From positions 1 to 64,000 of the forward strand of contig JAVZXS010000003.1 in assembly GCA_038886535.1 (NCBI GenBank): DNA of 64,000 nucleotides, read 5' to 3'. The stretch comes from Candidatus Micrarchaeia archaeon (GTDB taxonomy: Archaea > Micrarchaeota > Micrarchaeia > CABMEP01). The position numbers were made by a program, and so were the translations under genes. The notes under the pieces are model-generated. The model was not told where the DNA came from and did not search any database. It saw nothing but the letters and a program-made list of their open reading frames with translations. Positions 1 through 64,000 of this stretch are shown here, piece after piece. The stretch's first letter is position 1. Each line of letters begins with the position of its first letter.

Positions 1-111
1 GACATAAGTGTTGCATTAGTTTCAATAACACAAAATATAGTCTTCTTTGTAGCTCCAGGCCTTGCAGTTGTCTGCTTAAGAGAAATCTTTGAAGTTGCAA
101 GAGAAGTTTAA
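1..111 (+). CDS. 3' end of a small membrane protein (partial)
   Basis: Frame 1 reads DISVALVSITQNIVFFVAPGLAVVCLREIFEVAREV*, hydrophobic, followed by a T-rich tract. Confidence 0.55.
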   Translation, partial: DISVALVSITQNIVFFVAPGLAVVCLREIFEVAREV

Positions 112-197
112 TTTTTTTATTAGTTTTATTTTTTATTTATCTCTTATTATTCTATTTTTATTTCTTATTTTTCTTTTATTTTCATTCATTCTTATTT

Positions 198-983
198 TTA
201 AAAAACAATTACATTAAGAGGTTTATTTGATACTTTAACAGCAACAATCTTTTCTTTAGGAAGTCTGTATTCCTTGAATGAATCAATCGCAATCATCCCA
301 TCTCTCATTTCTGATTTTATTTTCAATTCTTCTCCCTCTTTTATAATTCCACTTATAGTTCTTCCACATACCAAGCGGCCGCAGTAAGGTTCTCTAACTA
401 TAAATCTTCCTTCCTTTGCAGTTTTGCTGAAAGGTCTTCCTCCTGCAGAAGAATACCATGCAGTTGACCCGCATCCTGTAGAAATAAGTATTCCTGAACT
501 TTTTTGTCTTTCCCATTTTCCATTAACAAAAAGAGAGTAGCGGGAAGTATTGTAAATACGGGACGCGCCAATGTAAATCTCATTTAGTGCATACTCTTTT
601 TTCTTAGAACTATTTATTATCACTTCCAATCTTGTCCACTTTTCAACCGCAAAATCGCCATCTATTATTTGCAGGATTCTTTTTTCAAAATCTTTTCTTG
701 TAACATTAGTATGTGCTCCCTCGCTCGATAAAGGATCAGAATTTACCCCAAGTATGAACGTATCGTCCTTTATCAAGTGAGAAGCATCGATAAATGTACC
801 ATCTCCACCTACACTAATCACTAGATCTGTATTCTTAAGCAATTTTTTCCTTTTATTTTCCTTTTTGACAAATACTGAATTTATCTTATACTTTGCAAGC
901 ACTCTCTTAATCTCTTTGACTGTTTTCTTATGCTCTTTTGATTTGTTGTCGCTATAAACAACTAAGACATTTTTCAATTCCAT
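198..983 (-). CDS. nadK: NAD+ kinase
   Basis: GGDGT motif, ALNE, STGCGSTAW; start placed at MELKN (ORF track extends to 1049). Confidence 0.9.
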   Translation of the reverse strand: MELKNVLVVYSDNKSKEHKKTVKEIKRVLAKYKINSVFVKKENKRKKLLKNTDLVISVGGDGTFIDASHLIKDDTFILGVNSDPLSSEGAHTNVTRKDFEKRILQIIDGDFAVEKWTRLEVIINSSKKKEYALNEIYIGASRIYNTSRYSLFVNGKWERQKSSGILISTGCGSTAWYSSAGGRPFSKTAKEGRFIVREPYCGRLVCGRTISGIIKEGEELKIKSEMRDGMIAIDSFKEYRLPKEKIVAVKVSNKPLNVIVF

Positions 984-1069
984 TTTTCCACTCTTAGTTA
1001 ATAGTTGAAATTTAGTTTGAAAACCTTCATAAATGTTTTTACTTATCATTCAACCTATAGAGAAAATAA

Positions 1070-2227
1070 ATGAGTGGAATCATGATAGTTGAAAAATATA
1101 GGCCTAAAAAATTATCAGACATAATCGGTCAGGATGCAATAATAGACAGACTTAAAATTTGGGCTAGAAACTGGGAAGACGGAATTCCACAAAAACCAAT
1201 TCTTCTTTACGGCAGGCCTGGTTGCGGTAAAACTTCAATTGCACATGCATTGGCAAATGATATGGATTGGGAGATATTTGAAATGAATGCTAGCGACACA
1301 AGAAATAAGGGAGCAATAGATTCCATACTTTCAAACTCCGCCACCCAATCCACGCTTACAGGAAAATTAAAGCTCATAGTAATAGATGAAATCGACGGAT
1401 TGGCAGGACAGGAAGATAGAGGAGGGGTAGGGGCAGTTATAAATGTAATAGATGAATCAAAACAACCCATTATCTTAATTGCAAACCAGATCTACATTCA
1501 GAAACTTAAATCTCTTCTTCCAGAGGTAGAAATGTTAGAGATGAAAGGAGTGGATAAAAGAATACTTAAGAAATATCTAAGAGAAATTGCAGATAAAGAA
1601 GGAATCCAGATTTCAGATTTGCAAATAGATGAGATAGCCGATCGTTCAAATGGTGATGTGAGATCTGCATTAATTGATCTTACAGCAACAATCACCTACA
1701 GAGACAGAGAAAAAGATGTTTACAAGGCAGTCGCGCTTGTTTTCAAAACCCAAGATTATCAAACTGCAAGATCAGCATTCTGGGATGTAGATATTGATCC
1801 AGATATGCAGATATTATGGTTGGAGGAGAATATACCAAACGAATATCAAAAGCCAGAAGAGATAAAATCCGCATATGAACATCTTTCAAGAGCGGATGTG
1901 TTTAATGGAAGAATAACAAAAAGACAGAGTTGGAACTTATTAAAGTATGTAACTGAATTATCATCATGTGGCGTTGCAGCAGCAAAGAAAACTAATTATA
2001 ATAAGTTTGTAAGATACAAGTTTCCATCTTATCTTCAAAAAATGTCATACTCAATCGCATCCCGATCAATATTAAATTCAGCATGTAAGAAAGTAGGAGA
2101 AAGAATGCATCTTTCGAGCAGAGAGGTTCTTTCACAATTAAAGATTATGAGGCCTTTTATTCTAAAAAATCCAGAATATTATAAATTAGAAGAGTCAGAA
2201 ATTAAAGCCATTCAAAATTATAAATAA
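1070..2227 (+). CDS. rfcL: Replication factor C large subunit
   Basis: EKYRP, Walker A GRPGCGKT, EMNASD, IDEIDG, WLEEN, LSRAD. Confidence 0.93.
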   Translation: MSGIMIVEKYRPKKLSDIIGQDAIIDRLKIWARNWEDGIPQKPILLYGRPGCGKTSIAHALANDMDWEIFEMNASDTRNKGAIDSILSNSATQSTLTGKLKLIVIDEIDGLAGQEDRGGVGAVINVIDESKQPIILIANQIYIQKLKSLLPEVEMLEMKGVDKRILKKYLREIADKEGIQISDLQIDEIADRSNGDVRSALIDLTATITYRDREKDVYKAVALVFKTQDYQTARSAFWDVDIDPDMQILWLEENIPNEYQKPEEIKSAYEHLSRADVFNGRITKRQSWNLLKYVTELSSCGVAAAKKTNYNKFVRYKFPSYLQKMSYSIASRSILNSACKKVGERMHLSSREVLSQLKIMRPFILKNPEYYKLEESEIKAIQNYK

Positions 2228-2548
2228 AGTGATTTTTTCAAAAATCTTTGTTTGTTTTCTAATCAGTTCTGTTCAATTTTGCAATTTGCTTGAAAAGTAA
2301 AAAAAAAAATAAAGTATATAAATATAAAATTCGTTATTTTCAATATGCTTGATGGATCCAAAAAAGAAATTAGATGTTTATGCAATCAAGTAATTCCCAA
2401 AAAGTCGGATCTTAATATTAATTCTTCTTTTTTGTTTTTTGTTTTGTCCAGAGAAATCTTTTTAAATATGCTCTATCCATTTAATTTATCTGCTAATTAC
2501 ATATCTAATTTATTTAGTCGGAATTTATATTCTAAATAGGATGAGATT

Positions 2549-5500
2549 ATGAGTTGTGATCCAAAAATAAACGCGTGTGGAATTCCAAATTTGAGCAGAT
2601 GGCTGAGTGCCATTTTAATAATGCTTATTTTTGTACAAAATATTTTTGCACAAACACCTATTTCTTCATGTCAAACAATAACCGCTAGCGGAAGCTATAT
2701 TTTAACGCAAGATATATTTGCATCAGATACTTGTTTAAGGATTGGAGCTGATAATGTTGTAATTGATTGTGGAGGGCATAAGATAATCGGTCCAGGAACA
2801 GAATCAAATACAAAAGGAATTGCTGGAGGTTGGGGCGTTCCAGGTTCAGCAGTCAATTCAGTTATAAAGAATTGTATCATTCAGAACTTTTCTTTTGGAA
2901 TCGATTTCCGTGGCTCAACAGGTGCAAATCCAACTTTGATAAACAACACATTAATCAATAACAAATACGGAGTATTTTATTCAAATATAGGTAGCTCACC
3001 ATTATTAATAAATTTAATAACTAATTGTACATTTACAAATAATACAAATGGAATCTATGTTCAATCTTCCTTCCCAAGATTTTATCAGAATAATATCTAT
3101 AATAACACACTAAATATCGTTTCTGATCAAGGTGGAGAGCTTTCTTACCAAGGTAAAGGAAACTGGTGGGGAAGGACGTCTTCTCCATATTTTATTGCTG
3201 GAGTAGATACGAATAGAATAGACCTAGTTGATAGCTATCCTTATTCAAATATGAATGGATGGGCAGTATTAGATTTAGATAATGATGGAATTGCTGATGA
3301 TATTGACAACTGCCCTCTAATTGCAAATCCAGATCAATCTGACATTGATGCAGACGGACTTGGAGATGTTTGTGATCCAGATGCAGATAATGATGGGATA
3401 GTGAATGAAATAGATAAGAATAGAATAACTGCAGAAGATCTTAGTCTAGTTCCATCTAATGATTTCAATGATCTTACAACTTTCGGTTACATCGCAGAAA
3501 AGGGAACCTGGAATGTTTCAATAATCGACTTACCTGCTCCTAATGGCGTAAGAGTTTCAATTTCTGGTAATGGAACAGGTAAAGTTAGAATAATCTCTTG
3601 TAACAATAACGTTGAAACAACTCTTGATCAAGAAGGAGAAACTGCAGATATTACATGTGGTAGCACTACTGTTTTTGCAGCTAATGCAAAGCCATTTATT
3701 GATGTTAGAAAGCCAGATTCTTCTGTAAAAGGAAAGGCAATAAAAGTCAAACTCAATTCAAACGACAAGGTAACGCTTGGAAGTCCGGTGTATGCATCAG
3801 AAAGCAATACCCAGCCAATAGAAGTCCAGATTGTGAATGAAGACGATTCTATCTATGCATATTTAATGCTTGAACCAGGTCAAAGAGTCGATATAGTTCC
3901 TCAAGATCCAGTGAGTGGAGAGCCTGTCATAACAAATCTTGCTCAAGTTCCAATAACAGTCTATTTTGTTGCATATGGGGTAAATACAACAATACAACCT
4001 GGAGAAACATTCACAGATTCACAACCACCAGCAACAACGTCCTCATATGAAGGTATTGTAGGCTTGAATGGTTGGTTCACATCCGATGTGCTAGTTTCTC
4101 TTTCAGCAACTGATGATGCATCTGGTGTTAAAGAGACATTCATTTGTGTTGATGCAAGCAATACATGTGATCCATTGCCAGGGGTATCTGCATCAATTAC
4201 AGAAGAAGGAACTTGGTATGTCAGATACTATTCAATAGACAATGCAGGAAAGGTTGAGCAGATACATTCAGATATTGTAAAGATAGATAAGACATCGCCA
4301 TCAATCACAATGAATGAGTTGCCAACATACGATTCAGATGGCAGTTATGTTGTCAGCTGGAATGCTTCTGATAATTTTGCAACCACATTTACATTTAATG
4401 TTTACAGGGATGGAGAGCTCTATCTGACAACAAATAACAATTCAATAACAGAATTGATTAAAACAGATGGAGAATCCCACAGCTATTTTGTTGAGGTAAT
4501 AGACTGGGCAGGTTTGAAGGCAATCTCAAATACAGTTTCAATTACGGTTGATCTTTCCGGCCCATCAACTCCTGTTCCATATCCATTACCTGTATTTACA
4601 AGAGTTCCATACGTTGATTTGATGTGGAACGCATCACAGGATATCCTAAGTGGAGTGAAGAGTTACAACATATTTAAGAATGGTCAGCTTTTAACCTCTT
4701 TATTATTTACTTCACTTTCCTATAGAGATATTATAGTAACTGAAGGAAATACTTACGAGTATCAGCTTTCAGCTGTTGACTGGGTTGGACATGAATCAAC
4801 GCTATCAGAAAAGGTTTCAACAACCATAGATACACAAGCCCCATCAACCTCAATTTCAATTGCAGGTATTAACGGATTGAATGGATGGTACACAAGTGAG
4901 GTAGGTGTTTCATTATCTGCAACAGATGAGACCTCTGGAGTAGCAAAGATAATTTACAGAATAGATAATGGGGAATGGATGCTTTATTCAGGTACATTCT
5001 CCATAGGAGAAGGAATTCACATAATTGATTATTACTCCGTCGACAATGCAGGAAACACTGAGCAGTGGAAGAGTGAAAGAATAAAGGTTGATAAGACAGC
5101 ACCAGTAAGCACTGACAACATTCCTGTAGGCTGGATTAATTACGACTTTAATGTTCAGATCTCAGCATCTGATAATCTAGCTGGCGTTGCATCAATATAT
5201 GCATGTTCAAGCCAGAGCGGCGATTGTGATCCAATTGCAAACAAAGCTTCATTCTGGCTGGGAGAAGGAATTCATATAATTAAATATTATGCAACAGACA
5301 AAGCAGGTAACATTGAATCTCTCAAAACTAAATATGCAAAGATAGATAAGACAGCACCAGTTACAATACCCTTAGAAACTGGAATAAAAGAAGAATCACC
5401 ATTTGATAATGTCTATAAGGACAAGGTTGTTGTTTCATTTACTGCAATCGATACTCTATCAAATATTGATGGAATATACTATTGTGTTGATGCAACTAAT

Positions 5501-6697
5501 ACCTGTAAACCAGATAAAGTTGCATACAAGTGTGATTCATTGAATGGAGATTGTCCAACAGAAGCAAGAGGATTTGTAGAAATATCTGAAAAAGGTACAG
5601 TATTCGTAAGATTCTTCTCTGAAGACAGAGCAGGGAACAAAGAGCAGATCGAAAGCATTAACTTCACTATAGATAAAGATTCAGATTCTGATGGAGTTTA
5701 TGACAACTTTGACGCATGTCCAACAACTCAGGGAGTTGCAGCATGGCAAGGTTGCAACTATGCAGACCTTACAAAAGTAAAACTTAATATAATTGACCAA
5801 AAAGAATCTGGAATTTGTGTTGACAAGAGAGGAAGAGTAACACAACACTGTACAATTAATGTAGAGGGAGCTGCAGTCAAGATTTATGACAGAAACGATC
5901 CAACATTCCAGGCAGCTTATGGAAAGAATCCAAAGGGAACAGAGTATGCAAAGATATTTGAATCAACAATAGGCTGGATTGGAAAGGATGTTCCACTCTA
6001 CCAAGTACAAGGTGCAAGCTGCTTTACTAATTCATCTGGAAGATGCATTGCAGGTGAAGATAAGGCAGGAGAATATCTTGTGCTTGTTAAGTTTACAGAT
6101 CCAGTAACTGGAAAGATAGTTTATGCAGGAAAGAACAAAGATCAGGATGACTTCAAGAGAGTTCTTGTAGACGATTATGAGGATGACGACGACATATATG
6201 AAAGAACAACTACAAAGCTTGCAACTAAGTCAATCCACATAATAGAGCACATAGACAAGAAAGGAGATATCAAGTATCAACCAGCAAGGAAACTCGTAGT
6301 ACTTGGATCTGAGCTTGATGTTATAACTCCTGATTACACCGTCTGGGATGGAAAAGAATACGTATATCCATTCATATTCTCTTCAGAGGATGAATGGACA
6401 GTAGATGTATGCATGTATGTACCAGAGGGATATGAGATAGCAGAAGGATACAACTGCACACAAACATTCATTGCAAACGAGAGCAAGGTAGTTGCATTTA
6501 CAATAAAGGAAGTGAGCAGCCCAGAGCCAGATATGAATGTGCAACTAACTGCACAACACAAAGGAGTTGTAAAGACAATAAGCATTCAAATACCTGGCCA
6601 AAGAGTGAAAGGATTTGAGTGGATTACACTATTGCCATTCGCATTGCTCTTAGTGATAGCAGCAATAGTAGCATACGCAATGAAGAAAAGGCAGTAA
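2549..6697 (+). CDS. Large membrane-anchored surface protein (beta-helix, TSP3-like Ca-binding repeats, Ig/Fn3-like repeats)
   Basis: Signal peptide; Asn-rich beta-helix repeats; DxDxDG..DNCP..NPDQ.D.D.DG.GD.CD; repeated DkTaP..SATD..SGV..YYS.D.AGN.E modules; C-terminal TM helix plus KKRQ. Confidence 0.8.
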   Translation: MSCDPKINACGIPNLSRWLSAILIMLIFVQNIFAQTPISSCQTITASGSYILTQDIFASDTCLRIGADNVVIDCGGHKIIGPGTESNTKGIAGGWGVPGSAVNSVIKNCIIQNFSFGIDFRGSTGANPTLINNTLINNKYGVFYSNIGSSPLLINLITNCTFTNNTNGIYVQSSFPRFYQNNIYNNTLNIVSDQGGELSYQGKGNWWGRTSSPYFIAGVDTNRIDLVDSYPYSNMNGWAVLDLDNDGIADDIDNCPLIANPDQSDIDADGLGDVCDPDADNDGIVNEIDKNRITAEDLSLVPSNDFNDLTTFGYIAEKGTWNVSIIDLPAPNGVRVSISGNGTGKVRIISCNNNVETTLDQEGETADITCGSTTVFAANAKPFIDVRKPDSSVKGKAIKVKLNSNDKVTLGSPVYASESNTQPIEVQIVNEDDSIYAYLMLEPGQRVDIVPQDPVSGEPVITNLAQVPITVYFVAYGVNTTIQPGETFTDSQPPATTSSYEGIVGLNGWFTSDVLVSLSATDDASGVKETFICVDASNTCDPLPGVSASITEEGTWYVRYYSIDNAGKVEQIHSDIVKIDKTSPSITMNELPTYDSDGSYVVSWNASDNFATTFTFNVYRDGELYLTTNNNSITELIKTDGESHSYFVEVIDWAGLKAISNTVSITVDLSGPSTPVPYPLPVFTRVPYVDLMWNASQDILSGVKSYNIFKNGQLLTSLLFTSLSYRDIIVTEGNTYEYQLSAVDWVGHESTLSEKVSTTIDTQAPSTSISIAGINGLNGWYTSEVGVSLSATDETSGVAKIIYRIDNGEWMLYSGTFSIGEGIHIIDYYSVDNAGNTEQWKSERIKVDKTAPVSTDNIPVGWINYDFNVQISASDNLAGVASIYACSSQSGDCDPIANKASFWLGEGIHIIKYYATDKAGNIESLKTKYAKIDKTAPVTIPLETGIKEESPFDNVYKDKVVVSFTAIDTLSNIDGIYYCVDATNTCKPDKVAYKCDSLNGDCPTEARGFVEISEKGTVFVRFFSEDRAGNKEQIESINFTIDKDSDSDGVYDNFDACPTTQGVAAWQGCNYADLTKVKLNIIDQKESGICVDKRGRVTQHCTINVEGAAVKIYDRNDPTFQAAYGKNPKGTEYAKIFESTIGWIGKDVPLYQVQGASCFTNSSGRCIAGEDKAGEYLVLVKFTDPVTGKIVYAGKNKDQDDFKRVLVDDYEDDDDIYERTTTKLATKSIHIIEHIDKKGDIKYQPARKLVVLGSELDVITPDYTVWDGKEYVYPFIFSSEDEWTVDVCMYVPEGYEIAEGYNCTQTFIANESKVVAFTIKEVSSPEPDMNVQLTAQHKGVVKTISIQIPGQRVKGFEWITLLPFALLLVIAAIVAYAMKKRQ

Positions 6698-6852
6698 TAT
6701 CTCAAAGCTATTTTTCTATTTAATTCATTTTTTCTATTGTTTTTCTTTTTATTTTATTCTTTTTATTTCATTACTTGTTTAAATCTTATTTTGTTATGCT
6801 ATTAAATTTAGCTAATTTTAAAGTTTTTAAACCTTTATTGACATAATTTCTT

Positions 6853-9630
6853 ATGCAAGAAAATGACAAGCAGGAATTGTCAAAAGAGGGCAGAAATAAA
6901 AGCTCTAATGGAAAGAATGGGGATGGAACAGAATTAAAGTTTCAGCTTGCAAGAATAAAGGCAATAGGGACAAAAATAGCCCAAAATCCACAATTCTGGC
7001 AAGGTCTTCTTATTGCTGGAGGATTCATTTCATTTGCTTTGTTCTTCCCATTCTATGGAATTCTTTTGCCTCTGATTGCAATAGCTCTTTTCATAATAGG
7101 CTATCATCATCCAATTTTTGGAACAGTTGCTTCATTCCTTTGCATTCTTCCTGCAGTATCCTATCAGGTTCCTGTCTTTTCTTGGCTGTTTCTCCTTGCA
7201 ATAGGTCTGGTTTTCTTTCTCGTATTCAACAATTGGTATATCATAGCAGCATTGCTTTTCATGATCTCAGCACCATTTGCCCCACAGCCCTATAATCTTA
7301 TTATGGGACCTCTTACAGTATTAGTTTTCGCAGTCACATCTCTTTATCTTGGATCAAAGAAGACTCTTTATGTTCTTCCGGTCACATTCTATATTATACT
7401 TTTGCTTAGTGCATTCTGGAATGTTCAGAATTCAGCTTTCCTTACTCTTTCATCAAATTCTTTTGTAACCAATCGAGCTTTAATTCCTTCTAAATATGAG
7501 CCAGAAATGCTGGTTCTTGCAGGAGAGATTCCAAAGGCAATAGGAAACATGTTTTCACCAGATGTAATGAGAGAGGTCAATACTCTAATCTCAATCTGGG
7601 GCCAGGCAACAATGGATCTTTTTTTCGCTGACACAGGTTTGCTTCAAATAATTGCATGGTCCATTGTTTTCTTTCTTCTTGCCTATCTTCCAATAATACT
7701 TTATGGAAAATGGTCACAATTTGTTCCTTCTTTAGTTCTTCTTGCCTTGATACCGATTCATTTTATTTCTTCAGAACTATCTGGAACTGAATTTAACCTT
7801 ATGATAATTCCTTCTGTTGCGCTTACGATTGGTGTGATGTGGATACTTGATAGCTACAATATAAAATTGACAAAGGAAGAAGAGATTGTAGCAGAACAGA
7901 AGAAAGGGTTGTTTGGAATTCCTGGATTGACAGATTTAAGTGTTTCAAAATCAGGTCCAAAGAGTTTAGATGATGTTGGAAATTATGATTCCACAAAAGC
8001 AGAGATAAAAGAATCCATCCTTATGCCTCTACGCCATGGCGAATTGTCGGTTCTTTATGGAATCAGGCCGCCAAAGGGAATTCTTCTATTCGGTCCTCCA
8101 GGTACAGGTAAGACATTGTTAATGTCTGCATTGGCAAAGGAACTAAGAATGCATTTTTATTATGTAAAGACATCCGATATTCTTGGTCAATATCTAGGGG
8201 AATCAGAAAAGAATATTTCAAAGCTTTTTGATGTAGCAAGAAAGAATGCTCCAGTTGTTCTTTTCTTTGATGAAATAGATTCTATAGGAAAGAAAAGAGA
8301 CTTTTCAGGATATGGGGAATCAGATCAAACAGTTGCAAGGGCATTAAGCGTTTTACTTGCAGAGATGGATGGAATGAAAGAGAAAGAGCAAGTAATAGTG
8401 GTAGCAGCAACAAACATACCGAACCAACTTGATCCTGCTTTATTAAGACCTGGAAGATTTGATAAAATAATCTATATGCCACCACCAGATGCAAAAGGAA
8501 GAGAAGCAATATTTAAGACAGTTACTAAGAATCTTCCGCTCTCAGATGATGTAGATTTCGAAAAGCTTGCAAAGATGACAGAAAGATTTACAGGGGCAGA
8601 TATTGCAAATGTGTGCCTTGAAGCTGCAAGAAAGGCTGCTCCTTCTGCAATGGAGAAGGGAAAGGTTGTCCCTATTACGATGGAGGATTTTGTTTCTGTA
8701 ATTAAATCAGTTAAACCTTCAGTAACTTTTGAAATGCTTGACGACTATCAGAAATTCAGAAATGATTTTGAAAGAAGAACAATGAGAGAAGAAATAAAAC
8801 CTGTTGAAGAACGAGTAGTTACTTGGGATGATGTTATAGGAATGGAGGATATAAAGAAGGCATTGACTGAGGTAATCGAACTTCCTCTTCTTCATGAAGA
8901 TGAATTGAAGAAATATAACATTCAACCCATCAAAGGAATTCTTCTCTTCGGTCCACCAGGTACAGGTAAGACCTATGTAGTTAAAGCAGCTTCCCATGAG
9001 CTTAATGCAAAATTCATAAGTCTTACTCCATCAGATCTTTCAAGATATGGTTACGAGAATGCAGTAAAGTTAATAAGAGAAACTTTCAACAGGGCAAGAG
9101 AGAATGCGCCTGCAGTTATCTTTATAGATGAACTCGAGTCTATAGCACCATCTCGTGAAATTTATGCCTCAAAGATAACTGAAGATATTGTTTCAGAAAT
9201 ACTTCAGCAGATGGATGGCTTAAAGAATCTGAAAAACGTAATTCTAGTAGGAGCAACAAATAAGCCATCAATGATAGACAGTGCTTTACTAAGACCTGGA
9301 AGATTAGACAAGATATTTTTTGTAGGTCCTCCAAATGAAAAAGATAGAGCAAAGCATTTCCAATATCATCTTAAGGGAGTTCCAGGATCAGAAACAATAG
9401 ATTATGAAAAACTTGCAGAAGAAACAGAAGGATTTACACCTGCAGACATTGCAAGCATTTGTCAGGAGGCAAAGATGCAGGTTGTGAAAAGCAAGATAAG
9501 CGGGCAGGGGGAGATTCCTGTAACAACAGAGATGGTTTTAGAAATAATCTCAGAGAGAACTCCTTCAGTAACAGTTCCAATGCTCAAGGAATATATTCAA
9601 TTCGTCAAAGAGTACGGCGAGAGAAGATAA
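6853..9630 (+). CDS. Cdc48/VCP-like double AAA+ ATPase with polytopic N-terminal membrane domain
   Basis: About 330 hydrophobic N-terminal aa; two GPPGTGKT Walker A, FFDEID/FIDELE Walker B, two ALLRPGR motifs. Confidence 0.88.
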   Translation: MQENDKQELSKEGRNKSSNGKNGDGTELKFQLARIKAIGTKIAQNPQFWQGLLIAGGFISFALFFPFYGILLPLIAIALFIIGYHHPIFGTVASFLCILPAVSYQVPVFSWLFLLAIGLVFFLVFNNWYIIAALLFMISAPFAPQPYNLIMGPLTVLVFAVTSLYLGSKKTLYVLPVTFYIILLLSAFWNVQNSAFLTLSSNSFVTNRALIPSKYEPEMLVLAGEIPKAIGNMFSPDVMREVNTLISIWGQATMDLFFADTGLLQIIAWSIVFFLLAYLPIILYGKWSQFVPSLVLLALIPIHFISSELSGTEFNLMIIPSVALTIGVMWILDSYNIKLTKEEEIVAEQKKGLFGIPGLTDLSVSKSGPKSLDDVGNYDSTKAEIKESILMPLRHGELSVLYGIRPPKGILLFGPPGTGKTLLMSALAKELRMHFYYVKTSDILGQYLGESEKNISKLFDVARKNAPVVLFFDEIDSIGKKRDFSGYGESDQTVARALSVLLAEMDGMKEKEQVIVVAATNIPNQLDPALLRPGRFDKIIYMPPPDAKGREAIFKTVTKNLPLSDDVDFEKLAKMTERFTGADIANVCLEAARKAAPSAMEKGKVVPITMEDFVSVIKSVKPSVTFEMLDDYQKFRNDFERRTMREEIKPVEERVVTWDDVIGMEDIKKALTEVIELPLLHEDELKKYNIQPIKGILLFGPPGTGKTYVVKAASHELNAKFISLTPSDLSRYGYENAVKLIRETFNRARENAPAVIFIDELESIAPSREIYASKITEDIVSEILQQMDGLKNLKNVILVGATNKPSMIDSALLRPGRLDKIFFVGPPNEKDRAKHFQYHLKGVPGSETIDYEKLAEETEGFTPADIASICQEAKMQVVKSKISGQGEIPVTTEMVLEIISERTPSVTVPMLKEYIQFVKEYGERR

Positions 9631-10040
9631 CAAATAGAATAAAAGATATAGAATGACATTGGCGAGCCGGTAAGAAACAAAACAAAAAATGACACAAATC
9701 ATAGTAATTAATATTAATCTAATTATAGTTAAATAATCCAATTAATTAATCTAATAAACTCCATATGTAACAAACTACAAATGTAACTACTATAATAACT
9801 TCCTGTATAATCAAATTATGTTTATATTTCGATTGTATATTTCATATTGATTATTATTATATTGCATGTGTTTTATATGTTCCCTCCTTGTATTTTCATT
9901 CTAATACATTTTCATTTACAGAAGAGCAAGAAAGATGTAGACTATTTTATTCCGGGGAAAATACGTCCATGAACGATAAGGTTTTACGTTAATTGACTAT
10001 AGAACATAGGTCATATATTAACAAAAGTTAATAAAAAAAG

Positions 10041-10163
10041 CAAAGGTTTTTAAATACTTTAAATAAAGTAAGGTTAGATCCTTATTAAAGGGTCTAAGTA
10101 ATTTGCGCATATAAATGCCGCAAGGCACGCGCAAATGACGATATACATTGAGGTGATATCGTG
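10041..10163 (+). promoter_or_regulatory. Putative promoter and structured 5' leader of the S-layer gene
   Basis: CAAAGG-TTTTTAAATA BRE/TATA-like element, three hairpins, GAGGTGA SD before GTG. Confidence 0.6.
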
Positions 10164-12632
10164 AAGAGTATAAACGCAAAGAAATTGGCGGCTGTAACTC
10201 TTGGAGCAGCTCTCTTAGGCGCTTCATTCGTAGCAGCAGCACCAATTATGTATAAGAATACCCAGATAATAAATGAACAGGGTAAACCAGTAGTTAAAGT
10301 AGTAGTAGGTGCAAATGCAAAGGCATCTGATGGTGTTGCAGCAGCAAACATCGCAGCTGTCATTGGTAGCTTAGCATACAAGACACAAACTGTTTCTGCA
10401 CAGTTAACAGGAACTCCAACATGTTCTGTAACTGGAACAGGTTCTGGAACATGTCCAGTATCTGACAAGAAGGTTACATTGGAGATCACAACACCTGGAA
10501 CTGCAACAGTATCAGGAGGTTTCGGATTCAAGACATACGGATATGGTTTCATAGACAATGTCGGAACAACGGAAGATGATCAAGTTGCAAATTCTTCAGT
10601 TCCAAAGAAGATAACTGGAGACAACATGGCAGCACTTGCTGACTACAAGACATCAATCTCATCTGTTTCTGGTTCATTCACAGAGACACAAGAGATGTAT
10701 GTTGAACAAACATCAAACCCAGCTTTGTGGGATACAGACAAAGGCAAGTATTCAATACAACCAGATGAAATAAAGTATTTCATCAAATTTGATCATGACA
10801 CATTCGGAGGAGTTCCAGTATGTGTTAAGGAGAGCGAACTTGTATCAGGAAACTGCTCTGTTGACAACAAGATTGACAGACAGAGATTAAAGATCAAGTA
10901 CCTTGGTGAGGAATGGATAATCTCTGACATGACAAATGGTACATCTGTAAAGATTGCAAAAGAAGCAACACCAGCACAGATTGTTTATGCAGGTCAGGAA
11001 ATAGCAGCAGGTGCATACAAAGTTAAACTTGCTGACTTAACCATTCCATATGGTTCAACTGACTCACAAGCAATCGTACAAATATACGATGCAAATGGAA
11101 ATCTTGTGAAGGAAGATACTGCAGCAGCAGGTGCAACAAAGGAAATAACATTGCCAAATGGCGATAAGATTTCCTTACACATCTATAAGACTGCACCAGG
11201 TCTTACAACTGCAAAATGGGCAGAGATGGCAGTTTACACACAAGAACTCGAATTAAAGAATGGTCAAACAGTTGATGACGACAAGAACAAGAACTGGACA
11301 GTTACACTTGGTTGGAGCACATATTCTGGCAGCGCCATTACAAACGGTGTCTTAAAGAACATAACCCTGAAGAGAACATCATTTGACGATGTCTTTGAGG
11401 GAGAATCTGTGAACATAATCGAGTCACCTGCACCATACCAGTTCAAATTCTCTGGTTGGACATTGACAGATGCAAACAGAGATACCCTTAAAGTAGAATG
11501 GAAGAGAATATCCAGCTACTACTATCCATCAACAAACACAACAGCTGCCTCAATAGATGACTCTGATTCAAGAGACTTCATCTGTTTCACATCAGACAAG
11601 AAGGCATTTGGATCGAGCTTCACCTATACAAACATCTCCAACAGCTCACAGACACTTACTGGATCTTTGGAAGATGACAGAAGCCAAATTTGTTATGGAA
11701 TAAAAACTGGATATGTGATGTACGACAAGCCAGACAAGGGTTATGTGCTTGCGGCACAGATCAACTCTTCAAACAGCAGTGCATATGTTCAATTTGACTA
11801 CAAGATCAATGACGACTCTTCTTACGACCACAAATTGAACATTTCTGTTGTAGATGCAACAAAGGCAAACGTATCTATATACGAATACCTTTTGAAGAAT
11901 AAATCACAAAGTGGTTACTTCAAGTTTGTTGCAGATCAGCCAAACAGAAGGTTCGTAAACAATCCAACTGACAATTCTGAATCAAAGGTTAATGTTGGAT
12001 ATCTTGGCACATCTGGTACAATAACAACAGCAGAGAGAGAAGCTGGCTTTGTATCACAGAAGGGATCTGTGATTGCATCCAGATCAGCATCCTCAATAAC
12101 CTTCAAGATGGCAAAGAAACTTGGTGAATTCCAATACTTCTTAATGCCATCAACAAGCTCTGTTGAGGCAGGCACTCGAACAGAAAAATTGTCTGAAGGC
12201 CAGCAGGTCACTGTCCAGGAATCAACAGTGAAGGTTAAGGAGATCTCTGCAACAGTTGGAGCATGCACTGTAGCTGGTGGTTCTGCAGCATGCACAGCAT
12301 CAAGCGCAGGAATGTCTGCAGTTCTTGATGTAGCAGGAACACCTACATCTGCAACATTTGCAGTACCATACAAGATGAGCCCAACTGAGAGACTTGTTGT
12401 CCTTGACTCTGAGGCACCAACAGCTGAATCATTAATCCTTGTCGGTGGTCAGCTCGTCAACTCCTTGACAGCATCCGCAATAGCAGGCACTGATGTCAAG
12501 ATTGACAAGCCTGGAGTAAAGGTAGTCTCTGCAGTATCTGACAACAGAATAGTTGTTGCAGGTTACACAGCAGAAGACACACAACAGGCAGCAGCAGAGT
12601 TCATCTCACAATTATTGGCACAAGTCCAATAA
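10161..12632 (+). CDS. S-layer protein (S_layer_N/S_layer_C type)
   Basis: KKLAAVTLGAALLG signal; VVVGANA..DGVAAANIAA; C-terminal LILVGG..VN and IVVAGYTAEDT. Confidence 0.88.
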   Translation: MKSINAKKLAAVTLGAALLGASFVAAAPIMYKNTQIINEQGKPVVKVVVGANAKASDGVAAANIAAVIGSLAYKTQTVSAQLTGTPTCSVTGTGSGTCPVSDKKVTLEITTPGTATVSGGFGFKTYGYGFIDNVGTTEDDQVANSSVPKKITGDNMAALADYKTSISSVSGSFTETQEMYVEQTSNPALWDTDKGKYSIQPDEIKYFIKFDHDTFGGVPVCVKESELVSGNCSVDNKIDRQRLKIKYLGEEWIISDMTNGTSVKIAKEATPAQIVYAGQEIAAGAYKVKLADLTIPYGSTDSQAIVQIYDANGNLVKEDTAAAGATKEITLPNGDKISLHIYKTAPGLTTAKWAEMAVYTQELELKNGQTVDDDKNKNWTVTLGWSTYSGSAITNGVLKNITLKRTSFDDVFEGESVNIIESPAPYQFKFSGWTLTDANRDTLKVEWKRISSYYYPSTNTTAASIDDSDSRDFICFTSDKKAFGSSFTYTNISNSSQTLTGSLEDDRSQICYGIKTGYVMYDKPDKGYVLAAQINSSNSSAYVQFDYKINDDSSYDHKLNISVVDATKANVSIYEYLLKNKSQSGYFKFVADQPNRRFVNNPTDNSESKVNVGYLGTSGTITTAEREAGFVSQKGSVIASRSASSITFKMAKKLGEFQYFLMPSTSSVEAGTRTEKLSEGQQVTVQESTVKVKEISATVGACTVAGGSAACTASSAGMSAVLDVAGTPTSATFAVPYKMSPTERLVVLDSEAPTAESLILVGGQLVNSLTASAIAGTDVKIDKPGVKVVSAVSDNRIVVAGYTAEDTQQAAAEFISQLLAQVQ

Positions 12633-12650
12633 ATTCAGTGAGATAAGCTG

Positions 12651-12690
12651 TTGGATCGGCGGTTTATCCGCCAATTTTTTCTTTTTTATT
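12651..12690 (+). terminator. Hairpin plus U-tract terminator after the S-layer gene
   Basis: GGCGG-TTTAT-CCGCC then AATTTTTTCTTTTTT. Confidence 0.65.
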
Positions 12691-12856
12691 TTCTCTTCTT
12701 TTTTATATATTAAAAAATCATGTTAGTTCGTTTTTTATTTCAAAATTATATTAAATTTCATTCGAAAAATAGAGATTTTGAAATAGTTATATTTAAATAT
12801 ATTTTCATACAAATTCTTTTATTATTTATTGTAGCATTTAATAGGTAGGTGTACAA

Positions 12857-14914
12857 ATGGAATCGACAAAAAACAAGTTTGTATTATTTTTTATTTTATT
12901 AATCGCAGGAGTTTATTTCTCAATAAATGTAGAAGATTATTTATCCGTTTCTGAATCACCACTTTCAGTGGTGCAACAGAATTTTACATCTGGTTCTAAC
13001 AAATATACTATAGTAACTATAGCTTCTAAAGATTCTATGGTGTTGAAAAACGGACAAATCGTTAAAACTTTAGATGAGATAAAGGAAGTACTTAAATTAA
13101 GGTGCTTTGATACATCTTATCCTTCTAAGTCCAATCTTGAGTCAATAAAAGAAAAAGTCCTTGCATTTAATGCAAGCAGAAATGTTAAGACCTCCCTTGG
13201 AAACCTTGAAGAATTCTGCGATTCTATTACTGGACAAGGAGAAGGAGATGAAGGAGGATGTGTAGACTTAGTTTCTTGCCAAATAGCATGCAACAAGGGT
13301 TCTTATGCTTGTTTCCAGTATGGAGCAGGCAGTGCTCAATTTTTACCAGCATTATTAGAATATGCAAATATAAAGCGTGGAATTGATTCAAATTTGTCTT
13401 TGATATTGAACAACATTAATCAGTTAAATAGCATCTCAACTCCCACTCAGATTAATTTCCAACTTTCTTCAAAATTAAAAGAGATTTCAGATTCGATTCT
13501 TCTTTTACAGGATCTTGCTAGTAGTTATGTGAACAATAAATTATTTACAAGACCTACTTTCAATTTCTGTATTCCTGTTGGATATACAATGTCATTAAAC
13601 ACTTCAGCTCTATCTTCAGCAGCATCTATTGCGTCTCAACTAAGATCAAATGCAGCATGCTTTGACAACATTGATTCAAATGCTCAATCCATATACAATG
13701 AAACGTTCCGCAGAATAGAACTATACACTAGTACAAAGGCAAAGGCAAATCTTCAGAAGGAATTTGATTCTATTTCAACAAGATATAATTATCTTTTGGA
13801 CAAAGCTACGAATATATTGGAGGTAGTTGAAGACTCAAACTTAAATGATTATATTTCAAATATTGATTCCTTAAATCAGCAATTCTATTCAAATCTAAAT
13901 AGAAATGAAATAGACCAGGCAGGATATGTAGTCAGTGTAATAAAAACTAAATTGGATGAAATGGACAACTATATGTCAACAACTTATTCAGTTTTTGATC
14001 AGCTTTCAGTAAATAAGGAAAGCGCAGCCAAGCTCCTAGAAAAAGCATCAGTTATAATAACCCCTTCCGATAATGTATTCTATTCAGAACTTACCACTCT
14101 CAACAATGAATACTTAAGCCTTAATAAAAAACTAAGTGGGAAGGTAGTATATGAAGAAATTGGTAATTATGCAAACCGATATGGAAAGTTAGCAGAAAAT
14201 CTTGATTCTCTAATTCAAAGAAAGAAAGAGGCAGCAACAGAGACAGTTCCTTCTGCCCTTGCTTCTCCGCTCAATAGCTTGGCAGTGGGAGTTCTTGATG
14301 CTGCATCAGCACCATTAGGTATAAAGGAAGAAGAAAAAAGAATATGGGCACAAAATATACCTTTGATAGTAATTGTAGGAATTGATATTATTGTATTAGC
14401 TATATTCGGATTAGCATTTTTCTTCCTTGTTTTAAGGAATACATCTGCATTTGGAAAGGCAAAGATAATGAACACGTGGATATTGATATTTGCAGCAGTA
14501 ATCATCTTGCTTGCATTATTGTCTTATGCACTATATACTGGAATAAGCAATGAGATTTCATCGACATCAATTTATAATTTCATCTCTGCAGCTGAAAAAT
14601 CAAACAAGGTTTACATATTTGCTGAATATCTCTCTTCTCAAGATTCCACGAAGATAAAGAGCTGTGCAGACAAGATTGCAGCACAGTTTTACGGAAAGGG
14701 AATTGAAGTGGAGCAAATAGATGTAGTAGATGGAATATGCAAGGACAGACTTCTTTCAGAGTGTATGGCAGAAACAGATAAAATACCATTGATTCAGCTT
14801 TCATATTCAAATGAAACACAGACTAAATTCTATACATTTTACAGAGCCGAAGGTCTTATTCAAGGAGATGAAGCATATTTCGATAGATGCAGTATATCAG
14901 AATTTATAGAATAA
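12857..14914 (+). CDS. Hypothetical membrane protein (Cys-rich and coiled-coil ectodomain, 2 TM, C-terminal 4-Cys domain)
   Basis: 685-aa ORF with SD GGTAGGTG, N-terminal hydrophobic segment, two TM helices near aa 500-565. Confidence 0.75.
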   Translation: MESTKNKFVLFFILLIAGVYFSINVEDYLSVSESPLSVVQQNFTSGSNKYTIVTIASKDSMVLKNGQIVKTLDEIKEVLKLRCFDTSYPSKSNLESIKEKVLAFNASRNVKTSLGNLEEFCDSITGQGEGDEGGCVDLVSCQIACNKGSYACFQYGAGSAQFLPALLEYANIKRGIDSNLSLILNNINQLNSISTPTQINFQLSSKLKEISDSILLLQDLASSYVNNKLFTRPTFNFCIPVGYTMSLNTSALSSAASIASQLRSNAACFDNIDSNAQSIYNETFRRIELYTSTKAKANLQKEFDSISTRYNYLLDKATNILEVVEDSNLNDYISNIDSLNQQFYSNLNRNEIDQAGYVVSVIKTKLDEMDNYMSTTYSVFDQLSVNKESAAKLLEKASVIITPSDNVFYSELTTLNNEYLSLNKKLSGKVVYEEIGNYANRYGKLAENLDSLIQRKKEAATETVPSALASPLNSLAVGVLDAASAPLGIKEEEKRIWAQNIPLIVIVGIDIIVLAIFGLAFFFLVLRNTSAFGKAKIMNTWILIFAAVIILLALLSYALYTGISNEISSTSIYNFISAAEKSNKVYIFAEYLSSQDSTKIKSCADKIAAQFYGKGIEVEQIDVVDGICKDRLLSECMAETDKIPLIQLSYSNETQTKFYTFYRAEGLIQGDEAYFDRCSISEFIE

Positions 14915-14943
14915 TTCTATGGGTATACTTTTACGGTGGTTCA

Positions 14944-15585
14944 ATGGCAATTAAAAAGTTAGGGAAGGAATCTGAAAAGCATAGAATTGCATCAGATGAA
15001 AGAAAATCTGGAACAGCTTCCGAAAGAAGAAGAAACGATCTTCTTTTCCTTGGGTTTGCATTGCTTGTCATATTCATCGTTCTTTTCTGGGTTCTTCAGA
15101 CACCACCTCAGCAAGTAAACACGCAAACAAACAGCACAATGAGAGGAAATATAGAGCAATTCAAGGAATCTTTGCTTAATGCAGAAGGAATCATAATAAT
15201 AGATAAGGTTACGGGCCTTTCAAGCGAAAAAGCAAGATACGTTTATGCATGCGGAGCAGGTCTTGCAGGAAGCTGGGGCAAGATCGGGAAGGACATATCC
15301 AATCTATACACATTTGTAATAGACGGAGAGGAATGCACATACAGCAGTCCTAGAATAATAAACAACGAACTCTCTCATGAGTCTACAGCCACAAACACTA
15401 ACGAATGCATTAAGAAGATAAAAGAGATGCAGAAGAATCCACTTTATGTGACATTTGAAATCAATTATGGTCCACTATATTCAATTTATGAGACACATGC
15501 AGCCTATCTGTTCGTGAACGAAGACTTTGTTGAAGAATGCTCTTTCAGGACTTCAGAAACAGTGCCTACAATCACTGGACAGTAA
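14944..15585 (+). CDS. Hypothetical single-pass membrane protein with 4-Cys domain
   Basis: Basic N-terminus, TM helix; GGTGG SD before ATG 14944. Confidence 0.75.
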   Translation: MAIKKLGKESEKHRIASDERKSGTASERRRNDLLFLGFALLVIFIVLFWVLQTPPQQVNTQTNSTMRGNIEQFKESLLNAEGIIIIDKVTGLSSEKARYVYACGAGLAGSWGKIGKDISNLYTFVIDGEECTYSSPRIINNELSHESTATNTNECIKKIKEMQKNPLYVTFEINYGPLYSIYETHAAYLFVNEDFVEECSFRTSETVPTITGQ

Positions 15586-15633
15586 ACAATCAATTTATGC
15601 ATAAAAAGAGTTTTTCTATTTTTTATTTTTATT

Positions 15634-18384
15634 TCATTTGTATCTAAGCAATCCGCCTATTCCTTTGAATCCTGCTAAAAACTGCTTTCCTTCCGGACTG
15701 TCTTCAGGAATCAATTCCACTTCTATTCCATGCTTCTCCGCTTTCTCATAAGCTTCATCAAACAACTCTTCCTTGCTTATTATGTTCTTAATCTTGCTTC
15801 CATTGCTGCACCTGAGTTCTCTTTCTTCTTTTTCTTCTATTTCGCCGTCTATAAATATTTCTTCTTGTCCTGAATCGCATTCTACGATAAGATGGGTAAT
15901 ATCTAATCCTTCAGAAAGCAACAAAGTTCCTAATTTACCAGAGTTCATTGCTTCTATTGTTTCTTTAGGCCCATAAACTGCAAGACCGCCCTTTGCAACT
16001 TCTCCGAAAAATCTTTCAAGAAGCTGCCTTTGCTTCTTTGCCTTCTCCTCAGAAATCAAATCAACTGCTTTTCGTGCAAGCTCTTGAATCCCATAATCGT
16101 CAACATAACCAGTATCAAGGACAGCTAAGATCTGAAATTGATAATTGAAAGGTTTCATTTTCAAAAAGTTTTCTTTCACAGGCCCAGGTCCGCCCACTAT
16201 AACTTTCTTAATTCCAGATGGTATAAGCGTTTCATTCATTGCATCTCCAACTCTCCTATAATAATCTTCTACAAGCTCTTCCACAAAACGTTGATACCTG
16301 GCCGCACTGTTGTGAACTATTATTCCATTGACTACAAAATTTTCAGTCTCGGGTACTGAAAGATCATAAAAATATTCATTTGGGTTTTGTATTTTTTCTA
16401 TCCTAATAATTTTTGGATACACAGCTTCATATTCTAGAGTTCTTTTTAAATATTCTAATATTGCAATGCCATGTTGATATACTTTTTCATCTTGATTTTG
16501 TTTATATTTCATTTCTTTTTTTATCGCATTTTCAAAATAAGGTAAAACTTTTTCCATAAATACTTTTCGAGACATTCGTTTTTTATCTGCAAAAAACATG
16601 TTAATATTTGGGAAGTCTCTTGTGTTTAGACCTAATTCTCTGGCCAAAGCAATTACTTCTTTTCCGCTTACAGATATCTGTCGTATATTATCAGCTCTTT
16701 TTTTCGTTATTCTATTACATTTCTCATCTTTAGAGATAGAGGAGAATCCGATTCTATTTTTAAATATATTTATTGAATCTAAGTCATTTATTTCTAGGAA
16801 CCAAACTCCAATCTGATCTGTTTTTTTCCAATACACCGAACTTATTATTCCAAATCTAAGGAGCGCATATCTTAACTTTTCAATTATATTTCTACTTCGC
16901 ATTCCTATTCCTATCCTGTTTGTGACAAATCCTTCAGCGTCAAAAAGTCCGCTAATAAATGCAGCTAATAGATTATCAGGCAATTTTATGATGTCATTAG
17001 GTATATCCCGTAAATTACTTTTTGCTATTAATTCAGGATATTTATTCTCAATTTCGTCACTTAGCCATTTGCTGTATATTCTTAACTCGTATAAATTTTT
17101 CTTTTTGCATTTTCTAATCTTAGTTTTCAATCCAAACTCAATTTCACATATTTTAGAATAAATTTCCAGATTTTCTTTATCTCGATCATATAAAATTATT
17201 CGGTTATTATCTTTTGTTCCATCTCCAGCTATGTATCCAAAAAGTCGACAAATTCCTTCTGTATAATAAGATGGAATAGCAATTATCTTATCTTTTGGAA
17301 TTAATTTTGTATCGAGCTTATAATATTCAAGAATCTTAGGTAAGATCTTGCTATCTTCCATCTTTCGTTTTCCAAGTTCTAAGCTTGATATTGTTGTTTG
17401 ACTAATTCCTAAATCATCTGCCACTCTTTTCTGAGTTAGATTAAGTTCTTTTCTTCTTTGTCTTAGAATTTCTCTTAATTTGCTATCTAATTTGTAAACT
17501 TCTTTTATTTCAAGCGGTAACTCTGTTTCTTTTCCTTTTATTTCAAAATTAGATATGTGAATAAGTCTATCTCCGACTTTTAATTCATCTACATATTTTT
17601 CCCTGATAGAATTCTCAGTTTCTTTCACAAAGAACAAGTGTTCAGGAGTTGCTATTATTTCTGTTCTAGGATGTTTCGTAATTATTTTATATGCAATATT
17701 AGTTTTTCTTTTCATAACTCTATTGCAAGTTGAGAATTTATATCTTTGTTGAGTAAAATCATAACTAAGCACTCTGTCGCCTTCTCTTACTTGTGATATT
17801 GGTATGATCATTCCATTTTCTAACTGAACCATTCCATCTTCTCTTATGCATGATCCACCTTTTGTTGACTTACTAGGTCCGGTTGTAGTAAGTCGTTTTA
17901 ATATCTTTGTAACATTTCCTTCAAGCACTCCAATTGTTGCTTCCTTTCCATCTATTGTAATCAATCCATACTTTTCCTTAACTTTACCCTGTTCTGCAAG
18001 TGGCTCTAAAATAAATTCAGAATCGCATCTGTAAATACTCACCTGAATAGGAAGCGGCGGCTCAATAGAAAAGAGCTGTATGTCTGTTTTTCCTGGATCC
18101 TTTGATATATTCCCACAGAATATTGCCAATCCTTTGTCTGGGGTTTTCCTAAAGAACTTAAGATAATTGATTATCTTGTCGATTGCATCTTGGACGTTTG
18201 TTCTTGTTGTTTTTGATTTAATGTTTCCTGCCTGCCCATGCTCAGATCGTAATTTATTAACTACCTCAGTTAATGGATATCCAGCAGGAACATATAGACT
18301 TATTAGCTCTGTTCCACTGCCTCTTATCTTTCCAAGCTTGTTTAGCAGTTTCATTAATTCTCTTTTTTTCTTATCCGCAGCCAT
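15634..18384 (-). CDS. prf1: Peptide chain release factor aRF1, intein-containing
   Basis: GTELISLYVP, NIKS, YRCDSEF, C-terminal GFKGIGGLLRY; 402 aa after intein removal. Confidence 0.95.
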   Translation of the reverse strand: MAADKKKRELMKLLNKLGKIRGSGTELISLYVPAGYPLTEVVNKLRSEHGQAGNIKSKTTRTNVQDAIDKIINYLKFFRKTPDKGLAIFCGNISKDPGKTDIQLFSIEPPLPIQVSIYRCDSEFILEPLAEQGKVKEKYGLITIDGKEATIGVLEGNVTKILKRLTTTGPSKSTKGGSCIREDGMVQLENGMIIPISQVREGDRVLSYDFTQQRYKFSTCNRVMKRKTNIAYKIITKHPRTEIIATPEHLFFVKETENSIREKYVDELKVGDRLIHISNFEIKGKETELPLEIKEVYKLDSKLREILRQRRKELNLTQKRVADDLGISQTTISSLELGKRKMEDSKILPKILEYYKLDTKLIPKDKIIAIPSYYTEGICRLFGYIAGDGTKDNNRIILYDRDKENLEIYSKICEIEFGLKTKIRKCKKKNLYELRIYSKWLSDEIENKYPELIAKSNLRDIPNDIIKLPDNLLAAFISGLFDAEGFVTNRIGIGMRSRNIIEKLRYALLRFGIISSVYWKKTDQIGVWFLEINDLDSINIFKNRIGFSSISKDEKCNRITKKRADNIRQISVSGKEVIALARELGLNTRDFPNINMFFADKKRMSRKVFMEKVLPYFENAIKKEMKYKQNQDEKVYQHGIAILEYLKRTLEYEAVYPKIIRIEKIQNPNEYFYDLSVPETENFVVNGIIVHNSAARYQRFVEELVEDYYRRVGDAMNETLIPSGIKKVIVGGPGPVKENFLKMKPFNYQFQILAVLDTGYVDDYGIQELARKAVDLISEEKAKKQRQLLERFFGEVAKGGLAVYGPKETIEAMNSGKLGTLLLSEGLDITHLIVECDSGQEEIFIDGEIEEKEERELRCSNGSKIKNIISKEELFDEAYEKAEKHGIEVELIPEDSPEGKQFLAGFKGIGGLLRYK
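16309..17850 (-). mobile_element. Intein (514 aa) with LAGLIDADG endonuclease and XRE-type HTH
   Basis: Starts CIREDGMVQLENG; block B ATPEHLFF; LFGYIAGDG and FISGLFDAEG; ends YDLSVPETENFVVNGIIVHN, +1 Ser. Confidence 0.95.
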
Positions 18385-18477
18385 TTTATCACATATTCAT
18401 TTATTTTCTTAGTTTCATTTATTTTTAGTTTCAAAATTTAAATTATAATATACTTAATATCTTTTAATCTATAAAGA

Positions 18478-18510
18478 AATAAAAAGCTACACCTATTTTT
18501 TAGGTGTAGT
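18478..18510 (-). terminator. Hairpin plus U-tract terminator after serS
   Basis: Perfect 9-bp IR CTACACCTA/TAGGTGTAG followed on the minus strand by CTTTTTATTT. Confidence 0.65.
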
Positions 18511-18518
18511 CAGTTTTA

Positions 18519-19823
18519 CTAAATTTTCTTTACAGGCTCGATTCTTTCCTTTCCAAAATAAGGAACAACTGCCTTTGGAATGATTATAGAACCATCTCTA
18601 TCCTGGTGGTTTTCCATTATTGCAACTATCGCCCTTGGTGTTGCAATTGCAGTACTATTTAGAGTGTGAACATATTCTTTTCCTTCAGCTCCAACCTTTC
18701 CATATCTAATATTCAATCTTATGGCTTGGTAAGATGTGCAGTTGCTGCATGAGATCATTTCTCTGTAGGTATTCTGTGCAGGCATCCATGCCTCAAGATC
18801 ATATTTCTTTGCAGCTACAATTCCAATCTCACCAGTACATATGTTGACTATTCTGTAAGGAACCTCAATCTTTTGGAATATCTCTTCAGCATTTCTTATT
18901 AACTCTTCATGAATATTCCAAGAATCCTCAGGTTTGCAAAAGACAAACTGTTCTATCTTGTTGAATTGATGCACTCTAAATATTCCTTTCGTGTCTTTTC
19001 CATGCGCCCCAGCTTCTTTTCTAAAACATGCACTAATTCCAACATACTTAAGCGGCAACCTTTCTTCTTCAATTATTTCATTCATATGCATTGCCGCTAT
19101 TGGATGTTCAGAAGTAGAAATTAGATAGAGGTCTTCTCCTTCTATCTTGTAAAGAGCTTCCTCGAAAGTGCCAAGGTCAGTTACGCCTTCATAAGGCTTT
19201 CTCTTAAGCATGAAAGGCGGATAAATAGGAGTGAAGCCTTTCTTGACCATAAGGTCCATTACCATTCTTTGTAATGCCATATCTAAGAGCACAAGGTCAT
19301 TCTTTAGATAATAAAATCTGGCTCCCGAAACCTCTGCAGCTTTTTCTATATTTGCTCCGTCTATAACTGGCAATAGATCAACATGGCTTTTTAATTCAAA
19401 CCCATAGTCTTCTTTTGTTTTTGGCTTGCCCCATGTTCTTACAACCTGATTATCATTTTCATCTTTTCCAAAAGGAACAGACTCATGCAATATATTTGGA
19501 AGGCGCATCAAATAAAATCGTACCTTTTCTTGCAGCTCTTCCATTTTTGCTTCTGCTTGCTTTATTTTTTCAGGAATTTCAGATGCTTTTTTCTTATATT
19601 CTTCAGCTTTTGCTTTATCTCCTTTTTTCATTGCGTCTGCGATCTGTCTTGTTACTTGGTTTCTTTCAGATCTAAGTTTTTCAACCTCTGCAAGTAATTC
19701 CCTATATTGTTTATCTTTTTCTATCAGATCTTCAAGCCACTGGATCTTTTCTAGATCTTGTCTTTTTTCAAGATCTGCTCTTACAATTTCAGGATTCTTT
19801 CTTATAAGTTTGATATCTAGCAT
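18519..19823 (-). CDS. serS: Seryl-tRNA synthetase
   Basis: MLDIKLIR, TSEHP, FRKEAG..GIFRVHQF, SCSNCT, HTLNST. Confidence 0.97.
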   Translation of the reverse strand: MLDIKLIRKNPEIVRADLEKRQDLEKIQWLEDLIEKDKQYRELLAEVEKLRSERNQVTRQIADAMKKGDKAKAEEYKKKASEIPEKIKQAEAKMEELQEKVRFYLMRLPNILHESVPFGKDENDNQVVRTWGKPKTKEDYGFELKSHVDLLPVIDGANIEKAAEVSGARFYYLKNDLVLLDMALQRMVMDLMVKKGFTPIYPPFMLKRKPYEGVTDLGTFEEALYKIEGEDLYLISTSEHPIAAMHMNEIIEEERLPLKYVGISACFRKEAGAHGKDTKGIFRVHQFNKIEQFVFCKPEDSWNIHEELIRNAEEIFQKIEVPYRIVNICTGEIGIVAAKKYDLEAWMPAQNTYREMISCSNCTSYQAIRLNIRYGKVGAEGKEYVHTLNSTAIATPRAIVAIMENHQDRDGSIIIPKAVVPYFGKERIEPVKKI

Positions 19824-20120
19824 ACATGACACCTTTATTCTTATTATTGTTAAAACACTCTCTAAATGTTATTAGAATCTAAGTTTTTTTAACCTTTGTG
19901 AGCTAAGACCCAATTACATGCTTGCGGTTTTTCTGTATTTTAATAAAGATAATTAATTAGTATTAATTTATTTTTAAATTGCTATATTCACTTCAATCAT
20001 GGAAAAGATGTACTCATTTACTTTATTATCTATTTTTGCATCATTATTTCTAATGTAATGTCATCCATATAAAAATAAAATGGATTAAGTTAGCTTATTT
20101 TATAGTTTTTATCTCATTGT

Positions 20121-21275
20121 ATGTTTTTATCAACAATACAAAAACTTTATATCTCTATTTTATCTAATAATCTTATGGTTCTAAAGATGAAAGAGACAGT
20201 TAAAAGTTTTGAGCAAAATAAGATAAACAAAAGCATCGAACAGCTTGAAAAATCAACACAATCTGCAATGAATTCTTTGAAAAATGTGCCTGGTCTTGTA
20301 ATCATTTCTGAAAACGATTTATCTAAAATATTCTCAGAATTAAAAGAAAAGGCAAAGAAAATAAAGACAGAAGAAGACAAGAAAAAATTTTTTGAACATT
20401 ATTCATTAGTTGCAAGTATGTGCCAATCCTACATAGAAGCAGCTAACGATTGGCAATCAATAAAGGAAGCAGGTTTGAAGGCCGTTTCTTTTTATTTAGG
20501 AGTGGATGAAAAATCTACAGAATCACCATCTTCCGCTATTATCTCTTCTGCTTTTATAGCTTTAGGAGTAGGTCAATTTAAAAAAATAAAAGATTTGAAA
20601 AATATCGCAAAGGCGGAAAAAATAAAAGAATTAGAAAAGACAGCTCCAAATACCGCGAGGGCTTTAATTAGGTTAGGGGAGAAGATAGACGAGTACGAGA
20701 AAAAAATTAATGGCCTAATAGCAAAAGAAAAAGAGTTTTTGATTTCTTTGGCAAAAGGTAGATTACGTTCAATCGGATTAAGAAGCGTAGCTGAGGTCAA
20801 GACTTTCTTTTCTGACCAGAATGTTATAAAAACTATGAAAGAAATGGATTCAAACTCAAGAAAGTCATTTATAATAAAGAATATCATAAATGAAGAAGAC
20901 TTATTAATTAAAGAATCAGATCCAATTGAAATAAAAAGACAGAAAGAATTAGTAAGAAACCTATTGTTTCATTTGAAGACTTCGGAACATTTACCTTTAG
21001 GAAAACTATCATCTGAAAAATCAATCGAAATGAAAGAGATAATTTCAAATTATATAGTTAAAGGAGGAACAGAAATAGAAGCAAACAAAATTTTAAGTGA
21101 AATTTCAACAAGAATTCAATATGCTGGAAAGCAAATAGGAGAACTCTGGCTTAAATCAGATTTAAATGACGAGGTTTTTAGAGGAATTTCTCACGATTTT
21201 AGAGATTTATTTTCAACAATTTCAATGTTTAGGGAATTGCTATCCGCTCAAATTAAAAAACATGTCATGATCTAA
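20121..21275 (+). CDS. Hypothetical Lys/Glu-rich helical protein (start uncertain)
   Basis: 384-aa ORF, no recognised motif. Confidence 0.65.
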   Translation: MFLSTIQKLYISILSNNLMVLKMKETVKSFEQNKINKSIEQLEKSTQSAMNSLKNVPGLVIISENDLSKIFSELKEKAKKIKTEEDKKKFFEHYSLVASMCQSYIEAANDWQSIKEAGLKAVSFYLGVDEKSTESPSSAIISSAFIALGVGQFKKIKDLKNIAKAEKIKELEKTAPNTARALIRLGEKIDEYEKKINGLIAKEKEFLISLAKGRLRSIGLRSVAEVKTFFSDQNVIKTMKEMDSNSRKSFIIKNIINEEDLLIKESDPIEIKRQKELVRNLLFHLKTSEHLPLGKLSSEKSIEMKEIISNYIVKGGTEIEANKILSEISTRIQYAGKQIGELWLKSDLNDEVFRGISHDFRDLFSTISMFRELLSAQIKKHVMI

Positions 21276-21312
21276 GGTAAGCGATTAAAAATCTTGTTTT
21301 TCATTATAAAAT

Positions 21313-22044
21313 ATGGCAACAAAAAGTAAAAAATTCTCAGATAGGGGTTTTCAAACAGTCGGGGATAACAAGTTTATTATTTCTGTTGGTGGCTCTTTGA
21401 TAGTCCCAGAAAAAATAGATACAAAATTCATTTCTTCTTTTAAGGAATTTATCACAAAGATGGCTTCAAATTCCTTCCGTTTTATTATTATTTGTGGCGG
21501 GGGTAAAACCGCAAGATTATACCAATCAGCTGCAAAAGAATTGGTAGAAGTTTCAAATGAGGATTTAGATTGGCTAGGAATTCATTCTACTAGATTAAAC
21601 GCCCATTTAATGAAAACAGTTTTAGGAGATATATGTTATAAAAGAATTCTTAAGAATCCAACTGAAAAGGTAGATTTTGGTAGAAGTAAAGTTATTGTTG
21701 CTGCAGGTTGGAAGCCAGGCTTCTCAACAGATTATGATGCAGTTATATTTGCAAAGACATATGGGATAAAGAATATAATCAATCTGACCAACGTTGATTA
21801 TGTTTATGACAAGAATCCAAAACAATTCAAAGACGCAAGACCATTTAAAGAGATAAGCTGGAAATACTACAGGAAGCTTGTCGGCGACAAATGGAGTCCA
21901 GGATTGAATGCTCCCTTTGATCCTGTTGCAGCAAAGGAAGCAGAAAAATTAGGATTAACTGTTTATATTTTGAACGGAAACAATATGAAAAATTTAGAAA
22001 ATCTTTTAGAAGGAAAGGAATTTATTGGAACTACTATAAAATAA
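21313..22044 (+). CDS. pyrH: UMP kinase
   Basis: ISVGGS, CGGGKTAR, PGFSTDYDA, TNVDYVYDKNP, PFDPVAA. Confidence 0.95.
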   Translation: MATKSKKFSDRGFQTVGDNKFIISVGGSLIVPEKIDTKFISSFKEFITKMASNSFRFIIICGGGKTARLYQSAAKELVEVSNEDLDWLGIHSTRLNAHLMKTVLGDICYKRILKNPTEKVDFGRSKVIVAAGWKPGFSTDYDAVIFAKTYGIKNIINLTNVDYVYDKNPKQFKDARPFKEISWKYYRKLVGDKWSPGLNAPFDPVAAKEAEKLGLTVYILNGNNMKNLENLLEGKEFIGTTIK

Positions 22045-22068
22045 ACAGCAAAATGATGGGATTTATAG

Positions 22069-22529
22069 TCATTCCACCTTTACGATCCTTACTCCTGCTT
22101 CCTTGAAAAGTTTGAATGCCTCCTTATCGGGATAATCTCCCTTGTATCTTACCTCTTTTATTCCTGCGTTTATTATCATCTTCGCGCATATCCTGCAAGG
22201 AGGAGTGTTAACATATAGAATCGAATTATTGGAAGATACGCCATGATATGCACATTGTATTATTGCATTCTGCTCTGCATGAACCGCTCTGCATATCTCA
22301 TGTCTTGTTCCGCTCTCTATTTTTAACTTATCTCTTAAACATCCCTCTTCAAGGCAATCCGGCATCTTCTTTGGTGCTCCATTATATCCTGTAGAAAGTA
22401 TTTGATTATCTTTGATGATTACCCTATCTTTCTTCTTCTGCAAGTAGCTCTAGTTGCAACATCATCGCATATTCTCATAAAGTATTCATCTAAGCTCGGT
22501 CTTTTCAACTTTTCAGATTTCTTTTCCAT
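22069..22529 (-). pseudogene. dCMP deaminase family, frameshifted near 22422
   Basis: MEKK..RPSLDEYFMRICDDVATRATCRRRKIG* in one frame; VIIKDNQILSTGYNG..HAEQN..PCRIC in another. Confidence 0.8.
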
Positions 22530-22630
22530 CTTATTACATTATAACATCAATTTAATTCCTTATATACCTTTACATCCCCCACTTAGAGTAATGTTTATAT
22601 TATTATCAAATGTTAATATATTTAGAGAAT

Positions 22631-23833
22631 ATGGATATGGCTAGCTTAAGGAAAATAAATATAAATGCAAAAGAATTAGACGGAGTTTTAAACAATCTTG
22701 AGTTATCAAAGGATCAAAAAAATCAAATTAAAAAAAGTTTACAGGAATTAAGCAAAAATCTTAATCTTCAGCAAAGAGATGATCTTAATTCTTTGTTTCA
22801 GACTTATTATAAAAAATCAGATTCTAAGTTTATTTCCCATCTTAAGGAGGCAGTAAACAATGATTTTTCAAAAATCAAATCAGATCTTTCCGAATTTGCT
22901 AATTCTAATCTAACGAAGATAAAAGCGATTAATGCATTTGAAAAGAACATCAATCTCAATAAGTTTAATTCAGTCACTTCAGAGTTGACTATACAAGCTA
23001 TAAATGAAATTAATTCTAGATTTTCTGATTTTATTTCTATACATATGAATGGAACGAATGTTTCTGCTTCTTTGAATGTTATTAATTTAATCAGATTATC
23101 CCCACAAGATGTTCAATCAAAAAAATTAGGGAAGGTTCCTGTAAGTTCTATTGTTAAGGTATTTGAAAATAACAATATAAACAAAATAAATGTAAATAAA
23201 CAAATCATCGAAGGTTTTAGAAGCAAATCAATAATGGATCAATCAAGTGCATTAAATAAGGCACTTGGAGAAGAAGTAATCAATCCTGTAAAGGACGTTA
23301 ATGATGCAGTAAATCTTATTGCTTCTTCCTTCTGTAAGTCGAGGCCTCGTGATGCAATTTCTGAGGAAGAGACATCAGGAAGAAGCTCAATTTTATTTAC
23401 CAAAGGTCCAACTGCCTCTACAGGGATTATCGAAGCTTATAATTTTAATATGGGTTTAAAATACATGCCACTAAATGGAGCCGGTGTGCAATCATCTTTG
23501 TCAGGTTCTATCGTTAAATTCAATTTTTCAAAGCAAACTCACATACAGAAAGGTCTTGATTTAACAGCAAATTTCTCTATTGGTGCAGCATTTGTAAAGG
23601 GAGGTGCTTCTCTGGTTATCGGTGATTACAGCGAAAAATTATATTCTTTAGATAAGATTATTCCAGTTGCATCAGCAGAAGTAGGATTCAATTATAATTT
23701 CAACAAAGATGTTTTATTTAGATCTACTGTTTCTTTTGTTCCTGGTGTAAATACATCATTTGAAAATAATAAATTTAAATTTACACCTAAAGTGCAGAAT
23801 AGTGTGTCTGCATCAATTTCAGTCAAAATATAA
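22631..23833 (+). CDS. Hypothetical protein: helical N-part, beta-barrel-like C-terminal domain
   Basis: About 400-aa ORF; amphipathic strands such as ASAEVGFNYNFNKDVLFRSTVSF. Confidence 0.7.
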   Translation: MDMASLRKININAKELDGVLNNLELSKDQKNQIKKSLQELSKNLNLQQRDDLNSLFQTYYKKSDSKFISHLKEAVNNDFSKIKSDLSEFANSNLTKIKAINAFEKNINLNKFNSVTSELTIQAINEINSRFSDFISIHMNGTNVSASLNVINLIRLSPQDVQSKKLGKVPVSSIVKVFENNNINKINVNKQIIEGFRSKSIMDQSSALNKALGEEVINPVKDVNDAVNLIASSFCKSRPRDAISEEETSGRSSILFTKGPTASTGIIEAYNFNMGLKYMPLNGAGVQSSLSGSIVKFNFSKQTHIQKGLDLTANFSIGAAFVKGGASLVIGDYSEKLYSLDKIIPVASAEVGFNYNFNKDVLFRSTVSFVPGVNTSFENNKFKFTPKVQNSVSASISVKI

Positions 23834-23876
23834 AAAAAAGAATAAAAATTAAAAAGAACAAATAGATGCATTGGTT

Positions 23877-25514
23877 TTAGTATTCTCCTCCGCCCATTCC
23901 ACCTGTGCCTCCAGATCCTCCAGATGAAATTGGCTTTGGTTTTGCACTTATCATATCGCTAATTCTTAGCAACATTTCTGCAGCCTCACTTGCAGACATT
24001 ATTGCCTGTTCCTTAACCTTTGCAGGTTCGATTACACCAAGTTTCTCCATGTTGTCTATTTTTCCATCATAGACATTAACTCCATATACGAGGCCATCCT
24101 TGTTATTGTGCTTTGACCTCAATGATACAAGTGTATCTATTGCATCCATTCCTGCACTCTCTGCAAGTGTTCTTGGAATTACTTCAAGTGCATCTGCAAA
24201 TGCAAGTATTGCAAGCTGCTCCCTTCCTCCTATCTTATTTGCATATTCTCTGAGGTCCTTTGCCAACTCGATTTCTGTTGCTCCTCCACCAAATACATAT
24301 TTTCCTTCCTCAATAGCAGAGGAAACTGCACCTATGGCATCTTTAATTGCCCTTTCTCCCTCGTTGACAACATGGTCTGTTGATGCTCTTACTAGTATTG
24401 TTACTGATTTAGGATCTTTGCACTTTTCAACAAATACCATTGCCTCTCCACCAATCTTTCTTTCCTCTATAAGTCCAGCATGTCCAAGATCTTTTGGTGA
24501 AAGGTCATTCAGGATTGTAACTATTCTTGCTCCTGTTGCTCTTGCAAGCTTCTCCATATCGCTTCTCTTTACTCTTCTTACTGCCACAATTCCTTTCTTT
24601 GCAAGATAGTGTTGTGCAACATCATCTATTCCTTTTTGACAGAATACAACGTTCGCTCCGCTCTTCTCTATTTTTTCAACCATTTCCTTAAGCATTTTTT
24701 CTTCTTGCTCAAGGAATGCAGTCAACTGAGAAGGATCAGTTATTTCGATCTTCGCATCTGTTTCAGTTTTCTCAATTTCTAGAGAGGTGTCAAGCAATGC
24801 GATTTTTGCATTCTCAACTTTCTTCGGCATTGCGGGATGCACTATCTCTTTATCAATTAAAACTCCATTTATAAGTGTGGTGTCATCAATTGACCCGCCT
24901 GCCTTTTTCTCTATTTTTATTAAATCTTGATCAATCACAAGTTTGCCATCCTTCTGTTCTGCAACTTGTGTAACTGCATCTACTACAATCTTTGCAAGGT
25001 GGTCTTTTGATTCACCCACTCCTACTGATTTTGATCCCATTGAAATAGAAGCTATATTGTAAAGTACTTTTGTATCTTTGATGGTTACTGGCTTTGATAT
25101 CTCTTTTACTCTTGCTATTGCTCTTGTTGCAGCAAGCTTGTAACCTCTAAGTATTGTAGATGAATGAATATCTTTGTCAAGTAAATCTTCTGCCCCTTTA
25201 AGTAATTCACCAGCTAACACAACAGAGGTAGTGGTTCCATCACCAACTTCCTTATCTTGTGTTTTTGCAACCTCTACAAGAATCTTAGCTGCAGGATGGT
25301 CTGTATTCATTTCAGTCAAAATCGTTGCTCCGTCATTAGTTATTACGATGTCTCCGAGCTCCGATACCAGCATTACATCGCTTCCCCTAGGACCAAGTGT
25401 TTTCTTTACTATTTCTCCAACTGCTCTTCCAACTACAATCATAATTCTCTGTGCATCTCTTCCTACAGTTCTTGAACTTCCCTCTGGAAGTATCATATTT
25501 TGTGAATTCGCCAT
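23877..25514 (-). CDS. ths: Thermosome (group II chaperonin) subunit
   Basis: [23 protein letters not shown] tail. Confidence 0.97.
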
Positions 25515-25657
25515 ATTTTCACCCCTAAAATTAATTATATATTAAAACGACAATTGTTTTAACAAATAGAGCAATCCTATTAAATAAAATATAGATGTCT
25601 ATATTTATAATATTTGTATAGAAAAATTTAAGAAGTTTAAATATCTATAATTCAACT

Positions 25658-26404
25658 TTATCTTTTTAATTTAAGTGCAAATTCAGTAACAGATTTGTAT
25701 ACTTCCTTTGCACCAAGCTTCTTTAAGACTGCTCTTTCAGTACTTCCTGACATGATTCCAATAGGAATGCAACCTGCAGCCTTTGCAGCAATTATATCAG
25801 CTTCGCTGTCCCCTAAGTAATATGTTTCACTTGGTTTTAATCCTAATTTCTTACATGCTTTTAGTATCATTTCAGGAGATGGCTTTGGCTGAGATGCATC
25901 TTCAGATGTAATCACAGTTTCAAAAATATTTATTACATCTCTGTCTTGCATCCATACTTGGTTGTATTCTCTTTTTGCATTAGTTACTACGCCTAATTTA
26001 AAACCAGAATCCTTAAGTAATTTAGCACCTTTTTTACCTGCTCTTACAGGAGGTATACGCCTAAAAACTTTAGGGTCAGTAAGAGTTTTATTGTATGCGT
26101 AATGCATTTTTTCGAAATCTTCTTTACTTATGGGGGTTTTTTTCATCAATTCTTTTACATATTCAACAGGATATTTTTTCCATAAAATTCGTGTTATATC
26201 TTCTCCATTTTTAGCGATTGCATAGAGAGCTTTTAAGAATTCATCTTGATGATTCAATTCAGCAAAACCCCTTAACTTCCATGTTGCGGCAGGGTAGGAA
26301 TTCAATTTAAGTCCAACTGCCTCTAACGCTTTTTCGTATGCGTGATGAAATGCATTTTTGGAGTCCCTAATGACTCCTTCCATGTCAAGGAGGATTCCCT
26401 TCAT
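25658..26404 (-). CDS. HAD-family hydrolase
   Basis: LLDMEGVI, VTN, KPSP, GDSEADI. Confidence 0.85.
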   Translation of the reverse strand: MKGILLDMEGVIRDSKNAFHHAYEKALEAVGLKLNSYPAATWKLRGFAELNHQDEFLKALYAIAKNGEDITRILWKKYPVEYVKELMKKTPISKEDFEKMHYAYNKTLTDPKVFRRIPPVRAGKKGAKLLKDSGFKLGVVTNAKREYNQVWMQDRDVINIFETVITSEDASQPKPSPEMILKACKKLGLKPSETYYLGDSEADIIAAKAAGCIPIGIMSGSTERAVLKKLGAKEVYKSVTEFALKLKR

Positions 26405-26623
26405 GTGAACACTTTTTTGTTATTTTTCTTTATATTGTATATTCATAGGTTATTTATAAATGTTTTGTTTTACATTTTTGTTGAATTCTTTAATTATAAG
26501 GATCATCTTTATAATATTCAAGCATCAGTATAAAGGAAATAGATCAAAATTTACAACTAAAATAGTTAAAGTATATTCGTTTTATTCCTATTTATTTTTA
26601 AATTTTTATTCTTATTTTATTGC

Positions 26624-27379
26624 ATGAAAATAATTTTTTTAGGTACTGGCGGTGGAAGAATAAATGTTACGTATAGATTTAGGTCCACATCTGGATTTCT
26701 AATTCAAGGTTCAAAACAGATTTATGTAGACCCAGGTCCCGGGGTGATTCCTGATGCAAAAAAACACAAGATTAAACTTAACAAAATAGATGCAGTATTT
26801 GTTTCACATCCACATCTGGATCATGCAAACGACATGAACGTGTTAATTGAGGCTATGACATACGCAACATCAAAGAAAAGAGGTATTCTTTTCGGACCAG
26901 AAACCTTATTTAAAAAAGAGCTCGAATTCGGTGTTTCTCTTTCAAAGTATCATGCAAATCTTCTAGATGCGTATTACAAAATGAAACCAAACGAAAATAT
27001 AGACTTAGGTTCCTTTTCAATAAAAGCAACAAAAGCAAAACACGATAACACAAAAGGAATCGGATTTGTTTTAGAAATGGATGGAAAAAGAATAGGATAT
27101 ACGGGAGATACAGAATATTTTGAAGGAATTTCTGACAGTTATAAAGATTTAGATCTTTTAATAATTAATGTTCTACGTGCGCAAGAAAAATGGGAAGGAC
27201 ATCTTGACAAGTATTCGTGTCTTTCACTTTTGAAAGAGACAAAGCCAAAGATTGCAATCCTTACAAGATTCGGAGGAGAATACCTAAAAACAAAAGCAGA
27301 AGATGTTGCAAAATGGCTTCAAAAAGAAAGCAAAGTCAAGGTAATCGCATCTTATGATGGGATGGAATTTGAGTTCTAA
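26624..27379 (+). CDS. MBL-fold metallo-hydrolase
   Basis: FLGTGGG, VDPGPG, SHPHLDH, YTGDT. Confidence 0.9.
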   Translation: MKIIFLGTGGGRINVTYRFRSTSGFLIQGSKQIYVDPGPGVIPDAKKHKIKLNKIDAVFVSHPHLDHANDMNVLIEAMTYATSKKRGILFGPETLFKKELEFGVSLSKYHANLLDAYYKMKPNENIDLGSFSIKATKAKHDNTKGIGFVLEMDGKRIGYTGDTEYFEGISDSYKDLDLLIINVLRAQEKWEGHLDKYSCLSLLKETKPKIAILTRFGGEYLKTKAEDVAKWLQKESKVKVIASYDGMEFEF

Positions 27380-27560
27380 CTTCCACTAAATATATCAAAT
27401 TTTCTTTATTAAATTCAAAACCATTTTAAAATTTCATATCTATATCTTATATTATCTTTATGTAAGATGCGATTGGCAAAGTAATGAGCCATCTAGCCAA
27501 TTTTAGTCGATCATTAGTTATCTTGAATGAATCTTTATGTATTATGTATGTTGTGGTTTT

Positions 27561-29978
27561 ATGTCAATCCAATTAAACGAAGCAAAGATCAAAGAAAAAA
27601 ATTGGGATAAAAAGTTCGAGCAAGAAATGTACGAAGAACTAAAAACAAGTCCAATCTATAAATTCCAAGAAAATTCAAACAAACCTTTATTCTCTATCGA
27701 TACCCCTCCTCCTTATGTAAATACGCCTATTCATATTGGACAATTGACTACGTATGTCCTTATGGATATGTTTGCAAGATTCCATAGGATGATAGGCTAT
27801 AATGTAATATTTCCATTGGGTTTAGATCGAAATGGTCTTCCAATAGAGATGGCTGCAGAAAAGAAGTTCAATGTAAAGTTGAATCAGATCGAAAGAGAAA
27901 AGTTTCTTGAGATGTGCAAATCAGTGCTTGAGGAATCCTCTACCACCTCAACCAATTCTTTCCTTAAAGCAGGAGTTTCCTTTTCTTCTTGGGAATTTGG
28001 AAATAAAATAGGAGACGCATATATGACAGATTCTCCAGAATATAGAGCTTTAACTCAAGGTACATTTATAGATATGTGGAATGCAGGTTTAATATATGAA
28101 TCAGAAAGAACGAATAACTACTGTCCCGGATGTAGAACAACACTTGCAGACGCAGAAGTCGAGTATGTGGATCTTCCTACAAAATTTTATGATGTAGCAT
28201 TTACAGTTAAAGAAACAGGAGAGGAGATTATAATTGCAACAACAAGACCAGAACTTCTTGGAAGTTGCGCAATGGTAATTTATAATCCAGAAGATGAAAG
28301 ATACAATAAAAAACTTGAAGGAAAACATGCTATCGTTCCAATATTTAACAAGATAGTTCCAATAAAAGCACATCCACTTGCTAATCCAGAAAAAGGATCT
28401 GGACTAGTTATGATGTGTTCATTTGGAGATCTTGCAGATATTAGGTTCTTTAGAGAGATGAATTTAACTCCTATCTATTCAATAGGGCAAGACGGGAGAA
28501 TGAATGAAAATGCAGGACCAGCTGCAGGACTTCCAGTTCTCAAGGGAAGAGAAAAAATTGTTTCTGTACTAAAAGAACAGAATAAGATAAGAGGCGAGAA
28601 ACAGATAATGCACAGAACACCAATATGTGAAAGATCGAAAGATCCGATAGAATTTATTCCGATGAAGGAATTCTATGTTAGGCAATTAGATCAGAAAGAA
28701 AAAATGCTCGAAATGGCAAATAATATGAATTTCTTTTCAGAAGAGAGTAGAAAGATGATGGTGGATTGGATAAATAGCCTTTCAATAGATTGGCCAATAA
28801 GTAGAAGAAGATACTATGCTACTGAAGTTCCGTTGTGGTATTGCAAGAATTGCAATGAAGTAATAGTTCCACCAAAAGGAAAGTACTACAGACCTTGGAA
28901 AGAGAATCCTCCAATTGAGAAATGCCCGAAGTGTGGAAGTAAAGAGTTCATAGGAGAAACAAGAGTTTTTGATACATGGTTTGATTCTTCAATAACTCCT
29001 CTTTATATTTTAGGCTATGAACGTCATCCGGACTTCTTCAAGTCGCATAATCAATGTACATTAAGGCCACAAGGAAAGGAAATAATTAGAACGTGGCTTT
29101 ATTACACTGTACTTAAGTGCTATCTTTTGACAGGAAAACAGATATTTAGGGATGTATGGATAAATTACCATATAGTGGATGAAAAAGGAAATAAGATGTC
29201 GAAATCTCTCGGAAACGTTATAGATCCACAAAAAATTCTCGAACAATTTGGCGCAGAGCCATTTAGATTATGGGCCGTATTCGAAGGAAACATAACAGAA
29301 CAAGATTTCAGATGCTCAAATGAAAGGATACAGGGTGCTGGAAAGACTCTTAATAAATTGTGGAATATTGCAAAATACGTCTCAATGTTTCCGCAAGTTG
29401 AGAAGCCGAAGAATCTGTCACCACTTGATCAAGCTATTTTGAACGAGTTTTATTCTATTATTGAATATGCAAAAATAAGATTTAACAATTATGACTTTCA
29501 CAATCCTGCAATAAGGATAAGGAATTTTATATGGGAAACTTTTGCATCTCACTACATAGAACTTTCAAAGAATCGTGCCTATAATAGTGAAGGAAAGTTT
29601 ACTGAAGAAGAGCAATCATCAGCTATTTGGACATTGCATGAAATAATGTCAAATCTGTTGAAGCTTCTTGCACCTATAATACCATTTGCAACCTGGAAGA
29701 TTTACAAAGAAATGTATGGAAAGAATGTTCATGCAGAAACATTTCCGATTTCTGGTGAGATAAAAGAGTTGGAATTCTCATTTGCTGAACTAGAAGAGAT
29801 TGATAGCAAGATATGGAAGGCAAAGAAAGATAATGGGCTATCGCTAAAAGATCCAATCAAAGTATTGGAAATACCAGAGAAATTTAGAATTGTCGAGAAT
29901 GACATAATTAATGCACACAAAGTAAGTGAATTGAGATACGGGGAATTTAATATTATTGTTGATAAAAAACAACAATAG
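27561..29978 (+). CDS. valS: Valyl-tRNA synthetase
   Basis: DTPPPY, HIGQ, ATTRPELL, DWPISR, DTWFDSS, KMSKS. Confidence 0.93.
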   Translation: MSIQLNEAKIKEKNWDKKFEQEMYEELKTSPIYKFQENSNKPLFSIDTPPPYVNTPIHIGQLTTYVLMDMFARFHRMIGYNVIFPLGLDRNGLPIEMAAEKKFNVKLNQIEREKFLEMCKSVLEESSTTSTNSFLKAGVSFSSWEFGNKIGDAYMTDSPEYRALTQGTFIDMWNAGLIYESERTNNYCPGCRTTLADAEVEYVDLPTKFYDVAFTVKETGEEIIIATTRPELLGSCAMVIYNPEDERYNKKLEGKHAIVPIFNKIVPIKAHPLANPEKGSGLVMMCSFGDLADIRFFREMNLTPIYSIGQDGRMNENAGPAAGLPVLKGREKIVSVLKEQNKIRGEKQIMHRTPICERSKDPIEFIPMKEFYVRQLDQKEKMLEMANNMNFFSEESRKMMVDWINSLSIDWPISRRRYYATEVPLWYCKNCNEVIVPPKGKYYRPWKENPPIEKCPKCGSKEFIGETRVFDTWFDSSITPLYILGYERHPDFFKSHNQCTLRPQGKEIIRTWLYYTVLKCYLLTGKQIFRDVWINYHIVDEKGNKMSKSLGNVIDPQKILEQFGAEPFRLWAVFEGNITEQDFRCSNERIQGAGKTLNKLWNIAKYVSMFPQVEKPKNLSPLDQAILNEFYSIIEYAKIRFNNYDFHNPAIRIRNFIWETFASHYIELSKNRAYNSEGKFTEEEQSSAIWTLHEIMSNLLKLLAPIIPFATWKIYKEMYGKNVHAETFPISGEIKELEFSFAELEEIDSKIWKAKKDNGLSLKDPIKVLEIPEKFRIVENDIINAHKVSELRYGEFNIIVDKKQQ

Positions 29979-30167
29979 ATAAGTAACTAGATAATAGGTT
30001 CGCTTTTGTGAGTAGGTGTATAGAGGTATATAAGAATATTTAAAAACTTTAATCACATATATGTTATCATCATCGTTTTTTGATGAGATAATATAGCTCT
30101 TTAAATTATATTTTATATTAACATTGATTTATGTCGTTCTATTGAACGACACTATCAAGTGGGTATT

Positions 30168-30617
30168 ATGGCAAGATTGCATACAAAGAAAAAAGGAAAG
30201 TCTGGTTCAAGGAAATTTACAGGCAGTTCCTTACAGCCTGAAATGAGTAAAGAAGAGATTGAAAAGATCGTAGTTGATCTTTATAGAGCAGGCAATGCAC
30301 CTTCTCTTATTGGTCATATTCTGAGAGACCAATATGCAATAGGAAGTGTAAGGCAGGCTACTGGAAAATCAATTTTAGAGATAATTGAAACTGCTACTGG
30401 AAGAAAAGAATTTCCGGAGAATTTAGCAAATTTAATGAAAAAGGCAGTTAGATTAAGAGCACATCTTGAAAAACACAAGTCAGATCTTCATAACAAAATT
30501 AAGCTTAATTCAATAGAAACAAAGATTAGAAGACTTGGAAAGTATTATATCAGAAAGAAAGTTCTTCCAGCGGATTGGAAGTATGATCCTGCAGTTGCAG
30601 CGATTCAATTCAAATGA
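30168..30617 (+). CDS. rps15: Ribosomal protein uS15
   Basis: MARLHTKKKGKSGS, LRDQYAI, RRLGKYY. Confidence 0.95.
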   Translation: MARLHTKKKGKSGSRKFTGSSLQPEMSKEEIEKIVVDLYRAGNAPSLIGHILRDQYAIGSVRQATGKSILEIIETATGRKEFPENLANLMKKAVRLRAHLEKHKSDLHNKIKLNSIETKIRRLGKYYIRKKVLPADWKYDPAVAAIQFK

Positions 30618-30659
30618 TTCGTATTCATCATAGGATGAACGATTTTAATTGGTGATTAT

Positions 30660-31238
30660 TTGGTAAAGAAAGTTGTTGATACTTGGAAAACAAAACAGTG
30701 GTATGAAGTGGTTGCACCACAGGTATTTGATTCAAAAGTAGTCGGAGAGATCATCTCTTCAGATCCGAAGCTTCTTAAGGATAGAGTTGTTAAGGTTGGG
30801 CTTGATGAACTTACTGGTGATTTTTCTCAAGCATATACTAATGTGAAGCTTAGGGTCGTTGATGTAAAAGGAAAGACTGCAATTACAAAGTTTATTGGTT
30901 CAGAGCAACTGCCAAGCTATATTAGGACATTTGTAAGAAGGAGAAAAACTATAATCGATGATGTAATAGATGTAAAGACTATGGATGGACAAAAATTTAG
31001 AATAAAGCCAATAGTATTTGCAGCGGGTAAAATCGCAAGAGGTGCAGAAGCAGAAATAAGAGTAAAATTAAGAGCTCTTCTTACTGAAAAGGCTTCACAG
31101 ACAAACAGCGACGACCTGATTAGAGAGTTACTATTTAAGAAGTATGCTCAATCTCTAATTCCTGCAATAAAGAAGATAGCACCTATAAAAAGAATAGAAA
31201 TAAGAAAGATTGAGCTCAAAGAAGTCTTTACTCAGTAA
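30660..31238 (+). CDS. rps3ae: Ribosomal protein eS1 (S3Ae)
   Basis: DTWKTKQWYEVVAP, PIKRIEIRKIE; TTG start with GGTGA SD. Confidence 0.93.
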   Translation: MVKKVVDTWKTKQWYEVVAPQVFDSKVVGEIISSDPKLLKDRVVKVGLDELTGDFSQAYTNVKLRVVDVKGKTAITKFIGSEQLPSYIRTFVRRRKTIIDDVIDVKTMDGQKFRIKPIVFAAGKIARGAEAEIRVKLRALLTEKASQTNSDDLIRELLFKKYAQSLIPAIKKIAPIKRIEIRKIELKEVFTQ

Positions 31239-31283
31239 GTTGTAAATAACTATTTTTTATTTATTATACTTTTTTATTGTTTT

Positions 31284-32072
31284 TTATTGATTCAGTATTT
31301 CTTTTGCTCTCTTTTCAAATTCTTCTCTTAACTCCTTTCCTACAAAATGGCCCTTTCCATAGGCATCAACCTTTGCTGCTATCGCAAGCTTTGATGCCAA
31401 AGCCCTTGCCAGTTTTCCTCTTTTATTTTTAGGTGCAGAGTGTATTAAAGTATGTTGGAATATGATTCCATGTTTAGGTGGTTTTGTTTTTCTTCTTAGA
31501 TGTTTAAACAATGCTTTCTCAGCACCTAGGACCTGAATAGTGCTTGCAGGTAGCTTTGCAAGTTTTTCAAGGCTTCCTACGTGAGAAATTAGCTTTGATG
31601 CTATCTTAGGACCACCTACTTCTACTAAATTTGGACATATCTCTCTAGCAAGCTGCTCTTCGTATTGTTGAAGCTGTAATTTTGTTTCTTCAAGCATTAT
31701 TATTTGTTGGGCAAGTAGTTTTATCGCATCAAGATCTTTTTCTTCCAGTTCTGATCCCATTGTTTTTTCTAATGAATTTATTACTCCTTGTGCTTTTTCA
31801 CCCAGTAGGCTTTGAATTGACTTTTTGGTTGAATTCATATCCTTTTTATTTATCTGTAAAACTAGATTCGAGTATTTTATTCTATCATCAATTTTTAATT
31901 CTGGAAAATAAACACCATACCATTCAGTTAGTCTCTCAAATAGAAGATTTGTTTGTTTTTCTATATCTGTAATTGCATTGTCAGCAAAGACAAGTAGATT
32001 GTCTTTTGATAGGTAAGATTTCTTTATTTTAGCCTTCATCTCCTCAAGAATCTTCATTCTTTTTTTGTCCAT
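31284..32072 (-). CDS. nop5: C/D box RNP protein Nop5/Nop56
   Basis: EWYGVYFPEL, PASTIQVLGAEKALF, PKHGIIFQH. Confidence 0.93.
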   Translation of the reverse strand: MDKKRMKILEEMKAKIKKSYLSKDNLLVFADNAITDIEKQTNLLFERLTEWYGVYFPELKIDDRIKYSNLVLQINKKDMNSTKKSIQSLLGEKAQGVINSLEKTMGSELEEKDLDAIKLLAQQIIMLEETKLQLQQYEEQLAREICPNLVEVGGPKIASKLISHVGSLEKLAKLPASTIQVLGAEKALFKHLRRKTKPPKHGIIFQHTLIHSAPKNKRGKLARALASKLAIAAKVDAYGKGHFVGKELREEFEKRAKEILNQ

Positions 32073-32201
32073 AATACCATCTCTTTCTAATATAATCTAT
32101 ACCTGGTTTTCTCTTAATATATATTAAAGATGCAATTTATTAATTTTACTTTATATTATATTTATTCATTGTTATTTTTCTATACATTTCGAAGTGAGAA
32201 A

Positions 32202-33707
32202 ATGACATCTACTGAAGTAAGAGAAAAGATAATGCAGATCGCATTAAGAAGAGGGATTTTCTTTCCAGCAGCAGAGATATATTCACCAGTTGGAGGAATT
32301 TATGATTTAGGTCCAGTTGGAAGAGCTATTAAGGATAAGATAATTAAGCTTTGGCGTTCAATCTTTATAGAGAGGAATGGATTTCTTGAGATAGAGACAT
32401 CTTTGATACTTCCAGAACCAGTTTTAAAAGCTTCAGGCCACTTAGATCATTTTAGCGATCCGGTCACAACATGTAAGCTTTGTGGCAATAAGTTCAGAGC
32501 AGATCATCTTCTTCAGGAAAACAATGTGAATGTAGAAGGAAAGTCAATAGATGAGATAAATCAGATTTTGAAGGTTGCGGATATCAAATGTCCAACGTGT
32601 GGAAAGAAAGGTTTTTCAGATGTAGAGTTCTTTAATCTCATGTTTAAGACAAACATCGGTCCTGTCGAGGGAACTCCTGGCTATTTAAGGCCTGAAACAG
32701 CGCAAGGAATCTACCTTGCATTCCCTCGTTTATTCAGGGTTTATGGAAAGCTTCCGCTTGCAATAGGACAGGTTGGGAAGTCATTCAGGAACGAAATATC
32801 TCCAAGGCAGGGGTTTGTTAGACTAAGAGAATTTACTCAGATGGAAGTGGAATATTTCTTTGATCCTTCAAATGCAAAGGTTAAGGAAATAGATAGAGTT
32901 CTTAATCGAAAAGTTCCTATTTTGACAAGAGAGAGCCAGGAAGAAGCAAGGAAAAATGGAACAGAACCAAAGGTTTCATTTCTTACTGTGAAAGAACTCA
33001 TAGAAAGAAAAATAGCTCCTAATGAGCCAATGGCATTTTTCCTTGGTCTCGCTTCAGAATTCTATGAGAGATGCGGAATACCTGAAGGAAAGATAAGATT
33101 CAGACATCTTTTCATGGATGAAGTGCCCCATTATTCTGGAGGAAATTTTGATCCAGAGGTAGAAACTTCATATGGCCATATAGAAGTAGCAGGTATTGCA
33201 TATAGAACAGATTATGATTTGAAATCGCATTCTCATCTTTCAGGCAAAGATCTGTCAGTAACTCTGCCAGATGGAAGAAAAATCATTCCGCATGTAGTGG
33301 AACCATCATTAGGAGTGGAGCGTCTTATCTGGGCTATTCTTGAGCATTCATATAGAGGAAAGGATGGTGTCCATGATTGGGAATGGTTTGATCTACCACC
33401 AGAGCTTTCGCCATATGATGTTGCAGTATTTCCACTCATGAAAAAAGATGGTCTTGCAGAGAAAGCAAATGAAGTCACTGCATTTCTCAGAGGAAAAGGT
33501 CTTTCTGTTCTTTATGATGAATCTGGAAGCATAGGAAAGAGGTATGCAAGAGCAGACGAGATAGGAATGAAATGGGCAGTTACAATAGATTATGATACAC
33601 TTAAAGATGATACAGTTACAATAAGAGATAGAAATACTGCAAAGCAAGTAAGATTGAAAATAAGCGAAATTATGGATTTCATAAAAAATAATTCAAAGAT
33701 TTTATGA
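32202..33707 (+). CDS. glyS: Glycyl-tRNA synthetase (alpha2 type)
   Basis: YLRPETAQG, FRNEISPR, EPSLGVER, SIGKRYARADEIG. Confidence 0.96.
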   Translation: MTSTEVREKIMQIALRRGIFFPAAEIYSPVGGIYDLGPVGRAIKDKIIKLWRSIFIERNGFLEIETSLILPEPVLKASGHLDHFSDPVTTCKLCGNKFRADHLLQENNVNVEGKSIDEINQILKVADIKCPTCGKKGFSDVEFFNLMFKTNIGPVEGTPGYLRPETAQGIYLAFPRLFRVYGKLPLAIGQVGKSFRNEISPRQGFVRLREFTQMEVEYFFDPSNAKVKEIDRVLNRKVPILTRESQEEARKNGTEPKVSFLTVKELIERKIAPNEPMAFFLGLASEFYERCGIPEGKIRFRHLFMDEVPHYSGGNFDPEVETSYGHIEVAGIAYRTDYDLKSHSHLSGKDLSVTLPDGRKIIPHVVEPSLGVERLIWAILEHSYRGKDGVHDWEWFDLPPELSPYDVAVFPLMKKDGLAEKANEVTAFLRGKGLSVLYDESGSIGKRYARADEIGMKWAVTIDYDTLKDDTVTIRDRNTAKQVRLKISEIMDFIKNNSKIL

Positions 33708-33744
33708 TAAGAAAAAGTTTATAAATAATAAATACATATATTAC

Positions 33745-33915
33745 TATCAGAAATTTCAAAGACTTTTTTAAGATTGTTTTCTAACGTGCCAATCTTAAAG
33801 TCTTGTTTTTAACATTATTTGGTACGTTTATGTGCTGTATATAAATCTAAACATTGGCTTAATCAGATTAGACTAAAGTCCAAAGATTTAACAGCACATT
33901 CATAAAGGTGAAAAA
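33745..33915 (+). promoter_or_regulatory. Putative structured leader or ncRNA upstream of the PIN-ATPase gene
   Basis: Several complementary segments, including a possible pseudoknot, downstream of TATA-like TTTATAAATA. Confidence 0.45.
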
Positions 33916-35430
33916 ATGTCAGAAGAAATTAAAGACAAAAAAGAAATAGATGAAATAAAAAATACAAGTGAGATGAAGGAAACAAAGGAAATTAGATCAA
34001 GAAATCCAAGATCTATGATCAAGGAAGATAAATTTGATCTAAAGGGAAAAAGAGTAATAGTTCCAGATACTTCAGTCATAATCGATGGGAGACTGAGCGA
34101 GATTCTTAAGGAAAAGAATATTCAGCAGATTAGAGTAGTTATACACAAGGCTTCAGTGGGTGAGCTCGAACACCAGGCAAATTCTGGAAAAGAAATAGGT
34201 TTCAGTGGACTTGCTGAGATAAAGCTTCTTAGGGAGTTTTCTCAATCAGGTCAGATTGAACTTGAATTCGGTGGGGAAAGAAGCACGGAACTTATGGTAA
34301 AGGCAGCAAAACTTGGAGAGGTTGATGCGGCAATAAGAGAACTTGCGAAACAACTCAATGCAATGCTCATCACTTCAGATAAAGTGCAATCTGAGGTTGC
34401 AAGAGCTGAAGGGATAGACGTAATATATCTTGAGCCAAGAAAATATCTGAGAGAACTTTCTTTTAAACAGTACTTAACTCCAGATACAATTTCTTTGCAT
34501 TTCAAAGAGGACACAGTTCCTCTTGCAAAAAGAGGCAAGCCAGGCAATATTCAATTAGTTCAAGTGAGAAACGAACCCATAACTAAAGAAGAATTAGAGA
34601 TAATGATAAAAGAAATAATTGATACAGCTAGATCTGATAGTAAATCATATTTTGAACTTGATGCAAAAGGAGCAGCAGTTATTCAGTTAAGAGAGTTTAG
34701 GATTGCAATAGCAAGACAGCCATTCTCTGATGGAATTGAAATAACAATAGTCAGACCTATTATGAAAGCATCATTTGATGATTACGCGCTTTCAGATAAA
34801 TTAAGAAAAAGACTTCTTGAGAGAGCAGAAGGAATAATAATATGTGGTTCACCTGGAAGCGGTAAATCAACATTTGCAGCCGCATTGGCTGAGATGTATA
34901 TGAAGAATAAAAAAATAGTTAAAACACTAGAATCTCCAAGAGATTTGCAAGTTCCAGATGAAGTTACGCAATATGCAGCATTAGATGGTAGTTTTGAGAA
35001 AACAGGAGACATTCTTCTTCTTGTAAGACCAGATTATAGTATATACGATGAAATGAGAAAGACAACAGACTTTAAAGTATTTGCAGATTTACGTCTTGCA
35101 GGTATTGGTATGGTGGGGGTAGTTCATGCAACAAGGCCGATCGAGGCAATTCAGAGATTTATAGGGAGAGTAGATTTAGGAATGATACCTCAGATTGTAG
35201 ATACTGTAATCTTCATAAAAGACGGCAAAATCAAAAAAGTTCTTGAATTGAAGATGAAAGTTAAGATTCCATATGGGATGAGAGATAGGGATCTTGCAAG
35301 ACCTGTAGTTCAAGTAAGCGATTTTGAAACTGGAAAGGTGGAATGGGAAATTTATAAATTTGGAGATGAAACAGTAAGTATACAAATAGAATCAGAAGAT
35401 AAGTGGGAAAAACGTAATAGAAAGAGATAA
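33916..35430 (+). CDS. PIN-domain ATPase (PINA family)
   Basis: VPDTSVIIDG, GSPGSGKST, LESPRDL, LLVRPDY..DEMR, GVVHAT. Confidence 0.92.
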   Translation: MSEEIKDKKEIDEIKNTSEMKETKEIRSRNPRSMIKEDKFDLKGKRVIVPDTSVIIDGRLSEILKEKNIQQIRVVIHKASVGELEHQANSGKEIGFSGLAEIKLLREFSQSGQIELEFGGERSTELMVKAAKLGEVDAAIRELAKQLNAMLITSDKVQSEVARAEGIDVIYLEPRKYLRELSFKQYLTPDTISLHFKEDTVPLAKRGKPGNIQLVQVRNEPITKEELEIMIKEIIDTARSDSKSYFELDAKGAAVIQLREFRIAIARQPFSDGIEITIVRPIMKASFDDYALSDKLRKRLLERAEGIIICGSPGSGKSTFAAALAEMYMKNKKIVKTLESPRDLQVPDEVTQYAALDGSFEKTGDILLLVRPDYSIYDEMRKTTDFKVFADLRLAGIGMVGVVHATRPIEAIQRFIGRVDLGMIPQIVDTVIFIKDGKIKKVLELKMKVKIPYGMRDRDLARPVVQVSDFETGKVEWEIYKFGDETVSIQIESEDKWEKRNRKR

Positions 35431-35500
35431 AGAATAAGTAATCAAAAATAAAAGATAGAAAATTAAATAAAGAATAGAATGGATGTTTTATTAATCATCA

Positions 35501-36118
35501 TTATATTTCATCTATGTTTATTTCTTCGTCTTTTCCATTTATCATTTTTCCAAATTCTCTTTCGATTTTTTCCAGTTCTTTTTTAGAAGGAATTTTCTCC
35601 TCATACATGTCATCTCTATCTTCTTTTTGATATTTCTTATTTTCTTTTATTTTATTTAAGCGAGCTTTAATCGAAGCTTTTTGCTTTTGAATCTTCTCCT
35701 TTATCTCTTTTATCTCTTCATCTTTTATATCATAAGTGTCTCTAGAAGATAAAAGTTCTGCTATTGGTTCGAGCAATCTTATAGAATACGAACCACCTAA
35801 TGCTTTTTCAATAGCAGCCGCAACCCTTCTCGTAGTTGAGGGATGATTATTGTTTATTCTCATAACGTGGCAATTATGGATTATGCTAATCGCGATTTCT
35901 TTTTCTTCAAATTTATTCGCTAGATCTATAAAAGGTTTCAATTCGTAATAATCTTCATATACCTCTGATTTCGATAGTCTCATTATAGTTTCATTTAGTA
36001 AGTAAGTATTATTCATTTGTCTGGACTTTATTTTTTTTGCCTCTTTTTCTTCTTTTTCAAATATGTCATCAAACTCATCATCGTTTTTATAACTAAAATT
36101 TTGATTATAGTTTGCCAT
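35501..36118 (-). CDS. Hypothetical charged protein
   Basis: 205-aa ORF, no recognised motif. Confidence 0.6.
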   Translation of the reverse strand: MANYNQNFSYKNDDEFDDIFEKEEKEAKKIKSRQMNNTYLLNETIMRLSKSEVYEDYYELKPFIDLANKFEEKEIAISIIHNCHVMRINNNHPSTTRRVAAAIEKALGGSYSIRLLEPIAELLSSRDTYDIKDEEIKEIKEKIQKQKASIKARLNKIKENKKYQKEDRDDMYEEKIPSKKELEKIEREFGKMINGKDEEINIDEI

Positions 36119-36283
36119 GTTTTTAAAACATCAATTAGGTATATATTTCTTTCGCTTTTTTTCCTTTTAGGTCTTCCATGAATAAGAGAATGAAAATATC
36201 TAGCATGTATAAAATATCTTTTTACCAAATGCAAATTATCAATAAGCAAACCCTTTAGGTCCAACTAATTCTTTTACTTATTC

Positions 36284-37846
36284 TTACTTAAAATAATCCA
36301 AAATCTTTTGCTGTTTTATCTTGGGTGTTTCGTTTTTTTGCTTTTTCTCCTTTTTGCTTTTTTCTTCATTTTTTTCATTGTTTTTTTGTTCGAGTTTCTT
36401 TTTTTCAATAATATCTTTTATTACTCTTTTCATTTTTCTTTCTTTTGCTACAGATACGTATCTGAATATTTCATCTCTTGTACCTTTAGCTATCAAAATT
36501 AGTATCTCACCTTCTTTAAGTCTTCCAACTCTCCCCCTTCTTTGAATCATTCTTATTTCACTGGGAACAGGTTCATAGAAAATTGCAGTATCTGCGGATG
36601 GAATATCAATTCCCTCTTCACCGATTGAGGAGGCAACGAGAACCTGGATCTTACCCTCTGCAAACTCAGCTATTGTTTCTTTTTGTTTTTTATGTGCCGC
36701 ACTTCCTTCCTTTCCTTTTCCTAAGAATTCTTTTGCGCTTATCCCGTTCTCTTTTAATTTTTCAACTATATGGTGCACCTGGTCTCTATATTGGGCAAAG
36801 ACAATTATCTTTTTTCCTTCCCTTTCCTTTATCAGCTCAATTATTTTAGCGATCTTTGGGTGTTCAACACTTTTAACCTTGTTTGCTGCCTGATTGAACC
36901 TCCAGTCAATTCTTTTTTTTCTTTCCTTAAGACGTTCTAAAAATTTAATGTATGCAGTAGGGCTTTCACTTTCGAGAAGTTCTACTCCATGAAATGCATT
37001 GTAAAAAATAGCAAAATGACCAAGAGCAGCCATGTATCTATTTTCTACTAAATTCTTATATACTTGTGAAAGCCTTCCACGTGGCGTCTTTCTTGATACT
37101 GTTATGTTCAATTCGTTTAGTGTCTTTGCCTTTTCATCCATCAATTCATTTAGTAAAGAAATCGCATCCTTTATTTCTTGAGGAAGTTCAACTTCTATCC
37201 ATTTGATTTCTTTTTTAGGAATATATTTTTGCAAATCTTTATCTGTTTCTGTTCTTATTTCTACATTTTCAACTTTTAATGCTTCCATTATTTCTTTTAT
37301 TCTTTCAATATTTCCTCCAGGTGAGGCAGTTAAACCAATTATTGTTTTGTTAGTATTCATTAAACTTTCCTTTTCAATCCTTTCCTGCTCAAAAAATGCA
37401 TTCGTAACATAGGTGTATGCATAATTTCCTACTGCTCTATGGCACTCATCTACTATCAGGCAGGAAAAAGTAGATATTATTCCAGCAGGTTCATTTTCCA
37501 TTGCCGTTTTTTCTATGTCATTTTTAACAGTTTGAGGAGTAGCAATAATTACATCATTCTCTTGATAAATTTGCAGTCTTTCTTTTCTGTTACTTTGTCC
37601 TGTTACTTGAGATATTTTATAATTAGAATCATAGAAAAATTCTTTCAACTTTTTTTCATGCTGATTGACAAGAGGTTTGGTCGGAGCAAGAAATAAGCAT
37701 TTCTCTCCTCTTTTAAGAAAATGTTCAATTATAAGTGCTCCAATTACTGTTTTTCCAGTACCTGTAGGCAGTACAATAAGTGTATTCTTTTTTTCAATTG
37801 CACTTTTTGCTATTTTTTCTTGATATTCTCTAGGAATTATTTGCAT
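36284..37846 (-). CDS. hef: Hef/FANCM-like SF2 helicase without nuclease domain
   Basis: PREYQ, PTGTGKT, DECHRAVGNYAY, TASPG, YEPVPSEIR.IQRRGRVGR. Confidence 0.9.
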   Translation of the reverse strand: MQIIPREYQEKIAKSAIEKKNTLIVLPTGTGKTVIGALIIEHFLKRGEKCLFLAPTKPLVNQHEKKLKEFFYDSNYKISQVTGQSNRKERLQIYQENDVIIATPQTVKNDIEKTAMENEPAGIISTFSCLIVDECHRAVGNYAYTYVTNAFFEQERIEKESLMNTNKTIIGLTASPGGNIERIKEIMEALKVENVEIRTETDKDLQKYIPKKEIKWIEVELPQEIKDAISLLNELMDEKAKTLNELNITVSRKTPRGRLSQVYKNLVENRYMAALGHFAIFYNAFHGVELLESESPTAYIKFLERLKERKKRIDWRFNQAANKVKSVEHPKIAKIIELIKEREGKKIIVFAQYRDQVHHIVEKLKENGISAKEFLGKGKEGSAAHKKQKETIAEFAEGKIQVLVASSIGEEGIDIPSADTAIFYEPVPSEIRMIQRRGRVGRLKEGEILILIAKGTRDEIFRYVSVAKERKMKRVIKDIIEKKKLEQKNNEKNEEKSKKEKKQKNETPKIKQQKILDYFK

Positions 37847-38068
37847 GCTTTAAATCAGATATAAAAAAATATAAATTTAAAGGAACTTTATTTCTGGTAA
37901 TTCTTAAATAATTAAATAAACAAAAATCACAGGAAATAAACATATCTTTTAAATATTTTTATACAAATATATATTACTTGTAATTAATTCTCTTCATTAA
38001 GCGAATCAGGTTCTGATTCTCTTGAAATGATGAAATGGTTGTATAAATTTTCAATAGAAGGTGTTTAA

Positions 38069-39250
38069 TTGAAACTTCCTAATATATATGAAGGAAATTA
38101 CAGTTTGCTTATCATATTTCCTCTTGCACTTATAATAGTAAGTTTATTTTTAATACCTAATTTAAGATACGGAATAGATCTTAAGGGAGGAATGCTGATA
38201 ACAATTCAAACACAAGAACAGATAAGCAATCAACAGATAAAGGAAATTCTCTCACAGAACAATATTTATGACGCAGAGATAAGATTATATCAGACACCAA
38301 ATGGGAATATTGCTGAGATTGAAATAGCTACAGACAGGAGAATAACAGAAATAGATGACAAGCTTATCGAGATGGAGTCACTTCTTAAGGATTCAAGCAC
38401 GATCGAGAGCGAGCTTGCGAGATTGAGATCTGAACAACAAGCAACAGGGAAAGATCTTTCATCCAAGATAGCAGAGGATGAAGCAAAACTAAGTTCTTTA
38501 TCAAGCAAAGCGAAAGAATTGCAATCTCAAATATTTTCACTATCAGAGGAATTAATGGGTAGGAAAGCTGTTACACAGCAGGAAAGTTCAGATGATATAT
38601 CTAAAATAATGAAAGCATCAAATGCAGTATTTGCAGAGGCAAAGGTTGTTTACAAGGACAGATTAATTTCTGCTTTATCTTCTTCTATTAGTAATTCAGA
38701 TATGAAATTAGAGGAAGTGAGTCCTGCATTAAGCAGACTTTTCGTAAGCAAGGTGCTCAACATCGCATTGATCTCTGCTCTATTGGCGATTGTGGTGGTA
38801 TTTCTTATATTCAGAACATTCATTCCATCCTTTGCAGTTCTTATAGGAGCAACTTCTGATATTATCATGGCTTTAGGTGCTATGGCATTTTTCGGAATCC
38901 CATTAACCCTTGCTTCTTTCGTTACATTAATGACATTGGCAGCCCTTTCATTAGATACTGACATGATGCTTACAATCAAGACAGTTAAAAGAAGAGAAGG
39001 TACTCCGAGAGAAAGAGCATATGATGCATTCAGAACAGGGTTTGCGATGACTACAACAGTTATAGTGGCATTTGCAATATTGATGTTCTTAGGAATGTAC
39101 ACTCACATTCCAACTTATTACCAGATCGGTTCCGTAGCAGTTGCAGGTCTAATAGGAGATCTCATTGCTACCTGGTGCCTCAATTCAGTTTTGATACTTT
39201 GGTATTTGGAGGGCAAATATGAAAATCTCGCTCGCCTGGTTAAAAGATAA
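38069..39250 (+). CDS. secF: Protein translocase subunit SecF
   Basis: GIDLKGG, six TM helices, SLDTDMMLT. Confidence 0.9.
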   Translation: MKLPNIYEGNYSLLIIFPLALIIVSLFLIPNLRYGIDLKGGMLITIQTQEQISNQQIKEILSQNNIYDAEIRLYQTPNGNIAEIEIATDRRITEIDDKLIEMESLLKDSSTIESELARLRSEQQATGKDLSSKIAEDEAKLSSLSSKAKELQSQIFSLSEELMGRKAVTQQESSDDISKIMKASNAVFAEAKVVYKDRLISALSSSISNSDMKLEEVSPALSRLFVSKVLNIALISALLAIVVVFLIFRTFIPSFAVLIGATSDIIMALGAMAFFGIPLTLASFVTLMTLAALSLDTDMMLTIKTVKRREGTPRERAYDAFRTGFAMTTTVIVAFAILMFLGMYTHIPTYYQIGSVAVAGLIGDLIATWCLNSVLILWYLEGKYENLARLVKR

Positions 39251-40769
39251 ACGTGTAATATTCATAATGCTGCTCACAGCAGCTATGCTTTTGCTTCTCT
39301 ATTTTAAGGGAGCTAATTTTGGATTAGAGTTTACAGGAGGAACAAGAATTCCAATCACTCTTGAAAAACCAGTTTCAAAGGCAACTATGGATGAGATTGT
39401 AAATACAATTAAACTCAGGGTAAGTAAATTCGGATTAAGCCAGGTTGTAGTTCGATCAGTTGGTGATCAGCAGGTTTATGTCGAGCTTCCAGCTTCTTCT
39501 GATCAAGCCTACATTCAACAGGTTAAGGATATTCTTAGTTCTGAAGGAAAGTTTGAAGCCATAATTGACGGAACAACTGCAATAACTGGAGAGCACATAA
39601 TAAGCGGAAGCATTAGAGATATGCCGTCAGTGAGTGGAAATACTATAAGATGGGGAGTAGGATTTGTTGTCAACCAAGAAGGTGCTAAGAAATTTGCTAA
39701 TGCCGCATATGGAAAAGCCAACTATCCTGTTTATCTGTTTCTAGATAAGGCAGAAGATTCAGTAATTGTTATGAGAGAAATCTATCTTGAAAATATCACT
39801 GTTCCAATAGAAGATGTTAAAAAGCAGCTTTCAACAGTTGCATCTTATGGACAAAATTCAGTAGTATTCGTGGATCCGAACGATGATATAGAGGCTCAAA
39901 TTGCATTAATATTATCTCAAAATAAGACAAAGATAATTATTTCACAAGAAGAATCGGTTTTAATTTCTAAAATTGATAAATCGTATAAAGTTATTTCAAA
40001 ACCCACTTCTGAATTCATTCCAGAAGTAATCAACATGGGGCTTGAAGGAATAACATTGAATCAATGGAGTGCGATCGGTCTTCTTTCAGCTCCAACGCTC
40101 AGTCCTGCACTTGCAACAGGACAGATCTCACAGCAGTTCAGTATAGAGGGAACTGCTAAAGGTGATACCTATCAAGAAAGGCAGGAATATGCAATTGCAG
40201 AGATGAAGAGAATAAAAAGTATTCTAAGCGGAGGTGCTCTCCCAGTTTCTATTGAATTGGGAAGTATAATATATGTGCCACCTTCTTTAGGTAACGAGTT
40301 TCTTAATTATAGTATCATAGGAATGATTGTAGCAGGAGTAATAGTTCTTCTCTTCATTGCTTTTAGGTACAGGCATCCTGAACATATTTTCCCTCTTGTT
40401 TTTGTTGCCACCACTCAAATGATAATATTGATTTCATTCATGGCAGCAGTTGGAACGCTTGACCTATCAACAATCGCAGGATTATTCGGAACATTAGGAA
40501 CATCAGTTGACTACCAGATAGTTATAACTGATGAGATTTTAGGAAGAAGCGCGGGTGGAAGAGACGAAGCGAAAAGAAGGCTTGAAAAGGCAAAATACAT
40601 CATAAGCAGAGATGTAGGAGTGCTTACTGTAGTTATGCTTCCTCTTATGTTTTCAAATATCGTTGAGATTATAGGATTTGCGACAGCAACACTCTTAGGT
40701 GCACTGCTTGGTCTTGCAATAACTACTTTAGTATATAACGCAGTTATTGAAAAAACATACGAAGAATAA
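39219..40769 (+). CDS. secD: Protein translocase subunit SecD
   Basis: FGLEFTGGT, LSGGALP, GTSVDYQIVITDE. Confidence 0.9.
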   Translation: MKISLAWLKDKRVIFIMLLTAAMLLLLYFKGANFGLEFTGGTRIPITLEKPVSKATMDEIVNTIKLRVSKFGLSQVVVRSVGDQQVYVELPASSDQAYIQQVKDILSSEGKFEAIIDGTTAITGEHIISGSIRDMPSVSGNTIRWGVGFVVNQEGAKKFANAAYGKANYPVYLFLDKAEDSVIVMREIYLENITVPIEDVKKQLSTVASYGQNSVVFVDPNDDIEAQIALILSQNKTKIIISQEESVLISKIDKSYKVISKPTSEFIPEVINMGLEGITLNQWSAIGLLSAPTLSPALATGQISQQFSIEGTAKGDTYQERQEYAIAEMKRIKSILSGGALPVSIELGSIIYVPPSLGNEFLNYSIIGMIVAGVIVLLFIAFRYRHPEHIFPLVFVATTQMIILISFMAAVGTLDLSTIAGLFGTLGTSVDYQIVITDEILGRSAGGRDEAKRRLEKAKYIISRDVGVLTVVMLPLMFSNIVEIIGFATATLLGALLGLAITTLVYNAVIEKTYEE

Positions 40770-40880
40770 AGATAAATTTTGAAGATGATAAGTTTAATAA
40801 TTTTGTAACATATTAATTTCAATAAAAGATTAAGTCAAAACAAATAATTAAGACAAAGATATTTTCAATTAGGTGATATC

Positions 40881-41093
40881 ATGATAGAAGAAGGCATGGT
40901 TTGCATTAAAAAAACAGGAAGAGATGCTGGAGAAAAATGTGTTGTAATCAATGTATTAGACAATCAATTTGTTGAGATTGTTTCAAAGAAAAGGAAACAG
41001 GCAAGAAAGGCAAACATACTGCATCTTTCACCCTTGGGTAAAAAAGTAAATCCAAAGTCAGAAGAAGAGATAAAGGCAGCCCTTAATGAGTAA
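40881..41093 (+). CDS. rpl14e: Ribosomal protein eL14
   Basis: GMVCIKKTGRDAGEKCVV, NILHL. Confidence 0.9.
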   Translation: MIEEGMVCIKKTGRDAGEKCVVINVLDNQFVEIVSKKRKQARKANILHLSPLGKKVNPKSEEEIKAALNE

Positions 41094-41193
41094 GAAACAA
41101 TCTGTCATTTTTATTTTTGCACTAATTTTTATTTCTTTTCATTCTTTATTTTAATTTAATACAATTGTTTAGTATTCTCTATTTGGTGCCAGT

Positions 41194-42162
41194 ATGGACG
41201 AATTAGTTTATATAAAAAGAGATTTTAAGTCAAATCCAGCTTATGGCGTTCCACCTAGAAAGAGGACAATAGAACAGCTTTTGAATACAGGTTTTATAAA
41301 TTTAGACAAGCCTAAAGGTCCAACCAGTCATCAAGCAGTTGCGCAGATAAGAAAAATCCTTGGTGTGAAAAAAGCAGGTCACACTGGAACACTCGATCCC
41401 GAGGTATCTGGAGTTCTTCCAATTCTGCTTGGTTCATCTGTTTATGCTGCATCGTATCTAAATAAGGATAAGGAGTATGTTGGTGTGATGCATCTGCATA
41501 AAAATGTAGAAGAACGAAAAATAAAAGATTCGTTTGAAAAGTTTAAAGGAGAGATAACACAACTTCCACCAGTAAAATCTGCAGTTGCAAGAAAACCAAG
41601 AAAGAGGAAAGTCTATGAATTAGAAATAATTGAAATAGATGGAAGGGACGTTCTCTTTCGCGCCAAAGTTGAGGCAGGCACTTATATAAGAAAGTTAATT
41701 CATGATATTGGTCAATATTTAGAAGTAGGGGCAAACATGACTGATTTAAGAAGAATTTCTGTTATGGATTTGACTGAGAATGATTCAGTAACTCTTCATG
41801 AGATTGCAGAGGCTTCATGGCTTTTTAAACATGAGAATGATGACAGACTTTTAAGAGAATATGTTCTACCAATAGAAGATGTATTGGATAAATTCGGGAT
41901 TAAATTTATATGGGTTTCAGATTATGCCGTCGATCCATTATGTTCTGGCGCTCAACTTATGGAACCTGGAGTAGTCGCATTTAATCAAGGAATAAAAGAA
42001 GGAGAAACAGTAGCAATTATGACGCTTAAGGATGAACTTATAGGTTTTGCATCTTCTTTATATTCTTCAGAAGATTTGATAGAGATAGAAAACAAACAAG
42101 TTACAAAGACACTCAGAATAATTATGCCGAGAGGAATTTATCCTAAGTGGCAGAAAAAGTAG
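41194..42162 (+). CDS. cbf5: Pseudouridine synthase Cbf5
   Basis: DKPKGPTSH, GHTGTLDP, AGTYIRKL, PUA domain. Confidence 0.95.
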   Translation: MDELVYIKRDFKSNPAYGVPPRKRTIEQLLNTGFINLDKPKGPTSHQAVAQIRKILGVKKAGHTGTLDPEVSGVLPILLGSSVYAASYLNKDKEYVGVMHLHKNVEERKIKDSFEKFKGEITQLPPVKSAVARKPRKRKVYELEIIEIDGRDVLFRAKVEAGTYIRKLIHDIGQYLEVGANMTDLRRISVMDLTENDSVTLHEIAEASWLFKHENDDRLLREYVLPIEDVLDKFGIKFIWVSDYAVDPLCSGAQLMEPGVVAFNQGIKEGETVAIMTLKDELIGFASSLYSSEDLIEIENKQVTKTLRIIMPRGIYPKWQKK

Positions 42163-42278
42163 GTTCTAATAAACTGATCATTAAATCAGATCATAAGAGA
42201 AATATAAAAAGAAAAACTCAACTTTATATTATCAAAATATAAAAATTTTATCTTATAATTATATATTAAAATTTTAAT

Positions 42279-42400
42279 GCGGAGATCGCATAACCTGGTA
42301 GTGCGCAAGCCTGGAAACATTTCATCAGGCAATATAATTGTATTTGCCAGGAAGCTTGTGGTCCGAAAGGGCCTTGTGGGTTCAAATCCCACTCTCCGCG
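42279..42400 (+). tRNA. tRNA-Ser(GGA) with 36-nt intron at 37/38 (42317-42352)
   Basis: GCGGAGA/TCTCCGC acceptor, CAAGC/GCTTG anticodon stem, long variable arm, BHB CTGG/CCAG with 3-nt bulges. Confidence 0.92.
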
Positions 42401-42630
42401 CTTAAATACAAAATGTATGAAGTATCTATAGGAATAGGCCTATAGTAATATTTAAAAAGTTGTTTATGATAATATATTATACTTCTACATCTAACTTAAA
42501 TGTAAGTATAGAAGATGCATAAGAACAGTCTTAGGCATCTCATTCTTATTACAGAATTAAATTTCAATGGTGCTTGTACTTAATAAGCGTTAAAAGGTAT
42601 CATATTTAATCCGTATAAAGAGTGAATAGA

Positions 42631-43188
42631 ATGGTAAAAGATAATCTTCAAAATCCAAAATCAACTCCGAAAGAATCGGAGGATTTTAGAGGGATAGTGC
42701 ACATCCTTGGAAAGGATGTAAAAGGACAAATAATGCTTAGAGATGCACTTAGGCAGGTAAAAGGAGTAGGACAAAATCTGTCTAATGTTTTTGCAAATGT
42801 AATAGCAAAGGAAATGAACATTCCAAAGGATATTCAGATAGGAAAACTAAGTGAGGAACAGGTGGAAAAAATAGAAGATATGATAAAAAATCCAGCAAAG
42901 TATAAAGTGCCATCATACCTATATAACAGAAGAAAAGATCTTGAGTCAGGCAAGGATATTCATGTAGCTGGTCCAGATGTAGCATTTACAACAAGAAATG
43001 ACATCGAAAGACATAAAACATTATACACTTGGAGAGGATACAGACATGCTTATGGACAGAAGGTAAGAGGTCAAGGAACAAGAACATCTGGAAGAAAAGG
43101 ACTTACTGTAGGAGTTATAAGGTCAAAGGCAGTCCCAGGTGGGGCAGCCAAATCAGCTGAGTCTAAATCGGCTCAAGCAAAGAAGTAA
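42631..43188 (+). CDS. rps13: Ribosomal protein uS13
   Basis: NRRKD, WRGYRH, VRGQGTRTSGR. Confidence 0.95.
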   Translation: MVKDNLQNPKSTPKESEDFRGIVHILGKDVKGQIMLRDALRQVKGVGQNLSNVFANVIAKEMNIPKDIQIGKLSEEQVEKIEDMIKNPAKYKVPSYLYNRRKDLESGKDIHVAGPDVAFTTRNDIERHKTLYTWRGYRHAYGQKVRGQGTRTSGRKGLTVGVIRSKAVPGGAAKSAESKSAQAKK

Positions 43189-43226
43189 TTTATATTTAAT
43201 TGGATTTGTTTATAGAAGTGATACTT

Positions 43227-43754
43227 ATGGGAGATCCAAGAAAATTGAGAAAGAAATATGAAGTACCACAGCAGTTGTGGGATTCTGCAAGAATTGAAGA
43301 AGAAGGATCCATGGTTGAGGAATATGGATTGAAGAATATAAGAGAGGTATGGATTGCAAAATCATTGCTTAGAAAGATAAGAAATGAATACAAATCTTTA
43401 CTTGCTCTTGGTGAGGCAGGAAACAAGCCAAAACAAGAGCTCCTTCAAAGAGTTATAAAGGCTGGCTACTGCAAACCAACTGCAGTTCCAGATGATATTC
43501 TTTCACTTACAACAAGAGATATACTTGAGAGAAGACTCCAAACTATAGTTGTAAGAAACGGTCTTGCAAAATCAATGAGGCAAGCAAGACAGTTGATAAC
43601 TCATGGATACATTTCAGTTAATGGAAGGAAAGTAAGATCTCCAAGCTATCAAGTATCTGTTGATATGCAGTCTAAAGTTGGATATTACAAACCAATCAAA
43701 TTAGATCTGACTGAAAAGGCTGAATTGAAGTCTCAAAAACCAGAGGCTAAATAA
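43227..43754 (+). CDS. rps4: Ribosomal protein uS4
   Basis: [25 protein letters not shown]. Confidence 0.95.
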
Positions 43755-43782
43755 TAATTATTTTTGTATAGGGTTGATGTTT

Positions 43783-44346
43783 ATGGCAGAAGAATCAAAA
43801 GAAAAATTAGTTCTGAAAGAAAAAGAACAGGTTAAACCAATAGAAGAGGAAGAGAAAAAGACAGAGAAAGGTGAAGAAAAAGAAGAGAAAAAAGAAGGAT
43901 TTAAGTTTAGAAAGCAGAAGGGAGGCGGAAGATTTAAGTCAAGGTCTGTTCTCCCATCTGGTCAAGGAAAGGTTGGAATTGCACATATTTATTCATCAAG
44001 AAACAATACGATTATTACAATAACTGATCTCAGTGGTGCAGAAATAATTGCAAGAGGAAGCGGTGGAATGGTTGTAGATGCAGATAGAGAGGAGGGCTCA
44101 CCATTCGCTGCAATGAGAGCAACCGCAAAGGCTGCAGAAATCGCATTGAGAAAAGGAATAACAAGAATTCGAGTTAAGATTAGAGCTCCAGGAGGACACA
44201 ATGAAAAGACACCTGGTCCAGGAGCACAGGCAGCAGTAAGAGCACTTGCACGTTCAGGTTTAAGAATAGAAAGAATTGAAGACGTCACACCTGTTCCAAC
44301 AGATACAACAAAGAGACCAGGTGGAAGAAGAGGAAGAAGAGTATAA
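43783..44346 (+). CDS. rps11: Ribosomal protein uS11 with charged N-terminal extension
   Basis: [28 protein letters not shown]. Confidence 0.95.
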
Positions 44347-44399
44347 GCGATATGCATAATCATCCATACGCTTGTTTCAACTCTATCGAGAGGGATTGA

Positions 44400-44966
44400 A
44401 TGAAAATCAATATTGAATTAAACAATCCGGATGAAATGATATTTACCTTAAGCGATGCACCAACATCCATTGCAAATCTTATAAGAAGATATTCAATTAA
44501 TTCAGTACCTGTATTTGCAATTACAGAGGTTTCAATATACGAGAATAATTCATCTTTCTTTGATGAGTACATAACACATAGGCTTGGTTTGATTCCTCTT
44601 TCATCACCTCCAAAAGCAAAAGAAGGAGAAGAGGTAACTTTAATGTTGGATGTAACTGGCCCTGGCATGATATATGCAGAAAGTTTAAAATCAACAGACA
44701 AAAACGTAGTTCCAGTATATCCAAAAATGCCGATAATAAAGTTATTAGATGATCAAAATATAAGAATGGAGTGCAAGGCTGTTCTTGCACCAGGGAGAGT
44801 GCACGCAAGGCACCAGCCGGGAATAATTGCATATGAAAAAGACGGTAACAACTTTAAGTTCAAGATAGAATCATACGGTCAGATGACAGCTGAAATGATT
44901 CTCAAGAAGGCGCTTGCCAAAATAAAGGAGTCCGCAGAAAATGTGGAATCCTCTTTGGAGGAATGA
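44400..44966 (+). CDS. rpoD: RNA polymerase subunit Rpo3/D (short, no Fe-S domain)
   Basis: ANLIRR, DEYITHRLGLIPL, FKIESYGQ. Confidence 0.92.
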   Translation: MKINIELNNPDEMIFTLSDAPTSIANLIRRYSINSVPVFAITEVSIYENNSSFFDEYITHRLGLIPLSSPPKAKEGEEVTLMLDVTGPGMIYAESLKSTDKNVVPVYPKMPIIKLLDDQNIRMECKAVLAPGRVHARHQPGIIAYEKDGNNFKFKIESYGQMTAEMILKKALAKIKESAENVESSLEE

Positions 44967-44998
44967 TAGGGCTTATGCCTCTGAGTTTATGTTAATCT

Positions 44999-45160
44999 GC
45001 AGGGGTGGCAGAGCCAGGTCAAATGCGCCAGCTTGAGGGGTTGGTGCCGTAGTGGCTGCGTGGGTTCAAATGAAACTTATTTAAGAAAGAAGTTTCATCA
45101 AGAAAATTCTTCGATGAGACTTCCTCAATAAGAAAGTTTCTGGAAATCCCACCCCCTGCA
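44999..45160 (+). tRNA. tRNA-Leu(GAG) with 76-nt T-loop intron at 59/60 (45071-45146)
   Basis: GCAGGGG/CCCCTGC acceptor, CCAGC-TTGAGGG-GTTGG arm, BHB TTCA/TGGA with AAT bulges. Confidence 0.9.
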
Positions 45161-45233
45161 TGATGATCTGAATGCGTTCGAAAAAAATGTTAAAAAAATA
45201 AACGATCCACATAATATTTATTAGGTGTTGATT

Positions 45234-45575
45234 ATGATGAAAGGACCAGAGAGAATCGAAACAATAAGAGCGTTAAAATCTCTTTCAAAAGGAAAGGGAG
45301 CTTTATTTAAAGTATTATCAAAGTCTTTGAAGATGCCAAGAAGAAAAAAGATATGTGTTAATCTAAGCAAGATTTCAAGATATTCAAAACCAAATTCAGT
45401 AGTAGTTGTTCCAGGTAAAGTTCTTGCAGGTGGGGAACTGAAGCATAAGATTGATTTAGTTGCGCTGTCTTTCAGTGAGGTTGCTTCTAAGAAGATCAAG
45501 GCAAGCGGAAGTCAAATTCATGATTTTGACTGGCTTGTCAAAAGAGGAGCAAAGGATGTTATATTAATAAAGTAA
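45234..45575 (+). CDS. rpl18e: Ribosomal protein eL18
   Basis: VNLSKI, VVVPGKVL, FSEVASKKI. Confidence 0.92.
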   Translation: MMKGPERIETIRALKSLSKGKGALFKVLSKSLKMPRRKKICVNLSKISRYSKPNSVVVVPGKVLAGGELKHKIDLVALSFSEVASKKIKASGSQIHDFDWLVKRGAKDVILIK

Positions 45576-45609
45576 TAGATTTGTCTTCATAGATTATTGG
45601 GTGTTAAAT

Positions 45610-46032
45610 ATGATAATAAATGGCGAAGGAGCGATTCTTGGAAGAATGGCAGCTATCGCAGCAAAATCTGCATTAAAAGGTGAACAAGTTACGGTTGTTA
45701 ATGCTGAAAAGATAATCATATCTGGAAATCCAAGACAGATTGTTGAGAAATATAAAGTAAGAAGAAGCCTTAAGAACAAAGCAGATCCAGAAAAATCTCC
45801 AAAGTGGCCAAGAAGGCCAGATATGCTTGTAAGAAGAATAATAAGAGGAATGCTTCCATATGATAAAGCAACTGGAAGACAAGCATATAAAAGAATAAGA
45901 GTTTATATGGGTGTTCCAGAAGAATTCGCATCAAAACTTGGAGAAGCAATCGAATTTAAGAGAAATCTTCCAAGGAATTATATTTCTATAGGTCAATTAT
46001 CAAGAGAGTTGGGTTGGTATGGCAAAGCGTAA
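45610..46032 (+). CDS. rpl13: Ribosomal protein uL13
   Basis: ILGRMAA, VNAEK, IRGMLP. Confidence 0.95.
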   Translation: MIINGEGAILGRMAAIAAKSALKGEQVTVVNAEKIIISGNPRQIVEKYKVRRSLKNKADPEKSPKWPRRPDMLVRRIIRGMLPYDKATGRQAYKRIRVYMGVPEEFASKLGEAIEFKRNLPRNYISIGQLSRELGWYGKA

Positions 46033-46564
46033 ATCTACTAAAACCGCGGAAGCGGCTGATGTTGAAAAAATTGAATCTTCTGAAAAATTAGAGAAAGAGA
46101 ATTTAGAGCAGAGTGAGGGAGAAAAAGAGTCAAAGCAAGATTCAAAAGTAAAGAAAAGAACTCCTAAAAAACAGATAGTGGTATCAGCAAGAAGAAAAAT
46201 GGCAATTGCAAGATCTACGATAAAACCAGGTAAAGGAATAGTTAGAATAAATAAGATAAACTTAAATGCAATAGACAATCCTTACGTAAAGACCTTGATC
46301 TCAGAGCCGCTTAAGATTGCAAACGATTATATTTCACAAGTAGACATTGATGTTAATGTATATGGTGGGGGCCAGATGGGTCAAGCACAGGCAGTAAGAT
46401 CTGCAATTGCTAAGGCTCTTGTTGCGTATACAAAAGATTCACAACTAAAGAAGGAAATGTTGGCGTATGATAGATTTATGCTTATAGACGATGTAAGACA
46501 GGTAGAACCTAAGAAATTCAAAGGAAGAAAAGCAAGAGCGAGATTCCAGAAATCATACAGATAA
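46019..46564 (+). CDS. rps9: Ribosomal protein uS9 with charged N-terminal extension
   Basis: GGGQMGQAQA, EPKKF, RARFQKSYR. Confidence 0.95.
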   Translation: MAKRKSTKTAEAADVEKIESSEKLEKENLEQSEGEKESKQDSKVKKRTPKKQIVVSARRKMAIARSTIKPGKGIVRINKINLNAIDNPYVKTLISEPLKIANDYISQVDIDVNVYGGGQMGQAQAVRSAIAKALVAYTKDSQLKKEMLAYDRFMLIDDVRQVEPKKFKGRKARARFQKSYR

Positions 46565-46665
46565 TTAGATTATTTAGATTATTTTAAAATTTTCTTAGTG
46601 TATATTCAATATAATTAGATAAAAATTAGATAAAAATGCGAAGTTAATAAAAAAGAGGTAATAAA

Positions 46666-46863
46666 ATGTTGCCACCAATAAGATGTTTCTCATGTGGGAA
46701 GCCAATAGGTCATTTATTTGAAGCCTACAAAGAAAAAACATCACAAGGTAAAGATACAGCAGCAGTTTTAGATGAACTTGGAGTAAAAAAATACTGCTGC
46801 AGAAGAATGTTTATTTCTTATGTTGATCTTAGTGATGAAGTCATACATTATAAAGGCCATTAA
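46666..46863 (+). CDS. rpoN: RNA polymerase subunit Rpo10/N
   Basis: PIRCFSCGK, YCCRRM. Confidence 0.96.
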   Translation: MLPPIRCFSCGKPIGHLFEAYKEKTSQGKDTAAVLDELGVKKYCCRRMFISYVDLSDEVIHYKGH

Positions 46864-46941
46864 ATTCAAAAAGTGATTAATTCAAAGGGTGATTATTAGT
46901 TTGAGATAAAATAATTATATATAGGATGGTCGCTTGAGAGC

Positions 46942-47050
46942 GGGGCTGTCTGCTAGCCTGGTTAGGCTTCCACCTTGGGGTGGTGGCGACCCGAGTTCAA
47001 GAACTTCAGGTTGAAAATGCCTGATGGTTGAACAAATCTCGGCGGCCCCA
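46942..47050 (+). tRNA. tRNA-Pro(GGG) with 35-nt T-loop intron at 58/59 (47001-47035)
   Basis: GGGGCTG/CGGCCCC acceptor, CCACC-TTGGGGT-GGTGG arm, relaxed BHB GTTC/GAAC. Confidence 0.88.
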
Positions 47051-47101
47051 TTATCTCAATGATGTTAATTAGTTTGAGATTATAATTAGAAGGTTGATCA
47101 A

Positions 47102-47779
47102 ATGGTTGAAAATGAAAATCTTCAAGAAAAATATCTTGAAGCTGGCGTTCACATCGGAACCAGAGTGTCCAGCAAATGGATGAAGAAATTTGTATACAAA
47201 TTTAGAAAAGATAAGCTTGTGATGCTTAATGTTGAGATGATAGACAGCAGGATAAAGAATATGGCTAAGCTTCTTAGCAAGTATGATATGTCTAAGGTAG
47301 CTGTAGTAGCATCTCGTGTTTATGCAGTTCCGGCTGCGAAAAAATTTGCAGAAATATTTGGTGCGAAATCATTTTTAGGAAGATTTATTCCAGGTACATT
47401 TACAAATCCTTCAAATGAAAATTTCTTTGAACCACAAGTAATATTTGTTTGTGATCCAAGAGTAGAAAAACAGGCTCTTATAGAAGGAACATTTACTGGC
47501 GCATTGAATGTAGGATTGGCAGATACAGATAATTCAATAAAGAATCTTGACTACTTTATTCCTTGTAATAACAAAGGAAAGAAATCAGTCCCATTTGTTT
47601 TCTATCTTCTTTCAAAAGAACTTATGAAGGCAAAGGGAATGATTAAGGACGATTCAGAATTCAAATACAAGCCAGAGGACTTTGAGCTTACCTCCTTCAC
47701 AGCAGAAGAAAAGAAGGAAGTAGAAGAGTCTGAAAAAGAGGCCAAAAAAATAGAAGCAAAAGAAGAAGTAGAAGAGTAA
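47102..47779 (+). CDS. rps2: Ribosomal protein uS2
   Basis: YLEAGVHIGT, GRFIPGTFTNP, IPCNNKG. Confidence 0.95.
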   Translation: MVENENLQEKYLEAGVHIGTRVSSKWMKKFVYKFRKDKLVMLNVEMIDSRIKNMAKLLSKYDMSKVAVVASRVYAVPAAKKFAEIFGAKSFLGRFIPGTFTNPSNENFFEPQVIFVCDPRVEKQALIEGTFTGALNVGLADTDNSIKNLDYFIPCNNKGKKSVPFVFYLLSKELMKAKGMIKDDSEFKYKPEDFELTSFTAEEKKEVEESEKEAKKIEAKEEVEE

Positions 47780-47855
47780 GTATTCTTTTGTTTTCTTTAT
47801 TCTCTTCTTTTCGTCTCTTTTATTCTCTTCTTATTCTCTTCCTTTTATAATTCAT

Positions 47856-49097
47856 TTATCCTTTCATGCATTCATTCCTTAAAGAATTATCAATTATATA
47901 TACACAGTAGTCTGTTGCCAGCTGCTCTCTTTTTATTGCCATGTAGATGCATTGATCTTTGTAATACCCATCATTCATTTTTATACAGTTATCAAATGAA
48001 ACTTTACTTCCAGCTATAACTTGTAGATAACAATCAGAAACATCTTTTCTTGTTAAGCTTGATGTATTTAGTAGGATTTCACATTCAGATGGCATTGCGT
48101 TTGCTTTTGCCACATTTTGAACGCATACTTTTTTCAGCATTATTGTTTTTATTCTGTCACACCCATTCACATCTTTGCTTGTCATTGCATAATCCCAATA
48201 GCATGAATCTCTTTTTTGTTCTGTAGATATCTCTTTGCAGAAACTCATGTCTTCAGCTCTTACGACACATCTCTGATAGCAGTCATCTTTGTAATTTATT
48301 CCAGATATAACGTTACACCAAGAACATGAAGAAGTGTAAACAGAATAATATTGATAACAGTAATCTTTTATTTGGATATTCTCTATTGTTCCACATTGGA
48401 CATTCTTAGAAATTATACTTTCACATGCTGTCTTTATGCCAAGATTTGATATCATTTCACATTTATTTTCTGAAAGACTAATGGAATAGTTTAGATAACA
48501 TTCATCTTTTTGAAGTTGTGTGGTCATTTTTTCACATAAAGAAGCATTTTTCTTTGCTATTGCATTACATATATTAAGCATGTAACTGTCATTTAATTTC
48601 TTGCATTCTTCTACATAGTCTCTTAAAAGGCAATCATTCCTTAAAGTGGAATTTTGTATCATATTGCATGCAGAATCCCCAAATTTAACTGCTGCATTTC
48701 TAAAGCATAAGTCTCTTTCGCTCCCATTCAATTTATTACAATAGCTATAATTGTATTCGGAAAGCTTTGAGATGCACTCAACATAATATTTCTGATCAAA
48801 CTCTTCTTTTAAGAGAATTTCACAATCCTCTATATCATTGTTATTGTATGCTCTTTCAATTATGCATTTTTCCTTACCAATAAGCAGATCTTCACATTTT
48901 TTCGGAATGGTTTGGTTTGTCTCGTTTCCAGGCAAAGTCTGATTCGTCTGGTTCAAATTTGTTTCATTCTTCTTTATAATCGGCCCAATTTCAACATTCT
49001 TCTCTATGCAACCATACAGGAAAATCAGCGAAAGCAAAGCAACAAGAAGCATAAATATTCCAACTCTCACCTTTTTACCATTTGTTTTTCTTTCCAT
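47856..49097 (-). CDS. Cys-rich repeat lipoprotein
   Basis: Lipobox-like FLYGC; many C-x2-I-x5-(K/R)D-x-C-Y repeats. Confidence 0.8.
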   Translation of the reverse strand: MERKTNGKKVRVGIFMLLVALLSLIFLYGCIEKNVEIGPIIKKNETNLNQTNQTLPGNETNQTIPKKCEDLLIGKEKCIIERAYNNNDIEDCEILLKEEFDQKYYVECISKLSEYNYSYCNKLNGSERDLCFRNAAVKFGDSACNMIQNSTLRNDCLLRDYVEECKKLNDSYMLNICNAIAKKNASLCEKMTTQLQKDECYLNYSISLSENKCEMISNLGIKTACESIISKNVQCGTIENIQIKDYCYQYYSVYTSSCSWCNVISGINYKDDCYQRCVVRAEDMSFCKEISTEQKRDSCYWDYAMTSKDVNGCDRIKTIMLKKVCVQNVAKANAMPSECEILLNTSSLTRKDVSDCYLQVIAGSKVSFDNCIKMNDGYYKDQCIYMAIKREQLATDYCVYIIDNSLRNECMKG

Positions 49098-49143
49098 TTT
49101 TTCCCTCTCAATTATTTTTAATATCAAATACTTTAATATTAAA

Positions 49144-50049
49144 TCACATTCCCTCGTAACATTCTTCCCATCCTTCTTCTTCTGCCTGCTTCTTGAATTT
49201 GATTCCTATTAATTTATATGCAAGTTGTGCACATATGATGGATGGCATCTTGAATCCATTTATTGGTGCGTGTTCAGTTATATCCACCCCTATTATATTT
49301 CTTTTCTCTCCTATCTTCATCAATGGACTTACAACTTCATCCCAACTGAGTCCCCACGGCTCAGGCATTAATGTCGCAGGCATTAAGGAAGGGTCAAATG
49401 CATCTACATCTATACTTATGTAAACATTATCTTCTATTTCTTTCAGAAAGTCATTGAGCTCCTTCTGGTTGCTTATTCTGCAGTAAGCGTTAAGCTTTTC
49501 AGCTTCCTTGATTTCTTCACTTCCTATGCTTCTTGTTCCCAATAAGCTTACATTTATTTTATTTTCAACAAGCCTCTTTGTAACAGAAAGATTAGAGTTT
49601 TTATTTCCTTCAAATTCATCTTTCATATCTGTATGGGCATCAATGATTAGAACGCTGAACTCCTCATCTTTTTTCTTCATCTCTTCACTCGCAGCTTTTA
49701 CTGTAGCTATAGAAATAGCTTGATCTCCCCCAAGTACTACTGGAAACTTTCCATCCTGGATTATCTTTTTAGTGTTCAAATATATAGAATTCAATCCAGC
49801 ATCTCCTAAATAGATTCTTTCAGGAAGAGGATAAATTCTTGCTGCGCAGGGAGAGTAATTCAGTTGAAGGTCATAATCTTCCATGTTCCAGTTTTCAAGG
49901 ATCTCCGAAGGTCCAAGAAGTGTTTGTTCAGAAATAGATGTTGAAGCGAAAGGTGCAGGAAATATTACTGCTCTTGCTTCTTCATAAGTGACATCCAGTC
50001 CCATGAAGTTTACTTTAGGCAATATTGATTTTTCCTTCCTATCTGCCAT
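49144..50049 (-). CDS. speB: Agmatinase/ureohydrolase family protein, degenerate active site
   Basis: GGDQ, DAHTD, SIDVDAFDP..MPAT..PEP.GL. Confidence 0.8.
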   Translation of the reverse strand: MADRKEKSILPKVNFMGLDVTYEEARAVIFPAPFASTSISEQTLLGPSEILENWNMEDYDLQLNYSPCAARIYPLPERIYLGDAGLNSIYLNTKKIIQDGKFPVVLGGDQAISIATVKAASEEMKKKDEEFSVLIIDAHTDMKDEFEGNKNSNLSVTKRLVENKINVSLLGTRSIGSEEIKEAEKLNAYCRISNQKELNDFLKEIEDNVYISIDVDAFDPSLMPATLMPEPWGLSWDEVVSPLMKIGEKRNIIGVDITEHAPINGFKMPSIICAQLAYKLIGIKFKKQAEEEGWEECYEGM

Positions 50050-50118
50050 AATCTAGTTTATAAGCTTTAGTTTAAAAAGTTTAGTTTTTATGTCTTTCGT
50101 ATTATGTTATGCGCTTTT

Positions 50119-51129
50119 TTATTTTCTGAATGCCCCAGCTACAAGCAATGGAAATGCAATTGTTGCATCGCAGAATACCTTAACACTTTTTGTACCTGGT
50201 TTTATTTTTCCCCAAGACACGGCCTCATCAGGTCTTGCACCACTGTCTGACCCACCCTCTTCAATTTCTGTATTTATATAAATAGTATAATCAGCTCCGT
50301 TTCTATATAAATTTGCATTCATTATATGATGTTTTATTATCCCACCACCTAGAACGATTACACCTGTTTTCTTTGCATCTAAAACCATGTTAACAAGTTT
50401 ATTCATGTCTGCAGCTATGTCAATTCTGAAGTCAGCATTTTTCTTATCACTTTCTCTAAAGAAGTAGACCATATCTCCTATAGATCCATCTGTTAATGCT
50501 GGGCAGAATGTTGGGATATTATTTCTTGAAGCCCAGTAATAAATTGATTTTTCATCCTGAACTTTAAGTCCTAATTTATGAATAAATTCAGAAGGAGTAT
50601 GAATACGTCCTGTGCTTCTTTGTTCATCAAGCAGCTCTTTCAAGAATGGATGCATCATCTTTTCAAATTCAATGTATCTATTATTTGGGACAAAAACATT
50701 TCCTATTCTATTAATTCCTTTTTTCCTTAATTCAGCACCGTCAGCTCTAAAATCCCCAACATAAAAATTGCCAAACGTTTTCAAAATGTCTTCTTCCACT
50801 CCACCTGTGGTTGTAACCAAAGCCTTAACCATTTTATGCTTTACAAGATATCTTATGACATCCCTTATACCGGAACTTACCATATTTGAATTATAGGCTA
50901 AAAAAATGTCTGCATTCTCTCTTCTCATTTCTTTAGCTATTTCTATGGCCTTGCCAAGGTGAGATGCTTGCATTCCTATATTGTAATATGAATTTATCAA
51001 TTCACTTACTTCATCATTGATTTCAAATTTATCAAAATCATAACCCTTAATAATAGGCAAATCATTAGGTTCTTCTGATTCTTTGTAATTTGCATCGTGC
51101 GCCTTTTTTATCTTATCTTTTGAAACCAT
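50119..51129 (-). CDS. dys: Deoxyhypusine synthase
   Basis: SNMVSSG, GGVEED, NRIGN, GSDSGARPDEAVSWGK. Confidence 0.96.
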   Translation of the reverse strand: MVSKDKIKKAHDANYKESEEPNDLPIIKGYDFDKFEINDEVSELINSYYNIGMQASHLGKAIEIAKEMRRENADIFLAYNSNMVSSGIRDVIRYLVKHKMVKALVTTTGGVEEDILKTFGNFYVGDFRADGAELRKKGINRIGNVFVPNNRYIEFEKMMHPFLKELLDEQRSTGRIHTPSEFIHKLGLKVQDEKSIYYWASRNNIPTFCPALTDGSIGDMVYFFRESDKKNADFRIDIAADMNKLVNMVLDAKKTGVIVLGGGIIKHHIMNANLYRNGADYTIYINTEIEEGGSDSGARPDEAVSWGKIKPGTKSVKVFCDATIAFPLLVAGAFRK

Positions 51130-51193
51130 TTTCTTCACCTAACTTTATTAAATCACATGTAAGAATATTAAATCTTGCTGTTCTAATATATTT

Positions 51194-51658
51194 ATGGAAA
51201 TTCCAGAATCAAAACTTATAAAATCAGAAATTATTCTGCGAGATATGGATTTGAATGATGAAGTAAAAATGACAAGAAAATCTTTAGTAAGATGGTTAGC
51301 TTTATCTTTAGGAATAATATCAAAAAATGAGTCAAGACAGTCAGTTTTAAATGTTCTTGAGGCGCTTCTTTATTATCATCTTAAAGAGAAGAAAGAACCG
51401 AACTATCAAGATCTAGTTGAATATTTTTCAAAGAATAACATTCAAATGAATGAAAAAACAATAAGATATCACTTAACACAGCTTAGAAAGATGGGAATAC
51501 TTGAAGACAATCGAGGCACATATCGTTTTTCAGGATTTCAATATGATGATCTTTCTTCAGCTCTAGAAACAACATATCAAAAAAGAGCATATATGGCATT
51601 CTTTAACATAAAGCAATCGTTAAATATCCTTCAAAAAATGTACGAAGAACAGAAATAA
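51194..51658 (+). CDS. Winged-helix DNA-binding protein
   Basis: EKTIRYHLTQLRKMGILE..RGTYRF. Confidence 0.7.
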   Translation: MEIPESKLIKSEIILRDMDLNDEVKMTRKSLVRWLALSLGIISKNESRQSVLNVLEALLYYHLKEKKEPNYQDLVEYFSKNNIQMNEKTIRYHLTQLRKMGILEDNRGTYRFSGFQYDDLSSALETTYQKRAYMAFFNIKQSLNILQKMYEEQK

Positions 51659-51745
51659 TTGTATTTAATTATTTGCTTGATTTAGTCATTGTATTTTTAC
51701 TCTCTTGATCTTTCAGATAAATTAAACTGCTTAGTAGGTGATAAA

Positions 51746-52342
51746 ATGTTAATTGTAGATCTTGAAACTACTGGCGTCAATCCTAAAAAAAATTCAATAA
51801 TCAGCATAGGAGCAATAGATTTTCTTCATCCTGAAAGGACATTTTATGAAGAATGTAGGCCATGGAACGGAGCAGAAATAGATGATGATGCTTTAGCTAT
51901 TAATGGTTTTACTAAGGATCAGATTCTTGATGAAAACAGAAAAACTCTTTATGAGGCAATGAACAACTTTCTTAAATGGATTAGCGAATCAGAAAATCAA
52001 ACACTCGGTGGTCATAACTTTGGATTTGATTGGGCTTTCTTAAAAGAAACAGCTGAAATTTACAATCTTTCCTGGAAGCCGCATAGAAGAATTGTAGATC
52101 TTCATTCAGTATGCTACACCCATTATCTTAAGAGAGGCATTATTCCTCCGCTTAAAGACAACAGAACTGATCTGAGTTTCAACAAGGTTCTTAACTATGT
52201 TGGCCTTCCTGACGAGCCAATTCCGCACAATGCATTATTCGGTGCAAAGGCAGCTGCTGAGGCATTCTCACGTCTTCTCTATGGGAAGTCTCTTCTTGAT
52301 GAATTTCATAAATATCCAATTCCAGATTACCTTAAAATTTAG
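51746..52342 (+). CDS. DEDDh 3'-5' exonuclease, copy 1
   Basis: VDLETTG, GHNFGFD, PHNALFGA. Confidence 0.88.
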   Translation: MLIVDLETTGVNPKKNSIISIGAIDFLHPERTFYEECRPWNGAEIDDDALAINGFTKDQILDENRKTLYEAMNNFLKWISESENQTLGGHNFGFDWAFLKETAEIYNLSWKPHRRIVDLHSVCYTHYLKRGIIPPLKDNRTDLSFNKVLNYVGLPDEPIPHNALFGAKAAAEAFSRLLYGKSLLDEFHKYPIPDYLKI

Positions 52343-52449
52343 TAAATTTATAATATTCTACTATCATCTTGATTAAAGGATTCAAATTATATCGGGAGAT
52401 ATCGGAAGTAAACAAATAGGTAATAATATAGGTAAGAAGCACAATATAT

Positions 52450-52497
52450 CTTACATTTTTGCAAACTATAATTTTCAAAAATGTTGAAAATTTGCAA
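52450..52497. repeat. 48-bp direct repeat, copy 1 (internally palindromic)
   Basis: CTTACATTTTTGCAAACTATAATTTTCAAAAATGTTGAAAATTTGCAA; 47/48 identical to 53882-53929. Confidence 0.92.
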
Positions 52498-52541
52498 ATT
52501 AAAATCAAAGAATTTATATATTTAACTATTAATAACATTTT

Positions 52542-53786
52542 ATGTTGAAAGATACGATATTAGCACTAAACCCACATTGGGAAGAGAATTTCTTTTATAG
52601 CTATCCATTGAAGCGTAAAGTTTTTACGAAAATTCTTAATTCTCTTTCTCATCCTCTAATGCCTACTTTGATAGGTCCAAGAAGAGTTGGAAAAACAGTT
52701 TTAATGAAACAGACAATAAACCATCTTATCTCTGAAGGATATTTGAGAAAGAATATTCTTTTCTTTAGTTTCGATGAGGAGGTAAAAGAACCATTAGAAA
52801 TAATTAATGCATGGGAAGAGATGATCGCAAAGAAAGTAAGAGGATCAAATTTCTTTGTCTTTTTCGATGAAATTCAAAAACTTGAAAACTGGGCATCAAA
52901 AATAAAACTACTTTATGACAATTTAGGAATAAAAATTTTCTTAAGCGGCTCTGCATCATTAGAAGTAAGAAAAGGATCAGAAAGTCTGGCTGGTAGGACA
53001 GTAGACATATTTGTAAATCCGATCTCGTTCGATGAATATCTTCTTCTTTCAGGAAAGAAGCATTCAGAAATAGATGAAGAAGAGTGGAAAAGTTACGTTA
53101 TGTACATGCATAAACAACTACCAGAACTTGCTCTTTATCCATCAATTGACAGCAAAGAATACATCACAAGTATCGTGAAAAAAGTAATTTTTGAGGATGT
53201 CAAAAAATATTACAGAATAGAAGAATCAGAAACAATTGAAGGAATATTCAAATTTATATGTAGAGATCCAGGACAAATTATTATAATATCCGATCTTGCT
53301 AAGGATTTCGGAATAAGCAGAATAACTGCATCTAACTATCTTCATGCATTAGAAAAGAGTTTTCTATTAAGAAAGCTATACAATTTCTCAAAGAATGCGA
53401 GAAAGATAGAGGTAAAGGCAAAGAAATACTATCCATTTTATACATCACTTGCAGATTATGTTGAATTAACAGACTTTTCGAAGCTTGCAGAAATCGAGGT
53501 AGCTTGGAAAACCCAAGCAGATTTCTTTTGGAATGACAGAGGAAAAGAGATTGATTTTATAAAATTAAAAGATAAAGATTTAACAGCAATTGAGGTAAAA
53601 ACAAGAAATATGATCGATAAGAAAGACATCAAATGGCTTGTAGAAAATAGAATAGGTGCAAAAAGAAGAATCGTGATTACTGGCTTTGACTCTAAATACA
53701 ACCTTGCTAAAGAAGATAAAGAAGAGATTAAAGACATAGAGTTTTTAAGACTTCATAAATTAGAATCAACATTTCAATCAGATTAA
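52542..53786 (+). CDS. AAA_14/DUF4143-type ATPase with wHTH and C-terminal nuclease-like domain
   Basis: GPRRVGKT, FFDEIQ, SGSAS, ESLAGR, EIDF..AIEVK. Confidence 0.88.
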   Translation: MLKDTILALNPHWEENFFYSYPLKRKVFTKILNSLSHPLMPTLIGPRRVGKTVLMKQTINHLISEGYLRKNILFFSFDEEVKEPLEIINAWEEMIAKKVRGSNFFVFFDEIQKLENWASKIKLLYDNLGIKIFLSGSASLEVRKGSESLAGRTVDIFVNPISFDEYLLLSGKKHSEIDEEEWKSYVMYMHKQLPELALYPSIDSKEYITSIVKKVIFEDVKKYYRIEESETIEGIFKFICRDPGQIIIISDLAKDFGISRITASNYLHALEKSFLLRKLYNFSKNARKIEVKAKKYYPFYTSLADYVELTDFSKLAEIEVAWKTQADFFWNDRGKEIDFIKLKDKDLTAIEVKTRNMIDKKDIKWLVENRIGAKRRIVITGFDSKYNLAKEDKEEIKDIEFLRLHKLESTFQSD

Positions 53787-53881
53787 AAACTTCAATCATC
53801 TTAAAGCAATTCAAATACCTTAATAAATTATTGATAAATTATTGAATCACTATTGAATCAGTTTAAAAGAAGCGTTTAAAA

Positions 53882-53929
53882 CTTACATTTTTGCAAACTA
53901 TGATTTTCAAAAATGTTGAAAATTTGCAA
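53882..53929. repeat. 48-bp direct repeat, copy 2
   Basis: CTTACATTTTTGCAAACTATGATTTTCAAAAATGTTGAAAATTTGCAA. Confidence 0.92.
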
Positions 53930-54200
53930 TATGGGATCCTATTCATCTAATATAACTAAGCGGTAGTTTTAAGAGAAAAATCATAGAGTATGTAGCTATC
54001 ATAATAGTTATGGAAATAAAAAGTATGAACATTATAAAATCCTAAAGTTAAATTAAAATCTCCAAAATCGTATCTAAAATCCTTTATTCATTTAGGGATT
54101 CCTCCAAGTAAAAAATCCTATTTTTTCTTTACAGGATTTCTACAAAGCTATACAAAACAATATTTTTATATTACAACACTGTTTTTTCTAAGGTGATAAT

Positions 54201-54803
54201 CTGATAGTAATAGATGTAGAAACAACAGGTCTCGATCCTAAGAAAAATTCTATAATTAGTATAGGCGTAGTTGATTTCTCTAATCCTAAGAGGCAATTTT
54301 ATCGAGAATGCAGGCCATGGGAAGGAGCAATCATAGATGAAGCTGCATTGAATGTAAATGGATTTAAAAAAGATTCTTTGTTTAATCCAAATAAACCTTC
54401 ACTTAAAGAAGCGATAAGCGAGTTTTTTTCATGGTTTCTTAAGTCTGAAAATCAAACTCTTGCAGGACATAACTTTGGTTCATTCGATTCAAAATTTATT
54501 CAAGCAGCTATTGAAATATATGATTTAAGTTTCAGGATACAAAGTAGATCTGTAGATCTCCATTATATTTGCTATGCAGATCATTTAAGAAAAGGAATTC
54601 CTCTTCCTTTAAACAAAAATAGAACGAACATAAATTCTGATTATGCCTTCAAGTATGTTGGACTTCCAGAAGAGCCGCACCCCCATATTGCAATCACAGG
54701 AGCAAAATTTATAGCTGAATCATTCTCAAGATTGATATATGGAAAGATTTTATTAGATGAATTTAGAAAATATAAAATTCCATCCCATCTAAAACAAAAA
54801 TAA
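54201..54803 (+). CDS. DEDDh 3'-5' exonuclease, copy 2 (probable CTG start)
   Basis: Open frame from CTG 54201 gives IVIDVETTGLDPKKNSIISIG, collinear with copy 1; AGGTGA SD. Confidence 0.82.
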   Translation: MIVIDVETTGLDPKKNSIISIGVVDFSNPKRQFYRECRPWEGAIIDEAALNVNGFKKDSLFNPNKPSLKEAISEFFSWFLKSENQTLAGHNFGSFDSKFIQAAIEIYDLSFRIQSRSVDLHYICYADHLRKGIPLPLNKNRTNINSDYAFKYVGLPEEPHPHIAITGAKFIAESFSRLIYGKILLDEFRKYKIPSHLKQK

Positions 54804-54893
54804 TCATAGGAAATCATGTTTAATAAGTATTAAATAGATGTTTTTCTATTTTTTAATATTGCACTTATTAGTTTAATTCTGGATTGTGGAAAT

Positions 54894-57647
54894 ATGTCAC
54901 ATTTGATAATTAAAAAATTCGGTTCTCTTACAGAAATACAGAAGCAAGCAATTCCTTTAGTGCAACAAGGAAAGAACGTTTTAATAATAGCTCCAACCGG
55001 ATCTGGAAAAACAGAGACTGCAGCTGTACCAATAATGGAAAAGATAAAAGAAGCTAATCTTAAAGGGATTGCAGCTATCTATATCACTCCTCTTCGTGCT
55101 TTAAATAGAGATATGCTTAAAAGACTGACAGAATGGGCAAAAGAAATAGGAATAACTATTGCAGTAAGGCATGGAGATACAGGAACTTCTGAAAGATCCT
55201 TACAGGCTAGATCACCTCCACAGTTTCTTATTACAACCCCTGAAACCCTTCAAGCTATTCTACCTGCAAAGAAAATAGGTGAGCATCTTAGAAATGTAAA
55301 ATATGTAATTGTAGATGAACTTCATGAGCTTGCAGATAGCAAAAGAGGAGCTCAGCTTTCAATAGGTCTAGAAAGATTAGCAGAGAAAGCAGGTGAATTT
55401 CAAAGGATTGGAATAAGTGCTACAGTTTCAGATCCAATAAAGTTGTCTCAATTTTTGTGCGGATTCCGTTCATGTGAAATAGTTGATTTAAAATATCTAA
55501 AGTCAATGAAATTTGAGATTTCTTACCCTCAACCAGTAATTCAGCATGAAAAAGAAGCAAACGAGCTTCAGATTGATTCAGCTGCCGTTGCAAGATTAAA
55601 GGAAATTCAAAAAATTATACAGCATCAACGCACTCTTATATTTGTAAATACTCGCTCAATTGCTGAGATTCTCGGTTCTAGGTTGATGAAGTTAGATCCA
55701 AAGATAGCAGTTCACCACGGTTCTCTATCAAAAGAAGTAAGAATTCAATTAGAGGATGATTTCAAAAACGGGAAACTTCATGCTCTTGTTGCTACTTCTT
55801 CATTGGAGCTTGGAATAGATATAGGAGATATTTCACACGTAATTCAATATATGTCACCTAGACAGGTTTCAAGACTTGTTCAGAGGGTAGGAAGAAGCGG
55901 ACATACTATAAAAGGAACTTCAAGAGGAACAATTATATGTGCAGATCCAGATGATGTATTTGAGGCCCATGCACTACTAAAATTAATAGAAGAAGGTCAG
56001 TTAGAAGAACAGCAGATCTGCGAAAATGCATTAGATGTTCTTGCACATCAGATTGCAGGCATATTGATTGAAAGAGATAAGGAAGTAAGTACAGAGGAGG
56101 TTTATAGCATAATAAAGAGAGCCTATCCATATTCAACACTTCATCCAGAGAAGTTTTTATCTGTAATTAATTTTATGGAAGACAAAAGACTTTTGAAAAA
56201 GAACGGAAACATGCTACAGAGAATGTCTTCTACACGTTTATACTACTATGAGCATCTCTCTACAATTCCATCTGTTGAAAAATTCCTTGTAAAGGATGCA
56301 GCAACAAACAAGATAATATCCACTCTTGATGAGGATTTTGTTTCTTTCTTTGAAACAAACGAGCTTTTCATAACTAAAGGGGTTCCATGGAGGATATTGG
56401 ACATTGATAATGAGAGGAGAATTGTAGTGGTGGAGGCAGCAGATGATATAAGCGCAGCTATTCCAGATTGGGAAGGTGAAGAGATACCAACAAGCTATGA
56501 AGTTGCACAGACAGTTGGAAAATTAAGAACCAGCGTCAAGGAGCTTCTAAAGGAATCAGAAGATATAAATAAAGCAGCAAAAGAAACAGGAATAGAAGTA
56601 GAAGCTATAAAGGATTTAATTGATTCACCAGAATTTAGAGAAGTGATGCCAACAAATAAAAACATTCTTATAGAATGTTGGAATGATGTTGCTGTAATAC
56701 ATGTCTTAGGAGGCCTTAATGCAAACAGAACATTAGCTGCAGTGCTTGCAGAGAGATTATCAAAAGAATATGGTTCGTCAATAAAAACGCTTGTGGATGC
56801 GTATAGAATAGCATTGGTTCTTCCAAGGAAGGCAGAGTCAAATGTAGTAAAGGATCAGCTTTTAGCCATAGCCAGATCGGATATAAAATCAGATTTGGAA
56901 TCCCATCTTTCTAAGCATAAGCTTTTTAGATTCAAATTCATCCACATAGGTAAGATGTTTAATTTGTTCCGTGAAACCCCCAGGATTTCAGATCGTTTCA
57001 TCCAGGCCTTTGTAGGAACACCAGTTTATGAAGAGACACTTAGGGATGTTTATTCTTCTTATTATGATCTGAAGAATGCACAAAAAATACTTGATGGAAT
57101 TGCAAAGAAAGAGATTTCTGTCCACTCAGTGCAGGTGAAGAAACTCTCTCCAGTTGCAACACGTGCACTTATAAGGAATCATGGGTCAGAGCTTATTGCA
57201 TCAATAGAGCCAACATCAGAGATAATAAAGGCATTTAAAGCTAAGTTGCTTGGCAAGTCAGTTGTTTTATATTGCATGCATTGCGGAAAGGATTGGATTT
57301 CATTTATTGGAACATTGCAGGAAAAGGTAAAATGCCCAAAGTGCGGAAGCAGTGTTGTTACAATAGTGCCTAATTTCGTCTCTGTAGAGGATATTAGAAA
57401 ACTATTAAAGAAAAAGAGGCTTAATTCAGAGGAAAAAAGCTGGAGAGAAAAACTTGAAAGATCAGCCGCCATAATAAGTGCCTCAGGAAGGAATGGTGTG
57501 ATTACACTTTCTACATATGGAATAGGCCCAACTAAGGCATCCTTCATTCTTAGCAGGCCATATAAGACTGAAGATGAGTTTTATGCAGCCCTCCTTGAAG
57601 CACAGAAGACATTTATAAGAACAAAGAGATTCTGGGAGTTTCATTAA
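54894..57647 (+). CDS. lhr: Lhr-family helicase
   Basis: APTGSGKT, PLRALNRD, DELHE, HHGSLS, SSLELGIDIG, QRVGRSGH, C-terminal Zn ribbon. Confidence 0.92.
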   Translation: MSHLIIKKFGSLTEIQKQAIPLVQQGKNVLIIAPTGSGKTETAAVPIMEKIKEANLKGIAAIYITPLRALNRDMLKRLTEWAKEIGITIAVRHGDTGTSERSLQARSPPQFLITTPETLQAILPAKKIGEHLRNVKYVIVDELHELADSKRGAQLSIGLERLAEKAGEFQRIGISATVSDPIKLSQFLCGFRSCEIVDLKYLKSMKFEISYPQPVIQHEKEANELQIDSAAVARLKEIQKIIQHQRTLIFVNTRSIAEILGSRLMKLDPKIAVHHGSLSKEVRIQLEDDFKNGKLHALVATSSLELGIDIGDISHVIQYMSPRQVSRLVQRVGRSGHTIKGTSRGTIICADPDDVFEAHALLKLIEEGQLEEQQICENALDVLAHQIAGILIERDKEVSTEEVYSIIKRAYPYSTLHPEKFLSVINFMEDKRLLKKNGNMLQRMSSTRLYYYEHLSTIPSVEKFLVKDAATNKIISTLDEDFVSFFETNELFITKGVPWRILDIDNERRIVVVEAADDISAAIPDWEGEEIPTSYEVAQTVGKLRTSVKELLKESEDINKAAKETGIEVEAIKDLIDSPEFREVMPTNKNILIECWNDVAVIHVLGGLNANRTLAAVLAERLSKEYGSSIKTLVDAYRIALVLPRKAESNVVKDQLLAIARSDIKSDLESHLSKHKLFRFKFIHIGKMFNLFRETPRISDRFIQAFVGTPVYEETLRDVYSSYYDLKNAQKILDGIAKKEISVHSVQVKKLSPVATRALIRNHGSELIASIEPTSEIIKAFKAKLLGKSVVLYCMHCGKDWISFIGTLQEKVKCPKCGSSVVTIVPNFVSVEDIRKLLKKKRLNSEEKSWREKLERSAAIISASGRNGVITLSTYGIGPTKASFILSRPYKTEDEFYAALLEAQKTFIRTKRFWEFH

Positions 57648-58129
57648 ACAACTGTATCAATGGGCAAACCAAATTCTAAGTGTTTGACAAACCAAAAAAT
57701 AAGATTTATTTTCTCTACTTATATCTGGGTGGCACTACTTTAGAAAGAATATTGCAAAATAGAAAAAAAAAAGGAAAAATATCTAATTATAATAAAGAAA
57801 AATCACATTTTTCTTTTCATTTATTAATTATAATTAATTATTAAGGTTTTTTATGTTAATTCTCTCTTTTTGCTTTTAAGCTATTAGGGTCTTTGATATA
57901 ATAATCTTTTAAGTTCTGCCTATTGGAAATGATATCATCCTATAAGAGTAGTCGTAAGGATTTTATATAGAGTTTATTCTAATAATTTAATAGGATTTAT
58001 TTAGAACTACTCAAAGATTTTTTAAATATTAGGAAAAAAGGAAAAATTCGAATTCTTACTTTCTCTCTAATATACCTATAGTTCACTTTTAGTCGTCTGA
58101 AAATGTAACTGAAACAGATGCTCCGATAT

Positions 58130-58148
58130 CCACTTTGATTCAAAGTGG
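58130..58148. promoter_or_regulatory. 19-bp palindrome, candidate operator
   Basis: CCACTTTGA-T-TCAAAGTGG, 55 bp upstream of ATG 58204. Confidence 0.5.
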
Positions 58149-58203
58149 CACTTAATAGTAATTAACAATAATATTTATTAAAGTTGATTGCTTACATCTA
58201 TTT

Positions 58204-59496
58204 ATGTCATTTGACAAAGGTCTTTCAAAGAGAGTACCAGAGCTTATCTTTCGGCTTCAGTTCGGAGACTCTTATGCTGCAACACAGCTCAGCCTTATTG
58301 CAGAATCAAAACCTCTTATTCTTGATATGTTAAGGAGCAAAGATCCGATTATCAATAAACTTCCTCCAATAATTATTTCAATCAATCCAAAAAATAGACA
58401 ATGGATGAAAAGGATAGCAATAGAAGGAGGAATGGCTGCAGACAAACCGTTGGAACAGAAGAAAGAAAAGGCATTGGAACAGTATGTTTATGAAATCATT
58501 AAAAAATGGAAATCAAATAAGAAACCTATTGAGGAAAGTATAAAAAAGGACGTTGAGGGTAATCTCCTTTCAAAGCAAGAGCTAAATGAAATAATTCGCA
58601 CAATACCAAAAGAAGAAATTGAGCGCATTAAGAAAGATCTGATGGAATTAAAGGTAGAGCTTTCAAATAAGAATATTGCAGCATATTATTATCATGAGAG
58701 AGAAATAAGAACATCCTGGCTTGTTAATACAACCTATGGCATTCTCACAAGAAATGAAGTAAGGGCATCAATCCCATCGGAAGAGACTGAAAAGGAAATA
58801 AAAAAGATAATTGAATCATGTATACGTGAAAACAAGACACTCCATCTAATAGGATTCTGGGGAGGATATAAAGAAAGTAAGGATGGTAATCCAGATCTTG
58901 CTGATGAAAAGGCGTTGGATAGAATTAAAAGTCAAGTAGAACGCTTAAGATCACTTGGACTTAAAGTGGATGCAACACTTTTTCTTGCTGATTTACATGC
59001 GATATCTCCATTAATGGGAAGATCTTTAGAATTGAAGAGTTCTAGTACAATTTATCTTGCCAAAATCAAACAGATGTGTAATGAGAGAGATATCAACTAC
59101 AAAAGTATAGCTGAAAGTTTTTATGGATTTTCAGTTTCTAACTATGCCTCTACCAAGGAAAGCGGAAAGGAAATTAGCTATGAATATGAATTTAAAGAAG
59201 AAGTTATAAGGCGTGCTAAGGAGTTTTGGAAGAATGCAGACGAAGAAACAAAGGCTACAATTCTAAAAGCTGCAGAAAAGCATACTTTTACAGAAATGGA
59301 AAAAGAGGAAGCTGCACTGGGATATATAGGACACAGACTTTTTGAAAAAGAATGGCTTGAAACATTGGAGGACAGTATTATTATTTCTTATGGTAGTCCA
59401 CGCTTAGCGCCTCTTCTTCCAACAAATACCCTCTTTTGGTATTCAGTAGGCAATCTTTCTAATCCACCATGGTACATGGAAATGAGTGAAATTTAA
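58204..59496 (+). CDS. Hypothetical protein, C-terminal half possibly PvcA/Dit1-like
   Basis: 430-aa ORF; FWGGYK..PDLADEKAL..LFLADLHA..PPWY. Confidence 0.6.
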   Translation: MSFDKGLSKRVPELIFRLQFGDSYAATQLSLIAESKPLILDMLRSKDPIINKLPPIIISINPKNRQWMKRIAIEGGMAADKPLEQKKEKALEQYVYEIIKKWKSNKKPIEESIKKDVEGNLLSKQELNEIIRTIPKEEIERIKKDLMELKVELSNKNIAAYYYHEREIRTSWLVNTTYGILTRNEVRASIPSEETEKEIKKIIESCIRENKTLHLIGFWGGYKESKDGNPDLADEKALDRIKSQVERLRSLGLKVDATLFLADLHAISPLMGRSLELKSSSTIYLAKIKQMCNERDINYKSIAESFYGFSVSNYASTKESGKEISYEYEFKEEVIRRAKEFWKNADEETKATILKAAEKHTFTEMEKEEAALGYIGHRLFEKEWLETLEDSIIISYGSPRLAPLLPTNTLFWYSVGNLSNPPWYMEMSEI

Positions 59497-59609
59497 AAAA
59501 AGATAAAAAGAATTCAAGCGCTTATAGTTCTTCGATATTATCATTCATTTCTTACCTTATCTTTATAGATATTTAATATTATTGCAGTTTACATGCTATT
59601 TTTCAACTG

Positions 59610-60314
59610 TTATTTAAATGGAATTTCTATTCCTATTCTGTGTAGATAGATTGGTGTTGCATCTCCATCTGAAACAAGTGCAGGATTATAGTTAAATTTC
59701 AAATTTCCAATTTGTTTTGAGACGTTTATTTCACCAGTTATCCATTTTGCTTTTCTAATGTCTGCAATATTCCATTCACCAGAACAACTAACAGCAATAT
59801 CTAAAGGTAATTTGAATTTAACAAGATATTCGATTGTTCGTTTATCTCTGATTAAATTTCTTCCATCATACCAAATTGGAAGCATAGCTATGTTCAGTGA
59901 CACCCCTTTTGTAGGTTGAATTGTAGTATTAATACCTATTCCTAATTGACTAAAAATTTCATTATACTGCATTATATTTGTTCTTATTCCAATAACATTT
60001 TTATAAATATTTTTAATTAGAGTGTTTTTTCCAATATAACCTTTCTCTTCATTAAATAGCTTGAGAATAGTAGATCCTTTGATTTCTAATGGAAGATCAT
60101 AATTCCCTGCAATTTTAATATAAGACGCTATTTTTGTATTTTCATGTTGGCCACTTGATACTAAACTAAGGTTCACATTTCCTTGACTGTTAAGTCTAGA
60201 AGGTGGAAGTAACATAGTTGCAAACATAGCTAATGCTATTGCAGTCTTTTTAGTGTTTTTTATTATTTTATACACCTTTGAGACACACATTCTCCTCTCC
60301 ACATTTTTTTCCAT
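59610..60314 (-). CDS. Secreted all-beta protein, putative beta-barrel
   Basis: GAGGTGA SD, signal-like segment, about 12 amphipathic strands, ends HRIGIEIPFK. Confidence 0.7.
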   Translation of the reverse strand: MEKNVERRMCVSKVYKIIKNTKKTAIALAMFATMLLPPSRLNSQGNVNLSLVSSGQHENTKIASYIKIAGNYDLPLEIKGSTILKLFNEEKGYIGKNTLIKNIYKNVIGIRTNIMQYNEIFSQLGIGINTTIQPTKGVSLNIAMLPIWYDGRNLIRDKRTIEYLVKFKLPLDIAVSCSGEWNIADIRKAKWITGEINVSKQIGNLKFNYNPALVSDGDATPIYLHRIGIEIPFK

Positions 60315-60429
60315 TTATATCACCTCACTGTTATAACAATTCTTTATTATTTATTATTAATTGCATTAAAATTTGTAAAAAATAGTAAAAAAATGATAAT
60401 CTTATAAATATTTTCAAATAAATATAGGT

Positions 60430-61497
60430 ATGGCACAAAATGTTAAGGGTACACTCAAAGAGGAAGCTAGAGAAGCAGAATCTCAAGAGGCTAGGAATAT
60501 TAAAAAGCTGAATAAAATAGGAAAAAGAATCTTATTCGAGCTTGACAGAGATTCCTCTCAAACACTTAATGAAATTGGGAAAAAAATAAGAAAGAGTCCA
60601 CAGTATGTTGAATATTGGATCAATAAGTTGAGGAAGGAGGGTTATATTAAGGAGTTTTTAACTATCATTGATTATAAGAAATTAGGATATAACTATTATA
60701 CCTTTTATATTTCACTAAGAATGATAAGTCCTAAGAAGTTGCAGAAACTTTTTGATTATTTTTATCGTGATTCATCAATTACTTTGTTATATAGTTGTTA
60801 TGGTAGATGGGATTTAATTATTGGATTTCTTGCTAAAGATCCATTGGAAGTTGGTGAGAAAATTAAAGATGTCAAAACTAAGTTTAGTGATACGATCGGG
60901 AATTTAAGGGTTGAAACACATGTTGGATCTTTATTTTTAGGTCGAAGACATTTGCTAGAAGGATTGGAAGAGTCTGAATTAGAAAAGTTTTCTTCTTATC
61001 CTATCACGTCAGCTCCTGCGTCAGAAAAGCGTGAAATCATAGAATTTGACAAAAAAGATCTTCAACTTCTCTCTGTTTTGAAGAACAATGCAAGAACTTC
61101 TACAATTGAACTTGCAGAGAAATCCCACCTAACCCCAGATATGGTGAGATACAGATTGAAGAAATTAAGAGAAAAGAAAGTAATATTGAGATATACAATT
61201 CTTCCAGATTATGAAAAGATAGATTGGAAACTTTATCGTGTTCTTATTAAGCTAAGAAGAACTACTCCAATGCGTGAGAGAGAATTATTTAAATTTTTTG
61301 AAAATCAACCTCAAATCATTAGATATACTAAGGAGTTTGGAACATATGATGTTGCAATAGATGTTGAGATTTATGGAAATGCTGATCTGAATAAATTAAT
61401 TCGTGAAATGAAAGCAAATTTTTATGATATTATTTCAGATTTGGATGTACTCCAAGTTGAAAGGGCAGAGAAATCATATTACTTCCTTTCTGTCTAG
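60430..61497 (+). CDS. Tandem (double) Lrp/AsnC transcriptional regulator
   Basis: Two HTH-plus-ligand-binding units: IDYKKLGY..GRWDL and DKKDLQLL..NAR..PDYEKI..GTYDV. Confidence 0.88.
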   Translation: MAQNVKGTLKEEAREAESQEARNIKKLNKIGKRILFELDRDSSQTLNEIGKKIRKSPQYVEYWINKLRKEGYIKEFLTIIDYKKLGYNYYTFYISLRMISPKKLQKLFDYFYRDSSITLLYSCYGRWDLIIGFLAKDPLEVGEKIKDVKTKFSDTIGNLRVETHVGSLFLGRRHLLEGLEESELEKFSSYPITSAPASEKREIIEFDKKDLQLLSVLKNNARTSTIELAEKSHLTPDMVRYRLKKLREKKVILRYTILPDYEKIDWKLYRVLIKLRRTTPMRERELFKFFENQPQIIRYTKEFGTYDVAIDVEIYGNADLNKLIREMKANFYDIISDLDVLQVERAEKSYYFLSV

Positions 61498-61606
61498 TTT
61501 TTAGCTGTAAATCTATATCAATTTATCTTAAATTGGAAGCAAATAAAAAAGAATCTAAATTAATTCGATAAGATATAAATTTATAAATAAAAAATAAAAG
61601 AAAAAC

Positions 61607-64000
61607 TTAGCTGCATCCGCTTGTTGCGCCGCAATTAAGGCACTTGTAGCATGCACCATTTCTTACCATTATTGCCCCGCAGTAAGAGCAAGCTGGTGCA
61701 TCTTCTGAGTTTTGGAATGCAACCTTACTGTTTTTCTTTTCAGTTGCAATAGCAACGGCAGGAGCCGCAACCGGTTTTGTTTCAACTAACTTCTCAGCAG
61801 CTCTTGCAGCATCGCTGCTTATTGTCTGCGTTGAATTCCCAGGTGGGGAACCTATTGCACTGTTTTCAGCAGGCACCTGATTTACAGCTTCTACTGTTTC
61901 AGGAATCTCTTCCTCTTTCATATAGGAGGTTATAGGACCTTCGGCTTCAAGATTTAATCCAACCTCTATCTGCTCCTCCCTGCTTAGGAATTTCAAAGCC
62001 ATCCATCTGAATATGTAATCCATTAATGATTTAGCAAATCTTATGTTTGGATGAGAGGTGTATCCAGATGGTTCGAATCTCATGTGGACGAATTTCTTAA
62101 CCAAGGTCTTCAAAGGAACTCCATACTGGAGAGCAATTGATATGGATGTTGCAAAAGCATCCATCAATCCAGAGATGGTACTTCCTTCCTTGGACATGGT
62201 GATGAATATCTCTCCAGGTTGCCCATTTTCATACAGTCCCACAGTTATATATCCTTCATGCCCAGATATACTGAACTTATGGGTAATTGATCTCCTCTCG
62301 TCAGGAAGTTTTCTCCTGGTGGGTCGGTTTACCACCACTTCCTTCACAACTTCTTTTACAACCTCTTTAACTTCAACCTTGGCCGCCTCGATCTTATCTA
62401 CCTCCTTCACCTCTTTGGTGAGCGTGATAGGCTGGACTCCTTTTGACCCATCTCTATATATTGCAATTGCCTTGAGTCCAAGCTCCCATGAAGTCATATA
62501 TGCATTATAGATGTCTTCCACTGTTGATTCCTTAGGCATATTAACCGTTTTCGAAATAGCACCCGATATAAATGGCTGGACAGCAGCCATCATTTTGATA
62601 TGGCCAAGGTAATGAATGAATCGTTTGCCATTTGCAGGCTTGAATGCGCAATCGAATACAGGTAGATGCTCTTCCTTCAGGTGTGGTGCACCTTCTATAG
62701 TTTCTTTATCATCTATGTATTGCATTATTTCATTTATCTGTTGTTCTGTGTATCCTAATCTCTTAAGTGCGATAGGAACCGTTGAGTTTACTATCTTCAT
62801 CATTCCCCCGCCAACTAGCCATTTGTATTTAATTAATGCAATATCCGGTTCTATTCCTGTTGTATCACAATCCATCAGGAATCCTATCGTGCCTGTAGGT
62901 GCAAGGGCAGATATCTGTGCATTTCTATATCCATACATAGAACCAGATGCAAACGCATGTCTCCATGCTTCAATCGCAGCGTTCCTTAAATAGTGAGGTG
63001 CTTTATCACTTATGGATTCAGCTTGATCAAGATGCATCTTTATTACTTCTAACATTGATTCCTTGTTCATTTCGTATTTGTTGAATGACCCCATTCTCTT
63101 TGCAAGCATAGCTGATATATAATAGCCATAACCTGTCATCAACGCACTTACTGCAGCTGCATATGCTCTTCCTTCATCACTATCATATGGAAGTCCGCAT
63201 GCCATAAGCAGAGCCCCCAGATTTGCATAGCCCAAACCAAGAGGTCTAAAGTCGATAGAATTCCTTTCAATTTCAGGTGTAGGATAGGCTGCATTACCTA
63301 CTATGATTTCTTGTGCAGTTATCATTATTGCAACTGTATGCTTGAATTTTTCAGTGTCAAATCTTCCGGTTTCTGGATCAAGATATTTCAGTAGATTTAT
63401 TGATGCCAAGTTGCATGCAGAGTTGTCAAGAAACATATATTCGCTGCATGGATTGGATGCATTTATCCTACCGCTTGCCTTGCAGGTATGCCACTTGTTG
63501 ATAGTAGTATCAAATTGTATGCCCGGATCTCCACATTCCCATGTTGCTTCTGCAATCTCTTTCATTATAGTTCGTGCATCTAATTTTTCACATTCTTTTC
63601 CAGTTGTCACATATTTTGTTGAGTATTCTTTTCCTTCTTTTACTGCTTGCATGAATTCATCTGTTACTCGTACAGAATTATTAGCGTTCTGGAAAAAGAT
63701 ATTAGAATATACTTCTCCATCAAGAGAACCATCATAACCCAACTTTATTAGATCTTTTGCCTTTCTTTCCTCCTTTGCCTTGCACCAGATAAATTCTCTT
63801 ATGTCTGGATGATCTACATTTAATATAACCATCTTAGCAGCTCTTCTTGTCTTTCCTCCAGATTTTATTACTCCTGCAAATGCATCATATCCTTTCATAA
63901 ACGATACAGGGCCAGATGCCTTTCCACCACTCGACAAATGTTCTTTTGATGATCTAAGCACAGAGAGATTAACTCCAGCACCAGATCCATACTTAAACAA
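61607..64000 (-). CDS. nrdJ: Class II (AdoCbl-dependent) ribonucleotide reductase, 5' part outside the window
   Basis: SGGKTRRAAKM, NASNPCSEY, CNLASINL, APTGTIG, C-terminal domain with terminal CxxC..CxxC. Confidence 0.95.
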   Translation of the reverse strand: MFKYGSGAGVNLSVLRSSKEHLSSGGKASGPVSFMKGYDAFAGVIKSGGKTRRAAKMVILNVDHPDIREFIWCKAKEERKAKDLIKLGYDGSLDGEVYSNIFFQNANNSVRVTDEFMQAVKEGKEYSTKYVTTGKECEKLDARTIMKEIAEATWECGDPGIQFDTTINKWHTCKASGRINASNPCSEYMFLDNSACNLASINLLKYLDPETGRFDTEKFKHTVAIMITAQEIIVGNAAYPTPEIERNSIDFRPLGLGYANLGALLMACGLPYDSDEGRAYAAAVSALMTGYGYYISAMLAKRMGSFNKYEMNKESMLEVIKMHLDQAESISDKAPHYLRNAAIEAWRHAFASGSMYGYRNAQISALAPTGTIGFLMDCDTTGIEPDIALIKYKWLVGGGMMKIVNSTVPIALKRLGYTEQQINEIMQYIDDKETIEGAPHLKEEHLPVFDCAFKPANGKRFIHYLGHIKMMAAVQPFISGAISKTVNMPKESTVEDIYNAYMTSWELGLKAIAIYRDGSKGVQPITLTKEVKEVDKIEAAKVEVKEVVKEVVKEVVVNRPTRRKLPDERRSITHKFSISGHEGYITVGLYENGQPGEIFITMSKEGSTISGLMDAFATSISIALQYGVPLKTLVKKFVHMRFEPSGYTSHPNIRFAKSLMDYIFRWMALKFLSREEQIEVGLNLEAEGPITSYMKEEEIPETVEAVNQVPAENSAIGSPPGNSTQTISSDAARAAEKLVETKPVAAPAVAIATEKKNSKVAFQNSEDAPACSYCGAIMVRNGACYKCLNCGATSGCS

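What the first reader, a model, noticed from the sequence alone, without database searches (positions are those of the whole stretch)
17845..17865. Release factor GGQ motif reads GGS
Seen: AAA GGT GGA TCA | TGC (K-G-G-S | intein Cys); the spliced product is KSTKGGSSAARY. TCA is at least two substitutions from a Gln codon, so a single miscall is unlikely; NIKS and YxCxxxF are intact. Known: GGQ is near-universal in class I release factors and its Gln is methylated. Inference: a natural GGS factor, possibly shaped by the intein -1 residue preference or endonuclease escape, and independent of Gln methylation.
Basis: partly seen in the sequence, partly recalled or inferred. Interest (0 to 1): 0.85.

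Follow-up and report, generated by a model that had tools for sequence, protein, structure and literature searches.

The report
Release factor lacking the universal glutamine
The only stop-codon release factor of this hot-spring DPANN archaeon, and of every relative in its order examined here, has serine where release factors are thought always to have a methylated glutamine (GGQ), and no gene for the matching methylase was found.

Summary
The minus-strand gene at 15634-18384 encodes aRF1 interrupted by a 514-aa intein, and reads K-G-G-S|Cys (TCA at 17853-17851).

The serine is neither an error nor an intein effect.
- All 8 intein-less aRF1 genes from the other genomes of the same order that have the gene read KGGSS. 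They use five Ser codons from both codon boxes (TCA, TCC, TCG, AGC, AGT).
- 34 of the 120 nearest database homologues (Micrarchaeia) read GGS.
- A contig from an independent hot-spring study carries the allele lacking exactly the 1542 intein bases, and it also reads GGS.

Each genome of the order has one aRF1 plus Pelota, and none has a GGQ paralogue. The Mtq2/HemK2 glutamine methylase scores over its cut-off in 0 of 10 genomes of the order, against 26 of 31 GGQ genomes from other Micrarchaeia families. All three stop codons are in use.

The phenomenon is wider. The 119 nearest Aenigmatarchaeota-type aRF1s that cover the motif read GGM (115), GGW (2) or GGF (2). Among 146 diverse cluster representatives, 23 lack Gln.

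Most likely this is a working release factor that relies on the Gly-Gly loop and the backbone amide, without Gln or its methylation. I found no paper describing it. The intein-shaping idea is not supported. Activity is untested.

The parts
15634..18384 (-). aRF1 precursor gene (916 codons plus stop), interrupted by one intein
   Evidence: ORF. Pfam finds eRF1_1, eRF1_2, eRF1_3, Intein_splicing, LAGLIDADG_3 and HTH_19. It is the only aRF1 in G000.
17851..18384 (-). N-extein, residues 1-178, ending KSTKGGS
   Evidence: It is 98-99% identical to four intein-less genus-mates and 81% to a fifth.
18214..18225 (-). NIKS stop-codon recognition motif (residues 54-57)
   Evidence: Translation. The Ser57 codon is TCA, and the column is Ser in 84 of 84 homologues.
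18013..18033 (-). YxCxxxF motif (Y118...F124)
   Evidence: Translation (SIYRCDSEF).
17851..17859 (-). GGS in place of the catalytic GGQ: GGT GGA TCA
   Evidence: It aligns without gaps to the GGQ of solved aRF1 4af1_A.
16309..17850 (-). Class-1 intein, residues 179-692 (514 aa, 1542 nt): Cys1, TPEH block, HTH, two LAGLIDADG stretches, terminal His-Asn
   Evidence: Pfam. Junctions. A contig of run X5 joins 16309 to 17873 with 21 letters between, so it lacks exactly 1542 nt.
17305..17472 (-). Helix-turn-helix (XRE-type) domain inside the intein, residues 305-360
   Evidence: Pfam HTH_19 44 bits, HTH_3 40.6 bits.
16747..16968 (-). Best LAGLIDADG homing-endonuclease stretch, residues 473-546
   Evidence: Pfam LAGLIDADG_3 72.3 bits, 2 stretches.
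15637..16308 (-). C-extein, residues 693-916, starting SAARYQRF (Ser+1)
   Evidence: TIGR03676 positions 174-402 score 172.7 bits.

Best explanation
The gene encodes the sole class-I release factor (aRF1) of a hot-spring Micrarchaeia (DPANN) archaeon. Its precursor carries a recently acquired homing intein, inserted exactly between the third residue of the catalytic loop and the following Ser. Splicing (inferred) yields a 402-aa aRF1 whose loop reads K-G-G-S-S-A-A-R-Y. The serine is the lineage's native residue, fixed and maintained by selection across the whole order. I infer that the factor still triggers peptidyl-tRNA hydrolysis. It keeps the two glycines and the main-chain NH at the third position, which structural work names as the catalytic group. 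It has given up the Gln side chain, which has a packing and water-positioning role and is normally tuned by N5-methylation. Consistently, the lineage has no Mtq2/HemK2 methylase. Shown here: the sequence, its conservation, the single copy, the absence of the methylase and the use of all three stop codons. Inferred: splicing, catalytic competence and the backbone-amide mechanism.
For: GGS is read in the window and in the intein-less aRF1 of 8 of the 8 other genomes of the order that have the gene. All 21 loci from other families read GGQ. The Ser codons are TCA, TCC, TCG, AGC and AGT, so both codon boxes are used. 34 of 120 nearest homologues read GGS, and where named they are Micrarchaeia. An independent-study contig holds the intein-less GGS allele. 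In the order, each genome with the gene has one full-length aRF1 (8 over the cut-off; the window's is split by the intein into 218.6 and 172.7 bits), plus Pelota-like hits of about 40 bits. There is no second full-length aRF1. The second eRF1-fold gene of G000 is Pelota (TIGR00111, 257 bits), and G000 has no bacterial RF-1 domain. A genus-mate's GGS protein scores 415.7 bits on the aRF1 equivalog model (cut-off 234.7). It aligns end to end with solved aRF1 4af1_A, with Ser on Gln. TIGR00537 (HemK2/MTQ2) scores over its cut-off in 0 of 10 genomes of the order against 26 of 31 GGQ genomes. A Micrarchaeia-specific Mtq2 profile finds only partial hits of at most 33.5 bits. The six best hits in G000 score best as an unassigned class-I methylase (top partial hit CpaM, 74.7 bits), Pcm (224 bits), a weak Pcm-like hit (39 bits), adenine DNA-methylase models (42 bits), Trm1 (338 bits) and KsgA (206 bits). 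Open frames of at least 300 codons in G000 end in TAA 263, TGA 105 and TAG 59 times. Passages read in PMC6742477 say the Gln backbone amide catalyses hydrolysis. Passages read in PMC5799190 give the side chain a packing role.
Against: No activity, expression or protein-level data exist, and every genome is a MAG (54-94% complete). GGQ is described as universally conserved, and loss of the Gln is used as the mark of inactive paralogues (PMC6514570 and PMC5799190, passages). As I recall, without having seen them here, Gln substitutions are lethal or non-complementing in E. coli and yeast (Mora 2003; Song 2000). Loss of Mtq2 is not specific to GGS: 5 of 31 GGQ genomes (G014, G016, G017, G019, G034) also lack it. 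The link between GGS and methylase loss rests on one or two evolutionary events. G008 holds a second aRF1 fragment (residues 2-82 only) at a contig end, and its motif is not covered.
Confidence: 0.7

Rival explanations
1. The GGS factor still reads stop codons but is a poor or dead hydrolase. The peptide would then be freed another way, for example by ribosome splitting followed by a peptidyl-tRNA hydrolase, or by a host-supplied factor in this symbiont-like lineage.
For: Loss of the Gln is the accepted signature of inactive eRF1-fold proteins such as Dom34/Pelota and most baeRF-1 families (PMC6514570 passages). DPANN genomes are reduced and depend on hosts (established knowledge, not tested here).
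Against: NIKS, YxCxxxF, both glycines and the whole KGGSSAARY loop are strictly conserved, with varied codons. That pattern is not expected of a loop with no catalytic job. No alternative release-factor domain is present in G000. The protein is far from the Balon/Rv2629 family (39.3 bits against a cut-off of 320).
Confidence: 0.12
2. The Q-to-S change was driven by the intein, either through a preference for Ser at the -1 position or through escape of the homing-endonuclease target. This is the first reader's idea and concerns historical cause; it is compatible with an active factor.
For: This insertion site is heavily used by inteins in DPANN aRF1 (earlier findings). Among the 146 representatives that cover the motif, 13 of 57 with an intein and 10 of 89 without one lack Gln. 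The codon next to the cut site differs by 2-3 bases from CAR.
Against: All 8 intein-less alleles in the order read GGS. Only the window's genome among the 6 genus genomes with the gene has the intein, although four genus-mates are 98-99% identical in the N-extein, so the intein arrived long after the serine. Same-site inteins follow Q, S, M, W and F. GGS alleles are invaded too (P0011, P0026, P0121, P0122). Cluster representatives favour long members, so the 13/57 against 10/89 contrast is biased.
Confidence: 0.08
3. A canonical GGQ aRF1 exists in these organisms but is missing from every assembly.
For: The genomes are incomplete (54-94%). G008 has an unresolved aRF1 fragment at a contig end.
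Against: 9 of the 10 genomes of the order have an aRF1. Each full-length copy is GGS and none is GGQ. Other Micrarchaeia genomes also show a single aRF1.
Confidence: 0.03
4. Sequencing or assembly error, a pseudogene, or recoding of the codon.
For: None found.
Against: There are five different Ser codons in relatives. Assemblies from two studies agree. All copies have intact frames. TCA encodes the invariant NIKS Ser in the same gene.
Confidence: 0.01

Closest known systems
Canonical archaeal aRF1 (NCBIfam TIGR03676; solved structure 4af1_A)
   Same: It has the same three domains, NIKS and YxCxxxF, and aligns full length over 3-401 at E 3.4e-69. An orthologue scores 415.7 bits against a cut-off of 234.7. 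It is single-copy and sits in a genome that uses all three stop codons.
   Different: The third residue of the catalytic GGQ loop is Ser, fixed order-wide, and the precursor carries an intein right after it.
Laboratory GGQ mutants (the aRF1 GGA mutant of Haloferax volcanii; eRF1(AAQ) in PDB entries 6hcf and 5lzv)
   Same: The catalytic loop is altered in an otherwise normal factor. The H. volcanii GGA mutant is not methylated by Mtq2-Trm112 (PMC6144793 passages).
   Different: Those are engineered, often inactive tools. This is a natural, selected variant that serves as the organism's only release factor.
Mtq2-Trm112 (HemK2) methylation of the GGQ glutamine
   Same: It acts on the same loop and residue position. 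[quoted passage not shown]
   Different: Here the substrate residue is absent and no Mtq2 homologue is detectable in 10 of 10 genomes of the order. The reference the paper cites for the Mtq2 distribution was not seen.
Gln-less eRF1-fold proteins: Pelota/Dom34 and bacterial Balon/baeRF-1 factors
   Same: They share the eRF1 fold without the catalytic Gln.
   Different: Those lack the NIKS-type stop-codon domain or belong to other families. This protein is an aRF1 orthologue: Pelota model 52.7 bits against a cut-off of 177.65, and Rv2629/Balon-type model 39.3 bits against 320. A separate Pelota gene is present.
Inteins inserted after the GGQ of DPANN aRF1 (earlier findings e1-3354844 and e1-4806449)
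   Same: The insertion site is the same and the Hint plus LAGLIDADG architecture is the same. The nearest inteins (53% identity) sit in other GGS aRF1s.
   Different: Here the -1 residue is Ser, not Gln. This intein also carries an HTH domain.

Membership tests
aRF1/eRF1 class-I release factor | Score over the curated cut-off of the equivalog model TIGR03676 | tested here: met
   The intein-less genus-mate L008 scores 415.7 bits against a cut-off of 234.7. The window's two exteins score 218.6 and 172.7 bits separately.
aRF1/eRF1 class-I release factor | Three domains eRF1_1, eRF1_2 and eRF1_3 | tested here: met
   All three are over the Pfam cut-offs. The alignment with 4af1_A is full length.
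aRF1/eRF1 class-I release factor | Stop-codon recognition motifs NIKS and YxCxxxF | tested here: met
   Residues 54-57 and 118-124 in the translation.
aRF1/eRF1 class-I release factor | Catalytic Gly-Gly-Gln tripeptide | tested here: not met
   It reads GGS, in 9 of the 9 genomes of the order that have the gene. By descent it is an aRF1 orthologue, but it fails this textbook criterion, so I file it as a variant.
aRF1/eRF1 class-I release factor | Peptidyl-tRNA hydrolysis at stop codons | not testable with these tools
   This needs a release assay.
Class-1 intein with LAGLIDADG homing endonuclease | Cys1, TxxH block, terminal His-Asn and a Ser/Thr/Cys at +1 | tested here: met
   C179...ATPEHLF..., VHN692|S693. 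The block names are recalled.
Class-1 intein with LAGLIDADG homing endonuclease | Hint/intein splicing domain and LAGLIDADG domain | tested here: met
   Intein_splicing 90.4 bits; LAGLIDADG_3 72.3 bits in 2 stretches.
Class-1 intein with LAGLIDADG homing endonuclease | Precise presence/absence polymorphism at the extein junction | tested here: met
   The X5 contig lacks exactly 1542 nt. Five genus-mates lack the intein.
Class-1 intein with LAGLIDADG homing endonuclease | Protein splicing and homing activity | not testable with these tools
   Inferred from the intact motifs only.
Mtq2/HemK2-dependent release-factor methylation system | An Mtq2/HemK2 methyltransferase gene in the genome | tested here: not met
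   TIGR00537 scores over its cut-off in 0 of 10 genomes of the order. The lineage-specific profile A2 gives at most 33.5 bits. None of the six best G000 hits is a HemK/Mtq2-family member.
Mtq2/HemK2-dependent release-factor methylation system | Trm112 activator | tested here: inconclusive
   PF03966 gives a best hit of 11.6 bits in G000, under the cut-off of 22. The model has only 40 positions, so this is weak evidence either way.
Balon / Rv2629-type eRF1-fold hibernation factor | Score over the family cut-off | tested here: not met
   NF052289 scores 39.3 bits against a cut-off of 320.

The most novel reading that the evidence does not exclude
The 'universal' catalytic glutamine of class-I release factors has been replaced repeatedly in DPANN archaea, in what is their only release factor. 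It is Ser in two Micrarchaeia clades, Ala in one Micrarchaeia genome, and Met, Trp or Phe in Aenigmatarchaeota-type and other lineages. In Micrarchaeia the replacement goes with absence of the Mtq2 methylase. If so, neither the Gln side chain nor its methylation is essential for cellular translation termination. The hydrophobic replacements (Met above all) could be genetically encoded stand-ins for N5-methyl-glutamine.
Probability: 0.5. Interest if true: 0.92.

Novelty: new variant of a known kind. Interest (0 to 1): 0.85.

Why it matters
GGQ is the one motif shared by the unrelated bacterial and archaeo-eukaryotic release factors. Its Gln is methylated in all three domains, and papers read here call it universally conserved and use its loss to predict inactivity. 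Whole archaeal lineages whose sole release factor has Ser (or Met, Trp, Phe or Ala) and that lack the methylase would be a natural experiment on a long-running question: what the Gln side chain and its methylation actually contribute. The question becomes directly testable with S-to-Q and Q-to-S swaps. The result would also correct the published generalisation that Mtq2 is found in all archaea and that aRF1 is methylated in archaea generally. Finally, it warns that annotation rules which call Gln-less eRF1-fold proteins inactive can be wrong.

Tried and rejected
It returned 80 loci, none GGS (79 GGQ and one GGA), so no genome of the second GGS clade (B) could be reached. Its Mtq2 status and copy number are therefore untested.
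2. The AU test under the mixture model on 84 rows did not finish in three tries. I replaced it with a 41-row LG+G4 test.
3. Short rRNA motifs recalled from memory to anchor the peptidyl-transferase centre were not found at the expected place. The LSU comparison is therefore not mapped to E. coli numbering.
4. Shaw & Green 2007 (PMC2175178) is not held. What I say about it is recalled.
5. The Trm112 search is inconclusive because the model is short.
6. One search failed on a coordinate slip. It was redone.
7. The weak 18-bit TIGR03676 hit inside the window (24570-24857) is the thermosome (Cpn60_TCP1, 609.7 bits), not a release-factor relative.
The parts of the stretch without cover in X3 and X5 carry no meaning.
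9. Nine literature searches found nothing on a natural non-Gln aRF1 or on an aRF1 intein.
Full report
**1. The observation**

The window holds a 916-codon ORF on the minus strand, 15634-18384. Pfam finds the three eRF1 domains, with an intein splicing domain, an XRE-type HTH and a LAGLIDADG endonuclease in between. Positions 17836-17880 translate to GPSKSTKGGSCIRED, so the third loop codon is TCA at 17853-17851. The C-terminal junction reads GIIVHN|SAARYQR. The intein is therefore residues 179-692 (16309-17850, 1542 nt), and the predicted spliced loop is KSTKGGSSAARY. NIKS (54-57) and YxCxxxF (118-124) are intact.

**2. The serine is not an error, recoding or pseudogene**

- Contigs of two runs that may be the source agree with the window across the site.
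- A 382-nt contig from a third sample of the same study carries the same intein-plus-GGS junction. It has 7 differences, one of them a synonymous change in the intein's Cys codon.
- A 1742-nt contig from a different study joins 16309 to 17873 with 21 other letters between. It lacks exactly 1542 nt, and its junction reads K-S-T-K-G-G-S. All these runs are labelled hot-spring metagenomes.
- In the same gene TCA encodes the Ser of NIKS, which is Ser in 84 of 84 aligned homologues.

**3. The serine is lineage-wide and independent of the intein**

I searched 41 related genomes with the N-extein, and 40 had a match. Reading the loci gave the following.
- The intein-less genes of five genus-mates (G001, G003, G004, G005, G006), two other genera of the family (G007, G008) and the one genome of the sister family (G009) all read KGGSS.
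- All 21 loci from other families of the class read KGGQ. Two of these (G034, G039) have an intein at the same site (GGQ|C).
- The order holds 10 genomes in this collection. The tenth, G002, is 54% complete and has no aRF1 hit.

A DNA pattern for K-G-G-(Ser-like)-(Ser-like)-A-x-R-Y matched 7 of 401 class genomes, all in the window's family. The matches show the Ser codons AGC, AGT, TCG, TCC and TCA. Use of both Ser codon boxes means long-term selection for serine.

The window's genome is the only one of the 6 genus genomes with the gene that has the intein. Four genus-mates are 98-99% identical to it in the N-extein and the fifth is 81% identical. So the intein is a recent arrival in an already-GGS gene.

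**4. Breadth in public data**

Among the 120 best homologues of a genus-mate's aRF1 in the 5.8-billion-protein collection, 34 read GGS and 86 read GGQ. Where a source names the organism it is Micrarchaeia or Micrarchaeota.

On trees the GGS sequences form two fully supported groups.
- Group A contains the window's order. It has 25 rows in the FastTree tree and 19 in the IQ-TREE tree, and is sister to the GGQ sequences of family f6.
- Group B has 7 rows in FastTree and 5 in IQ-TREE, and is sister to a GGQ clade (the motif column was removed).

A tree forcing A and B together is 19.5 log-likelihood units worse, but it is not rejected (p-AU 0.244; 41 rows, LG+G4). Whether serine arose once or twice stays open.

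The class-wide counts include two unpublished genomes, G085 and G297. No numerator depends on them. Without them the denominators are 399.

**5. It is the only release factor**

A family-level search (TIGR03676) of the 10 genomes of the order gave the following.
- Each genome with the gene has one full-length aRF1. Eight score over the cut-off, and the window's copy appears as two extein halves of 218.6 and 172.7 bits.
- There are Pelota-like hits of about 40 bits.
- G006 has a duplicate cut off at a contig end, which also reads GGS.
- G008 has a fragment covering residues 2-82 only, at a contig end.
- There is no GGQ copy.

The second eRF1-fold gene of G000 is Pelota (TIGR00111, 257 bits). 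G000 has no bacterial RF-1 domain. Long open frames in G000 end in TAA 263, TGA 105 and TAG 59 times, so all three stops need reading.

The GGS protein is an aRF1 by the curated equivalog model (415.7 bits against a cut-off of 234.7) and not a Balon-type factor (39.3 bits against 320). It aligns over 3-401 with solved aRF1 4af1_A, with its Ser on the structure's Gln and no gap.

**6. The methylase**

TIGR00537, which NCBIfam describes as the HemK2/MTQ2 family, scores over its cut-off in 26 of 41 related genomes: 0 of the 10 in the order, and 26 of 31 in other families. The five without it are G014, G016, G017, G019 and G034.

A profile built from seven Micrarchaeia Mtq2 proteins finds only partial hits of at most 33.5 bits in the order. 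The six best hits in G000 score best as an unassigned class-I methylase, Pcm, a weak Pcm-like hit, adenine DNA-methylase models, Trm1 and KsgA. Trm112 was not detected in G000, but its model is too short to trust.

One further Micrarchaeia genome (L109) reads GGA (codon GCA). It has a single aRF1 and no Mtq2. Of four GGQ relatives, two have Mtq2 and two do not.

So no genome without Gln has the methylase. But loss of the methylase also occurs in GGQ genomes, and the number of independent events is two or three. I claim a consistent pattern, not a demonstrated correlation.

**7. A wider phenomenon (partly followed up)**

The window's intein has its nearest relatives (53% identity) in two other GGS aRF1s. 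More distant same-site inteins sit in aRF1s reading GGM|C, GGW|C and GGQ|C.

I searched the N-extein of one GGM protein against shorter proteins. Of the 120 best hits, 111 are intein-less GGM, 4 are GGM with an intein, 2 are GGW, 2 are GGF, 1 is too short and none is GGQ. Where named, all but one (a partial protein labelled Bathyarchaeota) are Aenigmatarchaeota.

Among the 150 best 50%-identity cluster representatives for the GGS query, 146 cover the motif: Q 123, W 11, M 5, F 3, S 2 and A 2. Some of the short entries of about 355 aa may be other paralogues.

For these other lineages I could test neither copy number nor Mtq2.

**8. Ribosome side**

I aligned full-length LSU rRNAs of 8 GGS and 19 GGQ genomes. 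Of 883 columns invariant in the GGQ set, 823 are unchanged in every GGS genome and 8 are fixed to a different base in all 8 GGS genomes. By base identity those 8 look like four compensated pairs: C>T with G>A twice, G>C with C>G, and A>G with T>C. I infer ordinary helix covariation and see no sign of compensation in the peptidyl-transferase centre. The positions are not mapped to standard numbering.

**9. How it most likely works**

Passages read say three things:
- The two glycines adopt conformations only glycine allows.
- The Gln backbone amide catalyses hydrolysis.
- The Gln side chain has a packing role stabilised by methylation.

The sources are PMC6742477 and PMC5799190. In H. volcanii, Mtq2 methylates aRF1, and the authors generalise this to all archaea (PMC6144793).

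A GGS loop keeps both glycines and the backbone NH, and leaves a smaller, hydroxyl-bearing side chain. I therefore infer an active factor, possibly slower or less selective, that needs no methylase. From memory, not seen here: Shaw & Green 2007 found modest rate losses but relaxed nucleophile choice for Gln substitutions in E. coli RF1, and in-vivo studies found such mutants non-functional.

The rivals are given with odds in their own section.

**10. Known or new**

Nine full-text searches and passages of the broad release-factor survey PMC6514570 gave no mention of a natural non-Gln aRF1. That survey treats the Gln as conserved in classical aeRF-1. Supplements were not consulted.

Earlier notes of this scan record aRF1 inteins at the GGQ site in DPANN archaea, but not the residue change.

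I class the finding as a new variant of a known kind. By descent it is an aRF1 orthologue, and it fails the family's textbook catalytic motif.

Noticed in passing
P0124, P0137-P0256 (proteins); not in the window: Aenigmatarchaeota-type aRF1s read GGM in place of GGQ. Of the 120 best hits, 111 are intein-less GGM, 4 are GGM with an intein, 2 GGW, 2 GGF, 1 too short and none GGQ. Copy number and Mtq2 in those genomes were not tested.
   Followed up: partly
P0257-P0404: Among 146 diverse aRF1 cluster representatives that cover the motif, 23 lack Gln (W 11, M 5, F 3, S 2, A 2). 57 of the 146 carry an intein starting right after the motif.
   Followed up: partly
L109:1501-2697 (JAJZMY010000037.1, Micrarchaeota MAG): Its aRF1 reads KGGASAGRY (GGA, codon GCA), while its close relatives L123 and L124 read GGQ. 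The genome has one aRF1 and no Mtq2 over the cut-off.
   Followed up: partly
window 17851-17862, against L148-L152: The codons next to the intein differ synonymously from those of intein-less genus-mates (AAA GGT GGA TCA here; AAG GGG GGG TCC in G001, G005 and G006). This could be a co-conversion tract left by homing, or just drift.
   Followed up: no
L166 (G000:C1:437-3625) and L181, L182, L184, L180: The LSU rRNA genes are longer than the 2987-position model: 3189 nt in G000 and 4.4-4.9 kb in G007, G014, G030 and G039. This suggests insertions or introns in Micrarchaeia 23S genes.
   Followed up: no
L188 (G008:C46:25500-27016): A second aRF1 N-terminus (residues 2-82, 63% identical to the window's) is cut off by the contig end. 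It may come from a second strain or a contaminant, and its motif region is missing.
   Followed up: partly
window 18519-19832 (-), 23877-25514 (-): The neighbours are ordinary. An ORF that looks like seryl-tRNA synthetase (named by eye only) lies directly upstream of aRF1. A thermosome subunit (Cpn60_TCP1, 609.7 bits) gave a spurious 18-bit aRF1 hit.
   Followed up: partly
G014, G016, G017, G019, G034: Five Micrarchaeia genomes, 95-98% complete and with a normal GGQ aRF1, also lack an Mtq2 homologue over the cut-off. Loss of the methylase is therefore patchy in the class and may precede loss of the Gln.
   Followed up: no

Follow-up and report, generated by a model that had tools for sequence, protein, structure and literature searches.

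A probably mobile intein in the catalytic loop of an archaeal release factor that reads GGS in place of GGQ

The window analysed here, a 64,000-nucleotide stretch of one contig, comes from a tiny hot-spring archaeon whose genome bin is 88% complete. On its minus strand lies a gene for the archaeal class-I release factor aRF1, interrupted by an intein:

15634..18384, minus strand: aRF1 precursor open reading frame, 916 aa, with its stop codon at 15634-15636 and domains eRF1_1, eRF1_2 and eRF1_3
17851..18384, minus strand: N-extein, aa 1-178, ending ...PSKSTKGGS (from the translation and the junction DNA)
17851..17874, minus strand: 24-nt stretch of eight codons, S-K-S-T-K-G-G-S, a probable co-conversion tract judged by wobble differences
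17851..17853, minus strand: codon TCA of Ser178, which stands where GGQ has its catalytic Gln; residue -1 of the intein
16309..17850, minus strand: intein, 514 aa, precursor aa 179-692
17497..17850, minus strand: N-terminal lobe of the Hint domain, intein aa 1 to about 118; block A holds Cys1, block B is TPEH with His71; beta strands within 7-119
17305..17472, minus strand: helix-turn-helix (HTH_3/HTH_19), intein aa about 127-182, precursor aa 305-360; helices of the model at 123-176
16711..17268, minus strand: LAGLIDADG endonuclease core with two motifs, intein aa about 195-380; PF14528 in two stretches, fold of I-DmoI type
16426..16710, minus strand: helical segment that separates the endonuclease core from the C-terminal Hint lobe; intein aa about 381-475, helices at 396-472, pLDDT mostly 75-95
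16309..16425, minus strand: C-terminal lobe of the Hint domain, comprising blocks F and G; it contains Asp496 and ends in His513-Asn514
15634..16308, minus strand: C-extein, aa 693-916, from the +1 Ser (SAARYQRF...), plus the stop codon

A preliminary description of this DNA had placed a 514-residue intein at 16309..17850, beginning with Cys1, ending in His-Asn and followed by a +1 Ser, between KGGS and SAARY; this agrees exactly with the DNA and the reading frame. The N-terminal junction reads ...AAA GGT GGA TCA / TGC ATA AGA... (boundary between 17851-17853 and 17850-17848), and the C-terminal junction ...GTT CAC AAC / AGT GCG GCC AGG TAT... (between 16311-16309 and 16308-16306). Pfam profiles match the intein (Intein_splicing, 1.4e-25; LAGLIDADG_3, 3.9e-20, in two stretches; HTH_19, 2.1e-11; Hint, 4.1e-9) and, on either side of it, the exteins (eRF1_1, 9e-20; eRF1_2, 5.5e-20; eRF1_3, 7.5e-21). 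The intein match is far beyond chance, PF14890 scoring 90.4 bits against a curated cut-off of 35.8.

The exteins carry the three eRF1 domains in order, with PF03463, PF03464 and PF03465 all above their cut-offs. The stop-codon recognition motifs NIKS (AGNIKSK) and YxCxxxF (YRCDSEF) are kept, as are the Gly-Gly pair and the downstream RxxR. A tree places the protein among aRF1 orthologues, with 41-67% identity to the GGQ-bearing aRF1 of the other orders of the class, but its catalytic motif reads GGS; we therefore class it with the aRF1 orthologues, as one whose catalytic motif has changed. The preliminary description, which put the intein after the GGQ-equivalent position, located it correctly, directly behind the third residue in the aRF1 catalytic loop, but overlooked that this residue is Ser (TCA). 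GGQ is called universally conserved, and Mtq2 orthologues are attributed to all archaea, in passages of van Tran et al. 2018 (PMC6144793). Sections of PMC2613156 and PMC6144793 describe GGQ as indispensable to all class-I release factors and its methylation as conserved across life's three domains, and parts of PMC6514570 and PMC2613156 report published mutagenesis that treats the motif as essential. Among open-licence PMC papers and bioRxiv we found no report that archaea have lost the GGQ glutamine.

The substitution extends across the host's order. Ser occupies the catalytic-Gln column in all nine aRF1 genes of the order, and Gln occupies it in 50 of 50 sampled aRF1 genes from other orders of the class. 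The serine is written with all of TCA, TCC, TCG, TCT, AGC and AGT, and that it was kept while codons passed between the TCN and AGY families suggests that Ser as such is selected for. Purifying selection on the gene is strong (166 synonymous against 20 amino-acid-changing codon differences in the comparison with locus L019).

No second release factor was found that might take over. The genome, which also has a separate Pelota, yielded no other gene of aRF1 type, and a PF03464 profile search of this genome and the order returned aRF1 and Pelota only. The genomes of the order have one of each, apart from G002 (54% complete), in which no aRF1 was found, and G009, in which no Pelota was found. The bacterial RF-1 domain PF00472 was detected in none of ten genomes of the order, where the acVLRF1 profile PF18859 matched only aRF1 itself. 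All genomes are metagenome bins (54-94% complete for the order, of unknown completeness for G061-G070), and because such bins are incomplete, 'not found' does not mean 'absent'. The methyltransferase family Mtq2 (TIGR00537) likewise scored above its cut-off in none of the ten genomes from the order, against 42 of 51 elsewhere in the class, and a tblastn search of the genome with the Mtq2 proteins of five relatives gave a best E of 0.001 over 45 aa. The order is one lineage, so its ten genomes count as a single event; moreover, an Mtq2 match above the cut-off is missing from nine of the 51 GGQ genomes in the class as well, so losing Mtq2 is not peculiar to genomes that have lost the glutamine.

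All three stop codons terminate long open reading frames in this genome. Two further candidates were considered and rejected. One was weak termination: behind 678 long open reading frames, tandem stops in frame were not enriched over those in the other two frames. The other was a compensating change in the ribosome: when the 3' ~1400 nt of 23S rRNA from 8 genomes of the order and 19 GGQ genomes were aligned, the anchored stretches of the peptidyl-transferase centre were the same in both groups, so that the core positions show nothing peculiar to the order. The groups are separated by ten fixed differences, none of them in those anchored stretches. One of the ten adjoins the P-loop.

These data bear on whether the GGS protein might be catalytically dead, like Pelota, serving only in stop recognition or ABCE1 recruitment, with release carried out by an unrecognised factor or supplied by a host cell. 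Micrarchaeota are reduced, host-dependent cells (episymbionts), which fits such a reading, and passages of Burroughs and Aravind 2019 (PMC6514570) and Atkinson 2008 (PMC2613156) treat the Gln as the catalytic residue and call families without it inactive. We nevertheless regard a dead factor as unlikely. The ten genomes of the order yielded no further gene of the aeRF1 superfamily and none with a bacterial RF-1 domain; NIKS, YxCxxxF, Gly-Gly and RxxR are all kept under strong purifying selection; and the serine has persisted across a change of codon family. Seit-Nebi 2000, by its title as cited in PMC2613156, found that human eRF1 keeps some activity when this Gln is mutated. We infer that the GGS aRF1 still releases peptides. 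In bacterial release factors, the backbone amide at the Gln position contributes most to catalysis, more than the Gln side chain does.

Other DPANN lineages also depart from GGQ. Aenigmatarchaeota and Woesearchaeota include genomes that read GGW or GGM, and GGF, GGI and GGA were seen in metagenome proteins from these two groups. Mtq2 was found in none of five GGW/GGM genomes, and neither was a GGQ aRF1; among GGQ Aenigmatarchaeota, three of five had Mtq2 and one more had a match of 79 bits. A second Micrarchaeota clade, the P0072 group, has GGS; no close genome for it was found among 401 genomes of the class (best identity, 56%). On balance we lean towards the view that several small-genome archaeal lineages (this order of Micrarchaeia, the second Micrarchaeota clade with GGS, Aenigmatarchaeota and Woesearchaeota) have dispensed with the catalytic Gln and Mtq2, and terminate at all three stop codons with a single aRF1 bearing GGS, GGW or GGM. 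If this is true, peptide release in vivo can do without the Gln side chain. A whole order that apparently has GGS in its only release factor and no Mtq2, together with Trp or Met in other lineages, would offer a natural experiment on a long-standing question, the role of the Gln side chain and its methyl group in peptide release.

The element that interrupts this unusual host has the residues of a class-1 intein. Its nucleophile Cys1 is precursor Cys179 (TGC, 17850-17848), block B has the TxxH signature as TPEH with His71, and block F supplies Asp496 ahead of the terminal His513 and Asn514, followed by the +1 Ser (AGT, 16308-16306). Each LAGLIDADG motif holds its catalytic acidic residue, Asp210 in GYIAGDG and Glu306 in GLFDAEG. 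Across an alignment of 28 aRF1 inteins, C1, H71, D210, E306, D496, H513 and N514 are invariant, and so are the endonuclease residues G209, D210, D304, A305 and E306. An AF2 model of the intein (pLDDT 92.9) finds its best PDB folds in the TliVMA intein (7qss, E 7e-23), PI-PfuI (1dq3, 4e-20) and PI-TkoII (2cw7), and Foldseek matches for the endonuclease fold comprise PI-PfuI, PI-TkoII, PI-SceI, I-DmoI and I-Tsp061I. By sequence, PI-PfuI (1dq3) is the best PDB match (1.7e-14), and the helix-turn-helix part matches the HTH proteins 8tac and 8bny. The element is thus probably a standard, active class-1 intein with a LAGLIDADG homing endonuclease and an HTH DNA-binding domain.

The preliminary description took a release factor to be an unusual intein host, a view that the sequence data overturn. 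Among the 80 best related loci from species-representative genomes, 54 have an intein at the same site, as do 48 of 80 metagenome loci and at least 43 of the 150 best cluster representatives; the species-genome loci were found with an intein alignment as query, and a contig scan with the single intein sequence confirmed no relative. By these alignments, inteins are widespread in DPANN and other archaea at this insertion point, which separates the third residue of the GGQ position from the Ser that follows it. The proposed check of whether the site is already known as common thus has a split answer: it is frequent in aRF1 homologues, but no paper describing it was found, and open-licence PMC papers and bioRxiv yielded no publication on an aRF1 intein. 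The closest relatives (P0001, P0002, L231 and L232) are 53% identical and likewise sit in GGS hosts; P0001 and P0002 are full-size inteins, and the mini-inteins P0027 and P0041 are also found in other GGS hosts. The intein itself adds a further member to a large and apparently unpublished family directed at the aRF1 catalytic loop, and it is the aRF1 host, not the intein, that is the unusual part. Inteins depend on the -1 residue for splicing, and their repeated presence at exactly this site may have contributed to, or allowed, replacement of the Gln. Among the best 150 cluster representatives, residues other than Gln stand behind 10 of 43 inteins and in 7 of 72 uninterrupted genes, raw counts that are not independent.

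Within its order, the intein is rare. It is present in one of nine aRF1 genes and in none of the five other alleles of the genus; the intein-free genes are these five, two from the same family and one from the same order, and all eight are collinear with the host gene and read KGGSSAARY across the site, which marks an in-frame insertion. A second, partial aRF1 copy of the relative G006 is likewise intein-free. The exteins are 77-98% identical to the intein-free aRF1 of the same genus: the N-extein 97-98% to G001, G003, G005 and G006 and 81% to G004, the C-extein 92-98% to the first four and 77% to G004. At the nucleotide level, the three closest intein-free alleles are 90.5-96.7% identical per extein, yet they differ from the host gene at the wobble position of all eight codons that adjoin the insertion (17851..17874). 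The last four of these flank codons, AAA GGT GGA TCA, are identical to those of the intein-bearing metagenome allele L232. Eight consecutive wobble changes at the insertion are probably a co-conversion tract, although they could in principle have another cause, and the intein looks recently acquired.

We consider it likely that this is a recently homed class-1 intein in the sole aRF1 of its host, at a widely used site, and that the sole class-I factor of the host order, which is GGS and for which no Mtq2 was found, still releases peptides. By this account, the intein would have entered the single aRF1 gene recently, by homing. The 916-aa precursor would splice itself: Cys1 would attack the carbonyl of Ser178, the chain would then be transferred to the +1 Ser, and Asn514 would cyclise, leaving a 402-aa aRF1 that reads KGGS-SAARY and a freed intein able to cut intein-less alleles. 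Since only one aRF1-type gene was found in the 88%-complete genome, the mature release factor should need splicing. The earlier suggestion that termination depends on splicing gains support to that extent, and the dependence would be only a side effect of a selfish element.

The same suggestion had gone on to a conditional switch, and here it fares worse. A domesticated intein whose splicing is gated by an environmental cue could regulate release-factor supply and termination. Conditional splicing is known for some archaeal inteins, and with the element in the only aRF1 gene, splicing would be obligatory for function; sections of Novikova et al. 2016 (PMC4760082) also argue for the functional importance of inteins. 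But the intein is not fixed: its absence from eight of the nine aRF1 genes of the order, including all five of the same genus, together with its recent look, points to a selfish element rather than a fixed regulator, and the intact endonuclease residues and co-converted-looking flank mark it as mobile. No extein Cys is visible near the junctions for a disulfide trap. There is no evidence for a regulatory switch, and we rate one as very improbable. Less credible still is a decaying intein, neither splicing nor homing, in a gene that is a recent pseudogene in the bin: nothing specific favours it beyond the room that an 88%-complete genome leaves for a second copy, and the reading frame is unbroken over 916 codons, every family-invariant splicing and nuclease residue is present and the model is confident. 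An assembly chimera, in which an intein of another organism was joined to aRF1 by the assembler, has a negligible chance: the data are metagenomic and the intein has 28.9% GC against 37-39% in the exteins, but the genome averages 33%, so the intein is no outlier, the frame is continuous, homologous inteins occupy the identical site in many genomes, and a Logan contig, possibly from the source sample, spans 15634-17216 with the C-terminal junction and 0 differences (among Logan contigs, as distinct from raw reads, none was found to bridge the N-terminal junction). For the mobile element that we favour, a homing assay could draw on a natural pair, the allele with the intein and alleles without it whose exteins are 98% identical in protein.

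Compared with known inteins, the element resembles PI-PfuI from the Pyrococcus furiosus RNR (1dq3) and the TliVMA and PhoVMA inteins (7qss, 7qst) in combining a class-1 Hint domain with an inserted two-motif LAGLIDADG endonuclease. It differs from them in host protein and site and shares only 14-20% identity with them, and it has in addition an XRE-type helix-turn-helix, which was matched to separate HTH proteins and not to PI-PfuI or TliVMA/PhoVMA. The aIF2/IF2 inteins described in parts of Novikova et al. 2016 (PMC4760082) also sit in a core archaeal translation factor, a different host; the main text and two of the three supplementary files of that paper make no mention of a release factor or COG1503 as intein host. 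With the family of inteins at the aRF1 GGQ site in DPANN and other archaea (28 aligned members, 31-55% identical; mini-intein derivatives exist), the present copy shares the insertion point GGX / S, the block residues and the type of endonuclease, but it lies behind Ser, not Gln. The host protein is like the canonical aRF1/eRF1, whose GGQ is methylated by Mtq2-Trm112 in passages on Haloferax volcanii in PMC6144793, in being a three-domain orthologue with NIKS, YxCxxxF and Gly-Gly, present in single copy in a genome that uses all three stop codons; unlike it, it has Ser for Gln throughout the order, in which the Mtq2 family was not found. Pelota/Dom34 likewise belongs to the aeRF1 superfamily and has no catalytic Gln, but by the account in parts of Atkinson 2008 (PMC2613156) it lacks the whole GGQ loop, NIKS and YxCxxxF, whereas the aRF1 described here has lost only the Gln.

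The aRF1 gene, encoding the archaeal class-I release factor, is interrupted within its catalytic loop by an intein:

15634..18384, minus strand: aRF1 precursor ORF, 916 aa
16309–17850, minus strand: intein, 514 aa, bounds from junction DNA
Precursor residues 305–360: HTH_3/HTH_19 domain (Pfam), part of the insert

Pfam recognizes eRF1 domains 1, 2 and 3 in the precursor. Domain 2 is split into halves separated by the intein, and between them lie matches to Intein_splicing (1.4e-25), Hint and two stretches of LAGLIDADG_3 (3.9e-20). The translated DNA reads K-G-G-S/C-I-R-E-D-G at the N-terminal junction and I-V-H-N/S-A-A-R-Y at the C-terminal junction, which sets the intein at exactly 16309–17850 and 514 aa, between KGGS and SAARY, as the preliminary description had it. 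The flanking exteins contain the aRF1 motifs NIKS and YxCxxxF.

The residue before the intein falls in the alignment column of the GGQ Gln (KGGS-SAARY versus KGGQSAARY, of equal length, in other orders). GGS is present in 9 of 9 aRF1 genes of the order, and GGQ in all 50 aRF1 genes (20 + 30, from two comparisons) from 51 genomes representing the class's other orders, one of which gave no match. Across the order this Ser is encoded by TCA, TCC, TCG, TCT, AGC and AGT; it has therefore been kept despite many synonymous changes, including a switch of codon family. Codon differences from two other aRF1 loci are 45 synonymous and 6 amino-acid-changing (L016), and 166 and 20 (L019), showing strong purifying selection on aRF1. 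A single aRF1 and a single Pelota were found in every genome of the order apart from G002 (aRF1 not found) and G009 (Pelota not found), and neither a bacterial RF-1 domain nor a separate VLRF1-type gene was found in these genomes. The 678 long ORFs end in TAA (411), TGA (175) or TAG (92), with no excess of tandem stops after them.

By analogy, the GGS factor is probably active in peptide release. Structural and kinetic studies of bacterial release factors, reportedly including Shaw and Green (2007), indicate that the Gln side chain chiefly selects water and that most Gln substitutions except Pro retain substantial activity; the title of a study on human eRF1 (Seit-Nebi 2000) makes the same point, that Gln substitution leaves some activity. 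It is quite improbable that the GGS factor is inactive and that another, as yet unrecognised hydrolase releases the peptide. GGQ has been called universally conserved in e/aRF1 in a passage of Atkinson et al. (2008, PMC2613156), and part of Burroughs and Aravind (2019, PMC6514570) treats the Gln as marking an active family. Literature searches on GGQ or the release factor in DPANN lineages found nothing on a glutamine-less aRF1.

The archaeal HemK-related family TIGR00537, which we take to be Mtq2, the methyltransferase acting on the GGQ Gln, has matches above its cut-off in none of the order's 10 genomes, as against 42 of the 51 sampled from elsewhere in the class. A tblastn search of the genome with Mtq2 proteins of five relatives gave nothing credible. 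The missing Mtq2 fits loss of the Gln and agrees with it without proving it, as the order is one lineage and nine GGQ genomes likewise lack the family. These nine Micrarchaeia genomes (G014, G016, G017, G019, G034, G044, G046, G049 and G060; 91–98% complete) have no over-cut-off Mtq2, at odds with van Tran et al. (2018, PMC6144793), who showed that Mtq2 methylates the aRF1 Gln of Haloferax volcanii and described the enzyme as present in all archaea.

Judged from sequence, a glutamine-less aRF1 is not a one-off. GGS occurs in 34 of the 120 closest 90%-identity aRF1 clusters. In a quick FastTree of 128 uninterrupted sequences (intein-bearing and truncated rows excluded; no outgroup test), GGS rows form two separate, well-supported clades, one of 23 rows that includes this order and one of seven rows that is sister to 15 GGQ rows, implying at least two changes to GGS. 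GGW, GGM, GGF, GGI and GGA are also seen, in both intein-interrupted and uninterrupted genes; uninterrupted cluster representatives have GGW (P0152, P0156, P0269, P0271), GGF (P0195), GGM (P0272) or GGA (P0211). Five GGW/GGM genomes, four titled Aenigmatarchaeota and one Woesearchaeota and all without completeness figures, contain no GGQ aRF1 and no over-cut-off Mtq2. Among GGQ Aenigmatarchaeota, also without completeness figures, over-cut-off Mtq2 is present in three of five, and a fourth genome has a match of 79 bits, below the cut-off of 87.

No matching change was found at the peptidyl-transferase-centre core of 23S rRNA, where the order and its GGQ relatives are identical. The 3′ third has ten fixed differences between the order (8/8 genomes) and 19 GGQ relatives. 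Among these, position 2739 of the genome's 23S locus (L197) is a G-to-A change directly 3′ of the P-loop hairpin GGGGC (GGCUGGGGC-A-GU versus -G-GU), which may turn U-G into U-A in the closing pair; any link to GGS would be pure speculation. At L197 (contig C1) 3240–3254, UCGCU(G/A)UCG stands where the Rfam archaeal consensus has UCGAUGUCgG, in a strongly conserved segment, as it does in 26 of 27 Micrarchaeia 23S rRNAs examined, from both GGS and GGQ genomes; the A-to-C change presumably corresponds to A2503 of E. coli, which borders the peptidyl-transferase centre at the entrance to the tunnel. An insertion of ~100 nt in the central-loop sequence (GGGGGUAA ^ AACAGG; L197 about 3050–3147), which may be an rRNA intron or expansion, is present in seven of eight order genes examined (all family f1; not G009) and, from flanking letters alone, probably in G030; cmscan treated it as a 165-nt insert against 23 model positions.

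The insertion site itself is widely occupied. Of the top 150 cluster representatives at 50% identity (query, an intein-free aRF1), at least 43 carry an intein directly after GGX, the tripeptide at the GGQ position; a script located the motif in 119, leaving 31 of the 150 rows unscored, and four scored rows are clearly mislocated. Among the best 80 loci of species-representative genomes (query, the intein alignment), 54 are aRF1 with an intein at the same site, titled Micrarchaeota, Aenigmatarchaeota, Woesearchaeota, Nanoarchaeota, Iainarchaeum/Diapherotrites, Thaumarchaeota/Nitrososphaerales, Nanohalobium and others; the other 26 have different hosts or lie beyond the search pattern's resolution. 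A regular-expression count placed 48 of 80 metagenome loci at the site, an undercount, as it scored one Ser, yet L231 and L232, both intein-bearing metagenome loci, are GGS. Such occupancy does not support the preliminary description, in which a release factor was an unusual intein host. Literature searches found no published description of an aRF1 intein; the intein survey of Novikova et al. (2016, PMC4760082) includes aIF2, and no release factor appears in its text and two of its supplementary files. Checking the site among aRF1 homologues, as initially proposed, thus finds it common in sequence data with no publication to match, and the GGX-site family is abundant there and apparently undescribed in print.

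The intein is a typical one and apparently intact. Aligned with 27 further intein-bearing aRF1 proteins (31–55% identical), it shares invariant Cys1, His71 (TxxH), Asp496 and His513-Asn514; Asp210 and Glu306, one acidic residue from each LAGLIDADG motif, are invariant among all 28 sequences, and the +1 Ser almost so. We infer that the intein splices and cleaves. Its top PDB match by sequence is PI-PfuI (1dq3, 1.7e-14), and the HTH portion matches small HTH proteins. An AlphaFold2 model from the alignment is confident (pLDDT 92.9, pTM 0.89). Four additional intein-bearing ORFs, with lengths of 1008, 950, 1681 and 1078 aa, lie on one contig of the genome:

Contig C2, about 10837–15312: intein-bearing ORF
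Contig C2, about 22465–26646: intein-bearing ORF
Contig C2, about 117698–122317: intein-bearing ORF
Contig C2, about 232883–237241: intein-bearing ORF

The genome comprises 1.14 Mb in 40 contigs (88% complete), and the source sequence occurs in runs labelled hot-spring metagenomes. Source names attached to near-identical proteins assign it to Candidatus Micrarchaeia. In the reference set of 10 genomes for the order, aRF1 is present in nine (none seen in the tenth, 54% complete), and this genome's copy alone contains the intein; all five same-genus alleles lack it, with exteins 77–98% identical. DNA identity to the three closest alleles is 90.5–96.7% per extein. Relative to these, each of the eight codons directly preceding the insertion differs at its wobble position, and the first four codons on the 3′ side show 1–3 further differences; amino acids are unchanged across both flanks. 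About 30 of 178 N-extein codons differ from close alleles, from which the chance of such a run at one given place is calculated to be of the order of 1e-6. The last four codons before the insertion, AAA GGT GGA TCA, are identical in L232, the intein of which is 53% identical; intein-free alleles of the genus have AAG GGG GGG TCC. The simplest reading of the altered 5′ flank is a co-conversion tract: the intein would have been copied into aRF1 from a diverged donor and the flank co-converted during copying. Acquisition thus looks recent and via homing. Relatives of the intein are found in other GGS hosts, some full-length (P0001, P0002) and some as derived mini-inteins (P0027, P0041), so the intein lineage circulates within the clade. 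In one of the five GGW/GGM genomes, an Aenigmatarchaeota bin (G063, the genome of L136), intein-bearing and intein-free aRF1 lie on different contigs (L177, L182; both GGM), reflecting either strain heterogeneity or two copies.

Termination had been proposed to depend on splicing, as a possible conditional switch. The dependence stands, because no second aRF1 was found and splicing would be needed before aRF1 can function. The switch finds no support: the intein is missing from every sister genome and its nuclease is intact, which points to the behaviour of a parasite, and nothing suggests regulation.

New here are an aRF1 orthologue with an altered GGQ and an intein family abundant in sequence data for which no description was found. 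The best fold matches of the intein model are homing-endonuclease inteins (TliVMA, 7qss, 7e-23; PI-PfuI; PI-TkoII; PhoVMA; PI-SceI), with free LAGLIDADG enzymes such as I-DmoI ranking next, and the intein is a further member of a kind already known. The aRF1 of the order is an orthologue of canonical aRF1, but lacks the best-known defining feature of the family, GGQ.
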